From positions 1 to 56,493 of the IMG/VR virus record IMGVR_UViG_3300045988_039967: DNA of 56,493 bases. One strand, given 5' to 3'. The DNA comes from a virus. Made by a program: the position numbers and the translations under genes. How positions within the stretch are numbered: position 1 is the stretch's first letter; each line of letters starts with the position of its first letter. Shown piece by piece: positions 1 through 56,493 of this stretch. A model generated the notes under the pieces. The model searched no databases and was not told the DNA's origin. It saw only the letters and a list, made by a program, of their open reading frames with translations.

Positions 1-55
1 TGCCGCCTGCTACCATATTGCCGACATCAGTAACATGGTAACGCACAATCTTCTT
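1..55. repeat. Terminal direct repeat copy 1 (circular assembly overlap)
   Basis: Nt 1-55 are letter-for-letter identical to 56439-56493. Confidence 0.95.
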
Positions 56-59
56 TCAC

Positions 60-437
60 TTATAACACTTTAGCAAACGGAAATACCCCAACAAATAAGC
101 TGTCTCTATTTCTCCAAGTTCTGTTGACACCGCCCTCACTTAAGGCAGACATAAAGTTTTCGCCTGCCTGTGAATGGTCGTAGATAGCCAGATTAACGAT
201 AACGCTCTCAAATTTCTTCAAGTCCTCGGTTATCATTTCATCTGTGTAGCTGTCAGGGTAATTTCTTCTTGCCTTTACATCTTCTGTAGCTTGTTTAATA
301 AGCTGTTCGATTACCGGATTATCTTCTTTGTTATCGAACACTACCACATCAGATGTTGTTTCATCATCATTTGCGACTGTATCAATATGAAATTGTTTAA
401 GTCTGATTTTGACTTGCTCTAATGTGGTGTATTCCAT
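60..437 (-). CDS. Head-tail connector (gp6-like / DNA-packaging adaptor)
   Basis: 125 aa. Lies directly after the capsid gene. N-terminus (TLEQVKIRLKQFHID...DD) follows the gp6-like connector pattern. Confidence 0.55.
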   Translation of the reverse strand: MEYTTLEQVKIRLKQFHIDTVANDDETTSDVVVFDNKEDNPVIEQLIKQATEDVKARRNYPDSYTDEMITEDLKKFESVIVNLAIYDHSQAGENFMSALSEGGVNRTWRNRDSLFVGVFPFAKVL

Positions 438-447
438 AATTCAGCTC

Positions 448-726
448 CTATAATCCTAATTTCTCAATTAACAGTTCTTTAAGCTCTGCTCCTGTAAGCT
501 CCATTGCGTTCTCAATACCTTGTTCTAAGGCAAGTGTCTGCAAGTCCGCTGTTGGCATACGCTTAATAGCTGTCTTTGTGTAATCGCTTGTAGGTTGAGC
601 AGGGAACTTGTCCTGCTCTTCCTCATACTTAAGCTCATCTCCATAAACAGCTTCCTGTCTTACATTATCTGCTGTTACTTCTTCGCTCTGCTTTGCGGCG
701 TTGATTTTATGTCGTCTTAATAACAT
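448..726 (-). CDS. Small head-module protein with C-terminal HeH/Rho_N-like motif
   Basis: 92 aa ORF between capsid and connector genes. C-terminus is TGAELKELLIEKLGL. Confidence 0.5.
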   Translation of the reverse strand: MLLRRHKINAAKQSEEVTADNVRQEAVYGDELKYEEEQDKFPAQPTSDYTKTAIKRMPTADLQTLALEQGIENAMELTGAELKELLIEKLGL

Positions 727-737
727 ATAAACACCTC

Positions 738-1769
738 TTACTTTCCAAACTTAGCAAGAACAACCTTTGAATCATTGCTTAAGACTGCTGTATAATGTTC
801 ATCACCAGAGATAACAGTTGTCTTTGCAAGAATATCTCTGTCTGATTCAATCTCAACGCTTCTCTTCATATAGATTGTAAGTGCGTTCTCTTCCTCTGAC
901 ACGCCATCTGCACCTGTGTCCTCGTTAGGGTCTTCTACTGATACGATAACGATAGGGCAAGCGTAATATTCTGTTGTAACAGCCTTTAACTTGCTGCCTA
1001 CCTTGATTTCCTTGTCCTTTGACTTGAGCGTATGTGCAAGTGCTGTGTCAAGATGAACATTAGTTGCATCCTCGCTTGTTGTATCAGCTACAACATTGAT
1101 TGTTCCTGTTAAATCATCAAGCTCATACTTAATCAGCTTAACTTTCTTAGACTTAACAACCTGTGCTCCTGCGATAGAACCGATAGTGCCATTCATAATT
1201 ACATTAAGTGGGTACTTGTCATTGCTCTTGAAATCATCGTCATTAAGTAATGTGGCTTCCTGCGCCGGATTAATGAACAATATCTTTGCAAGTGATGAAT
1301 CTGATTCATCATCAAATTTGCTATTAGCTGCTACAACTGCTGAATAGCTGATAGGTGCCGCTGTTCCATCGTAATCAATAGGTGCTGTGCAAAGTGCGTC
1401 ATAGCTGTCATTATCAACCTTTGCAGCGATTGACATAGCAATCTGATTGATAGCTGTACCAAGTGGGTCGCCATAACCAGATAACACTGATTCGTCTGTA
1501 AGTTCTACTGCCTTACCTGCTTTCTTAACCTTTGCTTCTGTTGTAGATGTTGTAAGTACTGTTGTACCCATAGCAACACCTTCTGCTACATCTTCTGCGT
1601 CACCAATATAAGCATACTTTGGCACAACGATTGTGCTTCCCGGTCTGCCTACAAGTGTTGTATCAACTCTTGCGATAGGCGAGAACTTAATCTTCTTTGG
1701 CAACTTAGCTGATACCATATCAGCCATTACCTGTGGGTCTACTAAATTTGCTAACTTAGTCTGTGGCAT
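738..1769 (-). CDS. Major capsid protein (HK97 fold)
   Basis: 343 aa. Sits after the scaffold gene. N-terminal PQTKLANLVDPQV...GRPGSTIVVPKY pattern is typical of Firmicutes phage major capsid proteins. Confidence 0.85.
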   Translation of the reverse strand: MPQTKLANLVDPQVMADMVSAKLPKKIKFSPIARVDTTLVGRPGSTIVVPKYAYIGDAEDVAEGVAMGTTVLTTSTTEAKVKKAGKAVELTDESVLSGYGDPLGTAINQIAMSIAAKVDNDSYDALCTAPIDYDGTAAPISYSAVVAANSKFDDESDSSLAKILFINPAQEATLLNDDDFKSNDKYPLNVIMNGTIGSIAGAQVVKSKKVKLIKYELDDLTGTINVVADTTSEDATNVHLDTALAHTLKSKDKEIKVGSKLKAVTTEYYACPIVIVSVEDPNEDTGADGVSEEENALTIYMKRSVEIESDRDILAKTTVISGDEHYTAVLSNDSKVVLAKFGK

Positions 1770-1790
1770 AGTTTATTTACCTCCGTTTTT

Positions 1791-2369
1791 CTACTCTGTG
1801 AACTTCTTATAAAGCTCTGGATTCTTATTTTTGAACTCCACTCTTTCGTGGTAATTCATCTTGTTAAACTGTTCCTGCGTTATCGTGCTTTCTTCTCCAC
1901 CGCCCGCATTAATAGCCGGTCTTGATTTAAGCCACTCTGCCTTAGCTTCTTTAACCTGTCTTTGCACTTCATTGGCAATTACAGTTGCTATAAGGCTATG
2001 GTCTGCATCTGCAACTGCCTCAATCAAAGAATCAATATCCTTTCCATCACCTATAACTTTCTGATAAGCATTAACAGCTTTCATATGATTAAGCTCTTTG
2101 CTCATGTTCTCGAACTTTTCAGCCTGCAACTTTTCAGCTTCCGCCTTTGCTTCCGCTTCCTGTTCTTCTGCTGTCTGCTTGGAGCGAAGTTCTTTCTTGT
2201 ACTTAGCTGCTTCTGAACTGGCTTTATCGGAAGCGTTCTTATACTTCTCTTTTTCAGCTCTTTCACTAGCAAGCTGTGCCATAAGTTCTTCCACGCTAGG
2301 TGTCTGCTCTTCATTCTGTGGCTCATTATTAGTTGTTGGTTCTGTTGTTGTGTTAGTTACATCTGCCAT
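1791..2369 (-). CDS. Capsid scaffolding protein
   Basis: Start chosen at ATG 2369, preceded by GAGG. Coiled-coil, E/K/A-rich. Lies between portal and capsid genes. Confidence 0.7.
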   Translation of the reverse strand: MADVTNTTTEPTTNNEPQNEEQTPSVEELMAQLASERAEKEKYKNASDKASSEAAKYKKELRSKQTAEEQEAEAKAEAEKLQAEKFENMSKELNHMKAVNAYQKVIGDGKDIDSLIEAVADADHSLIATVIANEVQRQVKEAKAEWLKSRPAINAGGGEESTITQEQFNKMNYHERVEFKNKNPELYKKFTE

Positions 2370-2495
2370 AATTTCTTTACCTCTGCTTTCTGCGTTTTTT
2401 GTTGTTCTCTCAACTTCTTGCGATATTTGTATTGCCCTTTCTCTAGGGCATATAAAAAGCCACAAGGCATTTTTTACCCTGTGGCTCAATATCGA

Positions 2496-4088
2496 TTATT
2501 TATCTGTTCTGCTCTTGTCTATGATTGGACTATTTTCTGTCTGGTCTGATAAGTCTTGCATTGTGCGGTCTTTATTAGGTGGTTGTTCGTCATCTCCACC
2601 CTCTGCTTGATTCTGTGTATCTTTGTTAATTATGCTGTCTTGATATGCCTTAACCATTTCTCCGCTTCTCGCTACAACATCGTTAGGGTCATCAAAGAAT
2701 GGAATTGCATCAACTGTATCTTTAAGGCTAAATCCGTGGCTTATCAATGTCGCCATAGCATTAACCTTGGTTGACATTTCATAAGTTTTCTGTCGCTTAA
2801 TGTTAGGTTTTACATCTCTTGCCCTTAATTTAAGTAATGGATTACTGCTATTAACATTGTTTGACAGCTTAATAGCTGCAAGAACAACTTTTATCTCTTC
2901 CATTTTGCAGCCATCTGTAATCAACTGTTGCTTTGCCGCCGCTGTTTCAGCTTGCGACCATCCTGTAGCGTCTGACATTGCAACTCCTGTACTGCCACCG
3001 CTATTATCATTTCGTTGTGGTACATTGCATTTCTGTAAGATTATCTGCCGCCTTGATTGGATATTATTAAGCATACCTGTGTAATCGTAATTGATTGCAA
3101 GTGGCTCAACTATTGGAGTTTTGCCATCTGCTGATGTATAGGTCTGCATCCATTCTCCAGATTTTGGCTTTCTCACTTTTTCAGTAATGTGTGGTGTTCC
3201 ATCTTTATCAACTGTTGTTTCCTGTTCAACCGGAAAGTCAACATCATTTGTGTGCCACACTGCCTGCGTGTTCTGTTCAACATCATTAGTAAAATCTGAA
3301 ATGAGTAAGTTTAAGTTATCCATTTCAGATATTTGCCGTTCAAAACAACCCATTCTATCAAATGACCTTGTGTATTCGATAATAGGAATTTTATGCAGTG
3401 GATTTTCTTCTCCGCTTCTCTCTAAAAATCCCCATTTTGTTTTTCCTTTTTCTGGTCCGTTAGTGATTTTTATCCCATCCGTAACTTCATAGCGAATATC
3501 TTTTGTAAAACAGGTGTAATATCTTGCACCGCTATGTTTGTCTTTGATATAAGTGCCTGCAAGAATAACCCTTTTATCACTATAAGCTGTTGACCTTACA
3601 ACAAATGTTGTTCTTGGGTCCAAAACATCGTATGTGAAATAGCTTTCTCCGTCCTCATATTCTGTATTCACATCAATAAGGACATATCCAACACCACCGA
3701 TTTCAACATATCTCGCAAGTTCCTGTTGTTTCTGCCTTGCGTTCTGCGATTCGTAGCAACTGTTTAATTCTGCTATAGCTTCTGTGAGGTTGGAATCCTC
3801 ATTATCGCCATTTTGAACAAGTGTTATAGGGTTCCCCCACTTGAACCCGAGGCAGAACTCGGTAACCTCATTAGCCACATTATCGCAACACTCGCAGTCA
3901 ATGTCTGGTCTGTAAGTCTTTGGGTTCTTCCTAACTATCGGCTGTATTCCTGCATCATAATCAAGAAGAAACTGTATTCTGTTGGAATTAATATCATGTT
4001 CCAAAATTGCTTCACGCAAAATTGGTATTATATTGTCAGGCGTTATTTCTTTCACACCTGTGTAAATAGCAATTCTTCCTGCCTGCAT
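2496..4088 (-). CDS. Portal protein (SPP1 Gp6-like)
   Basis: 530 aa. Position and N-terminal FLLDYDAGIQPI...RPDIDCECCDNVANEV pattern fit this family. Confidence 0.85.
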   Translation of the reverse strand: MQAGRIAIYTGVKEITPDNIIPILREAILEHDINSNRIQFLLDYDAGIQPIVRKNPKTYRPDIDCECCDNVANEVTEFCLGFKWGNPITLVQNGDNEDSNLTEAIAELNSCYESQNARQKQQELARYVEIGGVGYVLIDVNTEYEDGESYFTYDVLDPRTTFVVRSTAYSDKRVILAGTYIKDKHSGARYYTCFTKDIRYEVTDGIKITNGPEKGKTKWGFLERSGEENPLHKIPIIEYTRSFDRMGCFERQISEMDNLNLLISDFTNDVEQNTQAVWHTNDVDFPVEQETTVDKDGTPHITEKVRKPKSGEWMQTYTSADGKTPIVEPLAINYDYTGMLNNIQSRRQIILQKCNVPQRNDNSGGSTGVAMSDATGWSQAETAAAKQQLITDGCKMEEIKVVLAAIKLSNNVNSSNPLLKLRARDVKPNIKRQKTYEMSTKVNAMATLISHGFSLKDTVDAIPFFDDPNDVVARSGEMVKAYQDSIINKDTQNQAEGGDDEQPPNKDRTMQDLSDQTENSPIIDKSRTDK

Positions 4089-4099
4089 TGTCTACACCT

Positions 4100-4306
4100 C
4101 TAATAAAACGTCATGCCGCTTGAACATTTGCGTTCTGGCTTTTTCTTAACTTCAAAATAGTCATTTTTTGGTATAAAATGAATCCATTTGCCACAGTGCT
4201 TGCAAACAAGCTTGTGCATATGTGGGTCACGCTTATCTGCTTTTGTTAAAAATTTGCGGCAATATGGACATATTATTGATTTGTCTTTATTCGTGTAAAA
4301 AATCAT
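4100..4306 (-). CDS. Zinc-ribbon small protein
   Basis: 68 aa with CPYC...CKHC motifs. Confidence 0.55.
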   Translation of the reverse strand: MIFYTNKDKSIICPYCRKFLTKADKRDPHMHKLVCKHCGKWIHFIPKNDYFEVKKKPERKCSSGMTFY

Positions 4307-4327
4307 ATTTCCACCTCATTGCATAGC

Positions 4328-4362
4328 AAAAGCACCGCCACAATTAAGTAGCGGTGCTTTTT
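4328..4362 (-). terminator. Hairpin (AGCACCGC/GCGGTGCT) with T-runs on both sides
   Basis: 8-bp perfect stem flanked by A4 and T5. Lies between the sigma-like gene and the Zn-ribbon gene. Confidence 0.45.
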
Positions 4363-4442
4363 AATAAAGAATCGTGATGTTATGGATTTTGCTTTGCTCA
4401 TTATAATAATACAAGATTTTTTCGTCACAATCGTAACAACTT

Positions 4443-4877
4443 TTAATTTTTTTCAATAAATCTTTGAAAAGCCATTTTTACGCTGCTTTCAGAATTGCCG
4501 CCTATAATGTGTGCTATCTGAATCCAAGTCTTATTTTCTAAAAATCTAAGATTAATTATTCTTCTCATTCTGCTATCATCAACACTTGCAATAAATTGCT
4601 CAACCTCATTGGTTTTTTCAAGTAAATCATCTTCCAACAACTGCAATGTGGCTTTTCTTGCATAGAGAAGTGTTTTCTTTCTGCTGTACTCTGGAAATGG
4701 TATGCCTTCAATCTTAAAATGCTGTTTACCGCCATTGCCGCCACTGACAGAATCTATAACCATTTCTCCGGCTTCAATTTTACTTATATCTTTTTCAAGC
4801 CGTTCTATCTTTAGCCTTACTTCTTTTACCTCTTCTTGCAGGTCTGAATACTGTGATAAAACTTCCTTTGTTACCAT
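4443..4877 (-). CDS. Sigma-70 region-4 / ArpU-RinA-like (DUF1492-like) late transcription regulator
   Basis: 144 aa. N-terminal coiled coil. C-terminal HTH (RIINLRFLENKTWIQIAHIIGG.SESSVKMAFQRF). Confidence 0.55.
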   Translation of the reverse strand: MVTKEVLSQYSDLQEEVKEVRLKIERLEKDISKIEAGEMVIDSVSGGNGGKQHFKIEGIPFPEYSRKKTLLYARKATLQLLEDDLLEKTNEVEQFIASVDDSRMRRIINLRFLENKTWIQIAHIIGGNSESSVKMAFQRFIEKN

Positions 4878-4891
4878 AAATACCCTCCTGT

Positions 4892-6646
4892 TTATATTGG
4901 GCTTGACATAATTACTGTCCTATGCCTTTTTTTGCCGCTATAAATCATATCGCATAGCTGTGCTGTTGAATCTACGCCATCATCATGCTTCATTTTTCCT
5001 TCATATGTGCAAGAAAGAATGTTTTGAAAATACTTTCTGTATTCCTTGCTTTGTCTTTCAAGCTTTACAAAATGTAATCTCCTGATATCCGGCGCATGAT
5101 TTTTAATTCTGTCCATTTTTGCCGTTTTGTTATCAGCCGGGTCGTGGCTTGTTAATACAGGGTAGCCATCTTTTTTCCATATATCTTCACACGCCAAGCG
5201 GTATCCTGATGTTGATTTCGTTTCCTCAAAATGTACTTCTGCTGTTTTATTTGGGAATTTATCTAAGTGACTTTCCATTCTGCTTGTTACTTCAGGAATT
5301 GTTATATCCTTATCACCATCGTTATATACAGCATCAAAGACATAATGTTCTCCGTCAATTTCATAGCAAATCGGCATTGACACAAAGTCTCCACCGCCAT
5401 ATGCCGGGTCATTTGCAGCAAATATCTTGTCTGGTCTAATACCATCTAATTCTGCTGGGTCAAAGAAATTCATATTATCAACATTAAACATCTGCCCTTT
5501 TCGTTCAATAGGCTCTTGCTGATATTGGGCGAACCATGATGCCAAATCATCATTATTCTCAAATGAAGCCATTCTGCGCTTATAATCAAGCGTTGTGTAG
5601 CCCAACTTATAAGGATAGTCAAAGTTGCTCTCGTTGTTTTCATTAAGAGCCGGTATTATAATTTCTCTATGTCTTATGTCTGAATACTCAGAATCACTAA
5701 GAAGTAAGTCTAATCTGCGACCTTGCACATCTTTTGGAGCCCATCTGGTGCCTATTCCAAGCAGTTTTGCTTTGCCCGGCTTAATTCTTGGTATGAAATT
5801 ATTATCAAACTTGCCCCAAACAGTTCTCTGTCTGTCCTCACTTAACGCTTCGTCAATACCGCTAAACAAATCATCATATACCCCTAATCCATCACAATCA
5901 CATGCTCCGTTCAATGTTCCGTATATAGAACGCATGGTGAATGTTGGGTATGTTTTTTTACGGCGAAAGTCTATCGTAAGGTCTTTTCCGTCTGTAATAA
6001 CCTTTTTCTCAACAATTTCTGGGTAGATTTCCTTGTAGGTGTAAGTTGGGTCATTTACCATTTCTAATATTCCGTCGTAAAATCCTCCGGTTATTTTGTC
6101 GGAATATGCCGAATATAGATTTGACCTCTCGGGCCTGTTTGAGCCGAACCACAAATTACCCATTTTAACAATTTGTGTCTTTCCAATACGCCCCGGGCAA
6201 AATACCATACCCTCGTCAAGTTTGTCATCGTACAAATCTTGAATAAGCTGTGCGACTTTGCTTAACGGATTTCTTCTTGGTAAATAGAATCTTTCCCATG
6301 GTGGTCTGTTTTTTTCCATGTAAATCATAAAACTCTCGAACTTATAACGAGATTCAAGTAAAAATATCTCAAAATATTTATCAAGCAAAGCGTAAGGGTC
6401 TGTTTCGTGTTGAAAATGGTAATAATCCAAATCCCATATCGTACCGCCCGAATGTTCCATGCAGAAACGCTCTATAATACCTTTAGAGCGGTTTGTGAGC
6501 TGTAAGCCATACAAAATATCCTTTTCACCATTTATAGCCACATTTGAAGCTTCTACGTAAGCGTTTATTACAGATTCATCTACGCCTCTTTTTTCTATAT
6601 ATTTTTCATATCCATTGATTGTGGAAATTAGGCTCTGACTAGCCAT
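4892..6646 (-). CDS. terL: Terminase large subunit
   Basis: Start at ATG 6646 with GGAGG. Walker A-like GRIGKT, Walker B-like VYDDLFSG, C-terminal nuclease-like NDPAYGGGD. Confidence 0.85.
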   Translation of the reverse strand: MASQSLISTINGYEKYIEKRGVDESVINAYVEASNVAINGEKDILYGLQLTNRSKGIIERFCMEHSGGTIWDLDYYHFQHETDPYALLDKYFEIFLLESRYKFESFMIYMEKNRPPWERFYLPRRNPLSKVAQLIQDLYDDKLDEGMVFCPGRIGKTQIVKMGNLWFGSNRPERSNLYSAYSDKITGGFYDGILEMVNDPTYTYKEIYPEIVEKKVITDGKDLTIDFRRKKTYPTFTMRSIYGTLNGACDCDGLGVYDDLFSGIDEALSEDRQRTVWGKFDNNFIPRIKPGKAKLLGIGTRWAPKDVQGRRLDLLLSDSEYSDIRHREIIIPALNENNESNFDYPYKLGYTTLDYKRRMASFENNDDLASWFAQYQQEPIERKGQMFNVDNMNFFDPAELDGIRPDKIFAANDPAYGGGDFVSMPICYEIDGEHYVFDAVYNDGDKDITIPEVTSRMESHLDKFPNKTAEVHFEETKSTSGYRLACEDIWKKDGYPVLTSHDPADNKTAKMDRIKNHAPDIRRLHFVKLERQSKEYRKYFQNILSCTYEGKMKHDDGVDSTAQLCDMIYSGKKRHRTVIMSSPI

Positions 6647-6651
6647 AAGAA

Positions 6652-6684
6652 AAGCACCTCCACTTTTAAAAAGCAAAGGTGCTT
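6652..6684 (-). promoter_or_regulatory. Hairpin overlapping the terL Shine-Dalgarno sequence
   Basis: AAGCACCT / AGGTGCTT 8-bp stem. The distal arm contains part of the GGAGG that precedes the terL ATG. Confidence 0.4.
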
Positions 6685-6749
6685 ATAGACCTCTGCCTAT
6701 AACTGTTTTAGGGTAGCGACTAACTCCATTTGTTAGCCGGTAATTGTTT

Positions 6750-7958
6750 TTATTCGTTTGCTTTGAAATTGTAAATCGGTTTTATAATGTCAACTATTTC
6801 AACAGTATCTTTTATATTTCCAATTATTTCATCCATTGTTTTATATGCCATAGGGCTTTCATCAATCGTAGATGTATTTACGGATGTTGTAAATATTCCA
6901 TCCATTGCTTTTTGATACTCTTCTAGCAAAATGCTTTCTTTTGCTTTTGACCTGCTCATTGTTCGCCCTGCTCCATGCGGTGCTGAATAATTCCAATCTT
7001 CATTTCCTTTGCCAATTCCCAAAATGCAACCGTCACGCATGTTTATTGGTATTAGTACCTTTTCCCCCGTTTTTGCAGAAATAGCACCTTTACGAACAAT
7101 ATTTGTATCGTGTTCAATGTAGTTGTGAATTGTTTGAAATCGTTCCGTTTCTTTTGTAACTTTCCAGCCCATATAGTAACAAATAATGCTCTGAATGGCT
7201 CTTCTGTTAATTTTCGCAAACTCTTGACATAATTTCATATCGTGCAAATACATTTCTCTATGTTTTCCAACAAGATATGATAACTCTCTAGGGATTTTAG
7301 TTGTATTTGCTTCGTAGGACTGCTTTAATTCTTTGATAGCCTTGCTGATTTCTCTTTCTCTTTTACATTTTTTGTATTCAGCAATCAATTTCTTGCTATC
7401 TTGTTTAAAGTTTGATTTTCCCGAAATATCGTCAATCGCCATTTGCTGATATATTTCTGCAACTTGCTTTCCGACATTCCTGCTTCCCGAATGAATAATA
7501 AGATATTTATTATTATTGCTATCGTTATCAACTTCGATAAAATGATTGCCACCTCCCAGCGTGCCACAACTTCTTTTCAACCAATTTATATTTTTCAACT
7601 GTTCCTTGCAATTCAATTTTTCAATAATATCACTTGCAACAGATAAGTTTTCTTCTTCATGAACTTTTCTACCACTTGGAACATATTTTCTAATGACGTT
7701 ATCTAATCTCTCAAAATCAATATGAATATTTCCCAAGTTTGTAGTAAGCATCCCACAGCCTATGTCAACTCCAACAATGTTCGGTATTACTTTTTCTCCT
7801 AAATCAGCAGTAAACCCGATAACACACCCTGCTCCTGCATGAACATCTGGCATAATTCTTATCTTGCAATCCGAAAATGCTGGCTGTTTTACAAGCGTAT
7901 ATATCTGATTTAATGCTTCATGTTCTATATTTTCTGTAAATATTTTCAAATCAGCCAT
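6750..7958 (-). CDS. rtcB: RNA 3'-phosphate/5'-OH ligase RtcB
   Basis: 402 aa with hallmark motifs MPDVHAGAGC, VGVDIGCGM, GGGNHFIE, HSGSR, APHGAGR. Confidence 0.9.
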   Translation of the reverse strand: MADLKIFTENIEHEALNQIYTLVKQPAFSDCKIRIMPDVHAGAGCVIGFTADLGEKVIPNIVGVDIGCGMLTTNLGNIHIDFERLDNVIRKYVPSGRKVHEEENLSVASDIIEKLNCKEQLKNINWLKRSCGTLGGGNHFIEVDNDSNNNKYLIIHSGSRNVGKQVAEIYQQMAIDDISGKSNFKQDSKKLIAEYKKCKREREISKAIKELKQSYEANTTKIPRELSYLVGKHREMYLHDMKLCQEFAKINRRAIQSIICYYMGWKVTKETERFQTIHNYIEHDTNIVRKGAISAKTGEKVLIPINMRDGCILGIGKGNEDWNYSAPHGAGRTMSRSKAKESILLEEYQKAMDGIFTTSVNTSTIDESPMAYKTMDEIIGNIKDTVEIVDIIKPIYNFKANE

Positions 7959-7983
7959 AATATGTTCCCCTTTCCGCTGATAA

Positions 7984-8448
7984 TCAGCAATTTATTTTAA
8001 TGCCCTCTGTTAATATGGCGGTTTTGTCCTCATTCAGAATTGTATTTCCGTTTTCATCCGTTTTATGCCATCGTGCATTAACTTTAATCATTGGGCTTTG
8101 GTTTGAATGACCGATAAAATGTAACTCCATGTCCGTACATCTTACTTTTTTACCGTCAATAAATATTTGTGCGGTTTTGCCATCGGATATTATCTTGATT
8201 TTTTCTTTTGTAACTTCAATAGGTTCGCATTTGTACATGGATTTCCATGAATCTTCATACCACTTATCTATTTCATCAATAACAGCACTCGCATAATAAG
8301 TCGGTTTGCTCATTGTTTTCGTTCGGCTACATAAAACTTCTTGATAATTCTCGATAATAAACTCACATTCAGCACCGTTATATTTATAATCTTTATAAAA
8401 CCGATAAAAAGATTTTAAATTTTTGATAAAATCAATTAGTGTTTTCAT
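7984..8448 (-). CDS. Hypothetical protein
   Basis: 154 aa ORF, overlaps the next gene by 4 nt (coupled). Confidence 0.6.
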   Translation of the reverse strand: MKTLIDFIKNLKSFYRFYKDYKYNGAECEFIIENYQEVLCSRTKTMSKPTYYASAVIDEIDKWYEDSWKSMYKCEPIEVTKEKIKIISDGKTAQIFIDGKKVRCTDMELHFIGHSNQSPMIKVNARWHKTDENGNTILNEDKTAILTEGIKINC

Positions 8449-9089
8449 TTCTTATTTCCCCACTCAAATCCAAAGTCAGAACGCTTGATTTTGCATCTTG
8501 GTTCTCCATCAAGCCAAAATACAATGCCCTCAATATAATGATCTGACAGATATTTCTTAATTCCATCAAATGTTCTTTCAACATTTATGATTATCGTTCC
8601 GTGTTTTACTATCGTATCAGATCGTAAATTATATGGATTTCCTTGAAAATGAACTCCAATCGCTTCATAAGTGCCATCTTGCATTTTGGGAAAAATAAAC
8701 TCTCTGTGTTCGCTTATTTTTCCGCTCGCTAATCCGCTATTAGTGGTTTCAATTTTTCCAGCATCAATAGCGTTCTTGTATGCTTCCATAAACCATTTAT
8801 CTTCTGGTTTATTTTCGTCAACCTTCACCCAATATGGCAAGTGACCGGTTATTGGATCTGGTTCTTCTTGACACTTAATAGCACCTTCCGGAATTTGTTT
8901 ACCCTTTTTCGCATCATACCGCTTATAAAATTCTCCGTTTATGATCGCACAACATGAGCCATCAACTTTTAAGGTTGCTATGCCTTTCCCTTCAAGCACC
9001 CACTCCATGCCTTTGGTAACACTCGGAAGTATGTCTACGATTTTATGATTTTCATATACTCTCTCAAACAATGTTGGTATTTTCTTCAT
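8445..9089 (-). CDS. ATP-dependent nucleic-acid ligase, RNA-ligase-like (KxDGS)
   Basis: ATG 9089 overlaps the upstream stop (ATGA). Motif I KVDGS, motif IV-like EGIVFW, motif V-like KIKR. Confidence 0.65.
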   Translation of the reverse strand: MKKIPTLFERVYENHKIVDILPSVTKGMEWVLEGKGIATLKVDGSCCAIINGEFYKRYDAKKGKQIPEGAIKCQEEPDPITGHLPYWVKVDENKPEDKWFMEAYKNAIDAGKIETTNSGLASGKISEHREFIFPKMQDGTYEAIGVHFQGNPYNLRSDTIVKHGTIIINVERTFDGIKKYLSDHYIEGIVFWLDGEPRCKIKRSDFGFEWGNKK

Positions 9090-9301
9090 TTCCAATGCAC
9101 CTTGAACCCTTTCTTTTTATACTCCTCTACGGCTTTTTTAAAGCTCATATCGTCCTCATACTTTTCATTCAGCATAATCACCACATTGCCTTTTTCAATG
9201 CCGTATATGTTGCAATTTGCAAGTTTCTTAGCCGTTCCAAGAATAGCTTTTGCCTGCTTGTGGCTCATTTCATAGGTTTGGGTTCCCATATTAACGGTCA
9301 T
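9086..9301 (-). CDS. Hypothetical protein
   Basis: 71 aa ORF in operon context. Confidence 0.55.
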   Translation of the reverse strand: MTVNMGTQTYEMSHKQAKAILGTAKKLANCNIYGIEKGNVVIMLNEKYEDDMSFKKAVEEYKKKGFKVHWK

Positions 9302-9458
9302 TTCTCATAAACCTCTCAAAATCTTCCATACACTTAGGGCACAAGTCGTATACAGTATTAAAAGTGCTGTTCTGTGTAATCAAATTTCCACACAGTATGC
9401 CTTTTTCAATTTCAGCACCGCACCTGTCGCAAGTGCGCCATTCTTTTTGATGTTTCAT
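9291..9458 (-). CDS. Zinc-ribbon small protein (55 aa, below ORF-track cutoff)
   Basis: MKHQKEWRTCDRCG...CPKC. GAGGG lies upstream of the ATG. Confidence 0.45.
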   Translation of the reverse strand: MKHQKEWRTCDRCGAEIEKGILCGNLITQNSTFNTVYDLCPKCMEDFERFMRNDR

Positions 9459-9495
9459 AAAATCCCTCACTTATCAAATAAAAATCCGTTATTGA

Positions 9496-9771
9496 CTATT
9501 CTGTTTTGTGTGAATAGTGTTTTAACATTGGCAGTCCGTGTCTTTTTCTCCAATTATTGCAAGTTATGTATTCAAGTGCCTTAATTATTATGCCATTTCT
9601 CACATAATCCTTTTCGACCATTCTTATAGGTTTTCTACCAAGTACCTGCATACCAACAATGTCTAATCGTTCATTTGTAACATCAATAGCATATTGCTCT
9701 CCGTAACCAACATCGAAAGATATATTATTTATTTCAAAGTGCTTCATGCTATATAGGCTTGTCTCTTTCAT
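9496..9771 (-). CDS. Hypothetical protein
   Basis: 91 aa, AAGGAG upstream of ATG 9771. Confidence 0.55.
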   Translation of the reverse strand: MKETSLYSMKHFEINNISFDVGYGEQYAIDVTNERLDIVGMQVLGRKPIRMVEKDYVRNGIIIKALEYITCNNWRKRHGLPMLKHYSHKTE

Positions 9772-9934
9772 AAAATCTGCACTCCTTAGGGCATATAACT
9801 GGGTAAACTAAATAACAATTACTTTTCTCATTCACGCATGTGTAAGTCGCGCCAAGCATTCCGCAACTTAACATTCCGCAATATTTACAATCTGTAGGTT
9901 TCTGAAAAAGTTTATTTTGTAATAATTTATTCAT
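9749..9934 (-). CDS. Cys-rich small protein
   Basis: Start taken at the internal ATG (MNKLL...). Multiple Cys pairs. Confidence 0.45.
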   Translation of the reverse strand: MNKLLQNKLFQKPTDCKYCGMLSCGMLGATYTCVNEKSNCYLVYPVICPKECRFYERDKPI

Positions 9935-9948
9935 TCTTCCACCGCCTT

Positions 9949-10660
9949 TTAAGCCAACCCTAGCATGCATAAAATATCAAGCTCTGATATTCTCTCCGCA
10001 CCCTCTCTTGTGTGCATAAGAATATCTTTAAGTTTTTCATTTTCTGTGTTGCTGTATTTATTTCTATCATACGCTCCCGAAAAACAATAATATTTGCAAT
10101 ATCCATAGCCTACCCCAAGTCTGTTGCCGTAAATGCTTTTTCCGACAATATCGTAATATTTTGGCACTTTTAAAATATCGTGTTTTTCATCTAGGGTACA
10201 TTCCTTTTGTTCTGCTTTTAGTTTTGATTGAAGATATTTCAGAAAACTTCGTATATCCTGTTCCGATTTTGAAATATATAAAATAGTCTCTTTCATTTTT
10301 TCCACCTCTGACAAATCAACAACAATCAGCACAGCACCATAACATTTCCATAAATCGCATCTTTCTTCTTCGGCTGTTTTTCTATCAACATAAAGCGAAT
10401 GTGGTTTATTGCTTTTGACACTAACAAGTGCATATTTGTATGTTGGATAATATTTTTCCTTTGCTTCTGCAAGATTCACCGCTACACCATCTTTCTGCCG
10501 CAGATAGGGCAATAATTGATTTTTTAACCAATCCGTTACTACCAGCTCCGTGAACATCGTATCCAAATGCAATAATTTTGTTCGGATATTGTATTGCAAG
10601 TCCATAATCGTTCGTCTTTCCAATAGCCAAAGGTTTTCCTCTTTCACAAAATTCACACAT
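9949..10660 (-). CDS. Hypothetical protein encoded in two frames joined at an A6 run
   Basis: ATG 10660 with GAGGTG RBS opens the frame MCEFCERGKPLAIGK...HGAGSNGLVK. The protein-like sequence continues in the +1 frame after the A6 run (plus-strand T6 at 10520-10525). Confidence 0.5.
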
Positions 10661-10661
10661 A

Positions 10662-11138
10662 TTACACCTCAATCCCATATTCTTTGAAATGGTTTTCAAT
10701 ATCTTTAGGTATCTCAACGCCTAGTTCTTTTGCCCTTTTAAATGCTTTTATTTCTTCATTTGTAGGCATATTAGCAGTTCTAAACCATTGGTCTATGTCA
10801 ACATGTCCACGTTCTAAGCTATTATTAAAATCTGTGCAATTATAAGCTCTTTTAATACATTTGTCTTGTGGATAAATAATATGTGTTTTTGTATCTCTGT
10901 AGGTTGTGCAGTCTATCCCAGAACTATATTTTGCACATTTTTCTCTGTATTCGCATATATCGCATTCGGTATTTTTCTCTTTATATTTTCGAGGCTTGTA
11001 TTTCTTAAAATCCTTGCACTCATAGTCAAGTGATGTGTCATTCCCTTTTTGGCATTCATAAACCGGATATTCTTCTCCTGTTTTTTCATCAAAATCAAAA
11101 TCTTCATCACAATATTTGCAAATTGAGCAATCTTTCAT
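10662..11138 (-). CDS. Cys-rich protein
   Basis: 158 aa from ATG 11138 (GAGGTG RBS), many CxxC pairs. Confidence 0.55.
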   Translation of the reverse strand: MKDCSICKYCDEDFDFDEKTGEEYPVYECQKGNDTSLDYECKDFKKYKPRKYKEKNTECDICEYREKCAKYSSGIDCTTYRDTKTHIIYPQDKCIKRAYNCTDFNNSLERGHVDIDQWFRTANMPTNEEIKAFKRAKELGVEIPKDIENHFKEYGIEV

Positions 11139-11263
11139 ATTGCACCTCAAATCTTCGTAAATATATTCAAATCATAGTTATCTCTGATATAGTCAACGAC
11201 TTCCTGTAATTTGCTTTTCACAAATTCTTTGTCTTGCGTCTTATCCAGCGATTAACAATTCTC

Positions 11264-11458
11264 TCAATCGTCATTCTTTCCCCATAAATTATCTGGTAAT
11301 TCCTCGCCGCCATAAATCTTGCGTGCATATTTTCTAAATGTACGCACGCTGCACCCTACTATCTTTGCCGCTTCTTCTTGTTTGATTCTGCCTGTTACAT
11401 ACAAATCCATTGCCTCATAAAATTTTTCCTTGTTTAGTGCGTGTACGCCTTGTGCCAT
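11264..11458 (-). CDS. Small helix-turn-helix protein
   Basis: 64 aa, QEEAAKIVGCSVRTFRKYARK HTH-like segment. Confidence 0.55.
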   Translation of the reverse strand: MAQGVHALNKEKFYEAMDLYVTGRIKQEEAAKIVGCSVRTFRKYARKIYGGEELPDNLWGKNDD

Positions 11459-11512
11459 AAATATTGCTCCTTGTCTGTTTTACATCATTTTCTGTATCCT
11501 TAATTTTAGTAA

Positions 11513-11584
11513 TCGGATAGACAGGACTTGAACCTGTGACTACTTGAATAAATCAAGTGTTACTCCCAACTGAACTACTATCCG
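11513..11584 (-). tRNA. tRNA-like gene with apparent UUA anticodon (possible ochre suppressor or non-functional/decoy tRNA)
   Basis: 7-bp acceptor CGGATAG/CTATCCG, U8, GG in the D-loop, T-arm ACAGG-TTCAAGT-CCTGT. The anticodon arm CTTG-ATTTATT-CAAG has U at position 37. Confidence 0.5.
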
Positions 11585-11708
11585 CTATTGCAGACGAAGT
11601 AGCAATTCATCCGCAATGTAAGTGACTTTTGTCGCTACCTTTGTCTCACTTAGACGGACTTTGTTATACCGTTTCCGACAATGCCTTCGTTCACAGCCGA
11701 AAGTTATT

Positions 11709-11849
11709 GATGTGGTGTGGATTTGAACCACACATAAAGCGTGCACTCTTTACGTTGGAGGGAATCGAACCCATAGGCATAACCCAAATGTTTTTAATCC
11801 ATATGCCTGTCTCCTAGCCATCCGTTACTTACCCATTTGTATACACATC
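11709..11849 (-). other. Degenerate or interrupted tRNA-like element with two T-arm motifs
   Basis: TGTGG-TTCAAAT-CCACA and GGG-TTCGATT-CCC. A 6/7-bp acceptor-type pairing (GATGTGT/CCACATC) spans 141 nt. No canonical cloverleaf found. Confidence 0.3.
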
Positions 11850-11873
11850 AACAGTCAGTATTATGCTGACTAA

Positions 11874-11956
11874 CGCCGACAGTAGGAATCGAACCTACAT
11901 AACATTTCTGTTGGATAGCTTAGCAAGCTATTGGAATACCATTATCCCATATCGGC
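11874..11956 (-). tRNA. tRNA-Ser (GCU), long variable arm
   Basis: Acceptor GCCGATA/TGTCGGC, anticodon arm ATAGC-TTGCTAA-GCTAT, variable hairpin AACA-GAAA-TGTT, T-arm GTAGG-TTCGATT-CCTAC. Confidence 0.85.
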
Positions 11957-12036
11957 TTAACTGAGAAGCGAGGCGCTAACCCTCTTTATTCTGCTGATAC
12001 TTCTCAGTATCACATTTTTACAACGATTTAGCCATT

Positions 12037-12104
12037 AGGCTGTGATTTTTGGGTTAATCGTGAACCCGATAGAACCAATAGGGAGTTGCACCCTATCAGC
12101 CCTA
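12037..12104 (-). other. Candidate three-way-junction RNA structure
   Basis: Closing helix TAGG(G)CTG/CAGCCTA encloses hairpins ATAGGG-TGCAACT-CCCTAT and GGGTT-CACGATT-AACCC. Confidence 0.25.
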
Positions 12105-12293
12105 GTTGTTACTTTTGCAAAGGAGTACATTGTTGCCGCCTTTTACGGCTGGGTGGTACAGGTTGATTTTCACAAAACCTTCACGGGGTTTTTGACGCCC
12201 CTTAACAGCTCTCGCTATGAAGGAAGAAAGGAGTATTACACACATGCAAAAAGAAAAGTGTAACACAAAGGTGAAATCAAAAGTGATTCCACA

Positions 12294-12364
12294 CAGGACT
12301 AGTGGGATTTGAACCCACGAATACAGGAATCAAATCCTGTGCCTTACCGCTTGGCGATAGCCCT
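12294..12364 (-). tRNA. tRNA-Gln (UUG)
   Basis: Near-textbook Gln tRNA: AGGGCTATCGCCAAGCGGTAAGGCACAGGATTTGATTCCTGT...GTGGGTTCAAATCCCAC. Confidence 0.9.
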
Positions 12365-12416
12365 AAATGGTGTGTATTCTCAGCTTTTATTCCACACCGG
12401 CCTCATTATCAGTTCT

Positions 12417-12653
12417 TTAGTGCGGACTGTTAAGGCTTGCTTTTAATTCCCTCGCTTTATTTTCATACCAATCAATCTTCCCCTGTTCCTGTATTGGATT
12501 ATCCTTAAGACCTATGCGGTATTTATACTTGTACGCCGTCATTTCACACCACATAGCAACTTTCTCTTCGCCCCAAATATCAATCATTTCTTCAATGCAT
12601 TCTTTACGGCCGCTTCGGTTATAATGTTTAGGGTGATTAATCATATCTGACAT
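12417..12653 (-). CDS. DUF3310-family protein
   Basis: 78 aa, HPKHYN...IE...YKYKYRIGLKD pattern. Confidence 0.65.
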   Translation of the reverse strand: MSDMINHPKHYNRSGRKECIEEMIDIWGEEKVAMWCEMTAYKYKYRIGLKDNPIQEQGKIDWYENKARELKASLNSPH

Positions 12654-13024
12654 TACATGTCTCCCGCTTCACGATTATTAGCTTTATAGACATCAAAGCC
12701 ATCTGGATATCTTGCTTTCAGCTTATCAATGTTAATCTGCATGATTTCATCAAGGCTGAATCCGGCAGATTCGCACATTAAAGCTACATACCAGCATATA
12801 TCGCCTATTTCTTTCTTAAAATGCACCTTTTCAAGCCCTGATTCATGAAATATGTGCTTTTTCAGCATATCATTAAGTTCCCCCACCTCACCGGATAAAC
12901 CTAATGCAGCGTTTACTATGCCGCCTACATCCATATCAGACTTGTTAATTATGCTCTTAAGTCTGTCGCTATTCTTTCTGTCATTAGTCCGCATAGCCAT
13001 ATTCTGATATTCATTGCCTGTCAT
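12653..13024 (-). CDS. mazG: MazG-like nucleoside triphosphate pyrophosphohydrolase
   Basis: 123 aa, LGLSGEVGELND...EIGDICWY motifs. Confidence 0.8.
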   Translation of the reverse strand: MTGNEYQNMAMRTNDRKNSDRLKSIINKSDMDVGGIVNAALGLSGEVGELNDMLKKHIFHESGLEKVHFKKEIGDICWYVALMCESAGFSLDEIMQINIDKLKARYPDGFDVYKANNREAGDM

Positions 13025-13037
13025 CTGTCTAATCCTC

Positions 13038-13163
13038 CTAAACCAATCTTACCAGCGTATATTTCATTTTCCCACGCTTAATTATATATATGTTTCTTGT
13101 AATACTCTTAACGCTATATGTGTTTGCAAGTAAGATTAATTGTCTTGTTGTTATCTTAATCAT
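13038..13163 (-). CDS. Possible 41-aa HTH-like peptide
   Basis: ATG 13163 preceded by TAGGAG. The longer 95-aa version has no RBS. Confidence 0.3.
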   Translation of the reverse strand: MIKITTRQLILLANTYSVKSITRNIYIIKRGKMKYTLVRLV

Positions 13164-13387
13164 ATATACTCCTAAGCCTTTTTGTTTTTGAAAATGTTTG
13201 TGGGGCTTAATTGCACGCATTGCGTGGTATCTATAAACCCCCTCCCCGGGTCCTTTTAATTGTGTCAATGCTGTACTATTTACACACAATTCAATTTGTT
13301 TTGTTTTCCAGCTTCGTCTAACCATAGTTTAGCGAAGTTCGTTTATTTGATAAAATATAGCAAGCTCAGTGTTTATGCGGCTTGCAG

Positions 13388-14023
13388 CTATTTGTTGAAT
13401 TGTGTATCATTTTCGCTCAATTGCAAGGGTGGCGAGTACTCCAATTGTGCGGTATTTTCGTTAAATTTCGGAATGCTTGCGTAATCAATAGCCCTGTGCT
13501 TGCTGGTCTCCCTAACGCCCGGCATATTCCAGCTGTGAACCTTATTCAACTTAGGCAAGTACTTCATCGGATTGTTGCGGCGGTCCTTCATGAGATTGAA
13601 TAAACTTTCTTCGTTATCTTGCATAATTTTTTCTTGCAAGTCAAAAAAGTTTGAGCTTGATCTATTCCCATCACTCCAATTATACAGCGTCTGTTTCTCA
13701 ATCCCTATCATGTCGCAGAACCCTTTCTGCGTAACTTCCTGACAATGTTTATTACAAAGACGCTTATATATATTATTATATACATATGCTACATTATCAA
13801 AATCATATACACCATTATTACTATTTTTATTTAATTTTAATAAATTACGGTTTGGAAAAAATAAAGTATTATATAGCTCTGTAATTATATCAGCCCAAAT
13901 TGATGGATATATATCTTTCTCATCAATCTCATTGTCAATGCAATAATTGGTTACAATGTCCGTAGCTATGGCCGGCATATCTTCAACGCTTGTTATTGTC
14001 TGCGCATTTTCATCTTTCTTCAT
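13388..14023 (-). CDS. terS: Terminase small subunit
   Basis: 211 aa. First gene after the AT-rich region. Central HTH-like KGFCDMIGIEKQTLYNW and a C-terminal RRNNPMKYL...SWNMP pattern. Confidence 0.6.
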   Translation of the reverse strand: MKKDENAQTITSVEDMPAIATDIVTNYCIDNEIDEKDIYPSIWADIITELYNTLFFPNRNLLKLNKNSNNGVYDFDNVAYVYNNIYKRLCNKHCQEVTQKGFCDMIGIEKQTLYNWSDGNRSSSNFFDLQEKIMQDNEESLFNLMKDRRNNPMKYLPKLNKVHSWNMPGVRETSKHRAIDYASIPKFNENTAQLEYSPPLQLSENDTQFNK

Positions 14024-14461
14024 TCTCTCCGTCTCCCTTGCTGGTTATTCTAAAAATTAAAAAAGCTCAGCACATAAAAGAATAATAAAATAATCAAGTA
14101 ATACAGATATAGCATAATCAATATAATTATTGCTATATTGCATATACTTAAATTATTAAATTACTTTCTTCAGTGCTGAGCTATTTATATATGCTCTAAA
14201 AATCTTATATACTGACAATACAACACATTTATATATCTGTCAATAATTATTTTTAAAATTTTACAAATTATTTTAATTATATTATATGCATTGTATATCA
14301 TGATAGTATTTTAATTTTAATAAAAATATAAGCTTATTATTGATTAAAGGTTTTTTAAAAAATATAAAGGGTTTATTATAATAATATATATACAGATAAC
14401 AGATGTCTGCCTACTGTATGCATATGGTATAGATACCCTATACATACCATATATTTTTTTT

Positions 14462-14492
14462 GAAATAAAAAAGAGGGGAGCGCTCCCCTCTT
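14462..14492 (-). terminator. Rho-independent terminator
   Basis: Perfect palindrome GAGGGGAGCGCTCCCCTC followed by a T8-type run on the minus strand. Confidence 0.8.
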
Positions 14493-14507
14493 AAATTAGC
14501 AAGTTTG

Positions 14508-14693
14508 TTAAATTGATGTTAGAAATTCTTCAACGTCCGCCAAGGTACCTATTTCATCAAGCGCTGTACTGCTTTGATTATCAGCGCAGTAATATATACC
14601 CTTGTCACTTTTGTAAAATGTAAAACTGCTATTGCTGTAAACGGCGTATGCTGTTTCTGACAATTCCGACGGCGTAAATTCATACTTTTTCAT
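14508..14693 (-). CDS. Hypothetical protein
   Basis: 61 aa ORF, last gene before a strong terminator. Confidence 0.5.
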   Translation of the reverse strand: MKKYEFTPSELSETAYAVYSNSSFTFYKSDKGIYYCADNQSSTALDEIGTLADVEEFLTSI

Positions 14694-14712
14694 TCTTTAT
14701 CGTCTCTCCTTT

Positions 14713-14991
14713 TCAGTTTAAAAATGGACTGTGTGCGCTCTTGTTCATGCTCTCAATTATTCGTTCCGCTTCCTGCTTTGCAAAATCATCATCGAGAAGC
14801 TTTGCGCAGAATGCGAAAGCCGAGCAAAAATCACCGCGAAGATTGTATATCTTCGCAACCTGCTGTCCGTCTCTTGTGAATGTTGCTACCGCCTGAACAG
14901 ATTCTGCAACCTGTCCGCTATTGTTAGCCTTGACGCTTTCAATATCAAAGCTAACCCAGAAATTATTAACTTTAATTCTGTTAATATGCAT
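14713..14991 (-). CDS. Hypothetical protein
   Basis: 92 aa ORF. Confidence 0.55.
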   Translation of the reverse strand: MHINRIKVNNFWVSFDIESVKANNSGQVAESVQAVATFTRDGQQVAKIYNLRGDFCSAFAFCAKLLDDDFAKQEAERIIESMNKSAHSPFLN

Positions 14992-15006
14992 ATTTTCTCC
15001 TCTCTG

Positions 15007-15285
15007 TTAGTCTTCTTCTCTGAGAAGTTCCCAACCGGCTTTCACAACGTCAATACACTCATCCTCAGCCTCACCAACTAAGTTGTAATATACAACCCAG
15101 CTCACCCGGTCAAGCTCTTCCCCCCTGTCGTCTGCAAGGGTATAATAATCATCGCTGACACGTTCAGCAATTCCGGCTGCCCCATCATCTGCGCTGTCTC
15201 CGTGTGCATATCCGAGCGCCTCAAGCATCTTTGCGCCCTCTTCATGACCGAGCTTCTCAAGCTCTTCAAAATTTACTTTCTGCAT
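15007..15285 (-). CDS. Highly acidic small protein
   Basis: ATG 15285 with AAGGTGG RBS, very D/E-rich. Confidence 0.55.
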   Translation of the reverse strand: MQKVNFEELEKLGHEEGAKMLEALGYAHGDSADDGAAGIAERVSDDYYTLADDRGEELDRVSWVVYYNLVGEAEDECIDVVKAGWELLREED

Positions 15286-15333
15286 AAATTCCACCTTTCA
15301 GCGTTTCCGCTGTCCTTTCTTAATTATTTTCTT

Positions 15334-15621
15334 TTATGCGTTCTTACCGGCTCCGTAGCACTTGTAAAATGCATCCGTGAGCCTGCCGAGCTGCTCCGGT
15401 GTCAGCTCCTCTCTTAAATCCTCCGGAATCCATTCATATGATTTCCGGAATGTATCACCAAAACGTCCGATTTTGGATGCTTTCTTGACCTGTTCGAGCT
15501 TATACATCTCGCCGAGCTCTTTGACTGTGATTTCTCCGGCTTTTACAGCTTCGCGACCTTCTCTCGTTAAAATTGCCATTGCTTCAGATTTTTTTATTGT
15601 TCCGATTCCATTTATTCTCAT
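15334..15621 (-). CDS. Hypothetical protein
   Basis: Start at ATG 15621 with AAGGAG RBS. Confidence 0.55.
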   Translation of the reverse strand: MRINGIGTIKKSEAMAILTREGREAVKAGEITVKELGEMYKLEQVKKASKIGRFGDTFRKSYEWIPEDLREELTPEQLGRLTDAFYKCYGAGKNA

Positions 15622-15666
15622 GTTTGCTTCTCCTTTCAAGTGGGGCGATTTCTCGCCCCGGTGGTG

Positions 15667-15801
15667 TTACTTTGTCGGCTTGTACTCGTCTTTGCCGGTT
15701 TCAATGTAAAGCAGAAAATCATTGATTTTCTTTTCATCCCATCCGGCAGCTCTGAGACCTTCAATCAGCCTTGCTACTTCTGTCATTTGCATATCTTCCA
15801 T
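15667..15801 (-). CDS. Hypothetical 44-aa protein
   Basis: ATG 15801 after AAAGGGGAAAC. Below the ORF-track cutoff. Confidence 0.4.
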   Translation of the reverse strand: MEDMQMTEVARLIEGLRAAGWDEKKINDFLLYIETGKDEYKPTK

Positions 15802-15875
15802 GTTTCCCCTTTCCGGCTTTCGCCTATTGCCTTTCAGCAATATTATAATAACTTATTTTAGTTATATTGTCAATA

Positions 15876-16121
15876 CTATAATTCAAGTTTTTCTTTTATT
15901 TCTTTTTCCTCTGCCGCATCCTTTTCATAATATATTAAGTGCTCCGGCTGCATATTCAGAACGGCGCATATATTATTCAATGATTTCATACTTATATTTG
16001 CGTTATTTTCCTTTATTTTTCTCCATGTATCCTGTGATATAATACCTGTTTTTTGTGCCTTGTATGCTGTCATTCCTGCAGTTTTCAGTGCTCCGGCAAC
16101 GTCAAATTTGAAACGAATCAT
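15876..16121 (-). CDS. XRE-family HTH regulator
   Basis: 81 aa. HTH segment ISMKSLNNICAVLNMQPEHL. Divergent from the plus-strand operon. Confidence 0.7.
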   Translation of the reverse strand: MIRFKFDVAGALKTAGMTAYKAQKTGIISQDTWRKIKENNANISMKSLNNICAVLNMQPEHLIYYEKDAAEEKEIKEKLEL

Positions 16122-16146
16122 TTTTGCATTTCCTCCTTATATATAG

Positions 16147-16175
16147 ATGATAATATTTTTATCCGAAAAAGTCAA
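16147..16175 (-). promoter_or_regulatory. Sigma-70-type promoter for the HTH gene
   Basis: TTGACT - 17 nt - TATCAT on the minus strand. Confidence 0.55.
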
Positions 16176-16181
16176 TTAAAA

Positions 16182-16232
16182 ATAACTAAAAAAAGTTGCA
16201 TTTTATATTGACAATAACTTTTTTTAGTTATA
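16182..16232. promoter_or_regulatory. Inverted-repeat operator (ATAACTAAAAAAAGTT / AACTTTTTTTAGTTAT)
   Basis: Perfect 16-bp inverted repeat. The right arm fills the spacer of the plus-strand promoter. Confidence 0.6.
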
Positions 16233-16236
16233 TAAT
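16208..16236 (+). promoter_or_regulatory. Consensus sigma-70 promoter
   Basis: TTGACA - 17 nt - TATAAT. Confidence 0.7.
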
Positions 16237-16345
16237 AAAACCATCAAATAAATAAAGCCGGTGACACCTACCAAGCGACCACCGGCACCAATCAAAAAAG
16301 AAAGGTAAGCCGATTATATCACAGTCGGCGAAATGGTACAAGGCT

Positions 16346-16477
16346 ATGAAAAGAATTAAAGAATTAGAAAAGGAACTCGAAAAGGTTTGCGGCACTTATG
16401 AAAATGATTGCAGCAAGTGCCCGAAGCAGGCAGAATGTGAAGAATATTGTAAACTGTCACAGGAAGAGGAGGACTAA
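16346..16477 (+). CDS. Cys-rich 43-aa protein
   Basis: MKRIKELEKELEKVCGTYENDCSKCPKQAECEEYCK..., first ORF after the promoter. Confidence 0.4.
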   Translation: MKRIKELEKELEKVCGTYENDCSKCPKQAECEEYCKLSQEEED

Positions 16478-16480
16478 AAC

Positions 16481-16795
16481 ATGAATTACAAGGTCGGTTA
16501 TAGAATAGACGAGGATGCAGCGCACGGCATTAAGCAGGGCTATAGAATAATAGCGGCTTTTGATTATGTTGTAAATGCGCAGGATTTTATTGAAAAGTGC
16601 ATACCCGCCGAAAATCAAGACAGATTTTTCATGCTGTCAAATAATACAAGATACTACCCAGCAACGGGGAATTTTGAAATATTTTATCCGAAACGCTCCA
16701 AAATCGGAGCGTCAGCCGCGGGATGGTCTCCCGGCTCTGACGATGGCAGACCAGAAAGGAAAAACATGAACAATTATATAAAGGTGATTATATGA
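16481..16795 (+). CDS. Hypothetical protein
   Basis: 104 aa, GAGGAGG RBS. Confidence 0.55.
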   Translation: MNYKVGYRIDEDAAHGIKQGYRIIAAFDYVVNAQDFIEKCIPAENQDRFFMLSNNTRYYPATGNFEIFYPKRSKIGASAAGWSPGSDDGRPERKNMNNYIKVII

Positions 16796-16964
16796 AAAAA
16801 CAGTATGCAAAAAAATTAAAATAGGCGATAAAGTGAATCGACACGAAAAGGGATGGTCAAAAGTTGTCGGGATTAAGAAAAGTTTTATAGTGTACCTGAC
16901 TTTTGATAATGGCGATGTAATGCCTTATTGTGAATCCGATGAGCTCATTATTGCCGCAATGTAA
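16792..16964 (+). CDS. Small protein requiring a -1 shift at A AAA AAA
   Basis: ATG overlaps the upstream stop (ATGA). The 0 frame stops after 10 codons. The -1 frame reads IKIGDKVNRHEKGWSKVVGIKKSFIVYLTFDNGDVMPY... Confidence 0.45.
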
Positions 16965-17052
16965 AAAGTCGAAACCGCCGCCTGGCGGTCTGCAGGAACT
17001 GCCCCACCTGCACCGATGAGACAGGGCAAACAATGAAAGGATGGTTGATATC

Positions 17053-17280
17053 ATGACATTTGAGAAAAATTTACAAGCTAAAAAAGCGGATGCATTAGCA
17101 GCATATAAGGCAGCTAAAGCAGATTTTTTGAAAACTGTAACAAGTGAAAACTTAAAAGGCGATTTTGAAAAATGGAAAATTTTTTGCAGTAAAAAAGCCG
17201 ACTGTATGAAGTTGGGGCGTAAGAATTTAGCAAGGCTGGCGGTTCCGGGGTTCGATTCCCCGGCTTGCTTTACCTCATAA
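17053..17280 (+). CDS. Hypothetical protein whose 3' end overlaps a T-loop-like hairpin
   Basis: 75 aa from ATG 17053. The C-terminal ...AVPGFDSPAC is the translation of GGTTCGATTCC. Confidence 0.4.
   Translation: MTFEKNLQAKKADALAAYKAAKADFLKTVTSENLKGDFEKWKIFCSKKADCMKLGRKNLARLAVPGFDSPACFTS
17229..17269 (+). other. tRNA acceptor/T-arm-like minihelix
   Basis: AGCAAG...CCGGGG-TTCGATT-CCCCGG-CTTGCT. No D or anticodon arm. Confidence 0.35.
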
Positions 17281-17311
17281 GAGGATAATAAAATTGAAAG
17301 GCGGCATTTAT

Positions 17312-17677
17312 ATGAAAAAAATACAGTTATCAGACGAAAGCAAAAGCGTTTTGTACATTTTAACAAAAGAAGAATGGGAAAGAATACCGAACGATTACAA
17401 AACAAATTATATTGTTGATTACACCAAAAAGGAAATAATGAATAAAACAATCAAAAGTGCTTTCTTGCCTGGATATGGTACAACATTATTTTTTGAAAAT
17501 AGGCATTTTCTTATAGTTGACGACAAGAAGCCATTGAAAAAGTATGCTATATGGAGGAATCGCGAGGTAATAGGATATTGCGAAATTGACAAGGCTGCAG
17601 CGGACAAGGCAAACAGGGCAAGCAATGCATATTTTTATTTTGGTTTTGACAAAGTAACAAGCCCAGAAAAATATTAA
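17312..17677 (+). CDS. Hypothetical protein
   Basis: 121 aa from ATG 17312. Confidence 0.55.
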   Translation: MKKIQLSDESKSVLYILTKEEWERIPNDYKTNYIVDYTKKEIMNKTIKSAFLPGYGTTLFFENRHFLIVDDKKPLKKYAIWRNREVIGYCEIDKAAADKANRASNAYFYFGFDKVTSPEKY

Positions 17678-17714
17678 TTCTTTCCGCCATCCGTTCAGGC
17701 GGTCGGCATGGTTC

Positions 17715-17735
17715 AACGCCCTGCGGCGTTTTTTC
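17715..17735 (+). terminator. Rho-independent terminator
   Basis: AACGCC-ctgc-GGCGTT followed by TTTTTT. Confidence 0.7.
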
Positions 17736-17773
17736 CTGTAAGGGATAATATCAAAATATATGGAGGTACTAAC

Positions 17774-17959
17774 ATGAGATACAAGGAAAGCGACATAAAA
17801 ACGATACAGGACGAATACGGCATGAGAGGCGCAAAGCCTTATATTTACGTCAATTCATCAGCGCATAGATGGTTCATATTGTGGTACGCGGGCGAACCGG
17901 ATGAAGTCGATAATTATACTTGCAGCAGATATACAAGCGTTGCGCAATATCGAATTTAA
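17774..17959 (+). CDS. Hypothetical protein
   Basis: 61 aa from ATG 17774 with GGAGGT RBS. Confidence 0.55.
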   Translation: MRYKESDIKTIQDEYGMRGAKPYIYVNSSAHRWFILWYAGEPDEVDNYTCSRYTSVAQYRI

Positions 17960-17971
17960 TAATTGATTTTA

Positions 17972-17996
17972 AGGGCGTACAATCTGCGCCCTTTTT
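17972..17996 (+). terminator. Rho-independent terminator
   Basis: AGGGCG-tacaatct-CGCCCT followed by TTTTT. Confidence 0.75.
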
Positions 17997-18012
17997 GGCT
18001 TGCTGTGGGTTC

Positions 18013-18033
18013 TGGTTGGTTCGATTCCAGCCG
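18013..18033 (+). other. Second T-loop-like hairpin
   Basis: TGGTTGG-TTCGATT-CCAGCCG. Confidence 0.3.
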
Positions 18034-18055
18034 CAAATGCTTTTATTTGTGTACC

Positions 18056-18084
18056 TTGAAAAATTAATATAAAAGCTGTATAAT
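18056..18084 (+). promoter_or_regulatory. Near-consensus sigma-70 promoter with no obvious gene
   Basis: TTGAAA - 17 nt - TATAAT (TG immediately upstream of the -10). Confidence 0.6.
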
Positions 18085-18515
18085 CAAATTAAGTATTGCC
18101 GGCTTTTCGCTGTCCGGCAGTCTTATTTTGCTACGATTAAAAAGCAAGCGCATATTTGCCGTTTTAAAGCGTTTTAATATGCTTATAGTGTCATTCTTAA
18201 TCTTTTACGCTTGTGCGGCTCTGCGGGGCTTATACGGCTTTACAGCGTTAAAAAATCCCCGGCGGTGCTCTGCCTAATTTTCAGCCGCCGCAGGGTGGCA
18301 GGTCCTTGTCTGACCCTAAAATTCTTCACTCTTTTCAGAAAAAAATTTTCCAATTTTGCTCAACAAATTTTCAAGCACCCAAAAATCAAATTTTCCTCTG
18401 TAAATCTGCAATATAGGGGGGTATCAAAAAATTTTGCAATTGAAAATTTTTGCAAAAAATATTTTTTATTCAGCTTAATATTATAATATGTCAACTATAA
18501 TTAATTAGATATATA

Positions 18516-18548
18516 ACAAAAACAGTTGCCGCATTAAGCAAGCAACTG
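18516..18548 (-). terminator. Rho-independent terminator after the cas5-like gene
   Basis: CAGTTGC/GCAACTG stem followed by TTTTTG on the minus strand. Confidence 0.65.
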
Positions 18549-18556
18549 TCATTGTG

Positions 18557-19258
18557 CTAATTTATAAAAACCACAGGATTATTATTATCAAACAAACAGG
18601 ATTCTACTTCTTGCCCCTTGTCTGCTAATGAACATTTCACTTTTTCAAACATTCTGATTCCTCTTACAATGTCATATCTGTAATTAAGTGAGTAAACAGT
18701 TCCAATAAAGTGCTGTTTGTTTACAGGAATATACGCCGGCATTACAAGTTTCCCTGCCTGCGGCTGTGCAAATTCCTTAAGCTCGGCCACCGCAACATCT
18801 TCAATTATGCACGTATCTCCGTATTCGCCAAGTGACGGATAAACAGGCGGATTCAGCAATGCATTATAAATATCGTCAACATCTGAATCATTAAATGCCT
18901 TAATGTAAATCACAGTGTCAAGGTCAACTAATACAGATTTTGTCTTGGATGACCTTACCCAGCCTGTATGACTTCCATCAGCATTATCAACTATAACATC
19001 CCAACGCTTTATCTCCTCTTCATTAATTTTATTGAATTTATGTCCGCCATGCCATTCTGAGCGGAAATCCGTATTATAGATGCCCTTGCCGGTGATGAAA
19101 AAATCAAGCTTGTGATAACTTTTCCATTGACACATTGAATGAATAAACCCATTAACTGTACTAAACGGCGGCAATGGGTAACAATCAACGCCCTCCGGCG
19201 CATTTGCAATCTTAAATCTCGCCATATTCTGATGCATTTTTAACCTTACTACTCTCAT
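18557..19258 (-). CDS. cas5: Cas5 (type I-B-like) homolog, orphan
   Basis: 233 aa from ATG 19258 (GGAGG RBS). N-terminal ARFKIANAPEGVDCYPLPPFSTVNGFIHSMC matches the Cas5 hallmark (F[RK]...YP.PP.ST..G). SLGEYGDTCIIEDV resembles the SLGR.ED...I..V of I-B Cas5. Length and C-terminal end are also similar. Confidence 0.6.
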   Translation of the reverse strand: MRVVRLKMHQNMARFKIANAPEGVDCYPLPPFSTVNGFIHSMCQWKSYHKLDFFITGKGIYNTDFRSEWHGGHKFNKINEEEIKRWDVIVDNADGSHTGWVRSSKTKSVLVDLDTVIYIKAFNDSDVDDIYNALLNPPVYPSLGEYGDTCIIEDVAVAELKEFAQPQAGKLVMPAYIPVNKQHFIGTVYSLNYRYDIVRGIRMFEKVKCSLADKGQEVESCLFDNNNPVVFIN

Positions 19259-19372
19259 AATAATTCCTCCAAAATATAAAATAAGCCGCACTTAATAAAA
19301 GTACGACTTTCCAATATGGAACTATTAAAATATACAATCATCAATTTTTTACATCACAGTTATAATACCGTT

Positions 19373-19531
19373 TCAGTTATCAAATGTCAAGCTTTTTGGC
19401 GTAGTATTTGCCGTTATAATCAGTGAATTTGCTGAATATCTGCATACCGCCATTTCTTCAATCAGCCTTTCTTTTGTCATCCCCGGATTAGTTCTTTTTA
19501 CATACTCAAGAATCTTATCAATACTCATCAT
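19373..19531 (-). CDS. Hypothetical 52-aa protein
   Basis: ATG overlaps the upstream TGA (ATGA coupling). Confidence 0.45.
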   Translation of the reverse strand: MMSIDKILEYVKRTNPGMTKERLIEEMAVCRYSANSLIITANTTPKSLTFDN

Positions 19532-19854
19532 CCCACTCTCCTAACTGCTCCTAAAACCATATCAACAATGTCAAATACTTCATCTCCGTACGTTGCCACA
19601 AAATCACAGAGCACTTCTTCCTGTTCAATCGGCAAATATATGTCATATGACATGCAGATAGCATGCGTAATCTCATGAATTAATACTTTGCGTAAAAATC
19701 CGCCTTGCAGCATATCAGACAAATAGACAGTGTTTGTATTTCTATCTGTAACTCCAACACTCAATGTGCCGTCAGAGCGCTGTAATTGCCTATTATTTGC
19801 ACTTACATATTTAATGCGCCATGTTGTATCATTAATCGTAAAAAACATCTGCAT
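19528..19854 (-). CDS. Small HExxH metalloprotease-like protein
   Basis: 108 aa with VLIHEITHAIC. Confidence 0.6.
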   Translation of the reverse strand: MQMFFTINDTTWRIKYVSANNRQLQRSDGTLSVGVTDRNTNTVYLSDMLQGGFLRKVLIHEITHAICMSYDIYLPIEQEEVLCDFVATYGDEVFDIVDMVLGAVRRVG

Positions 19855-19968
19855 TCTCCTTTCTGAGCTGTTTCCGAAATGGAAATAACTGAAAAGCCAC
19901 TAACCAAATATCAGCTAGTGGCTTCTTGTATTTATTTTTTGTGTTTTCTGATTGGTAGTCGGAACACT

Positions 19969-20157
19969 CTATTTTTTTAATGCTTTTAGATATTCAGCTT
20001 CAATACCACGTCTGACAAGCTCAGAACAACTGATATTAAGCTTTTCTGCTGTATAATTCAGTTTATCCAATGTCTCATTATCAAGCCTGGTCCTTAACAT
20101 GTAATCTTTTGGGTTATCTTTCCTTTTTCTGCCTGTTTTAGATGACAAAACAATCAC
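19969..20157 (-). CDS. Ribbon-helix-helix (CopG/Arc-like) regulator
   Basis: 62 aa, MLRTRLDNETLDKLNYTAEKLNISCSELVRRGI. Confidence 0.65.
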   Translation of the reverse strand: MIVLSSKTGRKRKDNPKDYMLRTRLDNETLDKLNYTAEKLNISCSELVRRGIEAEYLKALKK

Positions 20158-20170
20158 TCTCCTTTAAAAT

Positions 20171-20269
20171 GTTGCTACATTTTACTATTTTTGTTGCCAC
20201 ATTTTATTAATTTTTGTAGCAACACTTTTTTAATTTTTGTTGCTACATTTTATAATAATCTGTTGCTAC
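20171..20269. promoter_or_regulatory. Array of five phased GTTGCTAC boxes (operators)
   Basis: Boxes start at 20171, 20193, 20216 (inverted), 20239 and 20262, spaced 22-23 bp. A TTGACT -35 (minus strand) lies at 20274-20279. Confidence 0.6.
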
Positions 20270-20289
20270 AAAAAGTCAAGTGGTTATGA

Positions 20290-20321
20290 TAAAAAATGGA
20301 ACGCACCTTTCGATACGTTCC
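20290..20321 (-). terminator. Rho-independent terminator after the lipoprotein gene
   Basis: GGAACG/CGTTCC stem followed by ATTTTTT on the minus strand. Confidence 0.7.
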
Positions 20322-20353
20322 ACTAGTGAATAAATATTTTACTAATTAACTGA

Positions 20354-20854
20354 TTATTCCAATGTTAAAGTTCTGGTTAAAAGTTTTCTTTCACCTACAA
20401 AAGGTTTTATTTCCAGTGTAACATCATCCATGCTATCTTCTAACACAAACGAAGAAGCTACTGTTATAGTAACGCCTTTCTGAATTTCTTTGGCACTGTT
20501 TCTTGATTCATCGTTTACATGCCACATAGAATGCTCAATTTCAACACCATTCTGAAAGCAGGTGTCATCGAAAGAATAGTCAAAGACTGCATTATCACTT
20601 GAATTGTTTGTAAAATCGTAATAAACAACAAGGACTTTTTCCCCTGAACCATTTTCGGTCACTTCATGTCTTAAGTATTTGACAGTCTTGTCTCCGTAAG
20701 TAAATTCTGTATCCGATGGGTTACTTACCGGACTGTTATTACTGATTTGCGATATTACATCGCCAACAGTTTTCTGCTGTCCACAGCCGCCAACTATAAA
20801 AGAACTTACTGTAACCGCTGCTAAAATGGCTACCACCGCCGCTTTTCTCCTCAT
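20354..20854 (-). CDS. Lipoprotein (DUF4352/DUF5067-like)
   Basis: Signal peptide plus lipobox (IVGGC). Beta-rich body. Confidence 0.7.
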   Translation of the reverse strand: MRRKAAVVAILAAVTVSSFIVGGCGQQKTVGDVISQISNNSPVSNPSDTEFTYGDKTVKYLRHEVTENGSGEKVLVVYYDFTNNSSDNAVFDYSFDDTCFQNGVEIEHSMWHVNDESRNSAKEIQKGVTITVASSFVLEDSMDDVTLEIKPFVGERKLLTRTLTLE

Positions 20855-20994
20855 ATTAAATTCCTCCTAATTGTTTTTATTATATAATACTATGAGTTTA
20901 CAAAAAATTCAATATATACAATTCCACTAGCCTATATTTAGTTGCCAAGGTACAATAAACAGGCTATGAATATTGCTACCCATAGCCCTTAAAT

Positions 20995-21609
20995 TTACAG
21001 CTTAGAAACAAGTGTACTAAGTTTGGTGCGCATAAGATTGCGTTCCTCTGCTGTCATATCGCCAATAAGCTGTGTAATGTCACCGCCAAGCTCCTTGATA
21101 TATCCGTCAAGTGCTTTCATCTTATGTTCCTTATCGTCTGGTGTGTTAGCCTTGTGCATTTCCTTAGTTTCTGTGTAGTTTCTTTTTGCTCTGTCATAAC
21201 CGCTTTCAGACATTGGCTCTGTATAGTACATCTTGCCATAATCTCTATCCATATCTCTCATATGCTCTGCTTCTGGGTACATGTGCATATAAGGTGGTTC
21301 TTCATATCCTCTACGATATGTTCCTTTGCCTTTTGGGGCGAATCTGCCATTAGCATAGCGGTAGTGGTCGTAAAATCTTCTGTCTGGATAATCTTCGTAC
21401 TGTTCAAGCATACGCATAATGTCCTCGTTATCTTCTGACTTTTCCATAGCTTCAACAATTCTGTAATCTTTGTCAAAACAAGCTATGTTCTTCGCTATTT
21501 CTGTAAAATCCTTTAAATCGTCAAGGTTCTGCCCCTCAAAGCTATCTAATCCGATTGCTTCAACTTTAGCCTTGACACATTCCATAATCTGTTTAGCCCA
21601 TTTATGCAT
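20995..21609 (-). CDS. Hypothetical Tyr/Met/Asp-rich protein
   Basis: 204 aa ORF. Confidence 0.55.
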   Translation of the reverse strand: MHKWAKQIMECVKAKVEAIGLDSFEGQNLDDLKDFTEIAKNIACFDKDYRIVEAMEKSEDNEDIMRMLEQYEDYPDRRFYDHYRYANGRFAPKGKGTYRRGYEEPPYMHMYPEAEHMRDMDRDYGKMYYTEPMSESGYDRAKRNYTETKEMHKANTPDDKEHKMKALDGYIKELGGDITQLIGDMTAEERNLMRTKLSTLVSKL

Positions 21610-21613
21610 AATA

Positions 21614-22033
21614 TCAAGCCTCCCTTACTGCAATCAAATTACTGTTCTGCACCTCAATAGCCTGTGTAGATGTATTCTGAACCGCTACAGTACTGCAACA
21701 GCCACAAGGTACATCAACATATGCCTGTGCTGATACATTAAAGAAATTCTCAACTGCGGCTGGCGTTACAATCATTCTTGTTGACTGTAAAGGCTCTCCA
21801 TCTACTGCAATGGCAAGTGAAATAGCTTCAACTGTACCGCCTGTAGGTATCTGAATGTTGCCAGAATATGATACTAAAAATCTTGCCTTGCACTGATTGG
21901 TGATACCTCTTAGCTTGATAATTCCACTTCCCTGTCTGTGGACTATACATTTGCTACCGCATACCGGTGTTTCTGTAAATGCCACATCTTCTCCAGCAGC
22001 AACGGTTTGTAATGCAATTCCTGTTATTTCCAT
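21614..22033 (-). CDS. TNF/C1q-like (BclA C-terminal-domain-like) protein
   Basis: 139 aa from ATG 22033 (GAGAGGT RBS). Alternating beta pattern similar to the exosporium BclA CTD. Confidence 0.4.
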   Translation of the reverse strand: MEITGIALQTVAAGEDVAFTETPVCGSKCIVHRQGSGIIKLRGITNQCKARFLVSYSGNIQIPTGGTVEAISLAIAVDGEPLQSTRMIVTPAAVENFFNVSAQAYVDVPCGCCSTVAVQNTSTQAIEVQNSNLIAVREA

Positions 22034-22155
22034 TATCTTTACCTCTCTTTCACAAAAATAAGGGCAAACATTATAGTCTGCCCTTTGGTTATAAGTAATA
22101 CTGCTTAGCAGACATAATCGAGTTAAACTCAATTAAGATACTCAATTATTAAGTT

Positions 22156-22944
22156 TTAGCAGCCACATCCTGTATTGCAACCGCATCCATAAGCATAACC
22201 ATAAAGGTTAGAAGCTGGGAATGATGGGACCGGTGTAGGCCTTACTGCATCAATAATCTGATTTGTCTGTGCGCTCATGGCAGAAGTCAGAAGTGCGTTC
22301 TGTCTATCCTGTGAAGCAGCTCTTCTAAGGTCATTGTTCTCTGCTGTAAGTGTTGCTATCTTATCCTGACATAAGTAGTCTAATATGCTTCTAAAGCCTG
22401 CCTGCTGGCTGTCAATAATATCTCTTGTATTATTGTTCATTGTGTTCTGCAAAGCACAGGTGTTAGTTGCCATGTTATAATTAACTCCCTGAATAGCTTC
22501 CCTTGTCTCGCAGCAGCAGCTAGCAAGCTGTGCCTGTAAAGCATTAGTATTCTGCATATTAGCAACTGTATCAGCGTTAATAGCCTGCTGGATGCCATAT
22601 CCGGTCTGCATGATATTTGTGTTAATACCATTAAAGCCGGTAAGCATACTGTTGTTCATGGCATAAAAGCCATCACAAAGTCCGTTAGAAATGCCATCTA
22701 ACTTGCTGATAACTGCTGAATTGTCAAATCCGCGTTGAATGTCTGCCTGTGTAGCCGCTGTTGCAACATAGCCACCGCCATTGTTGCCACCAAAACCGCC
22801 AAATCCACCATTGCCCCATCCAAAGAGTAATGCAAATACAACGATTATCCAAAGCCATCCGCCGTCAGCCCATCCGCCATTATTGCCGTTGCCGTCAATG
22901 TTAGCGACTAATGGTACGCTGGCACAATTTGAGTTTGAAAACAT
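22156..22944 (-). CDS. Gly-rich membrane protein with Cys-rich C-terminus
   Basis: Start at ATG 22944 after AGGAGG. GGWADGGW plus a TM segment plus GNGGFGGFGG. Ends YGCGCNTGCGC. Confidence 0.6.
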   Translation of the reverse strand: MFSNSNCASVPLVANIDGNGNNGGWADGGWLWIIVVFALLFGWGNGGFGGFGGNNGGGYVATAATQADIQRGFDNSAVISKLDGISNGLCDGFYAMNNSMLTGFNGINTNIMQTGYGIQQAINADTVANMQNTNALQAQLASCCCETREAIQGVNYNMATNTCALQNTMNNNTRDIIDSQQAGFRSILDYLCQDKIATLTAENNDLRRAASQDRQNALLTSAMSAQTNQIIDAVRPTPVPSFPASNLYGYAYGCGCNTGCGC

Positions 22945-23014
22945 ATTGTTACCTCCTAAAAATATATTCATAAAGATGTCACCCAGGTAATTTGCAAAGA
23001 CATCTAATATGCTA

Positions 23015-23245
23015 CTAATTACCAAATCTGCTTTTTATCTGATTAAATACATCATCTGCATTTAACCCCTTTTCCTTGCATAAATTTCTAGCCATTTGCT
23101 CTATGCCTTGCATATTGCCCTGTTGTGCCATCTGCATAGTGTTCTTCAGCATAGGATTACTCATCATCTGATTATTCCCCATCATCTGCTGTATAAACTG
23201 TTGCGGACCAGCTTTTATCATCTGAAAAATGTTAATTGGGTTCAT
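23015..23245 (-). CDS. Met/Gln/Asn-rich small protein
   Basis: 76 aa ORF. Confidence 0.5.
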   Translation of the reverse strand: MNPINIFQMIKAGPQQFIQQMMGNNQMMSNPMLKNTMQMAQQGNMQGIEQMARNLCKEKGLNADDVFNQIKSRFGN

Positions 23246-23769
23246 TCTTCATCACCGCCCTTGCTTTGAGTTCTCGAAGATTTTCTTTGCGTTCCTAAAG
23301 ATTTATCAAATCTATCTTCTAACTGCCCTATTTTCTCTGATAGCTCTTCAAACTTATTTAAGAATAGCTGTGTGCTTTCGTCTGATAGGGTAAATTTAGC
23401 GTTTTCTGCGTTAGACATAGAATTCACTGTCTGATTATCTTTAGGGTCTGTATAAGGCTTATACACAATCGTTCTAATTGTTCCGTCAGCATTCCAACCC
23501 TTAACGTATATCTCCGACATATCCTGTTTTGGGAAAAACGCCATGGAGCCATCCATAGGCACTTCATTTGCATTAATATTTTCAACTGCTTGCACCACCC
23601 TGCCATTAATGCCTACTATCTGCTGTGGCATAGGTTGTTGGTTCATCTGCATAGGCTGTTGCTGTAAGCTCTGCTGATAATTTTGTAAAAAGTTCATTCT
23701 ATCCATATACGGATTTTGAGATTGCATATAAGAATTATTCATCATAGGCGCTTGATACGGATTGTTCAT
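23242..23769 (-). CDS. Gln/Met/Asn-rich protein with a conserved-looking C-terminal domain
   Basis: 175 aa ORF. Confidence 0.55.
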   Translation of the reverse strand: MNNPYQAPMMNNSYMQSQNPYMDRMNFLQNYQQSLQQQPMQMNQQPMPQQIVGINGRVVQAVENINANEVPMDGSMAFFPKQDMSEIYVKGWNADGTIRTIVYKPYTDPKDNQTVNSMSNAENAKFTLSDESTQLFLNKFEELSEKIGQLEDRFDKSLGTQRKSSRTQSKGGDEE

Positions 23770-23887
23770 TGTCTGCCTCCTCTAAAACTTCCTCGATTGC
23801 GTGGATAACAAGAGATAATGTTACTAAGTCAAGTTTTTGTAATTCTTCTTTGCATAAGATTTTTTCTCTAACTTCATCAGAAAACAT
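23735..23887 (-). CDS. Hypothetical 50-aa protein
   Basis: ATG 23887 after AGAGAGG. Confidence 0.4.
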   Translation of the reverse strand: MFSDEVREKILCKEELQKLDLVTLSLVIHAIEEVLEEADNEQSVSSAYDE

Positions 23888-23986
23888 TTGCACTGCCTCT
23901 CTTTCTGGCTTAATTTTGACATAAAAAAAGAGAAGAACATTATCAAGTTCTTCTCTAATTATTATCATCTGCATAAGGACTTTTTT

Positions 23987-24005
23987 ATGTACCAATTATG
24001 TACCA
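23987..24005. repeat. ATGTACCAATTATGTACCA repeat, copy 1 (candidate integrase arm site)
   Basis: 19-bp exact direct repeat with 24214-24232. Confidence 0.6.
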
Positions 24006-24213
24006 TTTTTTGTAAAACTATGTGAATATATAACGAATTATATGAAATTAAAATTTCATAAGAAACGGCATGATGCCAAGGTTTGTTGCAATATATAAGC
24101 ATATAATCAAGTACGTTAAATATGCCAATAAGCAACGATACCTAATTTCATTTCATCTTACACCTATCCAGAAACCCTTTATTTCCGGGATTTCTGCCTT
24201 TCTATTTTTGATT

Positions 24214-24232
24214 TATGTACCAATTATGTACC
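24214..24232. repeat. ATGTACCAATTATGTACCA repeat, copy 2
   Basis: Exact copy, immediately downstream of the int stop. Confidence 0.6.
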
Positions 24233-24241
24233 AATTTAAAA

Positions 24242-25372
24242 TTATATTACTTTTAATGCTTCCGCCACTTTATTCATTTCTAACTGCTTTTGCTCTTGTG
24301 TAGTATGTACATATAAATTCATTGTTATACCTATGTTTGAATGTCCTAATATCATCTGTAATGTTTTAGGCATCATCCCAGCTTCTATACATCTCGTAGC
24401 AAACGTGTGCCTTAAAACATGCATCGAAAACTTTGGGATATTTGCCTTATCACACACTTTGTAAATTCCGGTGTCATATGTGCTGTTTTTTACCGGCGTA
24501 CCTTTTCTGCATAAAAACACTCTGTCTTTCCATTTTATATCAATAAATTTATATGAAGCATTTTTGTTTTTTTGTAATTTTAGCAGAGATACCGCTTCAT
24601 CAGTAAGTGGAATTGTCCTGTACCCTGATTTGCTTTTGGGTGGTCCCTCTCTCCACTCTCCTGTTGAATGCCTGTATTCTAAACTTCTACTAATTGTAAT
24701 TGTCTTATTCTTCCAATCAACATCTTCCCACTTTAAACCTGCAAGTTCTCCGGTTCTTAATCCTGTTTGTAAGACAAATTTATACTGATATTCATATGAC
24801 GTACCCTCGATTGCCTTACAAAACTTCTTCTGATTTTCAATGGTTAGAGCTTCTTTCTTTGATGAATCCTTGCCTATGTCGGATTTCACCATTCGATTGC
24901 ATGGATTTTTGACAATAACGCCATTCTGATATGCATAATCAAGCATGTTGTATAGTGCTATGCGTGTCTGATATATCGTTGCTGTCCTGTAATTCTCATC
25001 AGCCATATCGTTCATTATCTTTTGGCAATGAAGCGTGTTGACCTCTCGCAGTATCTTATTCCCGATAACAGGCTTTATATTGCGATTGTATCTCTCAGTG
25101 TAGTTCCTAAGCGTGTTCGGTCTTACTGTACGCTTTTTAACGCTTATCCAGTAATCAAACCAAGCACCAACTAACATATCTGATGGAAATTCTAAATTAG
25201 TATGTTCATCTGCGTATTGTTCATCAGCAAGCCATTTTCTACATTCTTGCAGCTTTGTAAACAGCTTCTGTACTCGCTTTCCGCTCCTTGAAGTATATCT
25301 GCCGACATAGTATTTGTCTTTTCTCTGGCTGATACCTTTGCCAAGTTCCTTGCCTCTTAAATCCTTTCCCAT
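24242..25372 (-). CDS. int: Tyrosine integrase
   Basis: 376 aa. C-terminal HVLRHTFATRC...LGHSNIGITMNLYVH catalytic signature. Confidence 0.9.
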   Translation of the reverse strand: MGKDLRGKELGKGISQRKDKYYVGRYTSRSGKRVQKLFTKLQECRKWLADEQYADEHTNLEFPSDMLVGAWFDYWISVKKRTVRPNTLRNYTERYNRNIKPVIGNKILREVNTLHCQKIMNDMADENYRTATIYQTRIALYNMLDYAYQNGVIVKNPCNRMVKSDIGKDSSKKEALTIENQKKFCKAIEGTSYEYQYKFVLQTGLRTGELAGLKWEDVDWKNKTITISRSLEYRHSTGEWREGPPKSKSGYRTIPLTDEAVSLLKLQKNKNASYKFIDIKWKDRVFLCRKGTPVKNSTYDTGIYKVCDKANIPKFSMHVLRHTFATRCIEAGMMPKTLQMILGHSNIGITMNLYVHTTQEQKQLEMNKVAEALKVI

Positions 25373-25456
25373 ATTATATTTTGCCCCTTTCGTTTACGAA
25401 AAAAGCCTTATGCAATTAATTATAATATCACATAAAGCTTTATAAGTCTACTTTTG

Positions 25457-25855
25457 TTAAATTTCCGTTGATTCTGCGATGTACTTTTCAAACTCTTTTC
25501 TTTTAATTAATTTGCGTTTGCCTATGTATAACACAAAATTACATCTAGGTTCACTTGTGATCTCTCGCAATTTGTTAATTCCTATATTGCTATACTCCGC
25601 TGCTTCTTCAACTGTTAATGTGACTTTTTCCCATATTGGAATTGTTTTAACCATATCGTTAGCCCTTTCTATCTTAACTTTTATATCCTTAACTCTTCTT
25701 GAAATCGTTGCTTTGGATAACATAAGCCTTTGACTAACCTGTTCTAAGCTCATATTACCTACAAGTAACTTAAATATCCTTAATTCTTCTTCTGTGAAAT
25801 TGGCGTTTTCGATTATCTTGTCAAGTTCCGGCTTAGTAAGTTCTGACAACCTCAT
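25457..25855 (-). CDS. Excisionase-type DNA-binding protein with N-terminal sigma-r4-like HTH
   Basis: ATG 25855 after AGGAG. C-terminal LTVEEAAEYSNIGINKLREI...LIKRKEFEKYI. Confidence 0.6.
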   Translation of the reverse strand: MRLSELTKPELDKIIENANFTEEELRIFKLLVGNMSLEQVSQRLMLSKATISRRVKDIKVKIERANDMVKTIPIWEKVTLTVEEAAEYSNIGINKLREITSEPRCNFVLYIGKRKLIKRKEFEKYIAESTEI

Positions 25856-25866
25856 AAGCCATGCTC

Positions 25867-26049
25867 CTAATCTTCTACCTCTATTTTGCAAAACCTCTCA
25901 TGTTTAATTAATCCATTTCTGTATCTAAAGATATACTGAAATACAGTGTTAGGTTTTACGCCTGCTTTTCTTGCCAATTCAGCGGCAGAATCTGCTACTA
26001 TTATTGGTAACTCATATTTATCTCTGCTTAATTCCAACCATAAGACCAT
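25867..26049 (-). CDS. Small HTH-like protein
   Basis: 60 aa ORF. Confidence 0.45.
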   Translation of the reverse strand: MVLWLELSRDKYELPIIVADSAAELARKAGVKPNTVFQYIFRYRNGLIKHERFCKIEVED

Positions 26050-26055
26050 CGTATT

Positions 26056-26715
26056 TTACCTCTGAGACTTTAAAAACCGATTGTCACGCCGCCAACAATG
26101 CTTGCTGTTATCTCTCTTTGAGCTTTTAGCTTTTTCATGAAACATTTGCCAACATTTTTGACATATCTGCCCTTGTGGTCTGTCAATAGGTTCTCCACAA
26201 AAGTAACATAAGTGATTTTCTCTGCGGTATTCTCTTATATTCTGCTTATTTTCGTTCCTTTTTCTATGAATGGCATTATCTTTACTCTGGCATATTACAC
26301 ACTTTGCTCTGCCTTGTGCAGCCTTTCTTTTTCCACACCTTGTACATATCCCAGCTTCCTTGCGTTCAGCATATAAGTTCCTTGAATATTCCTTGAATGT
26401 TTCACTGTATTCTTTTTGCTTATCATCACTTATCGGGTGCCTAGCTCTGTATTCTGCTTGGCGTGCCAAACATTCAGGGCACATCTTTTCATCTCCAAAT
26501 AGTTTATTTTTGCCACATTCCGGGCATATTCCAATTTTTCTAAAAAATTGCTTACTTTCTCTTCGGTAATCTGTATATTTTTTCCTGCATTCTTCACAAT
26601 AATGCGTTCTCCCTTCTTCGAGCGGTTTCCCACATCTCACACATAAGCATAACTCTTTACGCTTGTCATACAATTTTTTCCATGCCGGTATCTTTTTCTG
26701 TTCTTCCATAATCAT
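26056..26715 (-). CDS. Multi-zinc-ribbon protein
   Basis: 219 aa with about five repeated CxxC...CxxC units. Confidence 0.55.
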   Translation of the reverse strand: MIMEEQKKIPAWKKLYDKRKELCLCVRCGKPLEEGRTHYCEECRKKYTDYRRESKQFFRKIGICPECGKNKLFGDEKMCPECLARQAEYRARHPISDDKQKEYSETFKEYSRNLYAERKEAGICTRCGKRKAAQGRAKCVICQSKDNAIHRKRNENKQNIREYRRENHLCYFCGEPIDRPQGQICQKCWQMFHEKAKSSKRDNSKHCWRRDNRFLKSQR

Positions 26716-26762
26716 TAGGGAGTAAAGCTAGCTTTAATTGGTCGACCAAACCTCTTTACCTC

Positions 26763-27422
26763 CTATTTTCTTAATTTTTCAATACGTTCTTCAATGTCCT
26801 TTGGTATATCAAATATGTCTGTAGCGTCCTGTGATGCGCTCTCCTTGCTTTTTCTATCTTCAAGCATAGAGTTTATCCTTTGTAGATTTTTAGAAGTTAT
26901 TTGAGTTGAATATGAATTAGCATTATTTTTCTCAATTAAAGCTCTTACTTCCGGCGGCATCTTAGAAAGTTCCTTTGCACGACAAACCACTGTTCTGTAG
27001 CTTCTCATAAAGTTTGATTGCGTGACCGCCTTATCCTCAGCACCAAGCATAGCCCATTCTGTTAAGCATCTTGGCTGTCCTACTGCCTGTTGTACAAGCG
27101 GCGGAAGTTTTGCAAATTCCTCATCAGCACCATACAGCCCATTTCTTATAGCTTTACTTACAAGCGACCAAGCTTCAAGTTCTGTAAGCTCCTGTGGGTT
27201 CTGTATTGCGTGAAGTTTATCAACTAACTGCCCTATACTCGGCGCAAAACCGCTTGTGTCAGTAGTCGTATATGCTTTAAATGCCGCCATGACAATATTA
27301 TTATCATACTCGCTTAAACACATGAGCCACGCATTTACCGCCGCTTCTCTACTTGGTGGATTGTAGTTAGGATATACAGCCTGTGTCATGGCAAGTAATT
27401 GTCTTACTTCTGTTTCTGTCAT
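26763..27422 (-). CDS. G39P-like replicative helicase loader
   Basis: N-terminal LLAMTQAVYPNYNPP...VNAWLMCLSEYD...FAPSIGQL pattern. Confidence 0.6.
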   Translation of the reverse strand: MTETEVRQLLAMTQAVYPNYNPPSREAAVNAWLMCLSEYDNNIVMAAFKAYTTTDTSGFAPSIGQLVDKLHAIQNPQELTELEAWSLVSKAIRNGLYGADEEFAKLPPLVQQAVGQPRCLTEWAMLGAEDKAVTQSNFMRSYRTVVCRAKELSKMPPEVRALIEKNNANSYSTQITSKNLQRINSMLEDRKSKESASQDATDIFDIPKDIEERIEKLRK

Positions 27423-27425
27423 AAG

Positions 27426-28208
27426 CTACAACCCCCAACCGCCTAAAAATTCTTTTGTACTGTCTTTCTGTTTAATTTGCTGATTCAGATAGCTTTCAAA
27501 TTTAGCTCCAAACAAAGTATCTGGTCTTAAATACCTCTCCTGTTCCGTTCCAAGCCATTCATCAGATTTCTTACTGATAACTGTATAAAAGTCCTGCTCT
27601 GTATATCCTTCATTAAGCCTTGCATTAATATGTTTCTTGGTGTTAGGAGTATTGTATCTATATCTTGTATTACATTTATTATTTAGATAGTTAATAATAT
27701 TTATATATATATCTTTATTATTATCTATATTATTAATAACAGTATCAGATACAGATACAGAATCAGTATCAGAAACAGATGTTTCCATAGTCTCTGTATA
27801 CTCTATAGATACAGTATTGTTTTTCATGGAATCAACTGTATCATTAACATATTTTCTAAATTCATCGGATTTAATATGTTTAGCAACTGCCAAAACTCCT
27901 GCAAGCACCTTTTCTGATTTGCTCCAATTATACTTATACCAATGCAATATAAGCACTTCTTTAGTTTCTGAATCAAACTTAATAACCTTGTGTACCTTAT
28001 CAAACCTTTCTAATAGCCTGATAATAGTATCTTTGTTATAACCTGTCTGCCTTGTCATTTGTGAATAACTAACCTCATAGCACCCACATATATTTGTCTG
28101 TGGATTTGTTAGCAAATATATGTAGAAATACTTGTCCTCTGGCGTAAAATCATCTTCAACCTTGTTGTCAGTCCAAAAAGATAATTGAACATTTCTATAT
28201 ATTGCCAT
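27426..28208 (-). CDS. Replisome organizer (DnaD-like N-terminus plus phage conserved C-terminus)
   Basis: MAIYRNVQLSFWTD...YFYIYLLTNP. C-terminal IINYLN...RY...H...RL.EGYT..DF pattern. Confidence 0.7.
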   Translation of the reverse strand: MAIYRNVQLSFWTDNKVEDDFTPEDKYFYIYLLTNPQTNICGCYEVSYSQMTRQTGYNKDTIIRLLERFDKVHKVIKFDSETKEVLILHWYKYNWSKSEKVLAGVLAVAKHIKSDEFRKYVNDTVDSMKNNTVSIEYTETMETSVSDTDSVSVSDTVINNIDNNKDIYINIINYLNNKCNTRYRYNTPNTKKHINARLNEGYTEQDFYTVISKKSDEWLGTEQERYLRPDTLFGAKFESYLNQQIKQKDSTKEFLGGWGL

Positions 28209-28243
28209 ATCATTGCTCCTATCCTTCAAGTTCTGCCGCATTG

Positions 28244-28435
28244 TTACTTCACTAAATCGTTAATATTAACTCTGAATCCGTCAAATTCCTTGCCTTTGCT
28301 TCTGACATAGACGGATGTGTCAAAGAACATCAAGTTACCCTCTCTGTCCGTTGCCATACTTACACCATTTCTTGTAAGACTGCCTTTGAGTAGGTCAAGT
28401 AAAATCTGTATTTCCTGCTTTGTTTCGTCTTTCAT
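28244..28435 (-). CDS. Hypothetical protein
   Basis: 63 aa ORF. Confidence 0.5.
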   Translation of the reverse strand: MKDETKQEIQILLDLLKGSLTRNGVSMATDREGNLMFFDTSVYVRSKGKEFDGFRVNINDLVK

Positions 28436-29188
28436 ACTGTATCTCCTATAAAATCACTTAATCTCATTTGTGCCATTTCAGCATCTAACCTCTGCTTTGA
28501 TACCTTGTAATAGTATTCATCAAGCTCAAATCCGACAAATTTATGGTTAGTGTTATAGCAAGCTATCAAGCTACTCGCACTACCTACGTGAGTATCAAGT
28601 ATAATGTCATTAGGCTTTGCGTATCTGTTTAATAGCCACTCATATAGTGCTACAGGCTTTTGTGTTGGGTGCATTCTGTTTTCGTTAGCATTTCCTTGTG
28701 AAATATGTCTAAACATTTTTGCATTACTATTAAATGAACACCAAGCATATTCACACATCGCCATAGAGAAATCTTCTGAAATATTCTTTTTATCCCACAC
28801 AATAAAGCATCTTGTTGGTGGCAGATTAAAATAATTACCGCCCCATATAATCTGATTTTTACTAACCCTAAATAATTCTTCAAAATACTCCTCGCTTGGT
28901 GCTATATCCCAGTGTCTAATATCTTGCTTTAATTCTGCATTCCCATTAGTCTGATACTTTTTCGCCCAAGTTCCGCCTGTTCTGCAGCAATTAGAGCTAG
29001 GGATAGTCCCCACTGTCAATATGATATTTGTCGAACCACCCTCCAAATCTGCCTCGTTTTTTCTTTTCCCATTCATCGGATTGCCCCCCCCCGAATGGTG
29101 GGTCTACAATCGCAAGGTCAAAATATTTGTCGGGAAATTCTTTCATTCCTTGCATACAATCCATGTTGTAATATCCAAAATCTAACAT
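28432..29188 (-). pseudogene. DNA N6/N4 methyltransferase split by a frame change at a G9 tract
   Basis: N-terminal ORF carries the DPPF motif. The downstream ORF carries RTGGTWAKKY and ELFRVSKNQIIWGGNYF. Plus-strand C9 run at 29084-29092. Confidence 0.75.
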
Positions 29189-29255
29189 TTTGCTCTTACC
29201 AAAAGGAAACCTCGGTTTTATGTGCGCACAACCTATTCCTTTCTTTGATTTTTAG

Positions 29256-29531
29256 CTAGTTATCTTCTTTTCTTTCAAAACTCTCGCAAGACACATCAAG
29301 CAAACAACCACATTTTTCGATTTCTGTCACTCCCCAATATGTCTTGTATCTGTAAGAGTTTTTACAGTTAAAGCAGAAATCCTTGCCATTATTCAGCTTG
29401 CAACTTGTCTTTTTGTCCTCTAGCTTTTTCTCGATACTCTCGTTTATCCTTTTGAGTTCCTCGACCTTTTTCTGCGATTCCTCAAAATCTTCAATGAGTT
29501 TGTTGTATTTCTTCTTACTTAAAATCTTCAT
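29256..29531 (-). CDS. Hypothetical protein
   Basis: 91 aa ORF. Confidence 0.5.
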   Translation of the reverse strand: MKILSKKKYNKLIEDFEESQKKVEELKRINESIEKKLEDKKTSCKLNNGKDFCFNCKNSYRYKTYWGVTEIEKCGCLLDVSCESFERKEDN

Positions 29532-29532
29532 T

Positions 29533-30084
29533 TTACTTCGCTTCCTTCAACTGTTCGGCTATTTCTTTTGCAAAGAATAATATTTGTTCGTATTCTGCAT
29601 AATTTCTCTCTTTATATGCTTTTTCTAGCGTTTCTATGCTTTGCCTATAATCGTCGACAGCCTTGTTATAGCCAAATTTATAGCCACATCTATACACATT
29701 TTCTGACATTCCCTCATTTGCCCTGTACGCTTTCAATTCCTCTAACCATTCAGCTAAACGTTTGTTATCTTCTGAAATTTTAAGACAGTCCAAACCATAG
29801 TACGGACTTCTCTTTTTTAATGTTAAATTCAGCTTATGATTGTTTTTGAAACTATTTTCATTATCTCTAGCTTTTTGTATTGCTTCATCAATCGTCATTA
29901 TTACCGCTCCTTTATTTTTCTTCCTACAATGTGTTGCTCCAAACTTAGACTTGCCAACATATTCGTAACAATCAACACATTTCCATTTGCCACTCTTTTT
30001 CGGTGTATCTGAACATCCATAGTATTTATGATTCTTGTTCGGATAATCGTTCCAACAATGGCAATCATAGTCTTTGTTAGTCAT
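29533..30084 (-). CDS. Hypothetical protein
   Basis: 183 aa ORF. Confidence 0.55.
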   Translation of the reverse strand: MTNKDYDCHCWNDYPNKNHKYYGCSDTPKKSGKWKCVDCYEYVGKSKFGATHCRKKNKGAVIMTIDEAIQKARDNENSFKNNHKLNLTLKKRSPYYGLDCLKISEDNKRLAEWLEELKAYRANEGMSENVYRCGYKFGYNKAVDDYRQSIETLEKAYKERNYAEYEQILFFAKEIAEQLKEAK

Positions 30085-30430
30085 TTCTATCAGCTTTCTT
30101 AAAGAGAACTCCTCTTAAATGCTCATCAAGGTCTAATTCTATTCCGTCAATATTGCCATTTAGCTTGTTTTGACAGTGACACAATAGTATTTCAAGGTCG
30201 CAAATTCTGCCTGCTTTGTATTCATCACGAATAAAATCCAAAACCCTATTTACGCTTTCTATCCTGTACTTTACTATCTTTGAATTGTACTCAAGTCTTA
30301 TATCTGCAATTTCTTTTTCATGCTGTCTGATTTCAGCTAAATCGCACTTACAAAATTCATAATCGCTAATAAGTTTTTCCTTTGAATCTCGTGCGATTTC
30401 TTCTGCTGTATAGCCTTTAATTCCGCTCAT
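30077..30430 (-). CDS. Hypothetical protein
   Basis: 117 aa ORF. Confidence 0.55.
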   Translation of the reverse strand: MSGIKGYTAEEIARDSKEKLISDYEFCKCDLAEIRQHEKEIADIRLEYNSKIVKYRIESVNRVLDFIRDEYKAGRICDLEILLCHCQNKLNGNIDGIELDLDEHLRGVLFKKADRND

Positions 30431-31017
30431 TCGCTCCTACCTTCTTTCAACAAATCCATAAACTTCTCATACTGTTTCTGCGATACTTTGTTGTGTTTCT
30501 TATCGTCTCTAATTTCGATTTTAAGGTGTTTTTCAGCGATAGAGGATAATTCCCTCGCTAACACCTTTTTACCTTGCTGTATGCCGTCTCTGTAGCCTTT
30601 AGAGGGCTTAAATTCATTTATCTTTTCTTTGCCCTCTCCTTGACCGCCAGCTGTCTTATTATAGCGACACTGATAACCTTTCTTGGTGTACTCCAAAATC
30701 CAGTACTGTTCCCATTTATCAAGCTCATTTGCTGGATAATGAATGAAATTAAGTTTCCAGCCATAGGGATTTTCTTCACTGTAAAATCCTCTTTTCTTGA
30801 TTGATAAATCTATGTGCTGATACCCTACAAGGTGTCCACACATCCTCTGCGATAGGTGTAGTGCTTGCCCGATGTAAAAATAAGGAATATTGTTCTCGTC
30901 AACTCTGGTCAAAAAATAAATACCACTCTTATCATCAAGTTTTGGATTTATCTTTAGTAGCCTTTGTTTATTACTTTTCTCTATTGCCTTGGCTCTCGCT
31001 ATGTTCTGATAACTCAA
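30427..31017 (-). CDS. GIY-YIG nuclease-domain protein
   Basis: SGIYFLTR...YFYIGQALHLSQRMCGH. Confidence 0.65.
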   Translation of the reverse strand: MSYQNIARAKAIEKSNKQRLLKINPKLDDKSGIYFLTRVDENNIPYFYIGQALHLSQRMCGHLVGYQHIDLSIKKRGFYSEENPYGWKLNFIHYPANELDKWEQYWILEYTKKGYQCRYNKTAGGQGEGKEKINEFKPSKGYRDGIQQGKKVLARELSSIAEKHLKIEIRDDKKHNKVSQKQYEKFMDLLKEGRSE

Positions 31018-31220
31018 GAATTGCCACCTGCCTTTACTTCAAAAGGATTCACAAAATTATCAATAGGTTTAGCTTTCATATCAAAGAATGTTGGTTGCTC
31101 TTGTATATCTCTATAATCTAATACATAATTATCACATTCTTTACAATGTGATATATCTCCCGAACAATCACCATCATAATTGCAATGAAAGTTCAATTCA
31201 TCTGCGTCAATTAATCTCAT
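31014..31220 (-). CDS. Hypothetical protein
   Basis: 68 aa ORF, coupled overlaps. Confidence 0.5.
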   Translation of the reverse strand: MRLIDADELNFHCNYDGDCSGDISHCKECDNYVLDYRDIQEQPTFFDMKAKPIDNFVNPFEVKAGGNS

Positions 31221-31639
31221 TCTTCATCGCTCCAATCTAATTTTTGACCACAGTTCGGGCAGTAATCATAATCATCATAATCAACCTCATATCTCTTATC
31301 ACAGCAAGGACAAATCCAAGTATCATATATAAGCGTTCCGTCTGGAGCATATCCATCACCCTCATATGTCGGTTTCTTAGCTATCTGTTTCTCCCTAGCT
31401 TCAATCACACTCTTAAATGTAAAGCCTTTCTTAACGCATTCATCTTCAAACTGCATATAGTTTTCAAGGACTTCTGTTGTCATTTTGCGGTCAGATAGCT
31501 TCTTGATTGTTTCAAGTGCTGATATTGCATATCCGATAGCATCCATAGTTTCATAATCAGGATGCGGTTTCCAAGCGTGTTTTAAATATTCAAAGTGCTG
31601 CTTTAGTTTATTTATCGCTTCATTCTCTGTCATACTCAC
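31217..31639 (-). CDS. Hypothetical protein with C-terminal zinc ribbon
   Basis: CPCC...CPNC. Confidence 0.55.
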   Translation of the reverse strand: MSMTENEAINKLKQHFEYLKHAWKPHPDYETMDAIGYAISALETIKKLSDRKMTTEVLENYMQFEDECVKKGFTFKSVIEAREKQIAKKPTYEGDGYAPDGTLIYDTWICPCCDKRYEVDYDDYDYCPNCGQKLDWSDEE

Positions 31640-31645
31640 ACCTCT

Positions 31646-32074
31646 TTAATTAAAGGGTAATCCCTCGTCTGCCACACCATCTGGGATTGACATAAAGCTG
31701 TCTGAATTAGCATTACCGCCCATAATTCCATTGCTATTATTCTGCTGATTAGCACGACTTTCGCAAAATTCGTGTCTTTCAACAACACAATCATTAGTGT
31801 AGACTTTCTGTCCGTCCTTGTTAGTGTAGTTGCCTGTCTGCCATCTACCCTCAACAATAATCTTAGTTCCCTGATGTAAATACTTCTCTGCAAACTCTCC
31901 ATTCTTACCAAATGCAATGCAGTTAATAAAGTCTGCCGCCTGTTCGCCCTCTTTCTTAAAAGCTCTGTCAACGGCTAATGTGTACCTTGCTACTGCCATA
32001 CTTCCGTTTACTGTCTGCGAATATCTAATCTCTGGCTCTCTAGTCAGTCTCCCACATAAAATTACACGATTCAT
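31646..32074 (-). CDS. ssb: Single-stranded DNA-binding protein
   Basis: MNRVILCGRLTREPEIRY... OB fold. Acidic tail ends DEGLPF. Confidence 0.9.
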   Translation of the reverse strand: MNRVILCGRLTREPEIRYSQTVNGSMAVARYTLAVDRAFKKEGEQAADFINCIAFGKNGEFAEKYLHQGTKIIVEGRWQTGNYTNKDGQKVYTNDCVVERHEFCESRANQQNNSNGIMGGNANSDSFMSIPDGVADEGLPFN

Positions 32075-32086
32075 TACTTTTCCTCC

Positions 32087-32260
32087 TTAATTTCCTTTTA
32101 CAGGCAAAAACAAATTTATAATAAATACCACAAATAAAATTATCTTAAATGCTATGTTAATGCCTAATATACAAGCTATCCATGATATAACAAAGCTTTC
32201 TATCAAAGAGATACCTAATTTAATAAGTACAAATAATAAAATTAATAAAATATAATTCAT
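32087..32260 (-). CDS. 57-aa hydrophobic membrane peptide
   Basis: TAATG coupling to the upstream gene, two TM-like segments. Confidence 0.4.
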   Translation of the reverse strand: MNYILLILLFVLIKLGISLIESFVISWIACILGINIAFKIILFVVFIINLFLPVKGN

Positions 32261-32652
32261 TACTTTTCCTCACTTTCTAATAACTCTGGATTGTCAAAAA
32301 TGTTGCCGATAATTTCCATACTTTGAATATCTTCAGCCGCCCAATAATACAAATCTTTTCTCCGTAACCATTTAATTCTCCATCCTGATTTATCCCATAT
32401 AACTTTCGCTGTTCCGACTTTGCATCTGACAATATCATTCTCCCAAATCAGCTTACCATTCTTGTCTTTCAAACCTGTGCATTGGCAGATTGTAGATGGG
32501 TCTACTTCAAATCTTTCAGCAATATCATATAATCCGCTGTGTATTAGTTGCTCGGTGTAAATATAATGTTTTTTATTTATATATGCGTAAAATCCGATAA
32601 CCCATTCTCCGTTGTCTTTTCGCTTTGCCTTGCATAAATATCTATCTTCCAT
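32260..32652 (-). CDS. YopX-family protein
   Basis: GLKDKNGKLIWENDIV...IIGNIFDNPELL. Confidence 0.75.
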   Translation of the reverse strand: MEDRYLCKAKRKDNGEWVIGFYAYINKKHYIYTEQLIHSGLYDIAERFEVDPSTICQCTGLKDKNGKLIWENDIVRCKVGTAKVIWDKSGWRIKWLRRKDLYYWAAEDIQSMEIIGNIFDNPELLESEEK

Positions 32653-32664
32653 ATTTTCTCCTTT

Positions 32665-32949
32665 CTAATACCTTGATATTTCAATCTCACTATTCAATAT
32701 GGTATTAAGTTCCTTGCTAAGTAAATCAAGCTCCTGTTTCACCAATAATTGAGCTTCATTTATAGCAGCTATTACAGATGTACTGTTTAATTTTCTATCC
32801 AAAATACCTAGTGTTCGGCAATTCATATATAGCGTTTCTCCGCAACCGCATAGTGTGTGAACACATATATCTAATCTTTTGTTGCTACCTCTGTAGATAG
32901 TTCCTGTTTCAACTAGCTCTCCATATTTTGCATTGCTTATATACTTCAT
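32665..32949 (-). CDS. Hypothetical protein
   Basis: ATG 32949 after AGGAGAG. Confidence 0.5.
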   Translation of the reverse strand: MKYISNAKYGELVETGTIYRGSNKRLDICVHTLCGCGETLYMNCRTLGILDRKLNSTSVIAAINEAQLLVKQELDLLSKELNTILNSEIEISRY

Positions 32950-32957
32950 ATTCTCTC

Positions 32958-33299
32958 CTATTCCGCTTCTGATTGAAGCCAATCCATACAACTAGCTTCT
33001 CCCTCGTATTCTTCTCCAAATGTGTTTTTAAATCCGACAAGAAATTCTGATAGTTCTTCATCCGACATATTTCTTATCCTGTTGGCATTGGTCTGTCTGT
33101 TGTCACATCTGCAACAAGGCTCATTTTCTCTTGAATTTCTGTTATGCTGGCAGTTACAGTTATTGTTGCCATCCTGTATTTTCTGCTTATTAATCGCCTG
33201 CATTACCCATGCTTTTTTAATCAGTCCCATTTCAGATGGGATTTTTGATAACTCGCTCTTTAATCTTGACTTACTAATCAAATCGCTCATTTTCTCCAC
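32958..33299 (-). CDS. Hypothetical protein
   Basis: 113 aa ORF. Confidence 0.5.
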   Translation of the reverse strand: MEKMSDLISKSRLKSELSKIPSEMGLIKKAWVMQAINKQKIQDGNNNCNCQHNRNSRENEPCCRCDNRQTNANRIRNMSDEELSEFLVGFKNTFGEEYEGEASCMDWLQSEAE

Positions 33300-34077
33300 C
33301 TCTTAATTCTTTTAGCTTTGCTTCGGCTTCGGATTTTGTGAGGAATACTGTTTTACCAATGCCAGACAATGGAATCGCAAAATTTTTCTCACACTCTATG
33401 TAATTGCTATCCGGTCCGGTCTCATCATCAATCCATTCATGTAACCATTTTGCCTTAACCGCAATCTTCATCCAGTTTCTTTTCGCAAAACGGAATGAAA
33501 CAATTCGACCTGGGAAATATGATGGAATCTTATTATCAATGTCCTCGTAACACTCCATATCCTCTATTGGAAGTATTGTGTTATCTACATAAACTGTATC
33601 TCCCACTTTGCAAGGCAACTTGATAAGTCTGCCCTGCCCCTCTAACTGCTCATATTCCTCGTACTTGTCAACATCTTCGTTTGTAAGCAGTGCAGATTTA
33701 AAAGTATCTTTTGGAACATTAAGTGCTGAAGCGTCTTCAAATGTTTTGACTAGCCCTTCTAACAATCCATCACTTTTTCCGAATACTTTTGCAAGCCTGT
33801 TATTCAAACTCTCGTAATATATCATCGTTGCAACGAATTTACTAAGGGCACTGTCCTCTTTTTCAGTATAATTGCTGTTATAAGGCAATTTAACAAGTCT
33901 GCCCTGTTCCTCTAACCGCTGATACTCCTTTAGCTGTTCTCTATAAGCCTCTGCAAAATTTCTAAGATGTCTTATCACATCCCACTTAAACATATTCGTT
34001 TCGGCTTCCATGAGACTTTTAGCAGTCTTTATTGTTTCCTCAAAAGTCCATCCATTTATCACTTCATCAATATTCAT
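33274..34077 (-). CDS. Hypothetical protein with an internal duplicated motif
   Basis: EYQRLEEQGRLVKLP and EYEQLEGQGRLIKLP. Confidence 0.55.
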   Translation of the reverse strand: MNIDEVINGWTFEETIKTAKSLMEAETNMFKWDVIRHLRNFAEAYREQLKEYQRLEEQGRLVKLPYNSNYTEKEDSALSKFVATMIYYESLNNRLAKVFGKSDGLLEGLVKTFEDASALNVPKDTFKSALLTNEDVDKYEEYEQLEGQGRLIKLPCKVGDTVYVDNTILPIEDMECYEDIDNKIPSYFPGRIVSFRFAKRNWMKIAVKAKWLHEWIDDETGPDSNYIECEKNFAIPLSGIGKTVFLTKSEAEAKLKELRGGENERFD

Positions 34078-34304
34078 TACTGCTCCTTTCTTCTCATGAC
34101 TAACTCAAAATCTGTCTCTGGATATGTGATAGAATATTCTTCTTTTCCCGCCATATTCGCCATGAACCATTCAAATACAGAAGCTATTGCACTATCTGTA
34201 ATATCTGTTTTCTGCCCTATCCACATATGCTTTTCTGTATCTTGCGTTCCATAATAAATTCTGTTGGTAATAGGACTTACTCCTGTTCCTTTCTTTTTAG
34301 CCAT
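34077..34304 (-). CDS. Hypothetical protein
   Basis: 75 aa ORF. Confidence 0.5.
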   Translation of the reverse strand: MAKKKGTGVSPITNRIYYGTQDTEKHMWIGQKTDITDSAIASVFEWFMANMAGKEEYSITYPETDFELVMRRKEQ

Positions 34305-34316
34305 ATAATTTCCTTT

Positions 34317-35045
34317 CTAAAACGGACATTCGCTAGGATTTTTTAAATTCCAACTTTTTCCTGCTTCCGCAACATCCACATTCGCCCCACAAGCGACTTT
34401 TTTCATCTTCTCGATGAAACTATCTCTATCAGCATTTTCACTTGATAGATGGCACATTATGACATTCTGCAAGCTATCTGAATAATTCGCCTTAACAAAA
34501 TCGCAAGCTGTGTCAATACTTAAGTGACCTCTGAAAACGTGATTAGCTTTGCCTGTGTTATCCCTGTCGATTAAATTCTTGTCATAATTCACACCTAAGA
34601 GAATGTGGTTTATGTCTTTAAACTTCCACTTGACAACCTCACAATCGGTTATGTAAAGCATTCTCCCCATTTCCTTGTGAGTAATCAGAAAGCCATATAT
34701 CGGGCAAGGTGTTCCGTCAGCATTTGTGTGTGTCCAACTTCCGTCTATTGTTGTTAAATCAAAAGGTTTTACTGTAAATTCTCCCATGTTCATTGACATA
34801 TAATCAATCTTCAAATATGGTGCATAAATTGGTATTCCCATTGACTTAAAATCCTCAACCGATAATGAATGGTCTTTGTGAGCGTGTGAAATTACAGTTC
34901 CAACAACATCTGATATTTTCCAATCAATGCCTTTTTTAATAGTTTTTTCTGTCACACCTAAATCAAGTAATAAGATTTCTCCTGTGTCACTAATTAGGGC
35001 ATATGCATTTCCTGTGCTTCCTGTAGCGATACATTTAAGTTTCAT
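34317..35045 (-). CDS. MBL-fold metallo-hydrolase
   Basis: HAHKDHS (HxHxDH) motif. Confidence 0.75.
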   Translation of the reverse strand: MKLKCIATGSTGNAYALISDTGEILLLDLGVTEKTIKKGIDWKISDVVGTVISHAHKDHSLSVEDFKSMGIPIYAPYLKIDYMSMNMGEFTVKPFDLTTIDGSWTHTNADGTPCPIYGFLITHKEMGRMLYITDCEVVKWKFKDINHILLGVNYDKNLIDRDNTGKANHVFRGHLSIDTACDFVKANYSDSLQNVIMCHLSSENADRDSFIEKMKKVACGANVDVAEAGKSWNLKNPSECPF

Positions 35046-35217
35046 TCCTTAATCTCTCCGCATCTTCTCGTAACATCATTTTAAACTTTCCACCACATTC
35101 ACATCTTTCTTTCATATCAAGCACATCAAAATTTTTGTTTGAACGTGACTGGTCTATTTTTTGTGGCTTTCCACATAATTCGCAAGCCCATATAATTGGC
35201 ATTTTATTCATACTCAC
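35035..35217 (-). CDS. Zinc-ribbon small protein
   Basis: CELCG...CECGG. Confidence 0.5.
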   Translation of the reverse strand: MSMNKMPIIWACELCGKPQKIDQSRSNKNFDVLDMKERCECGGKFKMMLREDAERLRNET

Positions 35218-35438
35218 ACCTCGATTTCATCATCTTTTGGAAACTGAAAAACACTTAGCTTTCTAGTTTTTAAAATTGTGCATCCAAGTTCGCCTAATGT
35301 TAATATTTCCCTTATATCTTCGTGACTTCCCTTTGTATAAAGCTTCAATGTTTCTAATCTCTTATACTGTTCTCTCAACATTTCCATAGCCTTAAGTGCC
35401 TTTGCTTCGGTGGAATAAGTCGCTATAAGGCTATTCAT
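35214..35438 (-). CDS. Hypothetical protein
   Basis: 74 aa ORF. Confidence 0.5.
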   Translation of the reverse strand: MNSLIATYSTEAKALKAMEMLREQYKRLETLKLYTKGSHEDIREILTLGELGCTILKTRKLSVFQFPKDDEIEV

Positions 35439-35569
35439 AAATACTTCCGGCGGTTCTGCAATATTTTTTTAATTGCAATAATGCTATACTTACTGCCGTT
35501 ATTCACTATCGAAAAAGCGAAATAATCATAAGGCATATCTGATTTTCCAGTCTGTGATATTACTCTCAT
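35435..35569 (-). CDS. Hypothetical 44-aa protein
   Basis: GGAGG RBS. ATGA overlap with the next gene. Confidence 0.45.
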   Translation of the reverse strand: MRVISQTGKSDMPYDYFAFSIVNNGSKYSIIAIKKILQNRRKYL

Positions 35570-35580
35570 ACGCAACCTCC

Positions 35581-35835
35581 TTAATAAGATAAATTAATAA
35601 CAATAAACGGTTCTTTTTGCCAAGTTCTCTTGCTCATTGGCTCATAATCGTCAATATCATCAAAATCTACATCATCATCAAAAGTTGCTGTAACTGTCAC
35701 TGCTTGTATGTCATCTTCGCTTTCTCTGTCAAATTCTGCTTCAACATCGGTGTCATAATAAGCTTTGCAGTGGAATTTAACTTCTGTATCTGCATTGTAC
35801 TGACTTAATTCCCGTATTAAATCGTATACTTTCAT
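35581..35835 (-). CDS. Highly acidic small protein
   Basis: 84 aa, long D/E runs. Confidence 0.55.
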   Translation of the reverse strand: MKVYDLIRELSQYNADTEVKFHCKAYYDTDVEAEFDRESEDDIQAVTVTATFDDDVDFDDIDDYEPMSKRTWQKEPFIVINLSY

Positions 35836-35845
35836 ATCAAATCTC

Positions 35846-36730
35846 CTATTCTGCCTGCATGAATGGCGGAAGTGTGCTATCTTCTGCCTGTTCTTCAGTT
35901 ACTTCTGTGGCTGTGCTGTCGATAATGTCGTTTTCGTCAAAATCAACACTATTTGCGTTCTGCTCAATATCGTAAGCAACATCCTGTTCAAGTATTTCTT
36001 CGTGGCTGATTTCCTCATAATCCTCATTTTCGTTGCCGCTATGAGAATTATTAATGTATTTAAGAAGTCTGTTCTTAACAGTTTTCATAGCCATTTGGTC
36101 AGCAAATTTCTGATGAGCGCCATTGCCATTTTCCTTGTAGCCATAGCCCTGTTTCCAAGACTGTTTAATCTGTGCAATAGTCATAACTTCCGCTATTTTC
36201 TCGCCGTCATCCATAACAGCTACCGCATAAGCTCCAACAATCTTGTCATTATCAATATTCTCAAAACTCTGTTCGTGGCAATCAATAATTGTCTTTGCAT
36301 CCTCTTTGTGATACTTAAATACATCCCCTTTGTAAATGACTGCTGCATTAATGTCTTTAAGTCCAAATCGTCTTGCTATGCAAGTGTTTCCATACACTGA
36401 TTTCTGGCACTGCAACTTACCACCATAAGCAACCGGGTAACACTGTTTCTTCTGCATTGAAAGTCCATTCGTAACCATTTCAACAAGTGCATTTTCAATA
36501 CTTGCCCTTGTGCAACTCTGCAATACAGGCTTCTTATTCATGTCTACTGTGTCCTGCAAAATCAACATTGCCGACATGAACTCATTTGTGTAGTTGTAAT
36601 CTTTAGGAAATGTCAACCCAAACTTCTCTTTCTGCTTGATTTTAACCACCATTCCCTCTGTAAAATCCTTTGCTACAAGCTCTCTGCTTTCAGCTTCTTT
36701 TGTTTCTGCAACCGCTGTATTCTCTGCCAT
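35846..36730 (-). CDS. recT: RecT-family single-strand annealing protein
   Basis: 294 aa. Central NGLSMQKKQCYPVAYGGKLQCQKSVYG and downstream pattern. Acidic tail. Confidence 0.7.
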   Translation of the reverse strand: MAENTAVAETKEAESRELVAKDFTEGMVVKIKQKEKFGLTFPKDYNYTNEFMSAMLILQDTVDMNKKPVLQSCTRASIENALVEMVTNGLSMQKKQCYPVAYGGKLQCQKSVYGNTCIARRFGLKDINAAVIYKGDVFKYHKEDAKTIIDCHEQSFENIDNDKIVGAYAVAVMDDGEKIAEVMTIAQIKQSWKQGYGYKENGNGAHQKFADQMAMKTVKNRLLKYINNSHSGNENEDYEEISHEEILEQDVAYDIEQNANSVDFDENDIIDSTATEVTEEQAEDSTLPPFMQAE

Positions 36731-36732
36731 AA

Positions 36733-37047
36733 TTATTCCTCGCTTTCATTTATTATTTTTAATTCAGCTTTGAGCTTTTCAATTTTCTTCAACTTATCTG
36801 CAATTATTTGTTCGGTTCTGAGTCTGAATTTTTCTTTTGCATATTCAAAGTTAGGTTCTGTAAGGAATAGACAATTATATTTTATTTGTTCAACTTCGTC
36901 TTTTCTCACTATTCTAAGGTAGTTAGGAAAAGAGCCTCTAACAGCCCTATATGTCTTGGACTTCTCTTCTGCTTCGCAAACCTGTACTGCAATTCCTACT
37001 TTTCCATGTCTTTCATCTGTATTCATTTCATAAAAATAGAGTTTCAT
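36733..37047 (-). CDS. Hypothetical protein
   Basis: ATG 37047 after GGAGGG. Confidence 0.5.
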   Translation of the reverse strand: MKLYFYEMNTDERHGKVGIAVQVCEAEEKSKTYRAVRGSFPNYLRIVRKDEVEQIKYNCLFLTEPNFEYAKEKFRLRTEQIIADKLKKIEKLKAELKIINESEE

Positions 37048-37048
37048 A

Positions 37049-38974
37049 TTATCCCTCCACAATCTCTAATTTCTCGCTGTCATTGACAATCAGCATAATA
37101 AGCTGGCTATCAACCATTTCAGCAACCTTCTTCTGATTCTGCTCATCAAGGCTTTCAGAATCATCAAGAATAATAGGTACTGATATACCGACAATCTTCT
37201 GAATAGAATTGCAAATATCAACTCTGCCTAAAATCCTGTTACCTTTATTACTCATAGTTGTAAGAATTGATTTTCCGTCAACAGTAGGTATGCAACAGCT
37301 CTTGTAACCGCCAGACTTTGTATAAGTAAACAACTGCCACTTAACTAACCCAAAATGGCTGTTTACCGCTTCTGTTAAGGCTTCATTCTTTGCCTTGTCA
37401 AGTTCATCAAGTAAATCAAGGATTTTCTCTGCATTTGTCTTATTCTGTTCGCTGTCAATCTTTGACTCTCTTAATTCTTCAAGTCGCTGTTCGTCTGCTG
37501 CCGTATCAGATTTTGCAATCTGGCTTTCACAGTCGGATAACTGCTGTCTTAAAGCTGTTTCCTGTGCCTTTAATTCTGCCTTAACTGCTGAAATATCATT
37601 AGCTTTGTGCATAGCCTGTTCCTTTTCCGCAATCTTCTGCTCAAGTGCCTTGTATTCTTCTGTGGTTGATACATCAATTTCCTGCGGAAGCTCTGATAAC
37701 TGCTTTTCAAGGTCTGCAATAGCTGCATTCAGCATTTCAAGGCTTTCTTTATGCTGTGGTAGCTCTTTCTGCAAATCTTCAAGAATCTTCTTATTTTCAT
37801 CAAGTTTGCCCTTAATAAGGTTGCCATTGTTTGTGACAGCCTTTAATTCTTCTGCCTTGTGGCTATCAAAATCAGTCCTTAACTGTTCTTTCTTATCTTC
37901 GGGATATTCCTGTCCGCAATAACTACAAATAAGGCTTGTTTCGTCAAATTTGCGTTCATTCTCCGCTTTCCACTTATCCCTTATATCTTGCAAATTCTTA
38001 TTTATGTTCTCAATGGTATTCTGCTGATACTCAATGCTCTTTTCTGTATCAGCAATAGCCTTTTCTGTCTGCCTAACGAGAAACTGCTTTTCAGAAATCC
38101 TGTTCTCAATCTCTCTCCTAGCCTTAATATTGTCCTCGTTAGCCTTGCGTAATAAGTCTCCCTGCTTAAACTTCAAATCAAGAATATCCGAACTAGCCTT
38201 GTCATATTCAGCCATCAGCTTGTCATTGTCGGTCTGCTTTGCCACACAATCAGCAATCTGTACTTTAAGGCTGTTTTTCTGTAATTCAAGGTCAGATACT
38301 TCAATAGCCTGCTTAAGCTGTATATCTCTTTCTTTTTCCTTAATCTGTCCGTCAAGAATAGGCAAATCCTTTGTAATCTTGGTCTTTGTAGCCTTATTCA
38401 TAGCTGACAATTCTTCAACTGTATACTTATTAAGTAAAGGAACTAGTTCAGCTAATTCGGCTTTCTGCGAAGCTATATCAAAGTCTGTAACATCTCCTGC
38501 AAGGCTGAATAGGTATTCTCTCATTTCAGCTGGCTTCTGATTAAGAAATGCATTTACATTGCTACACATCTTAAATCCATTCCTATCAACATCAAGATAT
38601 GCGTTGAAGTCCTTTAATGTCTTAGGCACATCATTGATAAAATACTTGTTATCGTCCTTATAACTGCTGCCATCTTTGCTGTAAGTGCGCTTCTGTACTT
38701 TCTTCATGGTTATTTCTTTTCCGTCAACATCAAGTGTAAGTTCAACACTTGTGTCCATATCATCAACTGATACTCCGTCAATCTCTCTTCTGACAACTGG
38801 ATTATCCTTTAATTCATAATCACAGTTAAATAAGCACCATAAGTAAGCTGCGGCAATAGTTGACTTGCCCTTGCCATTCTTAGCCATAATCTTTGTAATG
38901 GCATAAAAATCAAACTCTGCGTGTGCGTAACACATAAAGTTTTCAAGAATTACCTTTTTTAAAACTGCTCTCAT
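37049..38974 (-). CDS. Rad50/SbcC-like (SMC-type) AAA ATPase
   Basis: Walker A GKNGKGKST, very long coiled coil, C-terminal ILDDSESLD. Confidence 0.75.
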   Translation of the reverse strand: MRAVLKKVILENFMCYAHAEFDFYAITKIMAKNGKGKSTIAAAYLWCLFNCDYELKDNPVVRREIDGVSVDDMDTSVELTLDVDGKEITMKKVQKRTYSKDGSSYKDDNKYFINDVPKTLKDFNAYLDVDRNGFKMCSNVNAFLNQKPAEMREYLFSLAGDVTDFDIASQKAELAELVPLLNKYTVEELSAMNKATKTKITKDLPILDGQIKEKERDIQLKQAIEVSDLELQKNSLKVQIADCVAKQTDNDKLMAEYDKASSDILDLKFKQGDLLRKANEDNIKARREIENRISEKQFLVRQTEKAIADTEKSIEYQQNTIENINKNLQDIRDKWKAENERKFDETSLICSYCGQEYPEDKKEQLRTDFDSHKAEELKAVTNNGNLIKGKLDENKKILEDLQKELPQHKESLEMLNAAIADLEKQLSELPQEIDVSTTEEYKALEQKIAEKEQAMHKANDISAVKAELKAQETALRQQLSDCESQIAKSDTAADEQRLEELRESKIDSEQNKTNAEKILDLLDELDKAKNEALTEAVNSHFGLVKWQLFTYTKSGGYKSCCIPTVDGKSILTTMSNKGNRILGRVDICNSIQKIVGISVPIILDDSESLDEQNQKKVAEMVDSQLIMLIVNDSEKLEIVEG

Positions 38975-39249
38975 AACTTCTTTCTTTCCCACCAATCTTT
39001 TATTGCTTCTGCAATTGCCTTTCCAGCATCTTCGTTTTTCAAAGCTTCTCCCAACTTATGAGCGTTGTAATAAATATCACATGGCTCACTTATCACTGTT
39101 GCAACATTCCAAATCGGTATTGCTGCAAAATAGCCGCTACTGCTGTGCCCGATAATAGTTCGGTACTCATAGCCATTCCAAGTAATTTTCAGCTCATAAA
39201 TGGTATCAATAGCATCAATAGCCAATTCTGAAATAACTTTTGCCTGCAT
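38971..39249 (-). CDS. Hypothetical protein
   Basis: 92 aa ORF, ATGA coupling. Confidence 0.5.
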   Translation of the reverse strand: MQAKVISELAIDAIDTIYELKITWNGYEYRTIIGHSSSGYFAAIPIWNVATVISEPCDIYYNAHKLGEALKNEDAGKAIAEAIKDWWERKKL

Positions 39250-39267
39250 GTCTTTTTCCTTCCTTTG

Positions 39268-39804
39268 CTAAATAATCAGCATTTCATTTACTGATACTTC
39301 GTAAGTAATTCCTTTCTCAACATTGCCGGTATCCATATGTTTTGTATAAATCCGGCTCTGTAAACGCCCTTCAACACATATTTCAGTGCCGTCGGGCAAT
39401 CTTTTACACCTTTTCGCATCTGCACCCCAAAATATTACCGGGACATATGTACTGCCGACCTTAAGGATTGTACTTGTTAATGAAGCTTTGTTGTTGCAAA
39501 CCCTTTTATGATAAGGTCTTCTGCATATAATCCCCCTTAACATCACACTGTTTTCGTAATGTTCATCAGGGTTATGTTCTATCGCATCAAGAATGCTTAT
39601 ATACATTTCCTGATGCCCGGCTTTTTCTCTGAAATTTATTTCGCCGGATATCTCAATCTTTGAAGCCGATGTGAATGATGCAATATCTATATTTTCAGCA
39701 ATGCATATAAAGCTGTCTGTATTGCCTGATTTTCGCCGCACCTCAAGAATTAATGTGTTCTCACTTGCAAAGTGTGGTGTTCCTATCGCTATCACATGAT
39801 TCAT
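39268..39804 (-). CDS. OB-fold (SSB-like) protein
   Basis: ATG 39804 after AAGGAGAG. Segment VPVIFWGADAKRCKRLPDGTEICVEGRLQSRIY is SSB-like. Confidence 0.45.
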   Translation of the reverse strand: MNHVIAIGTPHFASENTLILEVRRKSGNTDSFICIAENIDIASFTSASKIEISGEINFREKAGHQEMYISILDAIEHNPDEHYENSVMLRGIICRRPYHKRVCNNKASLTSTILKVGSTYVPVIFWGADAKRCKRLPDGTEICVEGRLQSRIYTKHMDTGNVEKGITYEVSVNEMLII

Positions 39805-39927
39805 ACTCTCTCCTTGCTGTCTACCGAACATCTACAACCTTGCCATCATGAATGACAAAATCAAAATTAAGCTTCTCATGAATGGCCTCAATCTCAGGTA
39901 TGCTCATCTCATTAAAATCTGTAATTA

Positions 39928-40104
39928 TCATTTACATCTGCCCCCTTTCCAAAATTTATCTACCGCACGCTTTTTACCCGTTTCCTTATTAATCAGCTTA
40001 AGGTAAAAATCGGTTTCCTCAGCAAGCATCCAATTACCGGCATTCAATCCATTTGCTGCCACTATCTGTTTCTGCTGTCTTGTTAGCCTCTTTGGCTGCT
40101 TCAT
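39928..40104 (-). CDS. DUF6906-like small protein (58 aa)
   Basis: MKQPKRLTRQQKQIVAANGLNAGNWML...INKETGKKR pattern is common in Clostridia mobile elements. Confidence 0.45.
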   Translation of the reverse strand: MKQPKRLTRQQKQIVAANGLNAGNWMLAEETDFYLKLINKETGKKRAVDKFWKGGRCK

Positions 40105-40210
40105 ACTTCTTCTCTTCCTTTCTTATGCAATGCGCTGTAAAAACAACTATTCCAAACGCTTCTATCAGCAGAATCATTGCTACACCGCACCAAAACTGTG
40201 GAATATACAT
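40034..40210 (-). CDS. Possible 58-aa membrane peptide
   Basis: TAATG coupling to the 3D-domain gene. Overlaps the next ORF by about 70 nt. Confidence 0.3.
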   Translation of the reverse strand: MYIPQFWCGVAMILLIEAFGIVVFTAHCIRKEEKKYEAAKEANKTAETDSGSKWIECR

Positions 40211-40668
40211 TAATAATCTCTCCTTTCAACACATACTTTGTGTTCCTGTTTGCCAAACTCAAGTGCATCTTTATGGCTGTCAAAATAGATATCTATTCGA
40301 TTGCCCTTAATCTTTCCGCCACAATCTTCCGCAATGTAATCACCAACACCATCTATGTAAACAATGCTTCCGTATGGTATTACATTTGGGTCAACTGCAA
40401 CTGTACGCCCTTGCCTGGCTTTTCTTTCTGTAGCCGTTACTCCGTCAGACTTGCCGCAACACTTTTCACATGGACAATAAGCTGTGATTGCAAATGTCTG
40501 CCATTCAATCAGCTCGGTTTTTGCCTCTTGAGCTGTTGGTTGCGCTGTAAAGTTTTTCGAGTAATCAGTGCTTGATATCTCACAAGCTGGCGCATCAACT
40601 CTTAGGCTGAATGTCATGCTTGCTATCAGTGTTAGGATTATTACTCCTGTCCGCTTAATCTCAAACAC
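40210..40668 (-). CDS. Secreted 3D-domain (MltA/RlpA-like) protein
   Basis: Signal-like N-terminus. AITAYCPCEKCCG...GRTVAVDPNVIPYGS...YIAEDCGG. Start (GTG) uncertain. Confidence 0.7.
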   Translation of the reverse strand: MFEIKRTGVIILTLIASMTFSLRVDAPACEISSTDYSKNFTAQPTAQEAKTELIEWQTFAITAYCPCEKCCGKSDGVTATERKARQGRTVAVDPNVIPYGSIVYIDGVGDYIAEDCGGKIKGNRIDIYFDSHKDALEFGKQEHKVCVERRDY

Positions 40669-40671
40669 CCC

Positions 40672-41394
40672 CTAAAGGCTAATCTGAGCATTAGCATCAG
40701 AAATCTGCTCTGCAAGTGGCACTGTTGGCTCATAGCAATCAATGTATTCATGTACATCTGCTATGTACTTACGCTTGATACTCTTATAAGTAGAAACACA
40801 TCCAAACTGATGCTTAAGCGAATTATAGATATCTGCGTATACAGAACCGCGTATACTGCAATCCCTGTACGCTTCACTATCTTTGCCGCCAAGGACCTTA
40901 ACACCCTTGCGGCGCACATGCTGTTGCACCTCGTCTATCTCACAGCCATATAGAGGAACATTGTCCTTAAGCTCCGTCATATCTTCCTTAATAGAATTGA
41001 CAGTCTGCTCTAATTCTGTATAACCCTGTGCAAGAAGCTGTATCTGTCCGCTGGTGGACTTTGGTATTCCGTAGCTTCCTGTTTTTCTGATTGACGGAAT
41101 CACTTCTGATGTTACCCATTCAGTAAATCTTTCAGCGCTTTTCTTCCTGCTTTGAAAGATTGTCTTATAGAGATTGCTTTCATTAATAAATGTAGCCACC
41201 TGTTCTCTACCTAAACTGTCTATGACCTTATTAGTAGTAACCCCATCTTCTTTAAGTCTTGCCTTTACTCTTGAAGCCTGTTCAAGTCCTAATGCTTTGC
41301 AAACATCAGCTAAACAAAATAAAGGTTCATTATCTACAAGTAATGTTCTAACTTCCCCGAACTCTTCATTGTTGAAAATTTGTAAATCGTTCAT
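40672..41394 (-). CDS. Bro-N / KilAC antirepressor
   Basis: IFNNEEFGEVRTLLVDNEPLFCLADVCKALGL...RFTEWVTSEVIPSIRKTG. Confidence 0.8.
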   Translation of the reverse strand: MNDLQIFNNEEFGEVRTLLVDNEPLFCLADVCKALGLEQASRVKARLKEDGVTTNKVIDSLGREQVATFINESNLYKTIFQSRKKSAERFTEWVTSEVIPSIRKTGSYGIPKSTSGQIQLLAQGYTELEQTVNSIKEDMTELKDNVPLYGCEIDEVQQHVRRKGVKVLGGKDSEAYRDCSIRGSVYADIYNSLKHQFGCVSTYKSIKRKYIADVHEYIDCYEPTVPLAEQISDANAQISL

Positions 41395-41409
41395 GTTTTC
41401 TCCTTTCCG

Positions 41410-41418
41410 TGTTATAAT
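41410..41418 (+). promoter_or_regulatory. Extended -10 element (TGtTATAAT)
   Basis: Lies 30 nt upstream of the plus-strand 59-aa gene. Confidence 0.35.
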
Positions 41419-41448
41419 CTCCTTATCATTTCATAAGGAGGTGAAATC

Positions 41449-41628
41449 ATGTCTCGATTGCCTGATATAGGTTACCCGCAAACTGGAGATAAAGTGGATA
41501 GTGGTTTTTATGCCTGTGTGAACTGCCCTCATACAGAACCCGATGATAAATCATCCGTATACTTAGACAAACCACAAAAACTTCCACTATGCCCCATCTG
41601 CGGTAAAACCCATTGGATGAAATTTTAA
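41449..41628 (+). CDS. Zinc-ribbon 59-aa protein
   Basis: AGGAGG RBS. CVNCP...CPICG. Followed by a terminator. Confidence 0.55.
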   Translation: MSRLPDIGYPQTGDKVDSGFYACVNCPHTEPDDKSSVYLDKPQKLPLCPICGKTHWMKF

Positions 41629-41638
41629 TTCATCCTTA

Positions 41639-41672
41639 CAAGTGCTAGTCCTCACACTGGCACTTGTTTTTT
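41639..41672 (+). terminator. Rho-independent terminator
   Basis: CAAGTGC/GCACTTG stem followed by TTTTTT. Confidence 0.7.
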
Positions 41673-41809
41673 AAGGTTTTTTCCGCATTGCAAAGTGCAT
41701 TTAAAGCCATAATTTCAATCCCAAGTCTTTCACTTTCGGGGCTGTTGTTTCGTAGTTCCTCAACATCGAAAACAACATACTTTGCTAACTTTTCAATATT
41801 TTCTCTCAT
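41645..41809 (-). CDS. Hypothetical 54-aa protein
   Basis: AAGGAG RBS. Follows the cro-like gene. Confidence 0.45.
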   Translation of the reverse strand: MRENIEKLAKYVVFDVEELRNNSPESERLGIEIMALNALCNAEKTLKNKCQCED

Positions 41810-41829
41810 TCTTACTCCTTTCTAGTAAC

Positions 41830-42039
41830 TTATAAAGTTACTTTCTTTGCAAAAAAAATTTCCATAGGATTTTCAATATTCAAATTATCAATCATAATCT
41901 GAATCTCATTGCTGCCAAAAACGCCCTTGTGCATTCGCAAATAGAAAGTCTTGGGTGTTATGCCTATCATTTGTGCAACTTCTGTCTGTGTTTTTCCGTT
42001 TTCAGCAATAATCCCGCGAAGCTTATTTGTATCAACCAT
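41830..42039 (-). CDS. Cro-like HTH regulator
   Basis: 69 aa, KTQTEVAQMIGITPKTFYLRM. Divergent from cI. Confidence 0.7.
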   Translation of the reverse strand: MVDTNKLRGIIAENGKTQTEVAQMIGITPKTFYLRMHKGVFGSNEIQIMIDNLNIENPMEIFFAKKVTL

Positions 42040-42062
42040 CTTCTCATCTCCTTTCCAACCTC

Positions 42063-42159
42063 GTAACTTTTGAAGTTACCTTTATTATACACCGCAAAAG
42101 TAACTTGTCAAGTTATTTTTTTCTTGACTTGTAACTTTTTTGTGCTATAATTAAGTTAC
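42063..42159. promoter_or_regulatory. Operator set of the genetic switch (GTAACTT/AAGTTAC half-sites)
   Basis: Palindromes at 42063-42079 and 42100-42116. Split half-sites at 42131-42137 and 42153-42159. Confidence 0.65.
42124..42151 (+). promoter_or_regulatory. Promoter of the cI-like gene
   Basis: TTGACT - 16 nt - TATAAT. Confidence 0.6.
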
Positions 42160-42182
42160 CGATAGGAAAGGAGGAAACACCA

Positions 42183-42542
42183 ATGATTAAAACTGTTGGA
42201 GACAGAATTAAGGAGCAAAGAGAGCTTATTAAAATGTCGCAAGTAGAATTAGCTGAAAAGATGGGCGTTTCTAAACAGACATTGTATAAGTATGAAAATA
42301 ATGTTGTAACAAATATTCCAAGTGATAAAATTCAGATTGTTGCACAGATTCTTGATATTTCTCCATCATATTTAATGGGGTGGGAAGATAATTTATCTAC
42401 TGATAATACTGATATCATTCCCGACTTAATGTCAGATAAAGAATTGTTGGATAGTGTTAAGAAACTAACAAAACTCAATAAAGAACATCAACAAACTATA
42501 TTTGACAATATAGCCTATTGGTATGAGAAAGAGGGGCGCTAA
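42183..42542 (+). CDS. CI-like XRE-family repressor
   Basis: 119 aa, MSQVELAEKMGVSKQTLYKYENN, AAGGAGG RBS. Confidence 0.8.
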   Translation: MIKTVGDRIKEQRELIKMSQVELAEKMGVSKQTLYKYENNVVTNIPSDKIQIVAQILDISPSYLMGWEDNLSTDNTDIIPDLMSDKELLDSVKKLTKLNKEHQQTIFDNIAYWYEKEGR

Positions 42543-42560
42543 ACGCCCCATTTCTTTTTA
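42533..42560 (+). terminator. Rho-independent terminator
   Basis: GGGGCG/CGCCCC stem followed by ATTTCTTTTT. Confidence 0.7.
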
Positions 42561-42658
42561 AAAGATAAAATTAATTCATATACAAATTTCAAAAAATTGT
42601 TATTGTTACAATTTTCTATTAATCCGATAATCTTTTGTCTGTATTCCTCATTCTCCAT
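42539..42658 (-). CDS. Hypothetical 39-aa protein
   Basis: AAGGGGG RBS. Lies downstream of a consensus promoter. Confidence 0.35.
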   Translation of the reverse strand: MENEEYRQKIIGLIENCNNNNFLKFVYELILSFKKKWGV

Positions 42659-42702
42659 ATATCCCCCTTGTTGCACGATATAACACTGGTAGCGATAGCG
42701 TT

Positions 42703-42731
42703 ATTATAGAACATCAGTTCTTGCTTGTCAA
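42703..42731 (-). promoter_or_regulatory. Consensus sigma-70 promoter
   Basis: TTGACA - 17 nt - TATAAT on the minus strand. Confidence 0.65.
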
Positions 42732-42866
42732 TATAGGAAGAGACAGAGCGACGCCAACCCCTCTGCCTCTTCCGCCAGAACTTGAATGCCTCTCGCAAGA
42801 GACATGTTTATTATAACTTGCTTATCAAATAAACAAAAGCTGTAATCGGTCGCATTAATTGACACT

Positions 42867-43790
42867 TTATGCAAGGTATTTCTGCCTAAACGCTTCATAG
42901 TCATCTGCAAAACCCCTAACCATTTCAGCCTTGTTTATCGGAGTTGTAGCGTAAACTGAATACCACCAATTCACTTCACTGTCCTGTGGCTCTCTGTGAA
43001 GAATGTTCATATACAGTTCAGTTCTTATCCAATGCTTAACGCCCTCTTCACATTCCTGTAATTCGCTTGATACGTCATACCATGAATATGTACCATTTGC
43101 AAGAAGTTCGGCGTAATCAGCCGCATTGCCTATCTCACGTCCAAGAAGCGTCAGCGCAAGTCTGTTTACCTCATATATAAGCTGTTCTCTTGATTTATTC
43201 ATAACATTACCTCCGTCAATATCATATATGCCGTTTAGGGATTCTGTATTATCCTGTTCCGAATTGTCTGTATCATCGGTATTATTGGTGTTATCACCAT
43301 AGTAATCGTAAACATCATTCACAGACACATTAAAGCGGCTGTACCAATCAGTAATATTTTCGCCTGTTACTTCGTTCCCCCACCAATGAGTATTTTTATA
43401 GCCGCCATTCTGTCTGTTATCAAGGTGGATTGAAGCATTTGTTATATATCCAATGCCGCCAACGCCTTTATCTTGGCAATATGCGCCAATTATCGGCGTG
43501 GGTATTGCAGCTCCGTTTCTGTCAAAGAATGTTACATCTGCCGCCATACCAGCCGCATGAGCGTCATAATCCATGCCACCAATGCTACGGCAGTAAGCAC
43601 CTGGTTCTCTGTAGCCGTCATTAATTACAGCGGAACTGCAATCAAAATTTGAATAAATTCGCTCAAGAAGCTCAATCAATTCATCATCAACCTTTACAAT
43701 ATCACAGCCATTTCTTGATTGAAATTCATGCAACATGAAATGCGGTGACAGCTTTCTGTCGCCGTTACTCATTAAATATTTTTCTATCAT
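42867..43790 (-). CDS. Endolysin, peptidase M15 (zinc D-Ala-D-Ala carboxypeptidase / L-Ala-D-Glu peptidase type) with a C-terminal domain
   Basis: LSPHFMLHEFQS..., SAVINDGYRE, DAHAAGMAADV. Confidence 0.8.
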   Translation of the reverse strand: MIEKYLMSNGDRKLSPHFMLHEFQSRNGCDIVKVDDELIELLERIYSNFDCSSAVINDGYREPGAYCRSIGGMDYDAHAAGMAADVTFFDRNGAAIPTPIIGAYCQDKGVGGIGYITNASIHLDNRQNGGYKNTHWWGNEVTGENITDWYSRFNVSVNDVYDYYGDNTNNTDDTDNSEQDNTESLNGIYDIDGGNVMNKSREQLIYEVNRLALTLLGREIGNAADYAELLANGTYSWYDVSSELQECEEGVKHWIRTELYMNILHREPQDSEVNWWYSVYATTPINKAEMVRGFADDYEAFRQKYLA

Positions 43791-43801
43791 TTTATCATTC
43801 C

Positions 43802-45817
43802 TCACTCTCTGTTGAATGGTCTGAACACTGCGGTCAGCATGCCGTCTGTAACTGCTTTGTAACCTTTGTTATATATATACATGCCTTTCGGGACATATAC
43901 AGCTTTTGAATTGCCTAACGAATTTGTAGAATCGGGGAATACTATCTCATCTACCTCTACACCATTTTTATCTCTGATAGTCATAATGACAAATTGCCCC
44001 GAATACCCGTTAGTACTTATTGCTAAATAGCCATCTGATTGCGTTAGGTATGCATTTGATGCTGTATAAGTAAATACGTCTTGCACAGTACCGAATGATA
44101 CATTAGGTACATTACATTCCTCCCACTCAGACCATTCAGAATTAAAGGTGTTTCTTATATATATGTTCCTGTTATTTGCAGTAATGTATATCTGATATCC
44201 AAAATTATTAAACATGTAGGTAAAGATATAACCTCGTCGAAACGCTCCAACTGGCGCATGTTTATCTGCCGACCAATTGCCATTAGCGAGATTGTATCCA
44301 GTTGTTATGTCATTCCAATCATCATTTGTCGAAACAATCTTTCCATACACAAGTGAAGCGACAGTTTTGTTTTGAATCGCATTGCTGCTTGATGTAGATA
44401 AGGATGCGTCAATTACCGGCTTGTTGTTCAAGTCATTGTACGAGCCTGTAAACGCTACTGCCTTAAGGTCCGTAAACCACTTGGCAATCTTACCAAATAA
44501 TATTGACATTTTATCGCCGCTTGCAACATTAGTTCTTGCTGTAGCCTGCGTAAATGTCACCGTTGTATCCTTGGCATCGCCTTCAGAAGCAAGTGCGCCT
44601 ATATTCTCGGGCGTAATATTTACATTGCCACGCCTAAAGGTTGTTTCATTTGCTCCTTTAACACCTGTTACGGGGCTTCCTGCGAGACAATCCCACATGC
44701 CATCAACAGTTTTATAAACATTGGTTCCTGCGGCTTGTGTGTTGCCAGCGCCTTCCTTAAAATCAGTCGTTGTTACAAATTCATCTGAAATATTGTACAT
44801 GTCGCCAGCCGTTACCAATGATAAGGCTGGCAGTTCCGCAAACTTAACAGTTCCCATTGGTCTTAAGGAACCAGCAAAACTTTCAGATATCGCTTTGCAC
44901 TGCTCATAATAGTACTTTGCGCTATTAGTTTTGCCGGATGCATATTCTTGAGCATTTGAAGCACTCTCGTTTGCGCTAGTTTCACTTGTCTTTGCCGCTG
45001 ATTCACTTAGTTTTGCGTTAGCTTCACTTGCTTTTGCCGCCACTTCTGATTGTTTTGCCGCCGCCGCACTGTTCTTTGCATCATTCTGATATGCACTTGC
45101 ACTTGCCGCTGCTGAGTTTGCGTCATCTGAATAGTCCTGAGCATTACTTTCTGACAAAGCTGCCGCTGTTTCGCTCGCTTTTGCTGCTGTTTCTGATTGT
45201 TTTGCCGCCGCTGCGCTTGTGGAAGCGCTAGTTTCACTTGCTTTTGCTGCCGCTGCACTTGCATTAGCATTAGTTTCTGAAAGTTCTGCCGCTGATTGGC
45301 TTTTTTCAGCCTTAGCAACTTGTACTTTAATATCAGCAAGGTAATTAGGCTGTAGCATTTCTTCTGTTACCGATGCATTTTTTATTTTCGCACTTACTTT
45401 TCCTGCTGAATCCACTTCAAATGCAATTGTGGATGATTCAAGAAATTCATATTGCGTAATAAGGGCTGACAAATCAATATATTGCTTTGTCCCATCATCA
45501 AGCGTTATGATTATCTGCTCATTCACAGGGTCATATGCAAAATTAATGGCAATTCTTTCAAGCTTTGTATCAATTGTAAATGATGAACCATTTTTCTTTG
45601 TTATCGTAAAAACTCCTGTATCTTCATCATAGGTTATCTCAGACACCAAAGAAGAGACTTCGCTTTTCGATGCTTTAGTAGTATCAAGAGTTATTACCCT
45701 GTCATCAATGATGTCGATAGCTCTGTCTGTTTTATTCAAATTAGTTTCATTCATTGGCGTAGAATCGCTTGGGTAGTTTTCCCAATTAATTAGGGTGTGT
45801 GCTTTCTGCATTGCCAT
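43802..45817 (-). CDS. Tail fibre / receptor-binding protein
   Basis: 671 aa. N-terminal WENYPSDSTPMNETNLNKTDRAI pattern. Degenerate Ala/Ser/Glu repeats. Last large structural gene. Confidence 0.75.
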   Translation of the reverse strand: MAMQKAHTLINWENYPSDSTPMNETNLNKTDRAIDIIDDRVITLDTTKASKSEVSSLVSEITYDEDTGVFTITKKNGSSFTIDTKLERIAINFAYDPVNEQIIITLDDGTKQYIDLSALITQYEFLESSTIAFEVDSAGKVSAKIKNASVTEEMLQPNYLADIKVQVAKAEKSQSAAELSETNANASAAAAKASETSASTSAAAAKQSETAAKASETAAALSESNAQDYSDDANSAAASASAYQNDAKNSAAAAKQSEVAAKASEANAKLSESAAKTSETSANESASNAQEYASGKTNSAKYYYEQCKAISESFAGSLRPMGTVKFAELPALSLVTAGDMYNISDEFVTTTDFKEGAGNTQAAGTNVYKTVDGMWDCLAGSPVTGVKGANETTFRRGNVNITPENIGALASEGDAKDTTVTFTQATARTNVASGDKMSILFGKIAKWFTDLKAVAFTGSYNDLNNKPVIDASLSTSSSNAIQNKTVASLVYGKIVSTNDDWNDITTGYNLANGNWSADKHAPVGAFRRGYIFTYMFNNFGYQIYITANNRNIYIRNTFNSEWSEWEECNVPNVSFGTVQDVFTYTASNAYLTQSDGYLAISTNGYSGQFVIMTIRDKNGVEVDEIVFPDSTNSLGNSKAVYVPKGMYIYNKGYKAVTDGMLTAVFRPFNRE

Positions 45818-46019
45818 TTTTTTCTACCTCCTGTAAATAATTTTGATATTGCATTTTTTCACTGCGTCGCTGTTTTTCAGCAGCTTCAGATACTTGTTTG
45901 CACGTATTCATCACATACGGCTCTAATATGTAAAATGGCAGCTCTGCGTTATTAAGCAGTGCCGCTATTCCGTTGCAAAATTCTTCAATTTTTACTGATA
46001 TCGGTTTTTCCATAGTCAC
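45786..46019 (-). CDS. Hypothetical tail-module protein
   Basis: 77 aa ORF. Confidence 0.5.
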   Translation of the reverse strand: MTMEKPISVKIEEFCNGIAALLNNAELPFYILEPYVMNTCKQVSEAAEKQRRSEKMQYQNYLQEVEKNGNAESTHPN

Positions 46020-46024
46020 GCTCC

Positions 46025-47950
46025 TTAGGTTTCTACATCAGTTATTACCCCATTTTGAACAGTTACGGTCCATCCATTAGCTGTTGAGAATGTACCCCAC
46101 CAGCCGTTATTAAGGTACTGCACTGCTGCCGGAATAAGGTCATTACCATTGCCATCTTTGAGTGAACCATATATAGCCACGTCATTAAGATAAGTATTCG
46201 CAGCGTTGTAAATGCCATCTGCATTAATAGTCACAACTCTGTCGGAGCTGTCTGATTCTACCCAAAATCCCACCTTGCCACGTATTGTTCCCGAGTTTAT
46301 CAATCCAGCGTTGAGATGTCCTGTTGTAATATTGTCTCCATTTATCGTTGTCTGCCCCGAAGTTGACAACTCCGAAAATGTGACATATCCGTTTAATTGT
46401 ATTTTCTCAGCGCTTATCTGTATTTCCTCGGCAGATTGATTGATTTCACTGATTATGTTGTTTTTTGAAACTTTTGTTGATATGCTGTCGGCTGTCTGAG
46501 TGATTCTCGATGACAAATTACTTTCTGATTCTGTAGCACGCTTAACCTCGCTAGTTATCTGTTCAGCTGTTTGAGATATCTTGCTTGATAATTCTCCCTC
46601 TGATTCAGAAGCACGTTTTACCTCGGCTGATATACTGTCTTTGTTTTGGGTTATCTGCGTTGACAAACCATCAGTAGTATCTTTGACTTCCGACCTGATT
46701 TGTGAAGCTGTCTGAGATATTTCTGACGATAGCCCTTTTTCAACGTCCGTAATTTTTGATTTTGTCTCATCAACAGTTCGTGTAAGCTCATTCGTCTTGC
46801 CTTTAAGCTGAATAATCTGTTTATTAATGCTATTAACTTTTTCACTTCTTAGCTCATCACCTGTAGCTGAATACTTATCATTCAACTGCTGTATTCCTGT
46901 TAATGTTCTTGCAAGTACATAGCTTTCGATTATTGCATACTTAGTGTTAAATCTAATTGCATCTCCTACTTCTATGCATGGATTTCCTACACATTCAGCA
47001 TTGAAAGGTCTGTATACAACGCCACGGATTTTTGACAGCATATTTCTTGCTATGGTAGTTAATTCCTCATTGTTTTTGCCATAAACAAGAAAATTATTCT
47101 CTACAATGTAGGCATTATTGCCATCGCCAATAACAATACCAATATCATTTTCTTTTTGTCTTATTTGTAGCTTGTTAATAGCCTTGACATTGTAATCTTC
47201 GTAACTCGAACTCTTATATGTAGCTTTACCAAGTTTGTAATTCCTTGAATCACGCGGATAAAGGTCATTTGCCGGATAAAGATTATCTGCTGGGTATAGT
47301 CCTTGCATTTCCTGTGCAAGAAATACATAGCAGAATTTTCCAAGTCTATTGATATGCCCAAAACAGCCGTTTATCTCGCAAATAGCAGTAATCACGGCTT
47401 TGCCGCTTAATTCCTGTGGTTCTATAGTCCTTGATACTGTCATGCTGTCATTCGGCAACATTGTTTCTACTTCATCTATGCCAAAATGTTTTAAAAAGCT
47501 GTTTCTAAATGCCTTAAGACTGATTTGCGTATCTTTATTAGGGAGTGTTTCATTATACCAATCTGTTACATCGGCATTTAAAATATCGTAGAGAGCGTCA
47601 TAGGCCGTAATTTCTCTTTTTGTTCTGTCTGCTGTCGGCTTGTCAGAATAAACCTTGTATCTTCCTATCCGAAAAGGCTTATCCGCATTGTTGCCAAGTG
47701 ATATTATTTTTGCTGTGAGCCATTTATCTTTCATCGGCAGAAAAACATTTGACACTGTAAAATTTATCGAACTAGCCTCACAACACCCAAACGTAAGATT
47801 CTGCTGAGAACATAGGCTTTCTTTCAAGGTAAATTCTTCCTGATGCAGTTCGGAATTGGTTATGCTGATTAATTCATCATCAGACAAGATGCTGAATTGC
47901 TTGTTGATACTACCTTTGTAGAACATCTCGGAATAGTCATAATTAATCAT
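46025..47950 (-). CDS. Tail-associated (Tal-like) baseplate/minor structural protein
   Basis: 641 aa after Dit. C-terminal repeated S..ISQTA.QI.SEVK heptad-like units. Confidence 0.7.
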   Translation of the reverse strand: MINYDYSEMFYKGSINKQFSILSDDELISITNSELHQEEFTLKESLCSQQNLTFGCCEASSINFTVSNVFLPMKDKWLTAKIISLGNNADKPFRIGRYKVYSDKPTADRTKREITAYDALYDILNADVTDWYNETLPNKDTQISLKAFRNSFLKHFGIDEVETMLPNDSMTVSRTIEPQELSGKAVITAICEINGCFGHINRLGKFCYVFLAQEMQGLYPADNLYPANDLYPRDSRNYKLGKATYKSSSYEDYNVKAINKLQIRQKENDIGIVIGDGNNAYIVENNFLVYGKNNEELTTIARNMLSKIRGVVYRPFNAECVGNPCIEVGDAIRFNTKYAIIESYVLARTLTGIQQLNDKYSATGDELRSEKVNSINKQIIQLKGKTNELTRTVDETKSKITDVEKGLSSEISQTASQIRSEVKDTTDGLSTQITQNKDSISAEVKRASESEGELSSKISQTAEQITSEVKRATESESNLSSRITQTADSISTKVSKNNIISEINQSAEEIQISAEKIQLNGYVTFSELSTSGQTTINGDNITTGHLNAGLINSGTIRGKVGFWVESDSSDRVVTINADGIYNAANTYLNDVAIYGSLKDGNGNDLIPAAVQYLNNGWWGTFSTANGWTVTVQNGVITDVET

Positions 47951-48363
47951 CCCTCGTAAACACCTCCGATAAATGCCAATCTTACAGAATCATACTTAAT
48001 AACATTGTCATATGTTCCGTATATGGTAGGCTGAAAATCCGCCATATATCCGTATTGTGTAATGTAATCGCCATACTCAGGAATGTATGCGGTAATATAG
48101 CACTCTCTGCCATTTGGATTAACAAATTGATTTCTTATGTTGCTCATCAAATCATTAAATTGTGCATCCGTCAGCATTGGAATTGTTTCAAATTCTATTT
48201 TTTCAGCCTTAAGTTCAACTGCATCTCTATGAACATATCCGTTAGCATCCGTCCATGGGTCAAGGTCCTGCATATTTACATAAGGGCTATATGTCGATGG
48301 TTTTAATATAGTGTTCGGAATGATATAATCCCCAATTTTAATAAGCCAGCCGTTATATGCCAT
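47947..48363 (-). CDS. Distal tail protein (Dit-like)
   Basis: 138 aa, immediately after the tape measure protein. Confidence 0.5.
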   Translation of the reverse strand: MAYNGWLIKIGDYIIPNTILKPSTYSPYVNMQDLDPWTDANGYVHRDAVELKAEKIEFETIPMLTDAQFNDLMSNIRNQFVNPNGRECYITAYIPEYGDYITQYGYMADFQPTIYGTYDNVIKYDSVRLAFIGGVYEG

Positions 48364-48417
48364 TTTGTTACCTCCAAAATAAAAACAGCACCTACCGCAA
48401 TTGATAGGTACTGTTTA

Positions 48418-51400
48418 TTAAAATCCGAATGCCGGTTCCCCTGTCCTGTTCGTAAAATCATCAGCTTGTTTTTTAACAGACATAAACACTTCTTGTCCGT
48501 CAATCTGTATGCTTTGACCGGATTCTACTGCTGATATAAGTCTCCTTAGTAAAGCATTTGTTTCATTGTTGTTTTGCTGTGGTGCAGTGTATGGCTGAGT
48601 GTTGTTATATCTGTCAACATTAACCGGATTAACGCTATCGTTGTAAAACTCTTGCATATTTGGTGCTGGCGCAATCGTAATATCTGCTGAAAAATCCTTT
48701 ACCGATGCAAGTGTCTGATTGTACAGACTTTCCATACCATCTTTAAAGCCCTCAATAGTATATCCGCCAAGTTCATACATGACCCTTGATGGGCTATGAA
48801 TATCAAGTGCTTTTTTAACTGTGTCAGTAATGTTGTTTGCGATATTATCAGCTTTGCTATACAAGTCATTTTCCATACCGCCCATTCCGTTAAGCAGGCC
48901 CTGCATAGCATTAGTTCCGATATCGTAAAGTTTATCAGACAATGCGTCAAAGTTGCTTACAACAGTATCGACAAATCCTGTAATTGTGCTTACGGTATCG
49001 CCTGTACTGTCACTGACAGCATTATTAAAGCCCTCTACAAAGTATTCGCCGGCGCTATACGATATTTTAGACGGAGAATGTTCATCAAGTCCCTCATACA
49101 TAGGGTCTACTACACCATCTTCAACCCATGAAGAAGTTGTTTCCGCACTTGAATCTATACCATCTTCAATGCCGTTATTCAATCCCTCAACAACATTTGC
49201 ACCGCCGCTTTCTCCACTCGAATACATACTTGACATTGAATCGGTAATTTTACCTTCAAAATTACGAATCGTTGTTCCTAAGCGGTTATAAGCAACGTCA
49301 GTGTTGGTGAGTTCGCCTTTGAGTTTTTCATATTCTTCTTGAGCTGTCTTAAGCTGTTGTGCTTCTTTATCGCCAGCAAGATAATACTCACCAAGGTTAT
49401 TCTTGTGAAGCGTAAGGGAGTTATCATAATCCTCTTGAGCCTTTTTAACAGCTTCACTAGCTGTTGCGACCCTGTTCTGTGCTTCTGTAAGGTCGTCTGC
49501 GGCATCTGCTTGTTGTTTGTATAATTCAACAAGCTTATCTTTCATTGCCTGTAGCTTGATATGCTCAAGTTCTTTCTGAATAAGAGCCTCTATCTCATCT
49601 TTTTGTGCTGTGATACAGCCTGTCTCAGAATCAATAACATCATTAACTCCCGGAATAATCTCAGCCAATTGTTCAGCATAAGACCTCATTTGGTCTTTTT
49701 CTTCATTGGTAAGATTCTCCTTATCAGCAAGTTCATAGTATTTATTAGCCAAATCCTGTGCAAGTTGTGCTTCTGCGGCTCCAGCGTTATTAACATAGTT
49801 GTTAGCAGATGTAACAAGATTATCAATACCTGCTCGAGTTGTTGTAAGTGCATTAATTACATTGTTAAAGCCCTCTCCCCATGTTTCTTGGTCGAATGCT
49901 GCTTTTGTTGATTGGCGTAACAGGTCCCACGCCTGCTTAGTTCCATTAACTTCTCCAACCCATACAGCAAATGAAGTAAGGGAATTATTAACTCCTTCTG
50001 CCACCCAATCACCGATGTATTTCATCTGTTCAAAGAATGACATTTCATCAACAACCTGTTTTGCAGAATCACTAAGCTTGCCGGCTATTAATTGTCCAAA
50101 ATTCCAACCGCCAACTGCCGCTACAAAAGATGCCGCTATACCTGTTGCAAGAGTAGCTCCTATTTCTGTTGCTGTTCCTGCCCCAAACAGCACTGATGCA
50201 TCTATTTTAAGACCACTGACGCCAATTTTAAGGGCTTTAAGCAAGCCAGCGCCTAGTGCACTTCCTATTCCTGCGTTTTTACCGATTTCAACGCCAAGAA
50301 CACTAGCAAGTTTCTGTCCGAACTGTTTTGAGACAGTTTTAAGAGCACCTTGTGCAAATATGGCTTTAAGAGCATTTTTGATAAACACTGTTCCCACAAT
50401 AACTTCAACAGTATCAAGGTTGATTTCTCCAAAGAAATCGCCTATTTTATCAAGTACATCTTCCCATTCTATTTCTTTTATTGCGGTCTTAACCGTATCT
50501 TTTATTCCAGCCGCCCATACATTAAGTGTTTGCGCCAATTTCACAAAATCAAACGTGTGAAAGAAGTTGTTTATTCCGCTTGCAATAGATTCTCCAAAGT
50601 TCTTAAAATCAAATGTTTCACCAAATGAAAGCGCTGAGTATATTGCAGTGTTCAAAGAGCGTGCAATAGTTCTTCCTACGGCTCCGAAAAGCTCTGGGCT
50701 GATTAATCCGTTAAGGAAATTGGCAAGTCCCTCTCCAAATCCTGTAGCTTTCTGATATATGCTTTCCCAATTAATATCATTAAGGGATGTGTATATAGTA
50801 CTGCCAATTTTAGAACCAAGTTCGTAGAGGCTCTTAATATTACTTTCATAGTCTTTGAAAATTGTGTCTACTTGCACAAATTTTCCACTAGAACCAGAAA
50901 CATCCGTAGTTCCTGCTCCTGCACCACTTGACTTCTTACTGCCTTGAGTATCTTTTGTGATAGTCTTAAGTTCATCAAAAGCCCTTACAGACTTCATGTT
51001 GTTCTTGGCGGCTTTTCCTGTGCTGTCTGCTATATCATCCGCACTATCAGCCATATCAGACCAATCATCAACCATACCCTTGTCAGTTACTTCGTATTTC
51101 CATCCAAAAATTGCGCCAAGAGCATTTGTCACCATTTCAGAAAAATATATGGTTTTTTGCAGGGCGTAATTAAGTGCTTTAAGATATGGCTTAAATGCAT
51201 TAATCAAAGCTCCGCCAATAATTCCGCCTAACTGTTGGAATGATTCCTTAAGAACAGTGACTTGATTATGCCAAGTATCTGCAGTTCTGGCAAAATCTCC
51301 TTGCGCAGCCGTTGTATTTGCAAGAACATACTGATATCTCAGCATAGCTTTTTGGGCCTGTGTCATACTGCTGATATTAGCATCAAGCCCATTCTTAAGC

Positions 51401-52791
51401 GCCCATTCTTTAAGGGTAGCCTGTGTTATGTCAAGTCCATATGCCCTAAGTGGTCTTGTTTGACCTGTAAAGATAGATTCAAGGTCTTTTGCAACATCTT
51501 CCTGTGCTACATCGTAAAATGATGCCAAATCAGCAGTAAGTCTTGTAAGATTCATTGACACGCTTGCCATGCTGTCAGCTGTCTTAATATATCCATTGGT
51601 CTTATTAGCAAGAAACTCATTTGCTTTGCCGATAGAATCTGTAGCAACACCCATTGCAGTTCCCATAGCTTGAAAACGGCTTGCATACTGCTTAACTGAT
51701 AATTCGGACATGCCAAGTGACTGTATCGAAGATTTTGCCATACTGTTAATAGCATCTTCGTATTGCCCGAATACCTGTCTTACTACATTTTGAACCTCAG
51801 TTAATGATGATGATATGTCTATTGCGCTTTTGAATTTACTAAAAGCCCTAAACAGCAACCAATATGATGCATACACTTTGCCAATAGCTGACGCAAGGCT
51901 AAATGAATGTACTTTTGCTGTAGAAGCTGACTTTCCAAATGAAAACAGTTCTTTTGTTAATGAATTAGCGGCTGTACCTGTTTTTGAACCGGCTGACGCT
52001 AATTTAGCAAGCGCCTCTGTCATTTGTATAATGTTAGAGCTTACAGTTGGTGCCGTTGACAGCGTATTAAACAAGCCCTTAAGATTTGTTGCAAGCAGAG
52101 GAATGTTTGCTACCGCTCTGCCACTCGCAACACTGCCTAATCTGCTTATTGCCGATACTAACTGTGTCATGTTAGTCATATCAAAATTAAGCGCACCTAT
52201 GCCATTCATCTGGCGTACAAAATTCTGTAATTGTGCGGATATCGGTGAAAGATTGACAGATGCCTTTGTTCCTGTGGTTGTTCCTAGTTTTCTTACGGAA
52301 GTTATTAAGCTGGTAAGGCTATTTACATCAAAGTTGAGGCTACCTATGTTATTCATGCCTTGAATAAAATTAACAAGGTCATCTTTCATCTTTATAAGAT
52401 TCTGTGAACCTGCTGTAGCCTTTATTCCGCCAAGCTTGCTCAGTGATAAAGCAATGTTTGAGATTCCGCTAACATCTATACTCCGTGTGCCGGATATGCT
52501 GTTAGCAAGATCCTTCATTGCCGCACCTATGCCATACAGCGAATTGGTGTCCACTCTCGATAAATTGCCAAGTGATTTTGCTAATGAAGATATTTCTGTA
52601 GATTTTCCACCTTTGAATCCTGTGGCAGCATCAGATATATTTCTTATGCCGGTTGCAATATTTGATAGCCTTTGTGTATCAATGCTAAGACTAGATGCTA
52701 AGTTTTTCATGCTTTCAGCAAGCTTATCAATTGATTTATTAGCATTGCTTGCATCAGCTTTAATTTTGATTTGAAGGTCATCAAGTTCCAC
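48418..52791 (-). CDS. Tail tape measure protein
   Basis: 1457 aa. Position after the G/GT chaperones. TP901-type core (LTADLASFYDV...). Confidence 0.9.
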   Translation of the reverse strand: MELDDLQIKIKADASNANKSIDKLAESMKNLASSLSIDTQRLSNIATGIRNISDAATGFKGGKSTEISSLAKSLGNLSRVDTNSLYGIGAAMKDLANSISGTRSIDVSGISNIALSLSKLGGIKATAGSQNLIKMKDDLVNFIQGMNNIGSLNFDVNSLTSLITSVRKLGTTTGTKASVNLSPISAQLQNFVRQMNGIGALNFDMTNMTQLVSAISRLGSVASGRAVANIPLLATNLKGLFNTLSTAPTVSSNIIQMTEALAKLASAGSKTGTAANSLTKELFSFGKSASTAKVHSFSLASAIGKVYASYWLLFRAFSKFKSAIDISSSLTEVQNVVRQVFGQYEDAINSMAKSSIQSLGMSELSVKQYASRFQAMGTAMGVATDSIGKANEFLANKTNGYIKTADSMASVSMNLTRLTADLASFYDVAQEDVAKDLESIFTGQTRPLRAYGLDITQATLKEWALKNGLDANISSMTQAQKAMLRYQYVLANTTAAQGDFARTADTWHNQVTVLKESFQQLGGIIGGALINAFKPYLKALNYALQKTIYFSEMVTNALGAIFGWKYEVTDKGMVDDWSDMADSADDIADSTGKAAKNNMKSVRAFDELKTITKDTQGSKKSSGAGAGTTDVSGSSGKFVQVDTIFKDYESNIKSLYELGSKIGSTIYTSLNDINWESIYQKATGFGEGLANFLNGLISPELFGAVGRTIARSLNTAIYSALSFGETFDFKNFGESIASGINNFFHTFDFVKLAQTLNVWAAGIKDTVKTAIKEIEWEDVLDKIGDFFGEINLDTVEVIVGTVFIKNALKAIFAQGALKTVSKQFGQKLASVLGVEIGKNAGIGSALGAGLLKALKIGVSGLKIDASVLFGAGTATEIGATLATGIAASFVAAVGGWNFGQLIAGKLSDSAKQVVDEMSFFEQMKYIGDWVAEGVNNSLTSFAVWVGEVNGTKQAWDLLRQSTKAAFDQETWGEGFNNVINALTTTRAGIDNLVTSANNYVNNAGAAEAQLAQDLANKYYELADKENLTNEEKDQMRSYAEQLAEIIPGVNDVIDSETGCITAQKDEIEALIQKELEHIKLQAMKDKLVELYKQQADAADDLTEAQNRVATASEAVKKAQEDYDNSLTLHKNNLGEYYLAGDKEAQQLKTAQEEYEKLKGELTNTDVAYNRLGTTIRNFEGKITDSMSSMYSSGESGGANVVEGLNNGIEDGIDSSAETTSSWVEDGVVDPMYEGLDEHSPSKISYSAGEYFVEGFNNAVSDSTGDTVSTITGFVDTVVSNFDALSDKLYDIGTNAMQGLLNGMGGMENDLYSKADNIANNITDTVKKALDIHSPSRVMYELGGYTIEGFKDGMESLYNQTLASVKDFSADITIAPAPNMQEFYNDSVNPVNVDRYNNTQPYTAPQQNNNETNALLRRLISAVESGQSIQIDGQEVFMSVKKQADDFTNRTGEPAFGF

Positions 52792-52832
52792 AGTATCACC
52801 TCTTTTTGCGTAAAATAAAAAGGCGACAAGTT

Positions 52833-53638
52833 TTATTTCTTGCCGCCTTTAGGATGTGTCATTTCAAAGTTAGCCTGCATTGCCATAAGGCTGGCTACCA
52901 CAAGCTCTCTCTGCTTTTTTATCTTATCCTCTTTTGTTTGTGGGTCATTTGCAATTGTCAATGGCTCTTTAGGATATTCAAGCTTATTCTTACCCCACGC
53001 ACCATTTCTAACCGCAATAGCTGTTGCCGGTATTCCATATCCAGCCCACTGTTGCCAAATGCTTTTGTCTTCTCTTTTTCGCTTCATTTCATATCCACGC
53101 ACGCAGTAATTAAGCTTACGTGGATTCAAATGTTTAAACTCTTCAAGAGATATTCCAAGCGATACAGCCAGTGGAAAGTACTCTTCCCATATTACTTTTC
53201 TGACACTGTCTGCTTTTTGTTTGCTATCTTCTTGGACACCGGCTTCGACATTTCCTGTATCATTGCCGTTATCCCCGACAGCTCGAAAAAACCGTCATCT
53301 TCCATGCATTCTCCAAGCTGCTTATACAGTGTAAAGAAATTGAGCTTGTTAGCTCTCATATATTCTTTCATGATAGACTTAGCTTCTTTTGCTGATACAG
53401 GATTATTCTCAAGCATTCCTGCGTAAAATGCTGATGTACATATGCTTGCGATATCCGCAACCATGTCTGATGTTCCATTTATCACTGTTTCTGCTTCACC
53501 ATTAGATGTTGGAGCGTTTTTTACAAAATACGCCCCGGAGCGAATGTTGAACATCTTCTGAACAATGTCCTTATTTTCTGCCGCTTCAAAGCTAAACTCT
53601 ATCTTATATTCTTCCTCATTTACCTTAATATTTATCAT
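52833..53638 (-). CDS. Tail assembly chaperone GT fusion via -1 frameshift
   Basis: Slippery T TTT TTC (plus strand 53285-53291). The -1 frame is open from there to stop 52833 and reads protein-like sequence. Confidence 0.65.
53192..53638 (-). CDS. Tail assembly chaperone G
   Basis: Lies between the major tail protein and the tape measure protein. Start at MINIKVNEEEY. Confidence 0.7.
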   Translation of the reverse strand: MINIKVNEEEYKIEFSFEAAENKDIVQKMFNIRSGAYFVKNAPTSNGEAETVINGTSDMVADIASICTSAFYAGMLENNPVSAKEAKSIMKEYMRANKLNFFTLYKQLGECMEDDGFFELSGITAMIQEMSKPVSKKIANKKQTVSEK

Positions 53639-53806
53639 ATTTTTCCCTTTCCCCCTATGCTTTAACATAGGAAAGGGGCAGTCCGTAGACCGCCCTTTCA
53701 ATCAATTGTCATTCTGTTACATCATCAAAGTATGATGTGTAATCGGCTGTTTTGGCGTCTTTGACGCTATTCGACACAGCCTTTTTTGATTTAGTCGAAT
53801 AGCTCA

Positions 53807-54283
53807 TTATTCCCCCGGCGTAAAAGCTACAGATTCCTCCATACCCTTATACTCTTCAATGGTAAGGTTCATTTCAATCGTCAAAAGCTCATTCTGTCCG
53901 ATTTCTGGCTGTGGAATCTGCTCTGGCGGCTGTGCCACAAAGAAGAAGCTGTCTGAGAATCCCGGAATGATAGTCTCAAACCACATACGCTTGTTGTCTG
54001 TAAGAGCCTTAAAAGCTGTTATAAGTGCTTTCCATTCCTTGAGCGTATCAGGTGTGAAGTTCACTGTAATTGCTACAGAGCCACCTGTATCAGCCCTTCC
54101 CTTAACATATCTTGTAATTGCATCTTCAAGCGCTGATGCATCAATCTGCTCTGGCTCGATGTTGATACCGCCGATTGCATTTATTCTTGTCAGCTGTGTG
54201 AATGTTGTCGGCTTAGTTCCTGCTGTCGCTTCTACGCCATAACCAAACGTAACACCGAGTGTTGATATTCCTGCTACTGCCAT
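53807..54283 (-). CDS. Major tail protein
   Basis: ATG 54283 after AGGAGG. Pattern ...IDASALEDAITRYVKGRADTGG... Confidence 0.75.
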   Translation of the reverse strand: MAVAGISTLGVTFGYGVEATAGTKPTTFTQLTRINAIGGINIEPEQIDASALEDAITRYVKGRADTGGSVAITVNFTPDTLKEWKALITAFKALTDNKRMWFETIIPGFSDSFFFVAQPPEQIPQPEIGQNELLTIEMNLTIEEYKGMEESVAFTPGE

Positions 54284-54334
54284 ATTGCTACCTCCTAAAA
54301 ATTTGTAAAAAAATAAGAGCATTTCTGCTCTTTG

Positions 54335-54751
54335 TTACAATAATCTGTCATTTGCTCCGATTAACCGCCTAAATCGTGCGGTGCTCTTATGTACTTTGTT
54401 ACTGATTGAGAACTCTGGCATTGCATTGCCTTGAAATCTCATTATCTTGAACGCATCTGTAATTACTGCCATAACCTTGCGACAGTCAGACTTGCTTGTG
54501 TTAGTTGTGACATCTACTTGGAATGTCGCTAACAATGCGTTAATTGTCTGTCCGTCAAGCGTTTGTCCTTGTTCAACTGCTGACAGTAAATGAATGTATA
54601 CTGTTGGGAATACTGCTTGACCGCTGTTTTCCCCCTCATTGGTTATGACTATCTTTGGATATTTTTTTTCAAGTTGTGTTAGGGTTTTAGCCTTGACAAG
54701 TGCTGTGACTGTGTTTTCAAGGTCTGTCGCCCAATCGTTTGCATTTGCCAT
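54335..54751 (-). CDS. Tail terminator / head-tail joining protein
   Basis: 138 aa, position before the major tail protein. Confidence 0.5.
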   Translation of the reverse strand: MANANDWATDLENTVTALVKAKTLTQLEKKYPKIVITNEGENSGQAVFPTVYIHLLSAVEQGQTLDGQTINALLATFQVDVTTNTSKSDCRKVMAVITDAFKIMRFQGNAMPEFSISNKVHKSTARFRRLIGANDRLL

Positions 54752-55287
54752 TAACTAAACACCTCTTTTGCTATCTGCTTATACTGATTAATAATCTCTA
54801 TTGTAGCGTTATACATAGGCATTGTAGCTTTAACGCCGTGTGTATAGTGCCATTGGTTATCATCACCTAAGTAGTACCAACCATCTTCAAATGCATGGAT
54901 TTGTCCCGGATATGTTCCTACGCCCAAGCCAAAATCATTAGCCTTTGGGTTCTCGTTACCGCTGTTGTAATAAATACCTGCGCCAAATTCAATCGCTAAT
55001 AGCGTGTAAAATGGCTCTCTATCTTCTGCCTCAACAGTTTTACCTGTAGCAATTAAAATAGCTTGGTAGCCATCTTGAATAGGCTTTCTGTCAACTCTTA
55101 ATGTTACCGTTCCACCTAATGGGCTTTCGTTAACACTCATAATTGCCGCTTTGTCGCCTAATTCTGCTAGCCGTTCAACAAGCAGTTCGCATTTATACTG
55201 TAAACTCTGCTTATACTGTTGTAGCTGTCTGATAGCTTCATTTACGGACTTTTCAGATAAGGATATATTAATTGTATGTCTTGCCAT
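54751..55287 (-). CDS. HK97 gp10-like tail component
   Basis: 178 aa, position, EFGAG motif. Confidence 0.45.
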   Translation of the reverse strand: MARHTINISLSEKSVNEAIRQLQQYKQSLQYKCELLVERLAELGDKAAIMSVNESPLGGTVTLRVDRKPIQDGYQAILIATGKTVEAEDREPFYTLLAIEFGAGIYYNSGNENPKANDFGLGVGTYPGQIHAFEDGWYYLGDDNQWHYTHGVKATMPMYNATIEIINQYKQIAKEVFS

Positions 55288-55294
55288 AATGCAC

Positions 55295-55753
55295 CTACTT
55301 CACAACTGCTTTAAGCATATACTTAGTTGAATATAATGCCGGCTTAATGCCTACAATCGTAAAGTCTGCTGATGTTTCATCAATAAGTCTGTCAGATGTG
55401 TATGTAGGCTTGCTATTAAGCCAGATAAGGTCGCCCTTTTGAATAGGTAGTGCATTCCTATCTGTCAGCAAAATAGCGTCAAAATCAGCGGTATCAAAGC
55501 CATATTCTTTGCTTTGTGCTTCTCCACCGCTGAATGATATGTTAGCTTTGAAATCGACCGGCTCTGAAAAGCCTGTTTTCTCTTCAAGGACTTTAGGTAT
55601 CTTATTTCCCTCATCATCAAGATAAGGAATGAAGTTACCCTCTGTGTCGGTATATCCCTCATAAAGGATATTGTCGTCATCATCTCTTTCATAGATAGTT
55701 ACTGTCTGTCCTTGAAGTGAATACTTCATAGCCTGCTTATTAATGTCAAGCAT
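55295..55753 (-). CDS. Head closure / head-tail adaptor protein
   Basis: 152 aa, assigned by position. Confidence 0.45.
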   Translation of the reverse strand: MLDINKQAMKYSLQGQTVTIYERDDDDNILYEGYTDTEGNFIPYLDDEGNKIPKVLEEKTGFSEPVDFKANISFSGGEAQSKEYGFDTADFDAILLTDRNALPIQKGDLIWLNSKPTYTSDRLIDETSADFTIVGIKPALYSTKYMLKAVVK

Positions 55754-55754
55754 A

Positions 55755-56081
55755 TTACCTCACATCCTTGCCAAATCGCTTCCATAATTCGGATAACTTC
55801 TCCCACCCATACATCGAAACGAACGCTACAACAAAACCTGCCATAATTGCCGCAAGAATCATATACCACAGTATTGTCATCTGAATATACTGCATATAGG
55901 CAACAAATGTCACTACAGTAATACCGATTGACAGGACAAATACTACAATATCTGTAGGCACTTTATTGAATACTCCGATGCCCTTAATTACCTGCGTAAT
56001 TACAGACACCATAAAAGCTAATGCCCCGATGATTGCTAACACGATTGTCATGTTTGTGATTAATACCTGCATAATTTCCAT
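55755..56081 (-). CDS. Holin (three TM segments, charged C-terminus)
   Basis: 108 aa, three hydrophobic segments, ends KRFGKDVR. Confidence 0.6.
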   Translation of the reverse strand: MEIMQVLITNMTIVLAIIGALAFMVSVITQVIKGIGVFNKVPTDIVVFVLSIGITVVTFVAYMQYIQMTILWYMILAAIMAGFVVAFVSMYGWEKLSELWKRFGKDVR

Positions 56082-56386
56082 TAGTCTTTGCCTCCATTCT
56101 TTAAGTGAATTTCCTGTATTTCGTTATACATCTTAGTTACCATCCCATTACCGCCTAAAGCGTGATATGCGTTATACATCTCGACGAAATTATCATAGGC
56201 GTAAGATGGTATTTCGCCTATTTTCATATACTTATCGTGATATTCGATAAGCTGTACTCGCAAAAGCAACATTGTGCCTTTACTATTGGCGTCTTTGTCT
56301 TTTTTCTGTTGCTTCAGAAGCCAGACTATATAGCCAAGTAATATTGGCAACACTATGGTGTAAGTCTGTAATAAAATTTCTTTCAT
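56081..56386 (-). CDS. Single-TM membrane protein (possible holin partner)
   Basis: ATG 56386 after AGGAG. N-terminal TM followed by a KQQKKDKD segment. Confidence 0.5.
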   Translation of the reverse strand: MKEILLQTYTIVLPILLGYIVWLLKQQKKDKDANSKGTMLLLRVQLIEYHDKYMKIGEIPSYAYDNFVEMYNAYHALGGNGMVTKMYNEIQEIHLKNGGKD

Positions 56387-56438
56387 TTTATATCTCCTGC
56401 GATTAAAATATGGCACACCGCCCACCACCCTTAATGTG

Positions 56439-56493
56439 TGCCGCCTGCTACCATATTGCCGACATCAGTAACATGGTAACGCACAATCTTCTT
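56439..56493. repeat. Terminal direct repeat copy 2 (circular assembly overlap)
   Basis: Identical to nt 1-55. Confidence 0.95.

Follow-up and report, generated by a model that had tools for sequence, protein, structure and literature searches.

An orphan cas5 gene in a temperate gut phage is coupled to a crRNA-like unit and forms a candidate two-part anti-CRISPR module against type I-B systems

Two kinds of anti-CRISPR have been described recently, each separately: proteins that descend from Cas subunits, and RNAs that imitate the cas-regulating RNAs of the host. The Cas5b homolog AcrIB3, found in Listeria prophages, enters Cascade, with which it co-purifies, and prevents DNA binding (bioRxiv 10.1101/2023.06.24.545427); the AcrIB3 sequence used here was taken from the supplement of Katz et al. 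GenBank matches labelled "Listeria phage" were considered as AcrIB3 and rejected, as they proved to be UNVERIFIED_ORG contigs with a normal cas6-cas8b-cas7-cas5-cas3 operon. Viral Cracr RNAs act in synergy with co-encoded Acr proteins; types V-A, I-E and I-F were tested, and candidates for I-B were only predicted. The Cracr pipeline threw out matches adjoining cas genes, and Cas5 is never mentioned in the main text of the Cracr paper. On the host side, CreR/CreA units lie in the cas locus and serve autorepression (bioRxiv 10.1101/2023.03.10.532045). In the RacrIC1-AcrIC5 bicistron, one transcript carries a protein anti-CRISPR together with an RNA derived from a repeat (PMC10651486). No published pairing of Cas5 with a crRNA mimic was found in the searchable literature. 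Within Cascade, the 5' handle of the crRNA is bound by Cas5.

The locus described here lies in a 56-kb stretch of viral DNA (56,493 nucleotides), which was analysed as a whole and is called the window below. An integrase, a portal protein, RecT and other phage genes identify it as DNA of a temperate siphophage from the gut, and its only cas gene is a cas5 ORF on the minus strand. The features of the locus are as follows.

18519-18549, no strand assigned: hairpin CAGTTGC...GCAACTG with a T run, read directly from the sequence; putative terminator 3' of cas5, possibly bidirectional.
18557-19258, minus strand: viral cas5, 233 aa, a diverged Cas5b homolog of a clade seen only outside cas operons.
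19271-19309, minus strand: terminator-like hairpin and U tract from the terminator scan, separating the crRNA-like unit from the ribosome-binding site of cas5.
19309-19329, minus strand: truncated I-B repeat (psi-repeat 2), TTTAATAGTTCCATATTGGAA, which ends at the expected Cas6 cut site.
19330-19346, minus strand: 17-nt pseudo-spacer, AATTGATGATTGTATAT (allele C).
19347-19354, minus strand: equivalent of the 8-nt 5' handle (repeat 3' end), ATGTAAAA, read directly from the sequence.
19362-19390, minus strand: promoter-like site TTGACA-17-TATTAT, matching 11 of 12 consensus positions; putative function.
19373-19531, minus strand: 52-aa gene, a syntenic neighbour of cas5.
19528-19854, minus strand: 108-aa HExxH zincin-like gene, likewise a syntenic neighbour.
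19892-20279, minus strand: ribbon-helix-helix (RHH) cassette, with promoter (20279-20252), boxes (20170-20270), RHH gene (19969-20157) and terminator hairpin (19926-19892).

The cas5 gene stands alone. Profiles made from 61-65 I-B operons found no match to Cas6, Cas8b, Cas7 or Cas3 in any stop-to-stop ORF of the window, and PADLOC and Pfam scans of its 148 ORFs returned no further cas genes. A preliminary description of this DNA had stated that Cas7, Cas8, Cas6 and Cas3 are lacking, which these operon-derived profiles and scans bear out; a complete cas operon or array that it might have overlooked in the contig was looked for, and none was found. Its companion statement that there is no array holds in part: no repeat-spacer array was found in the window, but a solitary crRNA-like unit in the cas5 leader had been overlooked. 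This setting is unlike that of operon-encoded Cas5b, having no neighbouring cas7 or cas3 and no array. Relatives of this Cas5b homolog likewise occur outside cas loci, in phage or prophage contexts; they are encoded in 119 IMG/VR stretches, and 88 columns are invariant among relatives at 57-95% identity. A decaying remnant of a cas locus was considered and rejected because the gene is widespread, conserved and equipped with a promoter, and we take the viral cas5 to be a functional gene and not a relic. A scan of the genome collection yielded no prophage copy of the close family; its pattern demanded T or S before YPLPP and thereby skipped the C-YPLPP motif of the viral proteins. The novelty implied earlier for an orphan viral cas5 has to be given up, since such genes have already been catalogued and the list of Katz et al. 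includes a contig from the window's own phage family (bioRxiv 10.1101/2023.06.24.545427).

Several lines of evidence identify the 233-aa protein. The NCBIfam model TIGR01895 (Cas5b) aligns over its full length (E 1.4e-16) with 60.8 bits, under the curated cutoff of 96.7; in PADLOC the same Cas5b model gives the Cas5b of L. eligens 93.9 bits. Several PADLOC Cas5b models match the protein with E-values from 1e-22 to 1e-14, and our own profile of 65 operon-encoded Cas5b proteins does so at E 1.3e-45. Pfam and PHROGs returned no match to it, so that among these public collections it is detected only by NCBIfam and PADLOC. An AlphaFold2 model (pLDDT 95.5) searched with Foldseek gave Cas5 subunits of types I-B, I-E, I-A and I-C as all of the best 30 PDB matches, with TM values of 0.5-0.59. 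Profiles and fold thus confirm the original assignment to Cas5 (I-B-like), for which the TIGR01895 and AlphaFold/Foldseek comparisons had been proposed as checks. Judged by these scores, the protein is a Cas5b homolog but not an equivalog.

The viral Cas5 proteins form a clade that was split from both operon Cas5b and AcrIB3 in 100/100 neighbour-joining bootstraps, with AcrIB3 grouping with the operon-side sequences. Five residues that are 100% conserved in 60 operon Cas5b proteins (E25, M38, Y67, R145 and E147) are replaced in the viral clade, as are N14, Y15, S20, F69, H86 and W204, also invariant in operon Cas5b. The core YPLPPxSTxxGxxH motif, G144, D148 and R202 are retained, and a clade-specific insertion of 7 aa occupies residues 76-82. 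With so many operon-invariant residues lost, the viral Cas5 may have become unable to take a place in Cascade. AcrIB3 resembles it as a lone full-length Cas5b homolog of similar length (237 vs 233 aa) in a temperate phage of a Firmicute with type I-B hosts. However, AcrIB3 is only 29% identical to the window protein, falls outside its clade, keeps many operon-invariant residues that the viral clade has lost and lacks the 7-aa insertion that is a feature of that clade; furthermore, no crRNA-like unit has been described beside acrIB3.

The crRNA-like unit occupies the cas5 leader (19369-19271, minus strand) and consists of the handle, the pseudo-spacer, the truncated repeat and the terminator hairpin. 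Taken with the promoter-like site (19390-19271, minus strand), it has the architecture of a degenerate repeat, a short pseudo-spacer and a degenerate repeat with a promoter of their own. The -35 and -10 boxes of this promoter are kept in loci L001, L002, L005 and L202-204, and we infer that transcription of the crRNA-like unit starts from this site and reads through into cas5. The handle starts 7 nt past the -10 box; the Firmicutes I-B repeats in our data set have the 3' end ATGTAAAT/G/C. Psi-repeat 2 is the best match of a 43-repeat I-B HMM across both strands of the 56-kb window, although weak alone (6.9 bits, E ~1), and 20 nt of it are identical to the psi-repeat of a CreR-like unit upstream of cas6 in host locus L147. 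The weight of the window's repeat-like match derives from comparison with relatives. The hairpin at 19271-19309 folds at -20.5 kcal/mol (z -2.8) and leaves handle and pseudo-spacer unpaired; its stem is retained in L001 and L005 despite changes on both arms. The hairpin 3' of cas5 fell outside the output of the terminator scan, as its loop exceeds 8 nt. Searched for a Racr or other known RNA, the region downstream of cas5 (17900-18600) gave no Rfam match and no repeat-HMM match.

Guidance as to what the pseudo-spacer might recognize comes from the predicted hosts. Lachnospira is the IMG/VR-predicted host of a sister contig, the host assignment resting on that database prediction. In L. eligens the I-B system is complete and is accompanied by arrays. 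A CreR-like architecture was found next to cas6, on either strand, in host I-B loci L103, L147, L163, L107, L099, L165, L131, L150 and L154. Such CreR-like units, that of L. eligens and those of eight further I-B loci, show 16-17-nt matches at the cas6 promoter with a CCA PAM; this PAM is seen for the units in L147 and L163. Among the phages, pseudo-spacer allele A is present in 43 of 88 relatives and over 17 nt shows no difference from the L. eligens CreR-like unit. Together with a CCA PAM, it has a 16-nt match directly beside the -35 box of Pcas6, the cas6 promoter of L. eligens, in which positions 6 and 12 are left free as flipped-out bases; this is the only zero-mismatch match in 1.2 Mb of host loci. 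The pseudo-spacer is better conserved than the repeats that flank it.

Allele C of the window, shared with L202-204, is related to this sequence. Its first 11 nt have one mismatch to the L. eligens CreR-like pseudo-spacer and to the Pcas6 target; against the L. eligens site it agrees over 7 contiguous nt and at 10 of the first 11, and then runs out of register. No cognate target of allele C was found in 77 host I-B loci, and when metagenomes were scanned for a host CreR carrying the window seed ATGTAAATAATTGATGATT, 26 unrelated environmental matches came back. At a cas6 promoter, the cognate site of this pseudo-spacer would have the form CCA+AATTGATGATT. Within the window, the pseudo-spacer has a PAM-flanked partial self-match at 13895, which may be due to chance. 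From the host loci 1894 spacers were extracted, and the 1856 of usable length (25-50 nt) were searched; none (0/1856) matches the window, and the single match to a sister phage, over 34/36 nt with a CCG PAM, is by a spacer from a Lachnospiraceae I-B system, which points to type I-B targeting of this phage family.

Association of the RNA unit with cas5 extends well beyond the window. In nine loci representing six independent orphan-cas5 lineages, the best I-B-repeat HMM match of the locus lies 21-95 nt from cas5, for which we estimate a rough joint chance of ~1e-11. The RNA unit is found on either side of cas5, upstream or downstream, depending on the lineage, and its crRNA-like boundaries are precise in all six. 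Counted from the sequences, the handle begins 4-7 nt past the -10 box in four lineages. Viral and host handles diverge at their last base alone, and inconsistently.

The unit shares with Cracr RNAs its resemblance to a mini-array, with degenerate repeats, a short pseudo-spacer and a co-encoded protein that is an anti-CRISPR candidate, and in sister phages the pseudo-spacer copies a host regulatory RNA and matches a cas promoter. It differs from them in its partner, a homolog of the very Cas subunit that holds the 5' handle of the guide. The architecture is also that of CreR/CreA (bioRxiv 10.1101/2023.03.10.532045), but whereas the host units autorepress from within the cas locus, the window unit sits in a phage beside an orphan cas5. 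The Racr of RacrIC1-AcrIC5 is a solitary repeat that sequesters and has no guide, unlike the window unit with its handle, pseudo-spacer and truncated repeat.

We consider it fairly probable that the locus is a two-part anti-CRISPR module in which a viral Cas5 and a Cracr-type RNA are directed against the type I-B system of the host. From the strong promoter would come a short RNA resembling a crRNA, with the 8-nt handle at or close to its start and, at its end, a repeat cut off at the Cas6 site. By analogy with host CreR and viral Cracr RNAs, this RNA would be loaded into host Cascade, where a short and partly matching guide would permit binding without cleavage by Cas3. The guide would park Cascade on the host cas6 promoter, turning off cas expression, and would compete with immune crRNAs. 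Read-through of the hairpin would yield the mRNA of the viral Cas5b, which may enter Cascade in place of the host Cas5. There it would either put immune complexes out of action, in the manner of AcrIB3, or tip assembly towards the viral RNA. A block of DNA binding in the style of AcrIB3 would cripple the complex of the viral guide as well, so the two parts would need a mechanism of discrimination. It had been suggested at the outset that a lone Cascade subunit is used against, or hijacks, the host I-B system. AcrIB3, the adjoining crRNA-like RNA and the complete I-B system in the predicted host genus all fit this suggestion, and the part played by the protein itself is one that we infer.

In the window, candidates for the two kinds of anti-CRISPR are physically coupled, an arrangement shared by at least six lineages of phages from gut Firmicutes. 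If functional, this coupling would address a known puzzle, namely how a phage can inhibit Cascade and yet not set off a surge of fresh Cas production through the host's CreR. It would also extend Cracr biology to type I-B in the abundant Lachnospiraceae of the human gut, and would offer a compact natural design for non-cleaving type I CRISPRi consisting of a short guide and an altered Cas5. Pipelines that drop repeat-like matches near cas genes, or cas matches near repeats, can miss such modules.

Other readings account for parts of these data. We think it unlikely, if by no means negligible, that the locus is a plain anti-CRISPR of the AcrIB3 type, in which the viral Cas5 by itself poisons Cascade as a faulty subunit and the repeat-like leader is a Racr-type decoy or the relic of a captured cas locus with no guide function. 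The behaviour of AcrIB3 towards Cascade (bioRxiv 10.1101/2023.06.24.545427), the known co-transcription of Racr decoys with acr genes (PMC10651486) and the missing target of the window's pseudo-spacer agree with such a scheme, but it sits poorly with a pseudo-spacer that outconserves its repeats and in sister phages equals the host CreR-like one and matches Pcas6 with a PAM, with exact crRNA-like boundaries in six lineages, and with a Cas5 clade that is distinct and much more derived than AcrIB3. More doubtful is a hybrid complex, in which the viral Cas5 would be no inhibitor but would bind the handle and nucleate a mini-Cascade with host Cas7, Cas8b and Cas6 on the viral RNA as a private repressor of host cas genes or of the phage's own. 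Tight linkage in six lineages with the RNA on either side of cas5, the spacing of handle and -10 box in four of them, and a protein that keeps the core RAMP motifs while its other surfaces have diverged and gained 7 aa would all be in keeping with it, as would the self-match at 13895 were it not possibly a chance one; the handles, however, which differ from those of the host only at the last base and inconsistently, offer no obvious basis for discrimination and so argue against it. We also raise, tentatively, the possibility that the phage Cas5b-like clade has co-evolved with crRNA-like guides as a fixed two-gene unit. The viral Cas5 would then bind the handle and let the phage assemble a non-cleaving mini-Cascade of its own out of host Cas7, Cas8b and Cas6, which would shut down transcription from the host cas promoter, perhaps that of phage genes too, and exclude host crRNAs. 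If true, this would be a virus-encoded protein-plus-RNA CRISPRi device and not a simple inhibitor.

We consider it very improbable that cas5 belongs to an operon under Aca-like control of the RHH protein in which a Cas5-like protein and an HExxH protease serve a new, non-CRISPR function. The preliminary description had drawn the RHH gene, the 108-aa and 52-aa genes and cas5 together as a four-gene unit, and the four do run head to tail on one strand in the window. The 62-aa protein is RHH-like, and the five phased TGTAGCAACA boxes reported at its promoter were recovered at 20170-20270 with a spacing of 22-23 bp, four of them exact (one inverted) and one with a single mismatch. However, the boxes are confined to the RHH gene's own promoter, with none at that of cas5; the RHH gene is closed off by a terminator hairpin of 16 bp (19926-19892), and cas5 has a separate, conserved promoter. 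The RHH gene is present in only 10/88 related loci, where both the boxes and the gene downstream are other ones, and is absent from the other 78/88. These comparisons support neither the four-gene unit nor the proposed control by the RHH protein, and indicate that the RHH gene and its boxes are a separate variable cassette. The 108-aa and 52-aa genes, in turn, accompany cas5 in 88/88 loci of the family but are missing from the five other orphan-cas5 lineages, and are probably syntenic neighbours, not part of the Cas5 device. A functional partnership of the HExxH protein with Cas5, as had been proposed, therefore finds no support in neighbours limited to one phage family or in a fold that resembles IrrE/ImmA. 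The HExxH call itself was sound: the motif is invariant in the 108-aa protein, and an AlphaFold2 model built with database homologs (pLDDT 94) has a zincin fold nearest to the repressor-cleaving protease domain of IrrE/PprI and also similar to minigluzincins. IrrE/ImmA-like folds are of a type known to cleave repressors.

The product of the open reading frame at 18557-19258 (minus strand, 233 aa) had been recognized as a Cas5 homolog in the preliminary description, and profile and structure comparisons confirm this. The NCBIfam Cas5b model TIGR01895 aligned end to end, its positions 1-215 (of 217) covering residues 1-226 of the protein (E 1.4e-16), with a score of 60.8 bits that lies below the curated cutoff of 96.7; Pfam gave no match, nor did PHROGs. 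Nine Cas5/Cas5b models in PADLOC matched (best E 1.3e-22), as did a custom profile of 65 Cas5b proteins from complete I-B operons (E 1.3e-45). The AlphaFold2 model (100 homologs, mean pLDDT 95.5) retrieved Cas5 subunits throughout its best 30 PDB matches (TM 0.5-0.59), led by 8fcj_A from an I-B CAST (E 2e-8), then 5u0a_N (I-E), I-A and I-C. Profiles, model and PDB matches together make the assignment sound.

The gene is also an orphan, as first noted. When every stop-to-stop ORF of the window was searched with custom profiles from 61-65 operons, no Cas6, Cas8b, Cas7 or Cas3 was found; these profiles were added because the whole-window PADLOC and Pfam summaries give the best 25 families, among which no second Cas protein appeared for the 148 ORFs of at least 70 aa. 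No repeat-spacer array was found in the window. The surrounding genome is that of a temperate siphophage with a tyrosine integrase (24242-25372, minus strand), SPP1-type portal, capsid protein, RecT, SSB, methyltransferase and RtcB.

Proteins 64-68% identical to the viral Cas5 are encoded by 119 IMG/VR stretches (80 fetched), and its profile found 468 relatives among 1.8 billion representatives. Relatives of the window include IMG/VR genomes of 52-61 kb as well as prophage copies. When 88 related loci (L001-L088) were compared with 18557-23025 of the window, the flanking 204-aa, 172-aa and 289-aa proteins were often 83-98% identical, against 64-67% for cas5, about 54% for a 52-aa gene and about 70% for a 108-aa gene; given this lower identity, divergence or recombination is faster in the cas5 block than around it. 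On one 407-kb metagenome contig (L002, 1-5700) a related prophage starts just past SpoIIAA-like, SpoIIAB-like and truncated 85-aa sigma-factor genes, a position suggesting that it inserted into a sporulation gene of the sigF type. Relatives of the L005 type carry a large serine recombinase in place of the tyrosine integrase.

The leader of cas5 contains a crRNA-like unit, overlooked in the preliminary description, which we compared with I-B repeats taken from arrays in 56 of 80 fetched genome loci. Its features are:

19390-19362, near-consensus promoter TTGACA-17-TATTAT, immediately upstream of cas5
19367-19362, minus strand, -10 box TATTAT
19354-19347, minus strand, equivalent of the 5' handle (repeat 3' end), ATGTAAAA
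19346-19330, minus strand, pseudo-spacer (allele C), AATTGATGATTGTATAT
19329-19309, minus strand, truncated repeat ending at the expected Cas6 cut, TTTAATAGTTCCATATTGGAA
19309-19271, minus strand, hairpin and U tract, before the RBS
19258, minus strand, cas5 ATG, preceded by the RBS

The handle lies 7 nt from the -10 box. In the predicted fold the hairpin forms (-20.5 kcal/mol, z -2.8), and handle and pseudo-spacer are unpaired. An HMM of 43 I-B repeats placed its best match in the 56-kb window, both strands included, on the truncated repeat; at 6.9 bits this is weak alone, and its weight comes from comparison with other loci. The best match also falls 21-95 nt from an orphan cas5 in L001, L005, L171, L172, L174, L089, L090 and L091. 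The unit occupies the upstream leader in the window's family and L171, lies downstream in L172, L174, L090 and L091, and is convergent in L089. All share a layout in which the last repeat stops after TGGAA and a terminator follows, with one to four units per locus (period 47-48 nt in L091). With the loci taken as six independent lineages and a target zone of 200 nt in each locus, we estimate the joint chance of such proximity at roughly 1e-11.

The preliminary description placed cas5 last in a four-gene operon under Aca-like control by an RHH regulator. The five phased operator boxes are real (TGTAGCAACA, 20170-20270, spacing 22-23 bp), and because they overlap the promoter-like site of the RHH gene (20279-20252) they probably autoregulate that gene. 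The operon itself does not hold: a hairpin (19926-19892; 16 bp, T run) lies 3' of the RHH gene, and cas5 has its own promoter, kept in L001, L002, L005 and L202-204. The 108-aa gene, 52-aa gene and cas5 occur together in all 88 related loci, and an RHH homolog (40% identity) in only 10. There the RHH gene stands before a 283-aa gene and its operator-like repeats are different (GGTGTGACA), so the stretch between the 204-aa and 108-aa genes is a variable cargo site, occupied in the window by the RHH cassette together with a gene for a DUF5067 lipoprotein. With the RHH gene variable and no TGTAGCAACA box near the cas5 promoter, Aca-type control of cas5 finds no support.

A partnership of Cas5 with the HExxH protein fares no better. 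The motif of this 108-aa protein is kept in 60/60 distinct family sequences, and its model (pLDDT 94.1) is closest to the IrrE/PprI protease domain (8sln_A, E 3.7e-3, probability 1.0), followed by minigluzincins of 105-109 residues. IrrE/ImmA-type enzymes cleave repressors. Profile searches found neither the 108-aa nor the 52-aa protein beside orphan cas5 in five other lineages, and on these gene neighborhoods we treat both as lineage-specific neighbors outside the Cas5 device.

Units of the same kind stand beside cas6, on either strand, in nine host I-B loci (L107, L099, L165, L131, L150, L154, L103, L147, L163), an arrangement that is the CreR/CreA architecture described by the Li laboratory (bioRxiv 10.1101/2023.03.10.532045). 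At L103 of Lachnospira eligens BIOML-A1 (6413-6561) the unit reads GGGATGTAAAT / AATTGATAATTAATATAATCAAC / TTTTAATAGCTACATTTTGGAA, and about 40 bp away CCA AATTGATAATTTATAT leads directly into the -35 box (TTGACA) of the cas6 promoter. L147 and L163 are built alike (CCA PAM, 16/17 nt matching); such units, with a CCA PAM and 16-17-nt cas6-promoter matches, are common in Lachnospiraceae/Clostridia I-B loci. In its main text, that preprint uses neither 'Lachnospir' nor 'Clostridi' (bioRxiv 10.1101/2023.03.10.532045).

Pseudo-spacers of the phage family fall into these alleles:

Allele A, AATTGATAATTAATATATCA, 43 of 88 sister-phage loci
Allele B, AATAGATAACTATTATATCA, about 39 of 88 sister-phage loci
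L005-type allele, a further form, remaining loci
Allele C, AATTGATGATTGTATAT, the window and L202-204, its closest relatives

Allele A is identical to the L. eligens unit over 17 nt and matches the cas6 promoter there over 16 nt with zero mismatches and a CCN PAM (positions 6 and 12 free), the sole zero-mismatch match when all the pseudo-spacers tested were run against 1.2 Mb of host loci. Of the first 11 nt of the window's allele C, 10 agree with this site, and beyond them the register is lost; no target for it was identified in the same 1.2 Mb, and a metagenome scan gave chance matches only. At 13895-13914 (plus strand), within a 211-aa ORF (13388-14023, minus strand), the window has CCA + AATTGATGGATATATAT, resembling the phage's own pseudo-spacer (8-nt seed, 13/15 scored positions, host PAM), which could be chance or a self-target.

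The L. eligens I-B system comprises Cas6b, Cas8b, Cas7b, Cas5b, Cas3b, Cas4b, Cas1b and two arrays; the assignment of Lachnospira as host relies on the genus that a database predicts for a sister contig. A Roseburia sp. AM59-24XD I-B spacer matches sister phage L035 (34/36 nt, CCG PAM), and thus Lachnospiraceae I-B systems target this phage family. In a Clostridiaceae MAG (L099, 2965-7530), 3.5 short-spacer crRNA-like units come directly after cas6-cas8b-cas7-cas5, with no cas3 behind them, and cas6 has a further CreR-like unit upstream. The locus may represent a regulatory I-B variant lacking Cas3, from which the viral pair of cas5 and RNA could have come.

Orphan phage Cas5 as such is already known. 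The Listeria prophage protein AcrIB3, which has 38% identity to Cas5b, is an inhibitor of type I-B that co-purifies with Cascade and acts upstream of DNA binding, and the same study lists 358 orphan viral cas genes from IMG/VR (Katz et al., bioRxiv 10.1101/2023.06.24.545427). Its Table S3 includes IMGVR_UViG_3300029054_000005 (cas5, CAS-I-B, host genus Lachnospira; bioRxiv 10.1101/2023.06.24.545427), which is our sister locus L034, so the orphan cas5 of this family had been catalogued. Many Fusobacterium phage entries in the Katz table resemble vB_FnuS_FNU4 (L170), whose 355-aa orphan gene (1831-2898), annotated putative Cas5, matches Cas5b at its N-terminus. Two 'Listeria phage LM 4-11-1 / 4-14-1' records (OR846720.1, L169, and OR848150.1; UNVERIFIED_ORG) hold complete chromosomal-type I-B cas6-cas8b-cas7-cas5-cas3 and are probably host DNA.

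The viral Cas5 is 29% identical to AcrIB3 and 28-33% to operon Cas5b proteins. In a neighbor-joining tree it clusters with representatives P0013-P0029 and loci L089-L091, and each member with readable context is an orphan with phage-like surroundings. Opposite fall AcrIB3 and 60/60 sequences with full-operon context (Cas7-sized ORF upstream, Cas3-sized ORF downstream), a split recovered in 100/100 bootstraps of this distance-based tree. The viral clade retains the core YPLPPxSTxxGxxH..C, G144, D148 and R202, has a 7-residue insertion at 76-82, and has replaced N14, Y15, S20, E25, M38, Y67, F69, H86, R145, E147 and W204, which are 93-100% conserved in operon proteins; AcrIB3, in contrast, retains most operon residues. 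By these sequence comparisons, the clade is a separate viral lineage, more derived than AcrIB3.

Viral Cracr RNAs mimic CreR/CreA and load into Cas effectors, where they repress cas/toxin promoters, compete with crRNAs, cooperate with co-encoded Acr proteins and, through short spacers, form complexes that escape AcrIF24 (Liu et al., bioRxiv 10.1101/2024.10.29.618823). The I-B candidates in that study were predicted only, none being tested; Cas5 goes unmentioned in its main text, and its pipeline dropped cas-adjacent matches (bioRxiv 10.1101/2024.10.29.618823). Our locus fits an I-B Cracr joined to a protein derived from Cas5. We hypothesize that the crRNA-like RNA would be overproduced and taken up by host Cascade, which would then sit at the host cas6 promoter. 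Viral Cas5, as a read-through product, would replace host Cas5 in Cascade and either disable immune complexes, as AcrIB3 does, or bias assembly toward the viral guide. Should the protein act by blocking DNA binding, the complex on the viral guide would need a way around that block. The preliminary description was largely right in its observation; its anti-CRISPR or hijacking reading is plausible, with AcrIB3 as direct precedent, and its RHH/Aca and protease components are unsupported. In the literature searched we found no description of a distinct viral Cas5 clade with conserved coupling to a CreR-mimicking crRNA-like unit, and this coupling is what makes the locus worth experiment.

Other features of the window are:

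16686-16755, plus strand, type II hammerhead ribozyme, strong (62.5 bits, E 5e-12)
16967-17030, plus strand, type II hammerhead ribozyme, under the Rfam threshold (32.7 bits, E 3e-4)
17960-18556, ORF-poor stretch of about 500 nt adjoining the cas5 terminator
near 18010-18035, tRNA T-arm-like piece GGTTCGATTCC in that stretch
18056-18084, plus strand, near-consensus promoter in that stretch
18416-18433, motif TAGGGGGGTATCAAAAAA, kept in L001 and L005
11513-12365, minus strand, three tRNA genes (anticodon TTA; tRNA-Ser(GCT); odd anticodon loop)

The ORF-poor stretch gave no Rfam and no repeat-like match. The two hammerheads, on one strand and about 210 nt apart, could release a small RNA. The TTA-anticodon tRNA would read UAA stop codons; read with the standard code, the ORFs of the phage look intact. 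Across all ORFs, Pfam also identified RtcB (E 7e-58) and an RNA ligase 1-like protein, which with the tRNAs form a possible tRNA-repair kit against anticodon nucleases.
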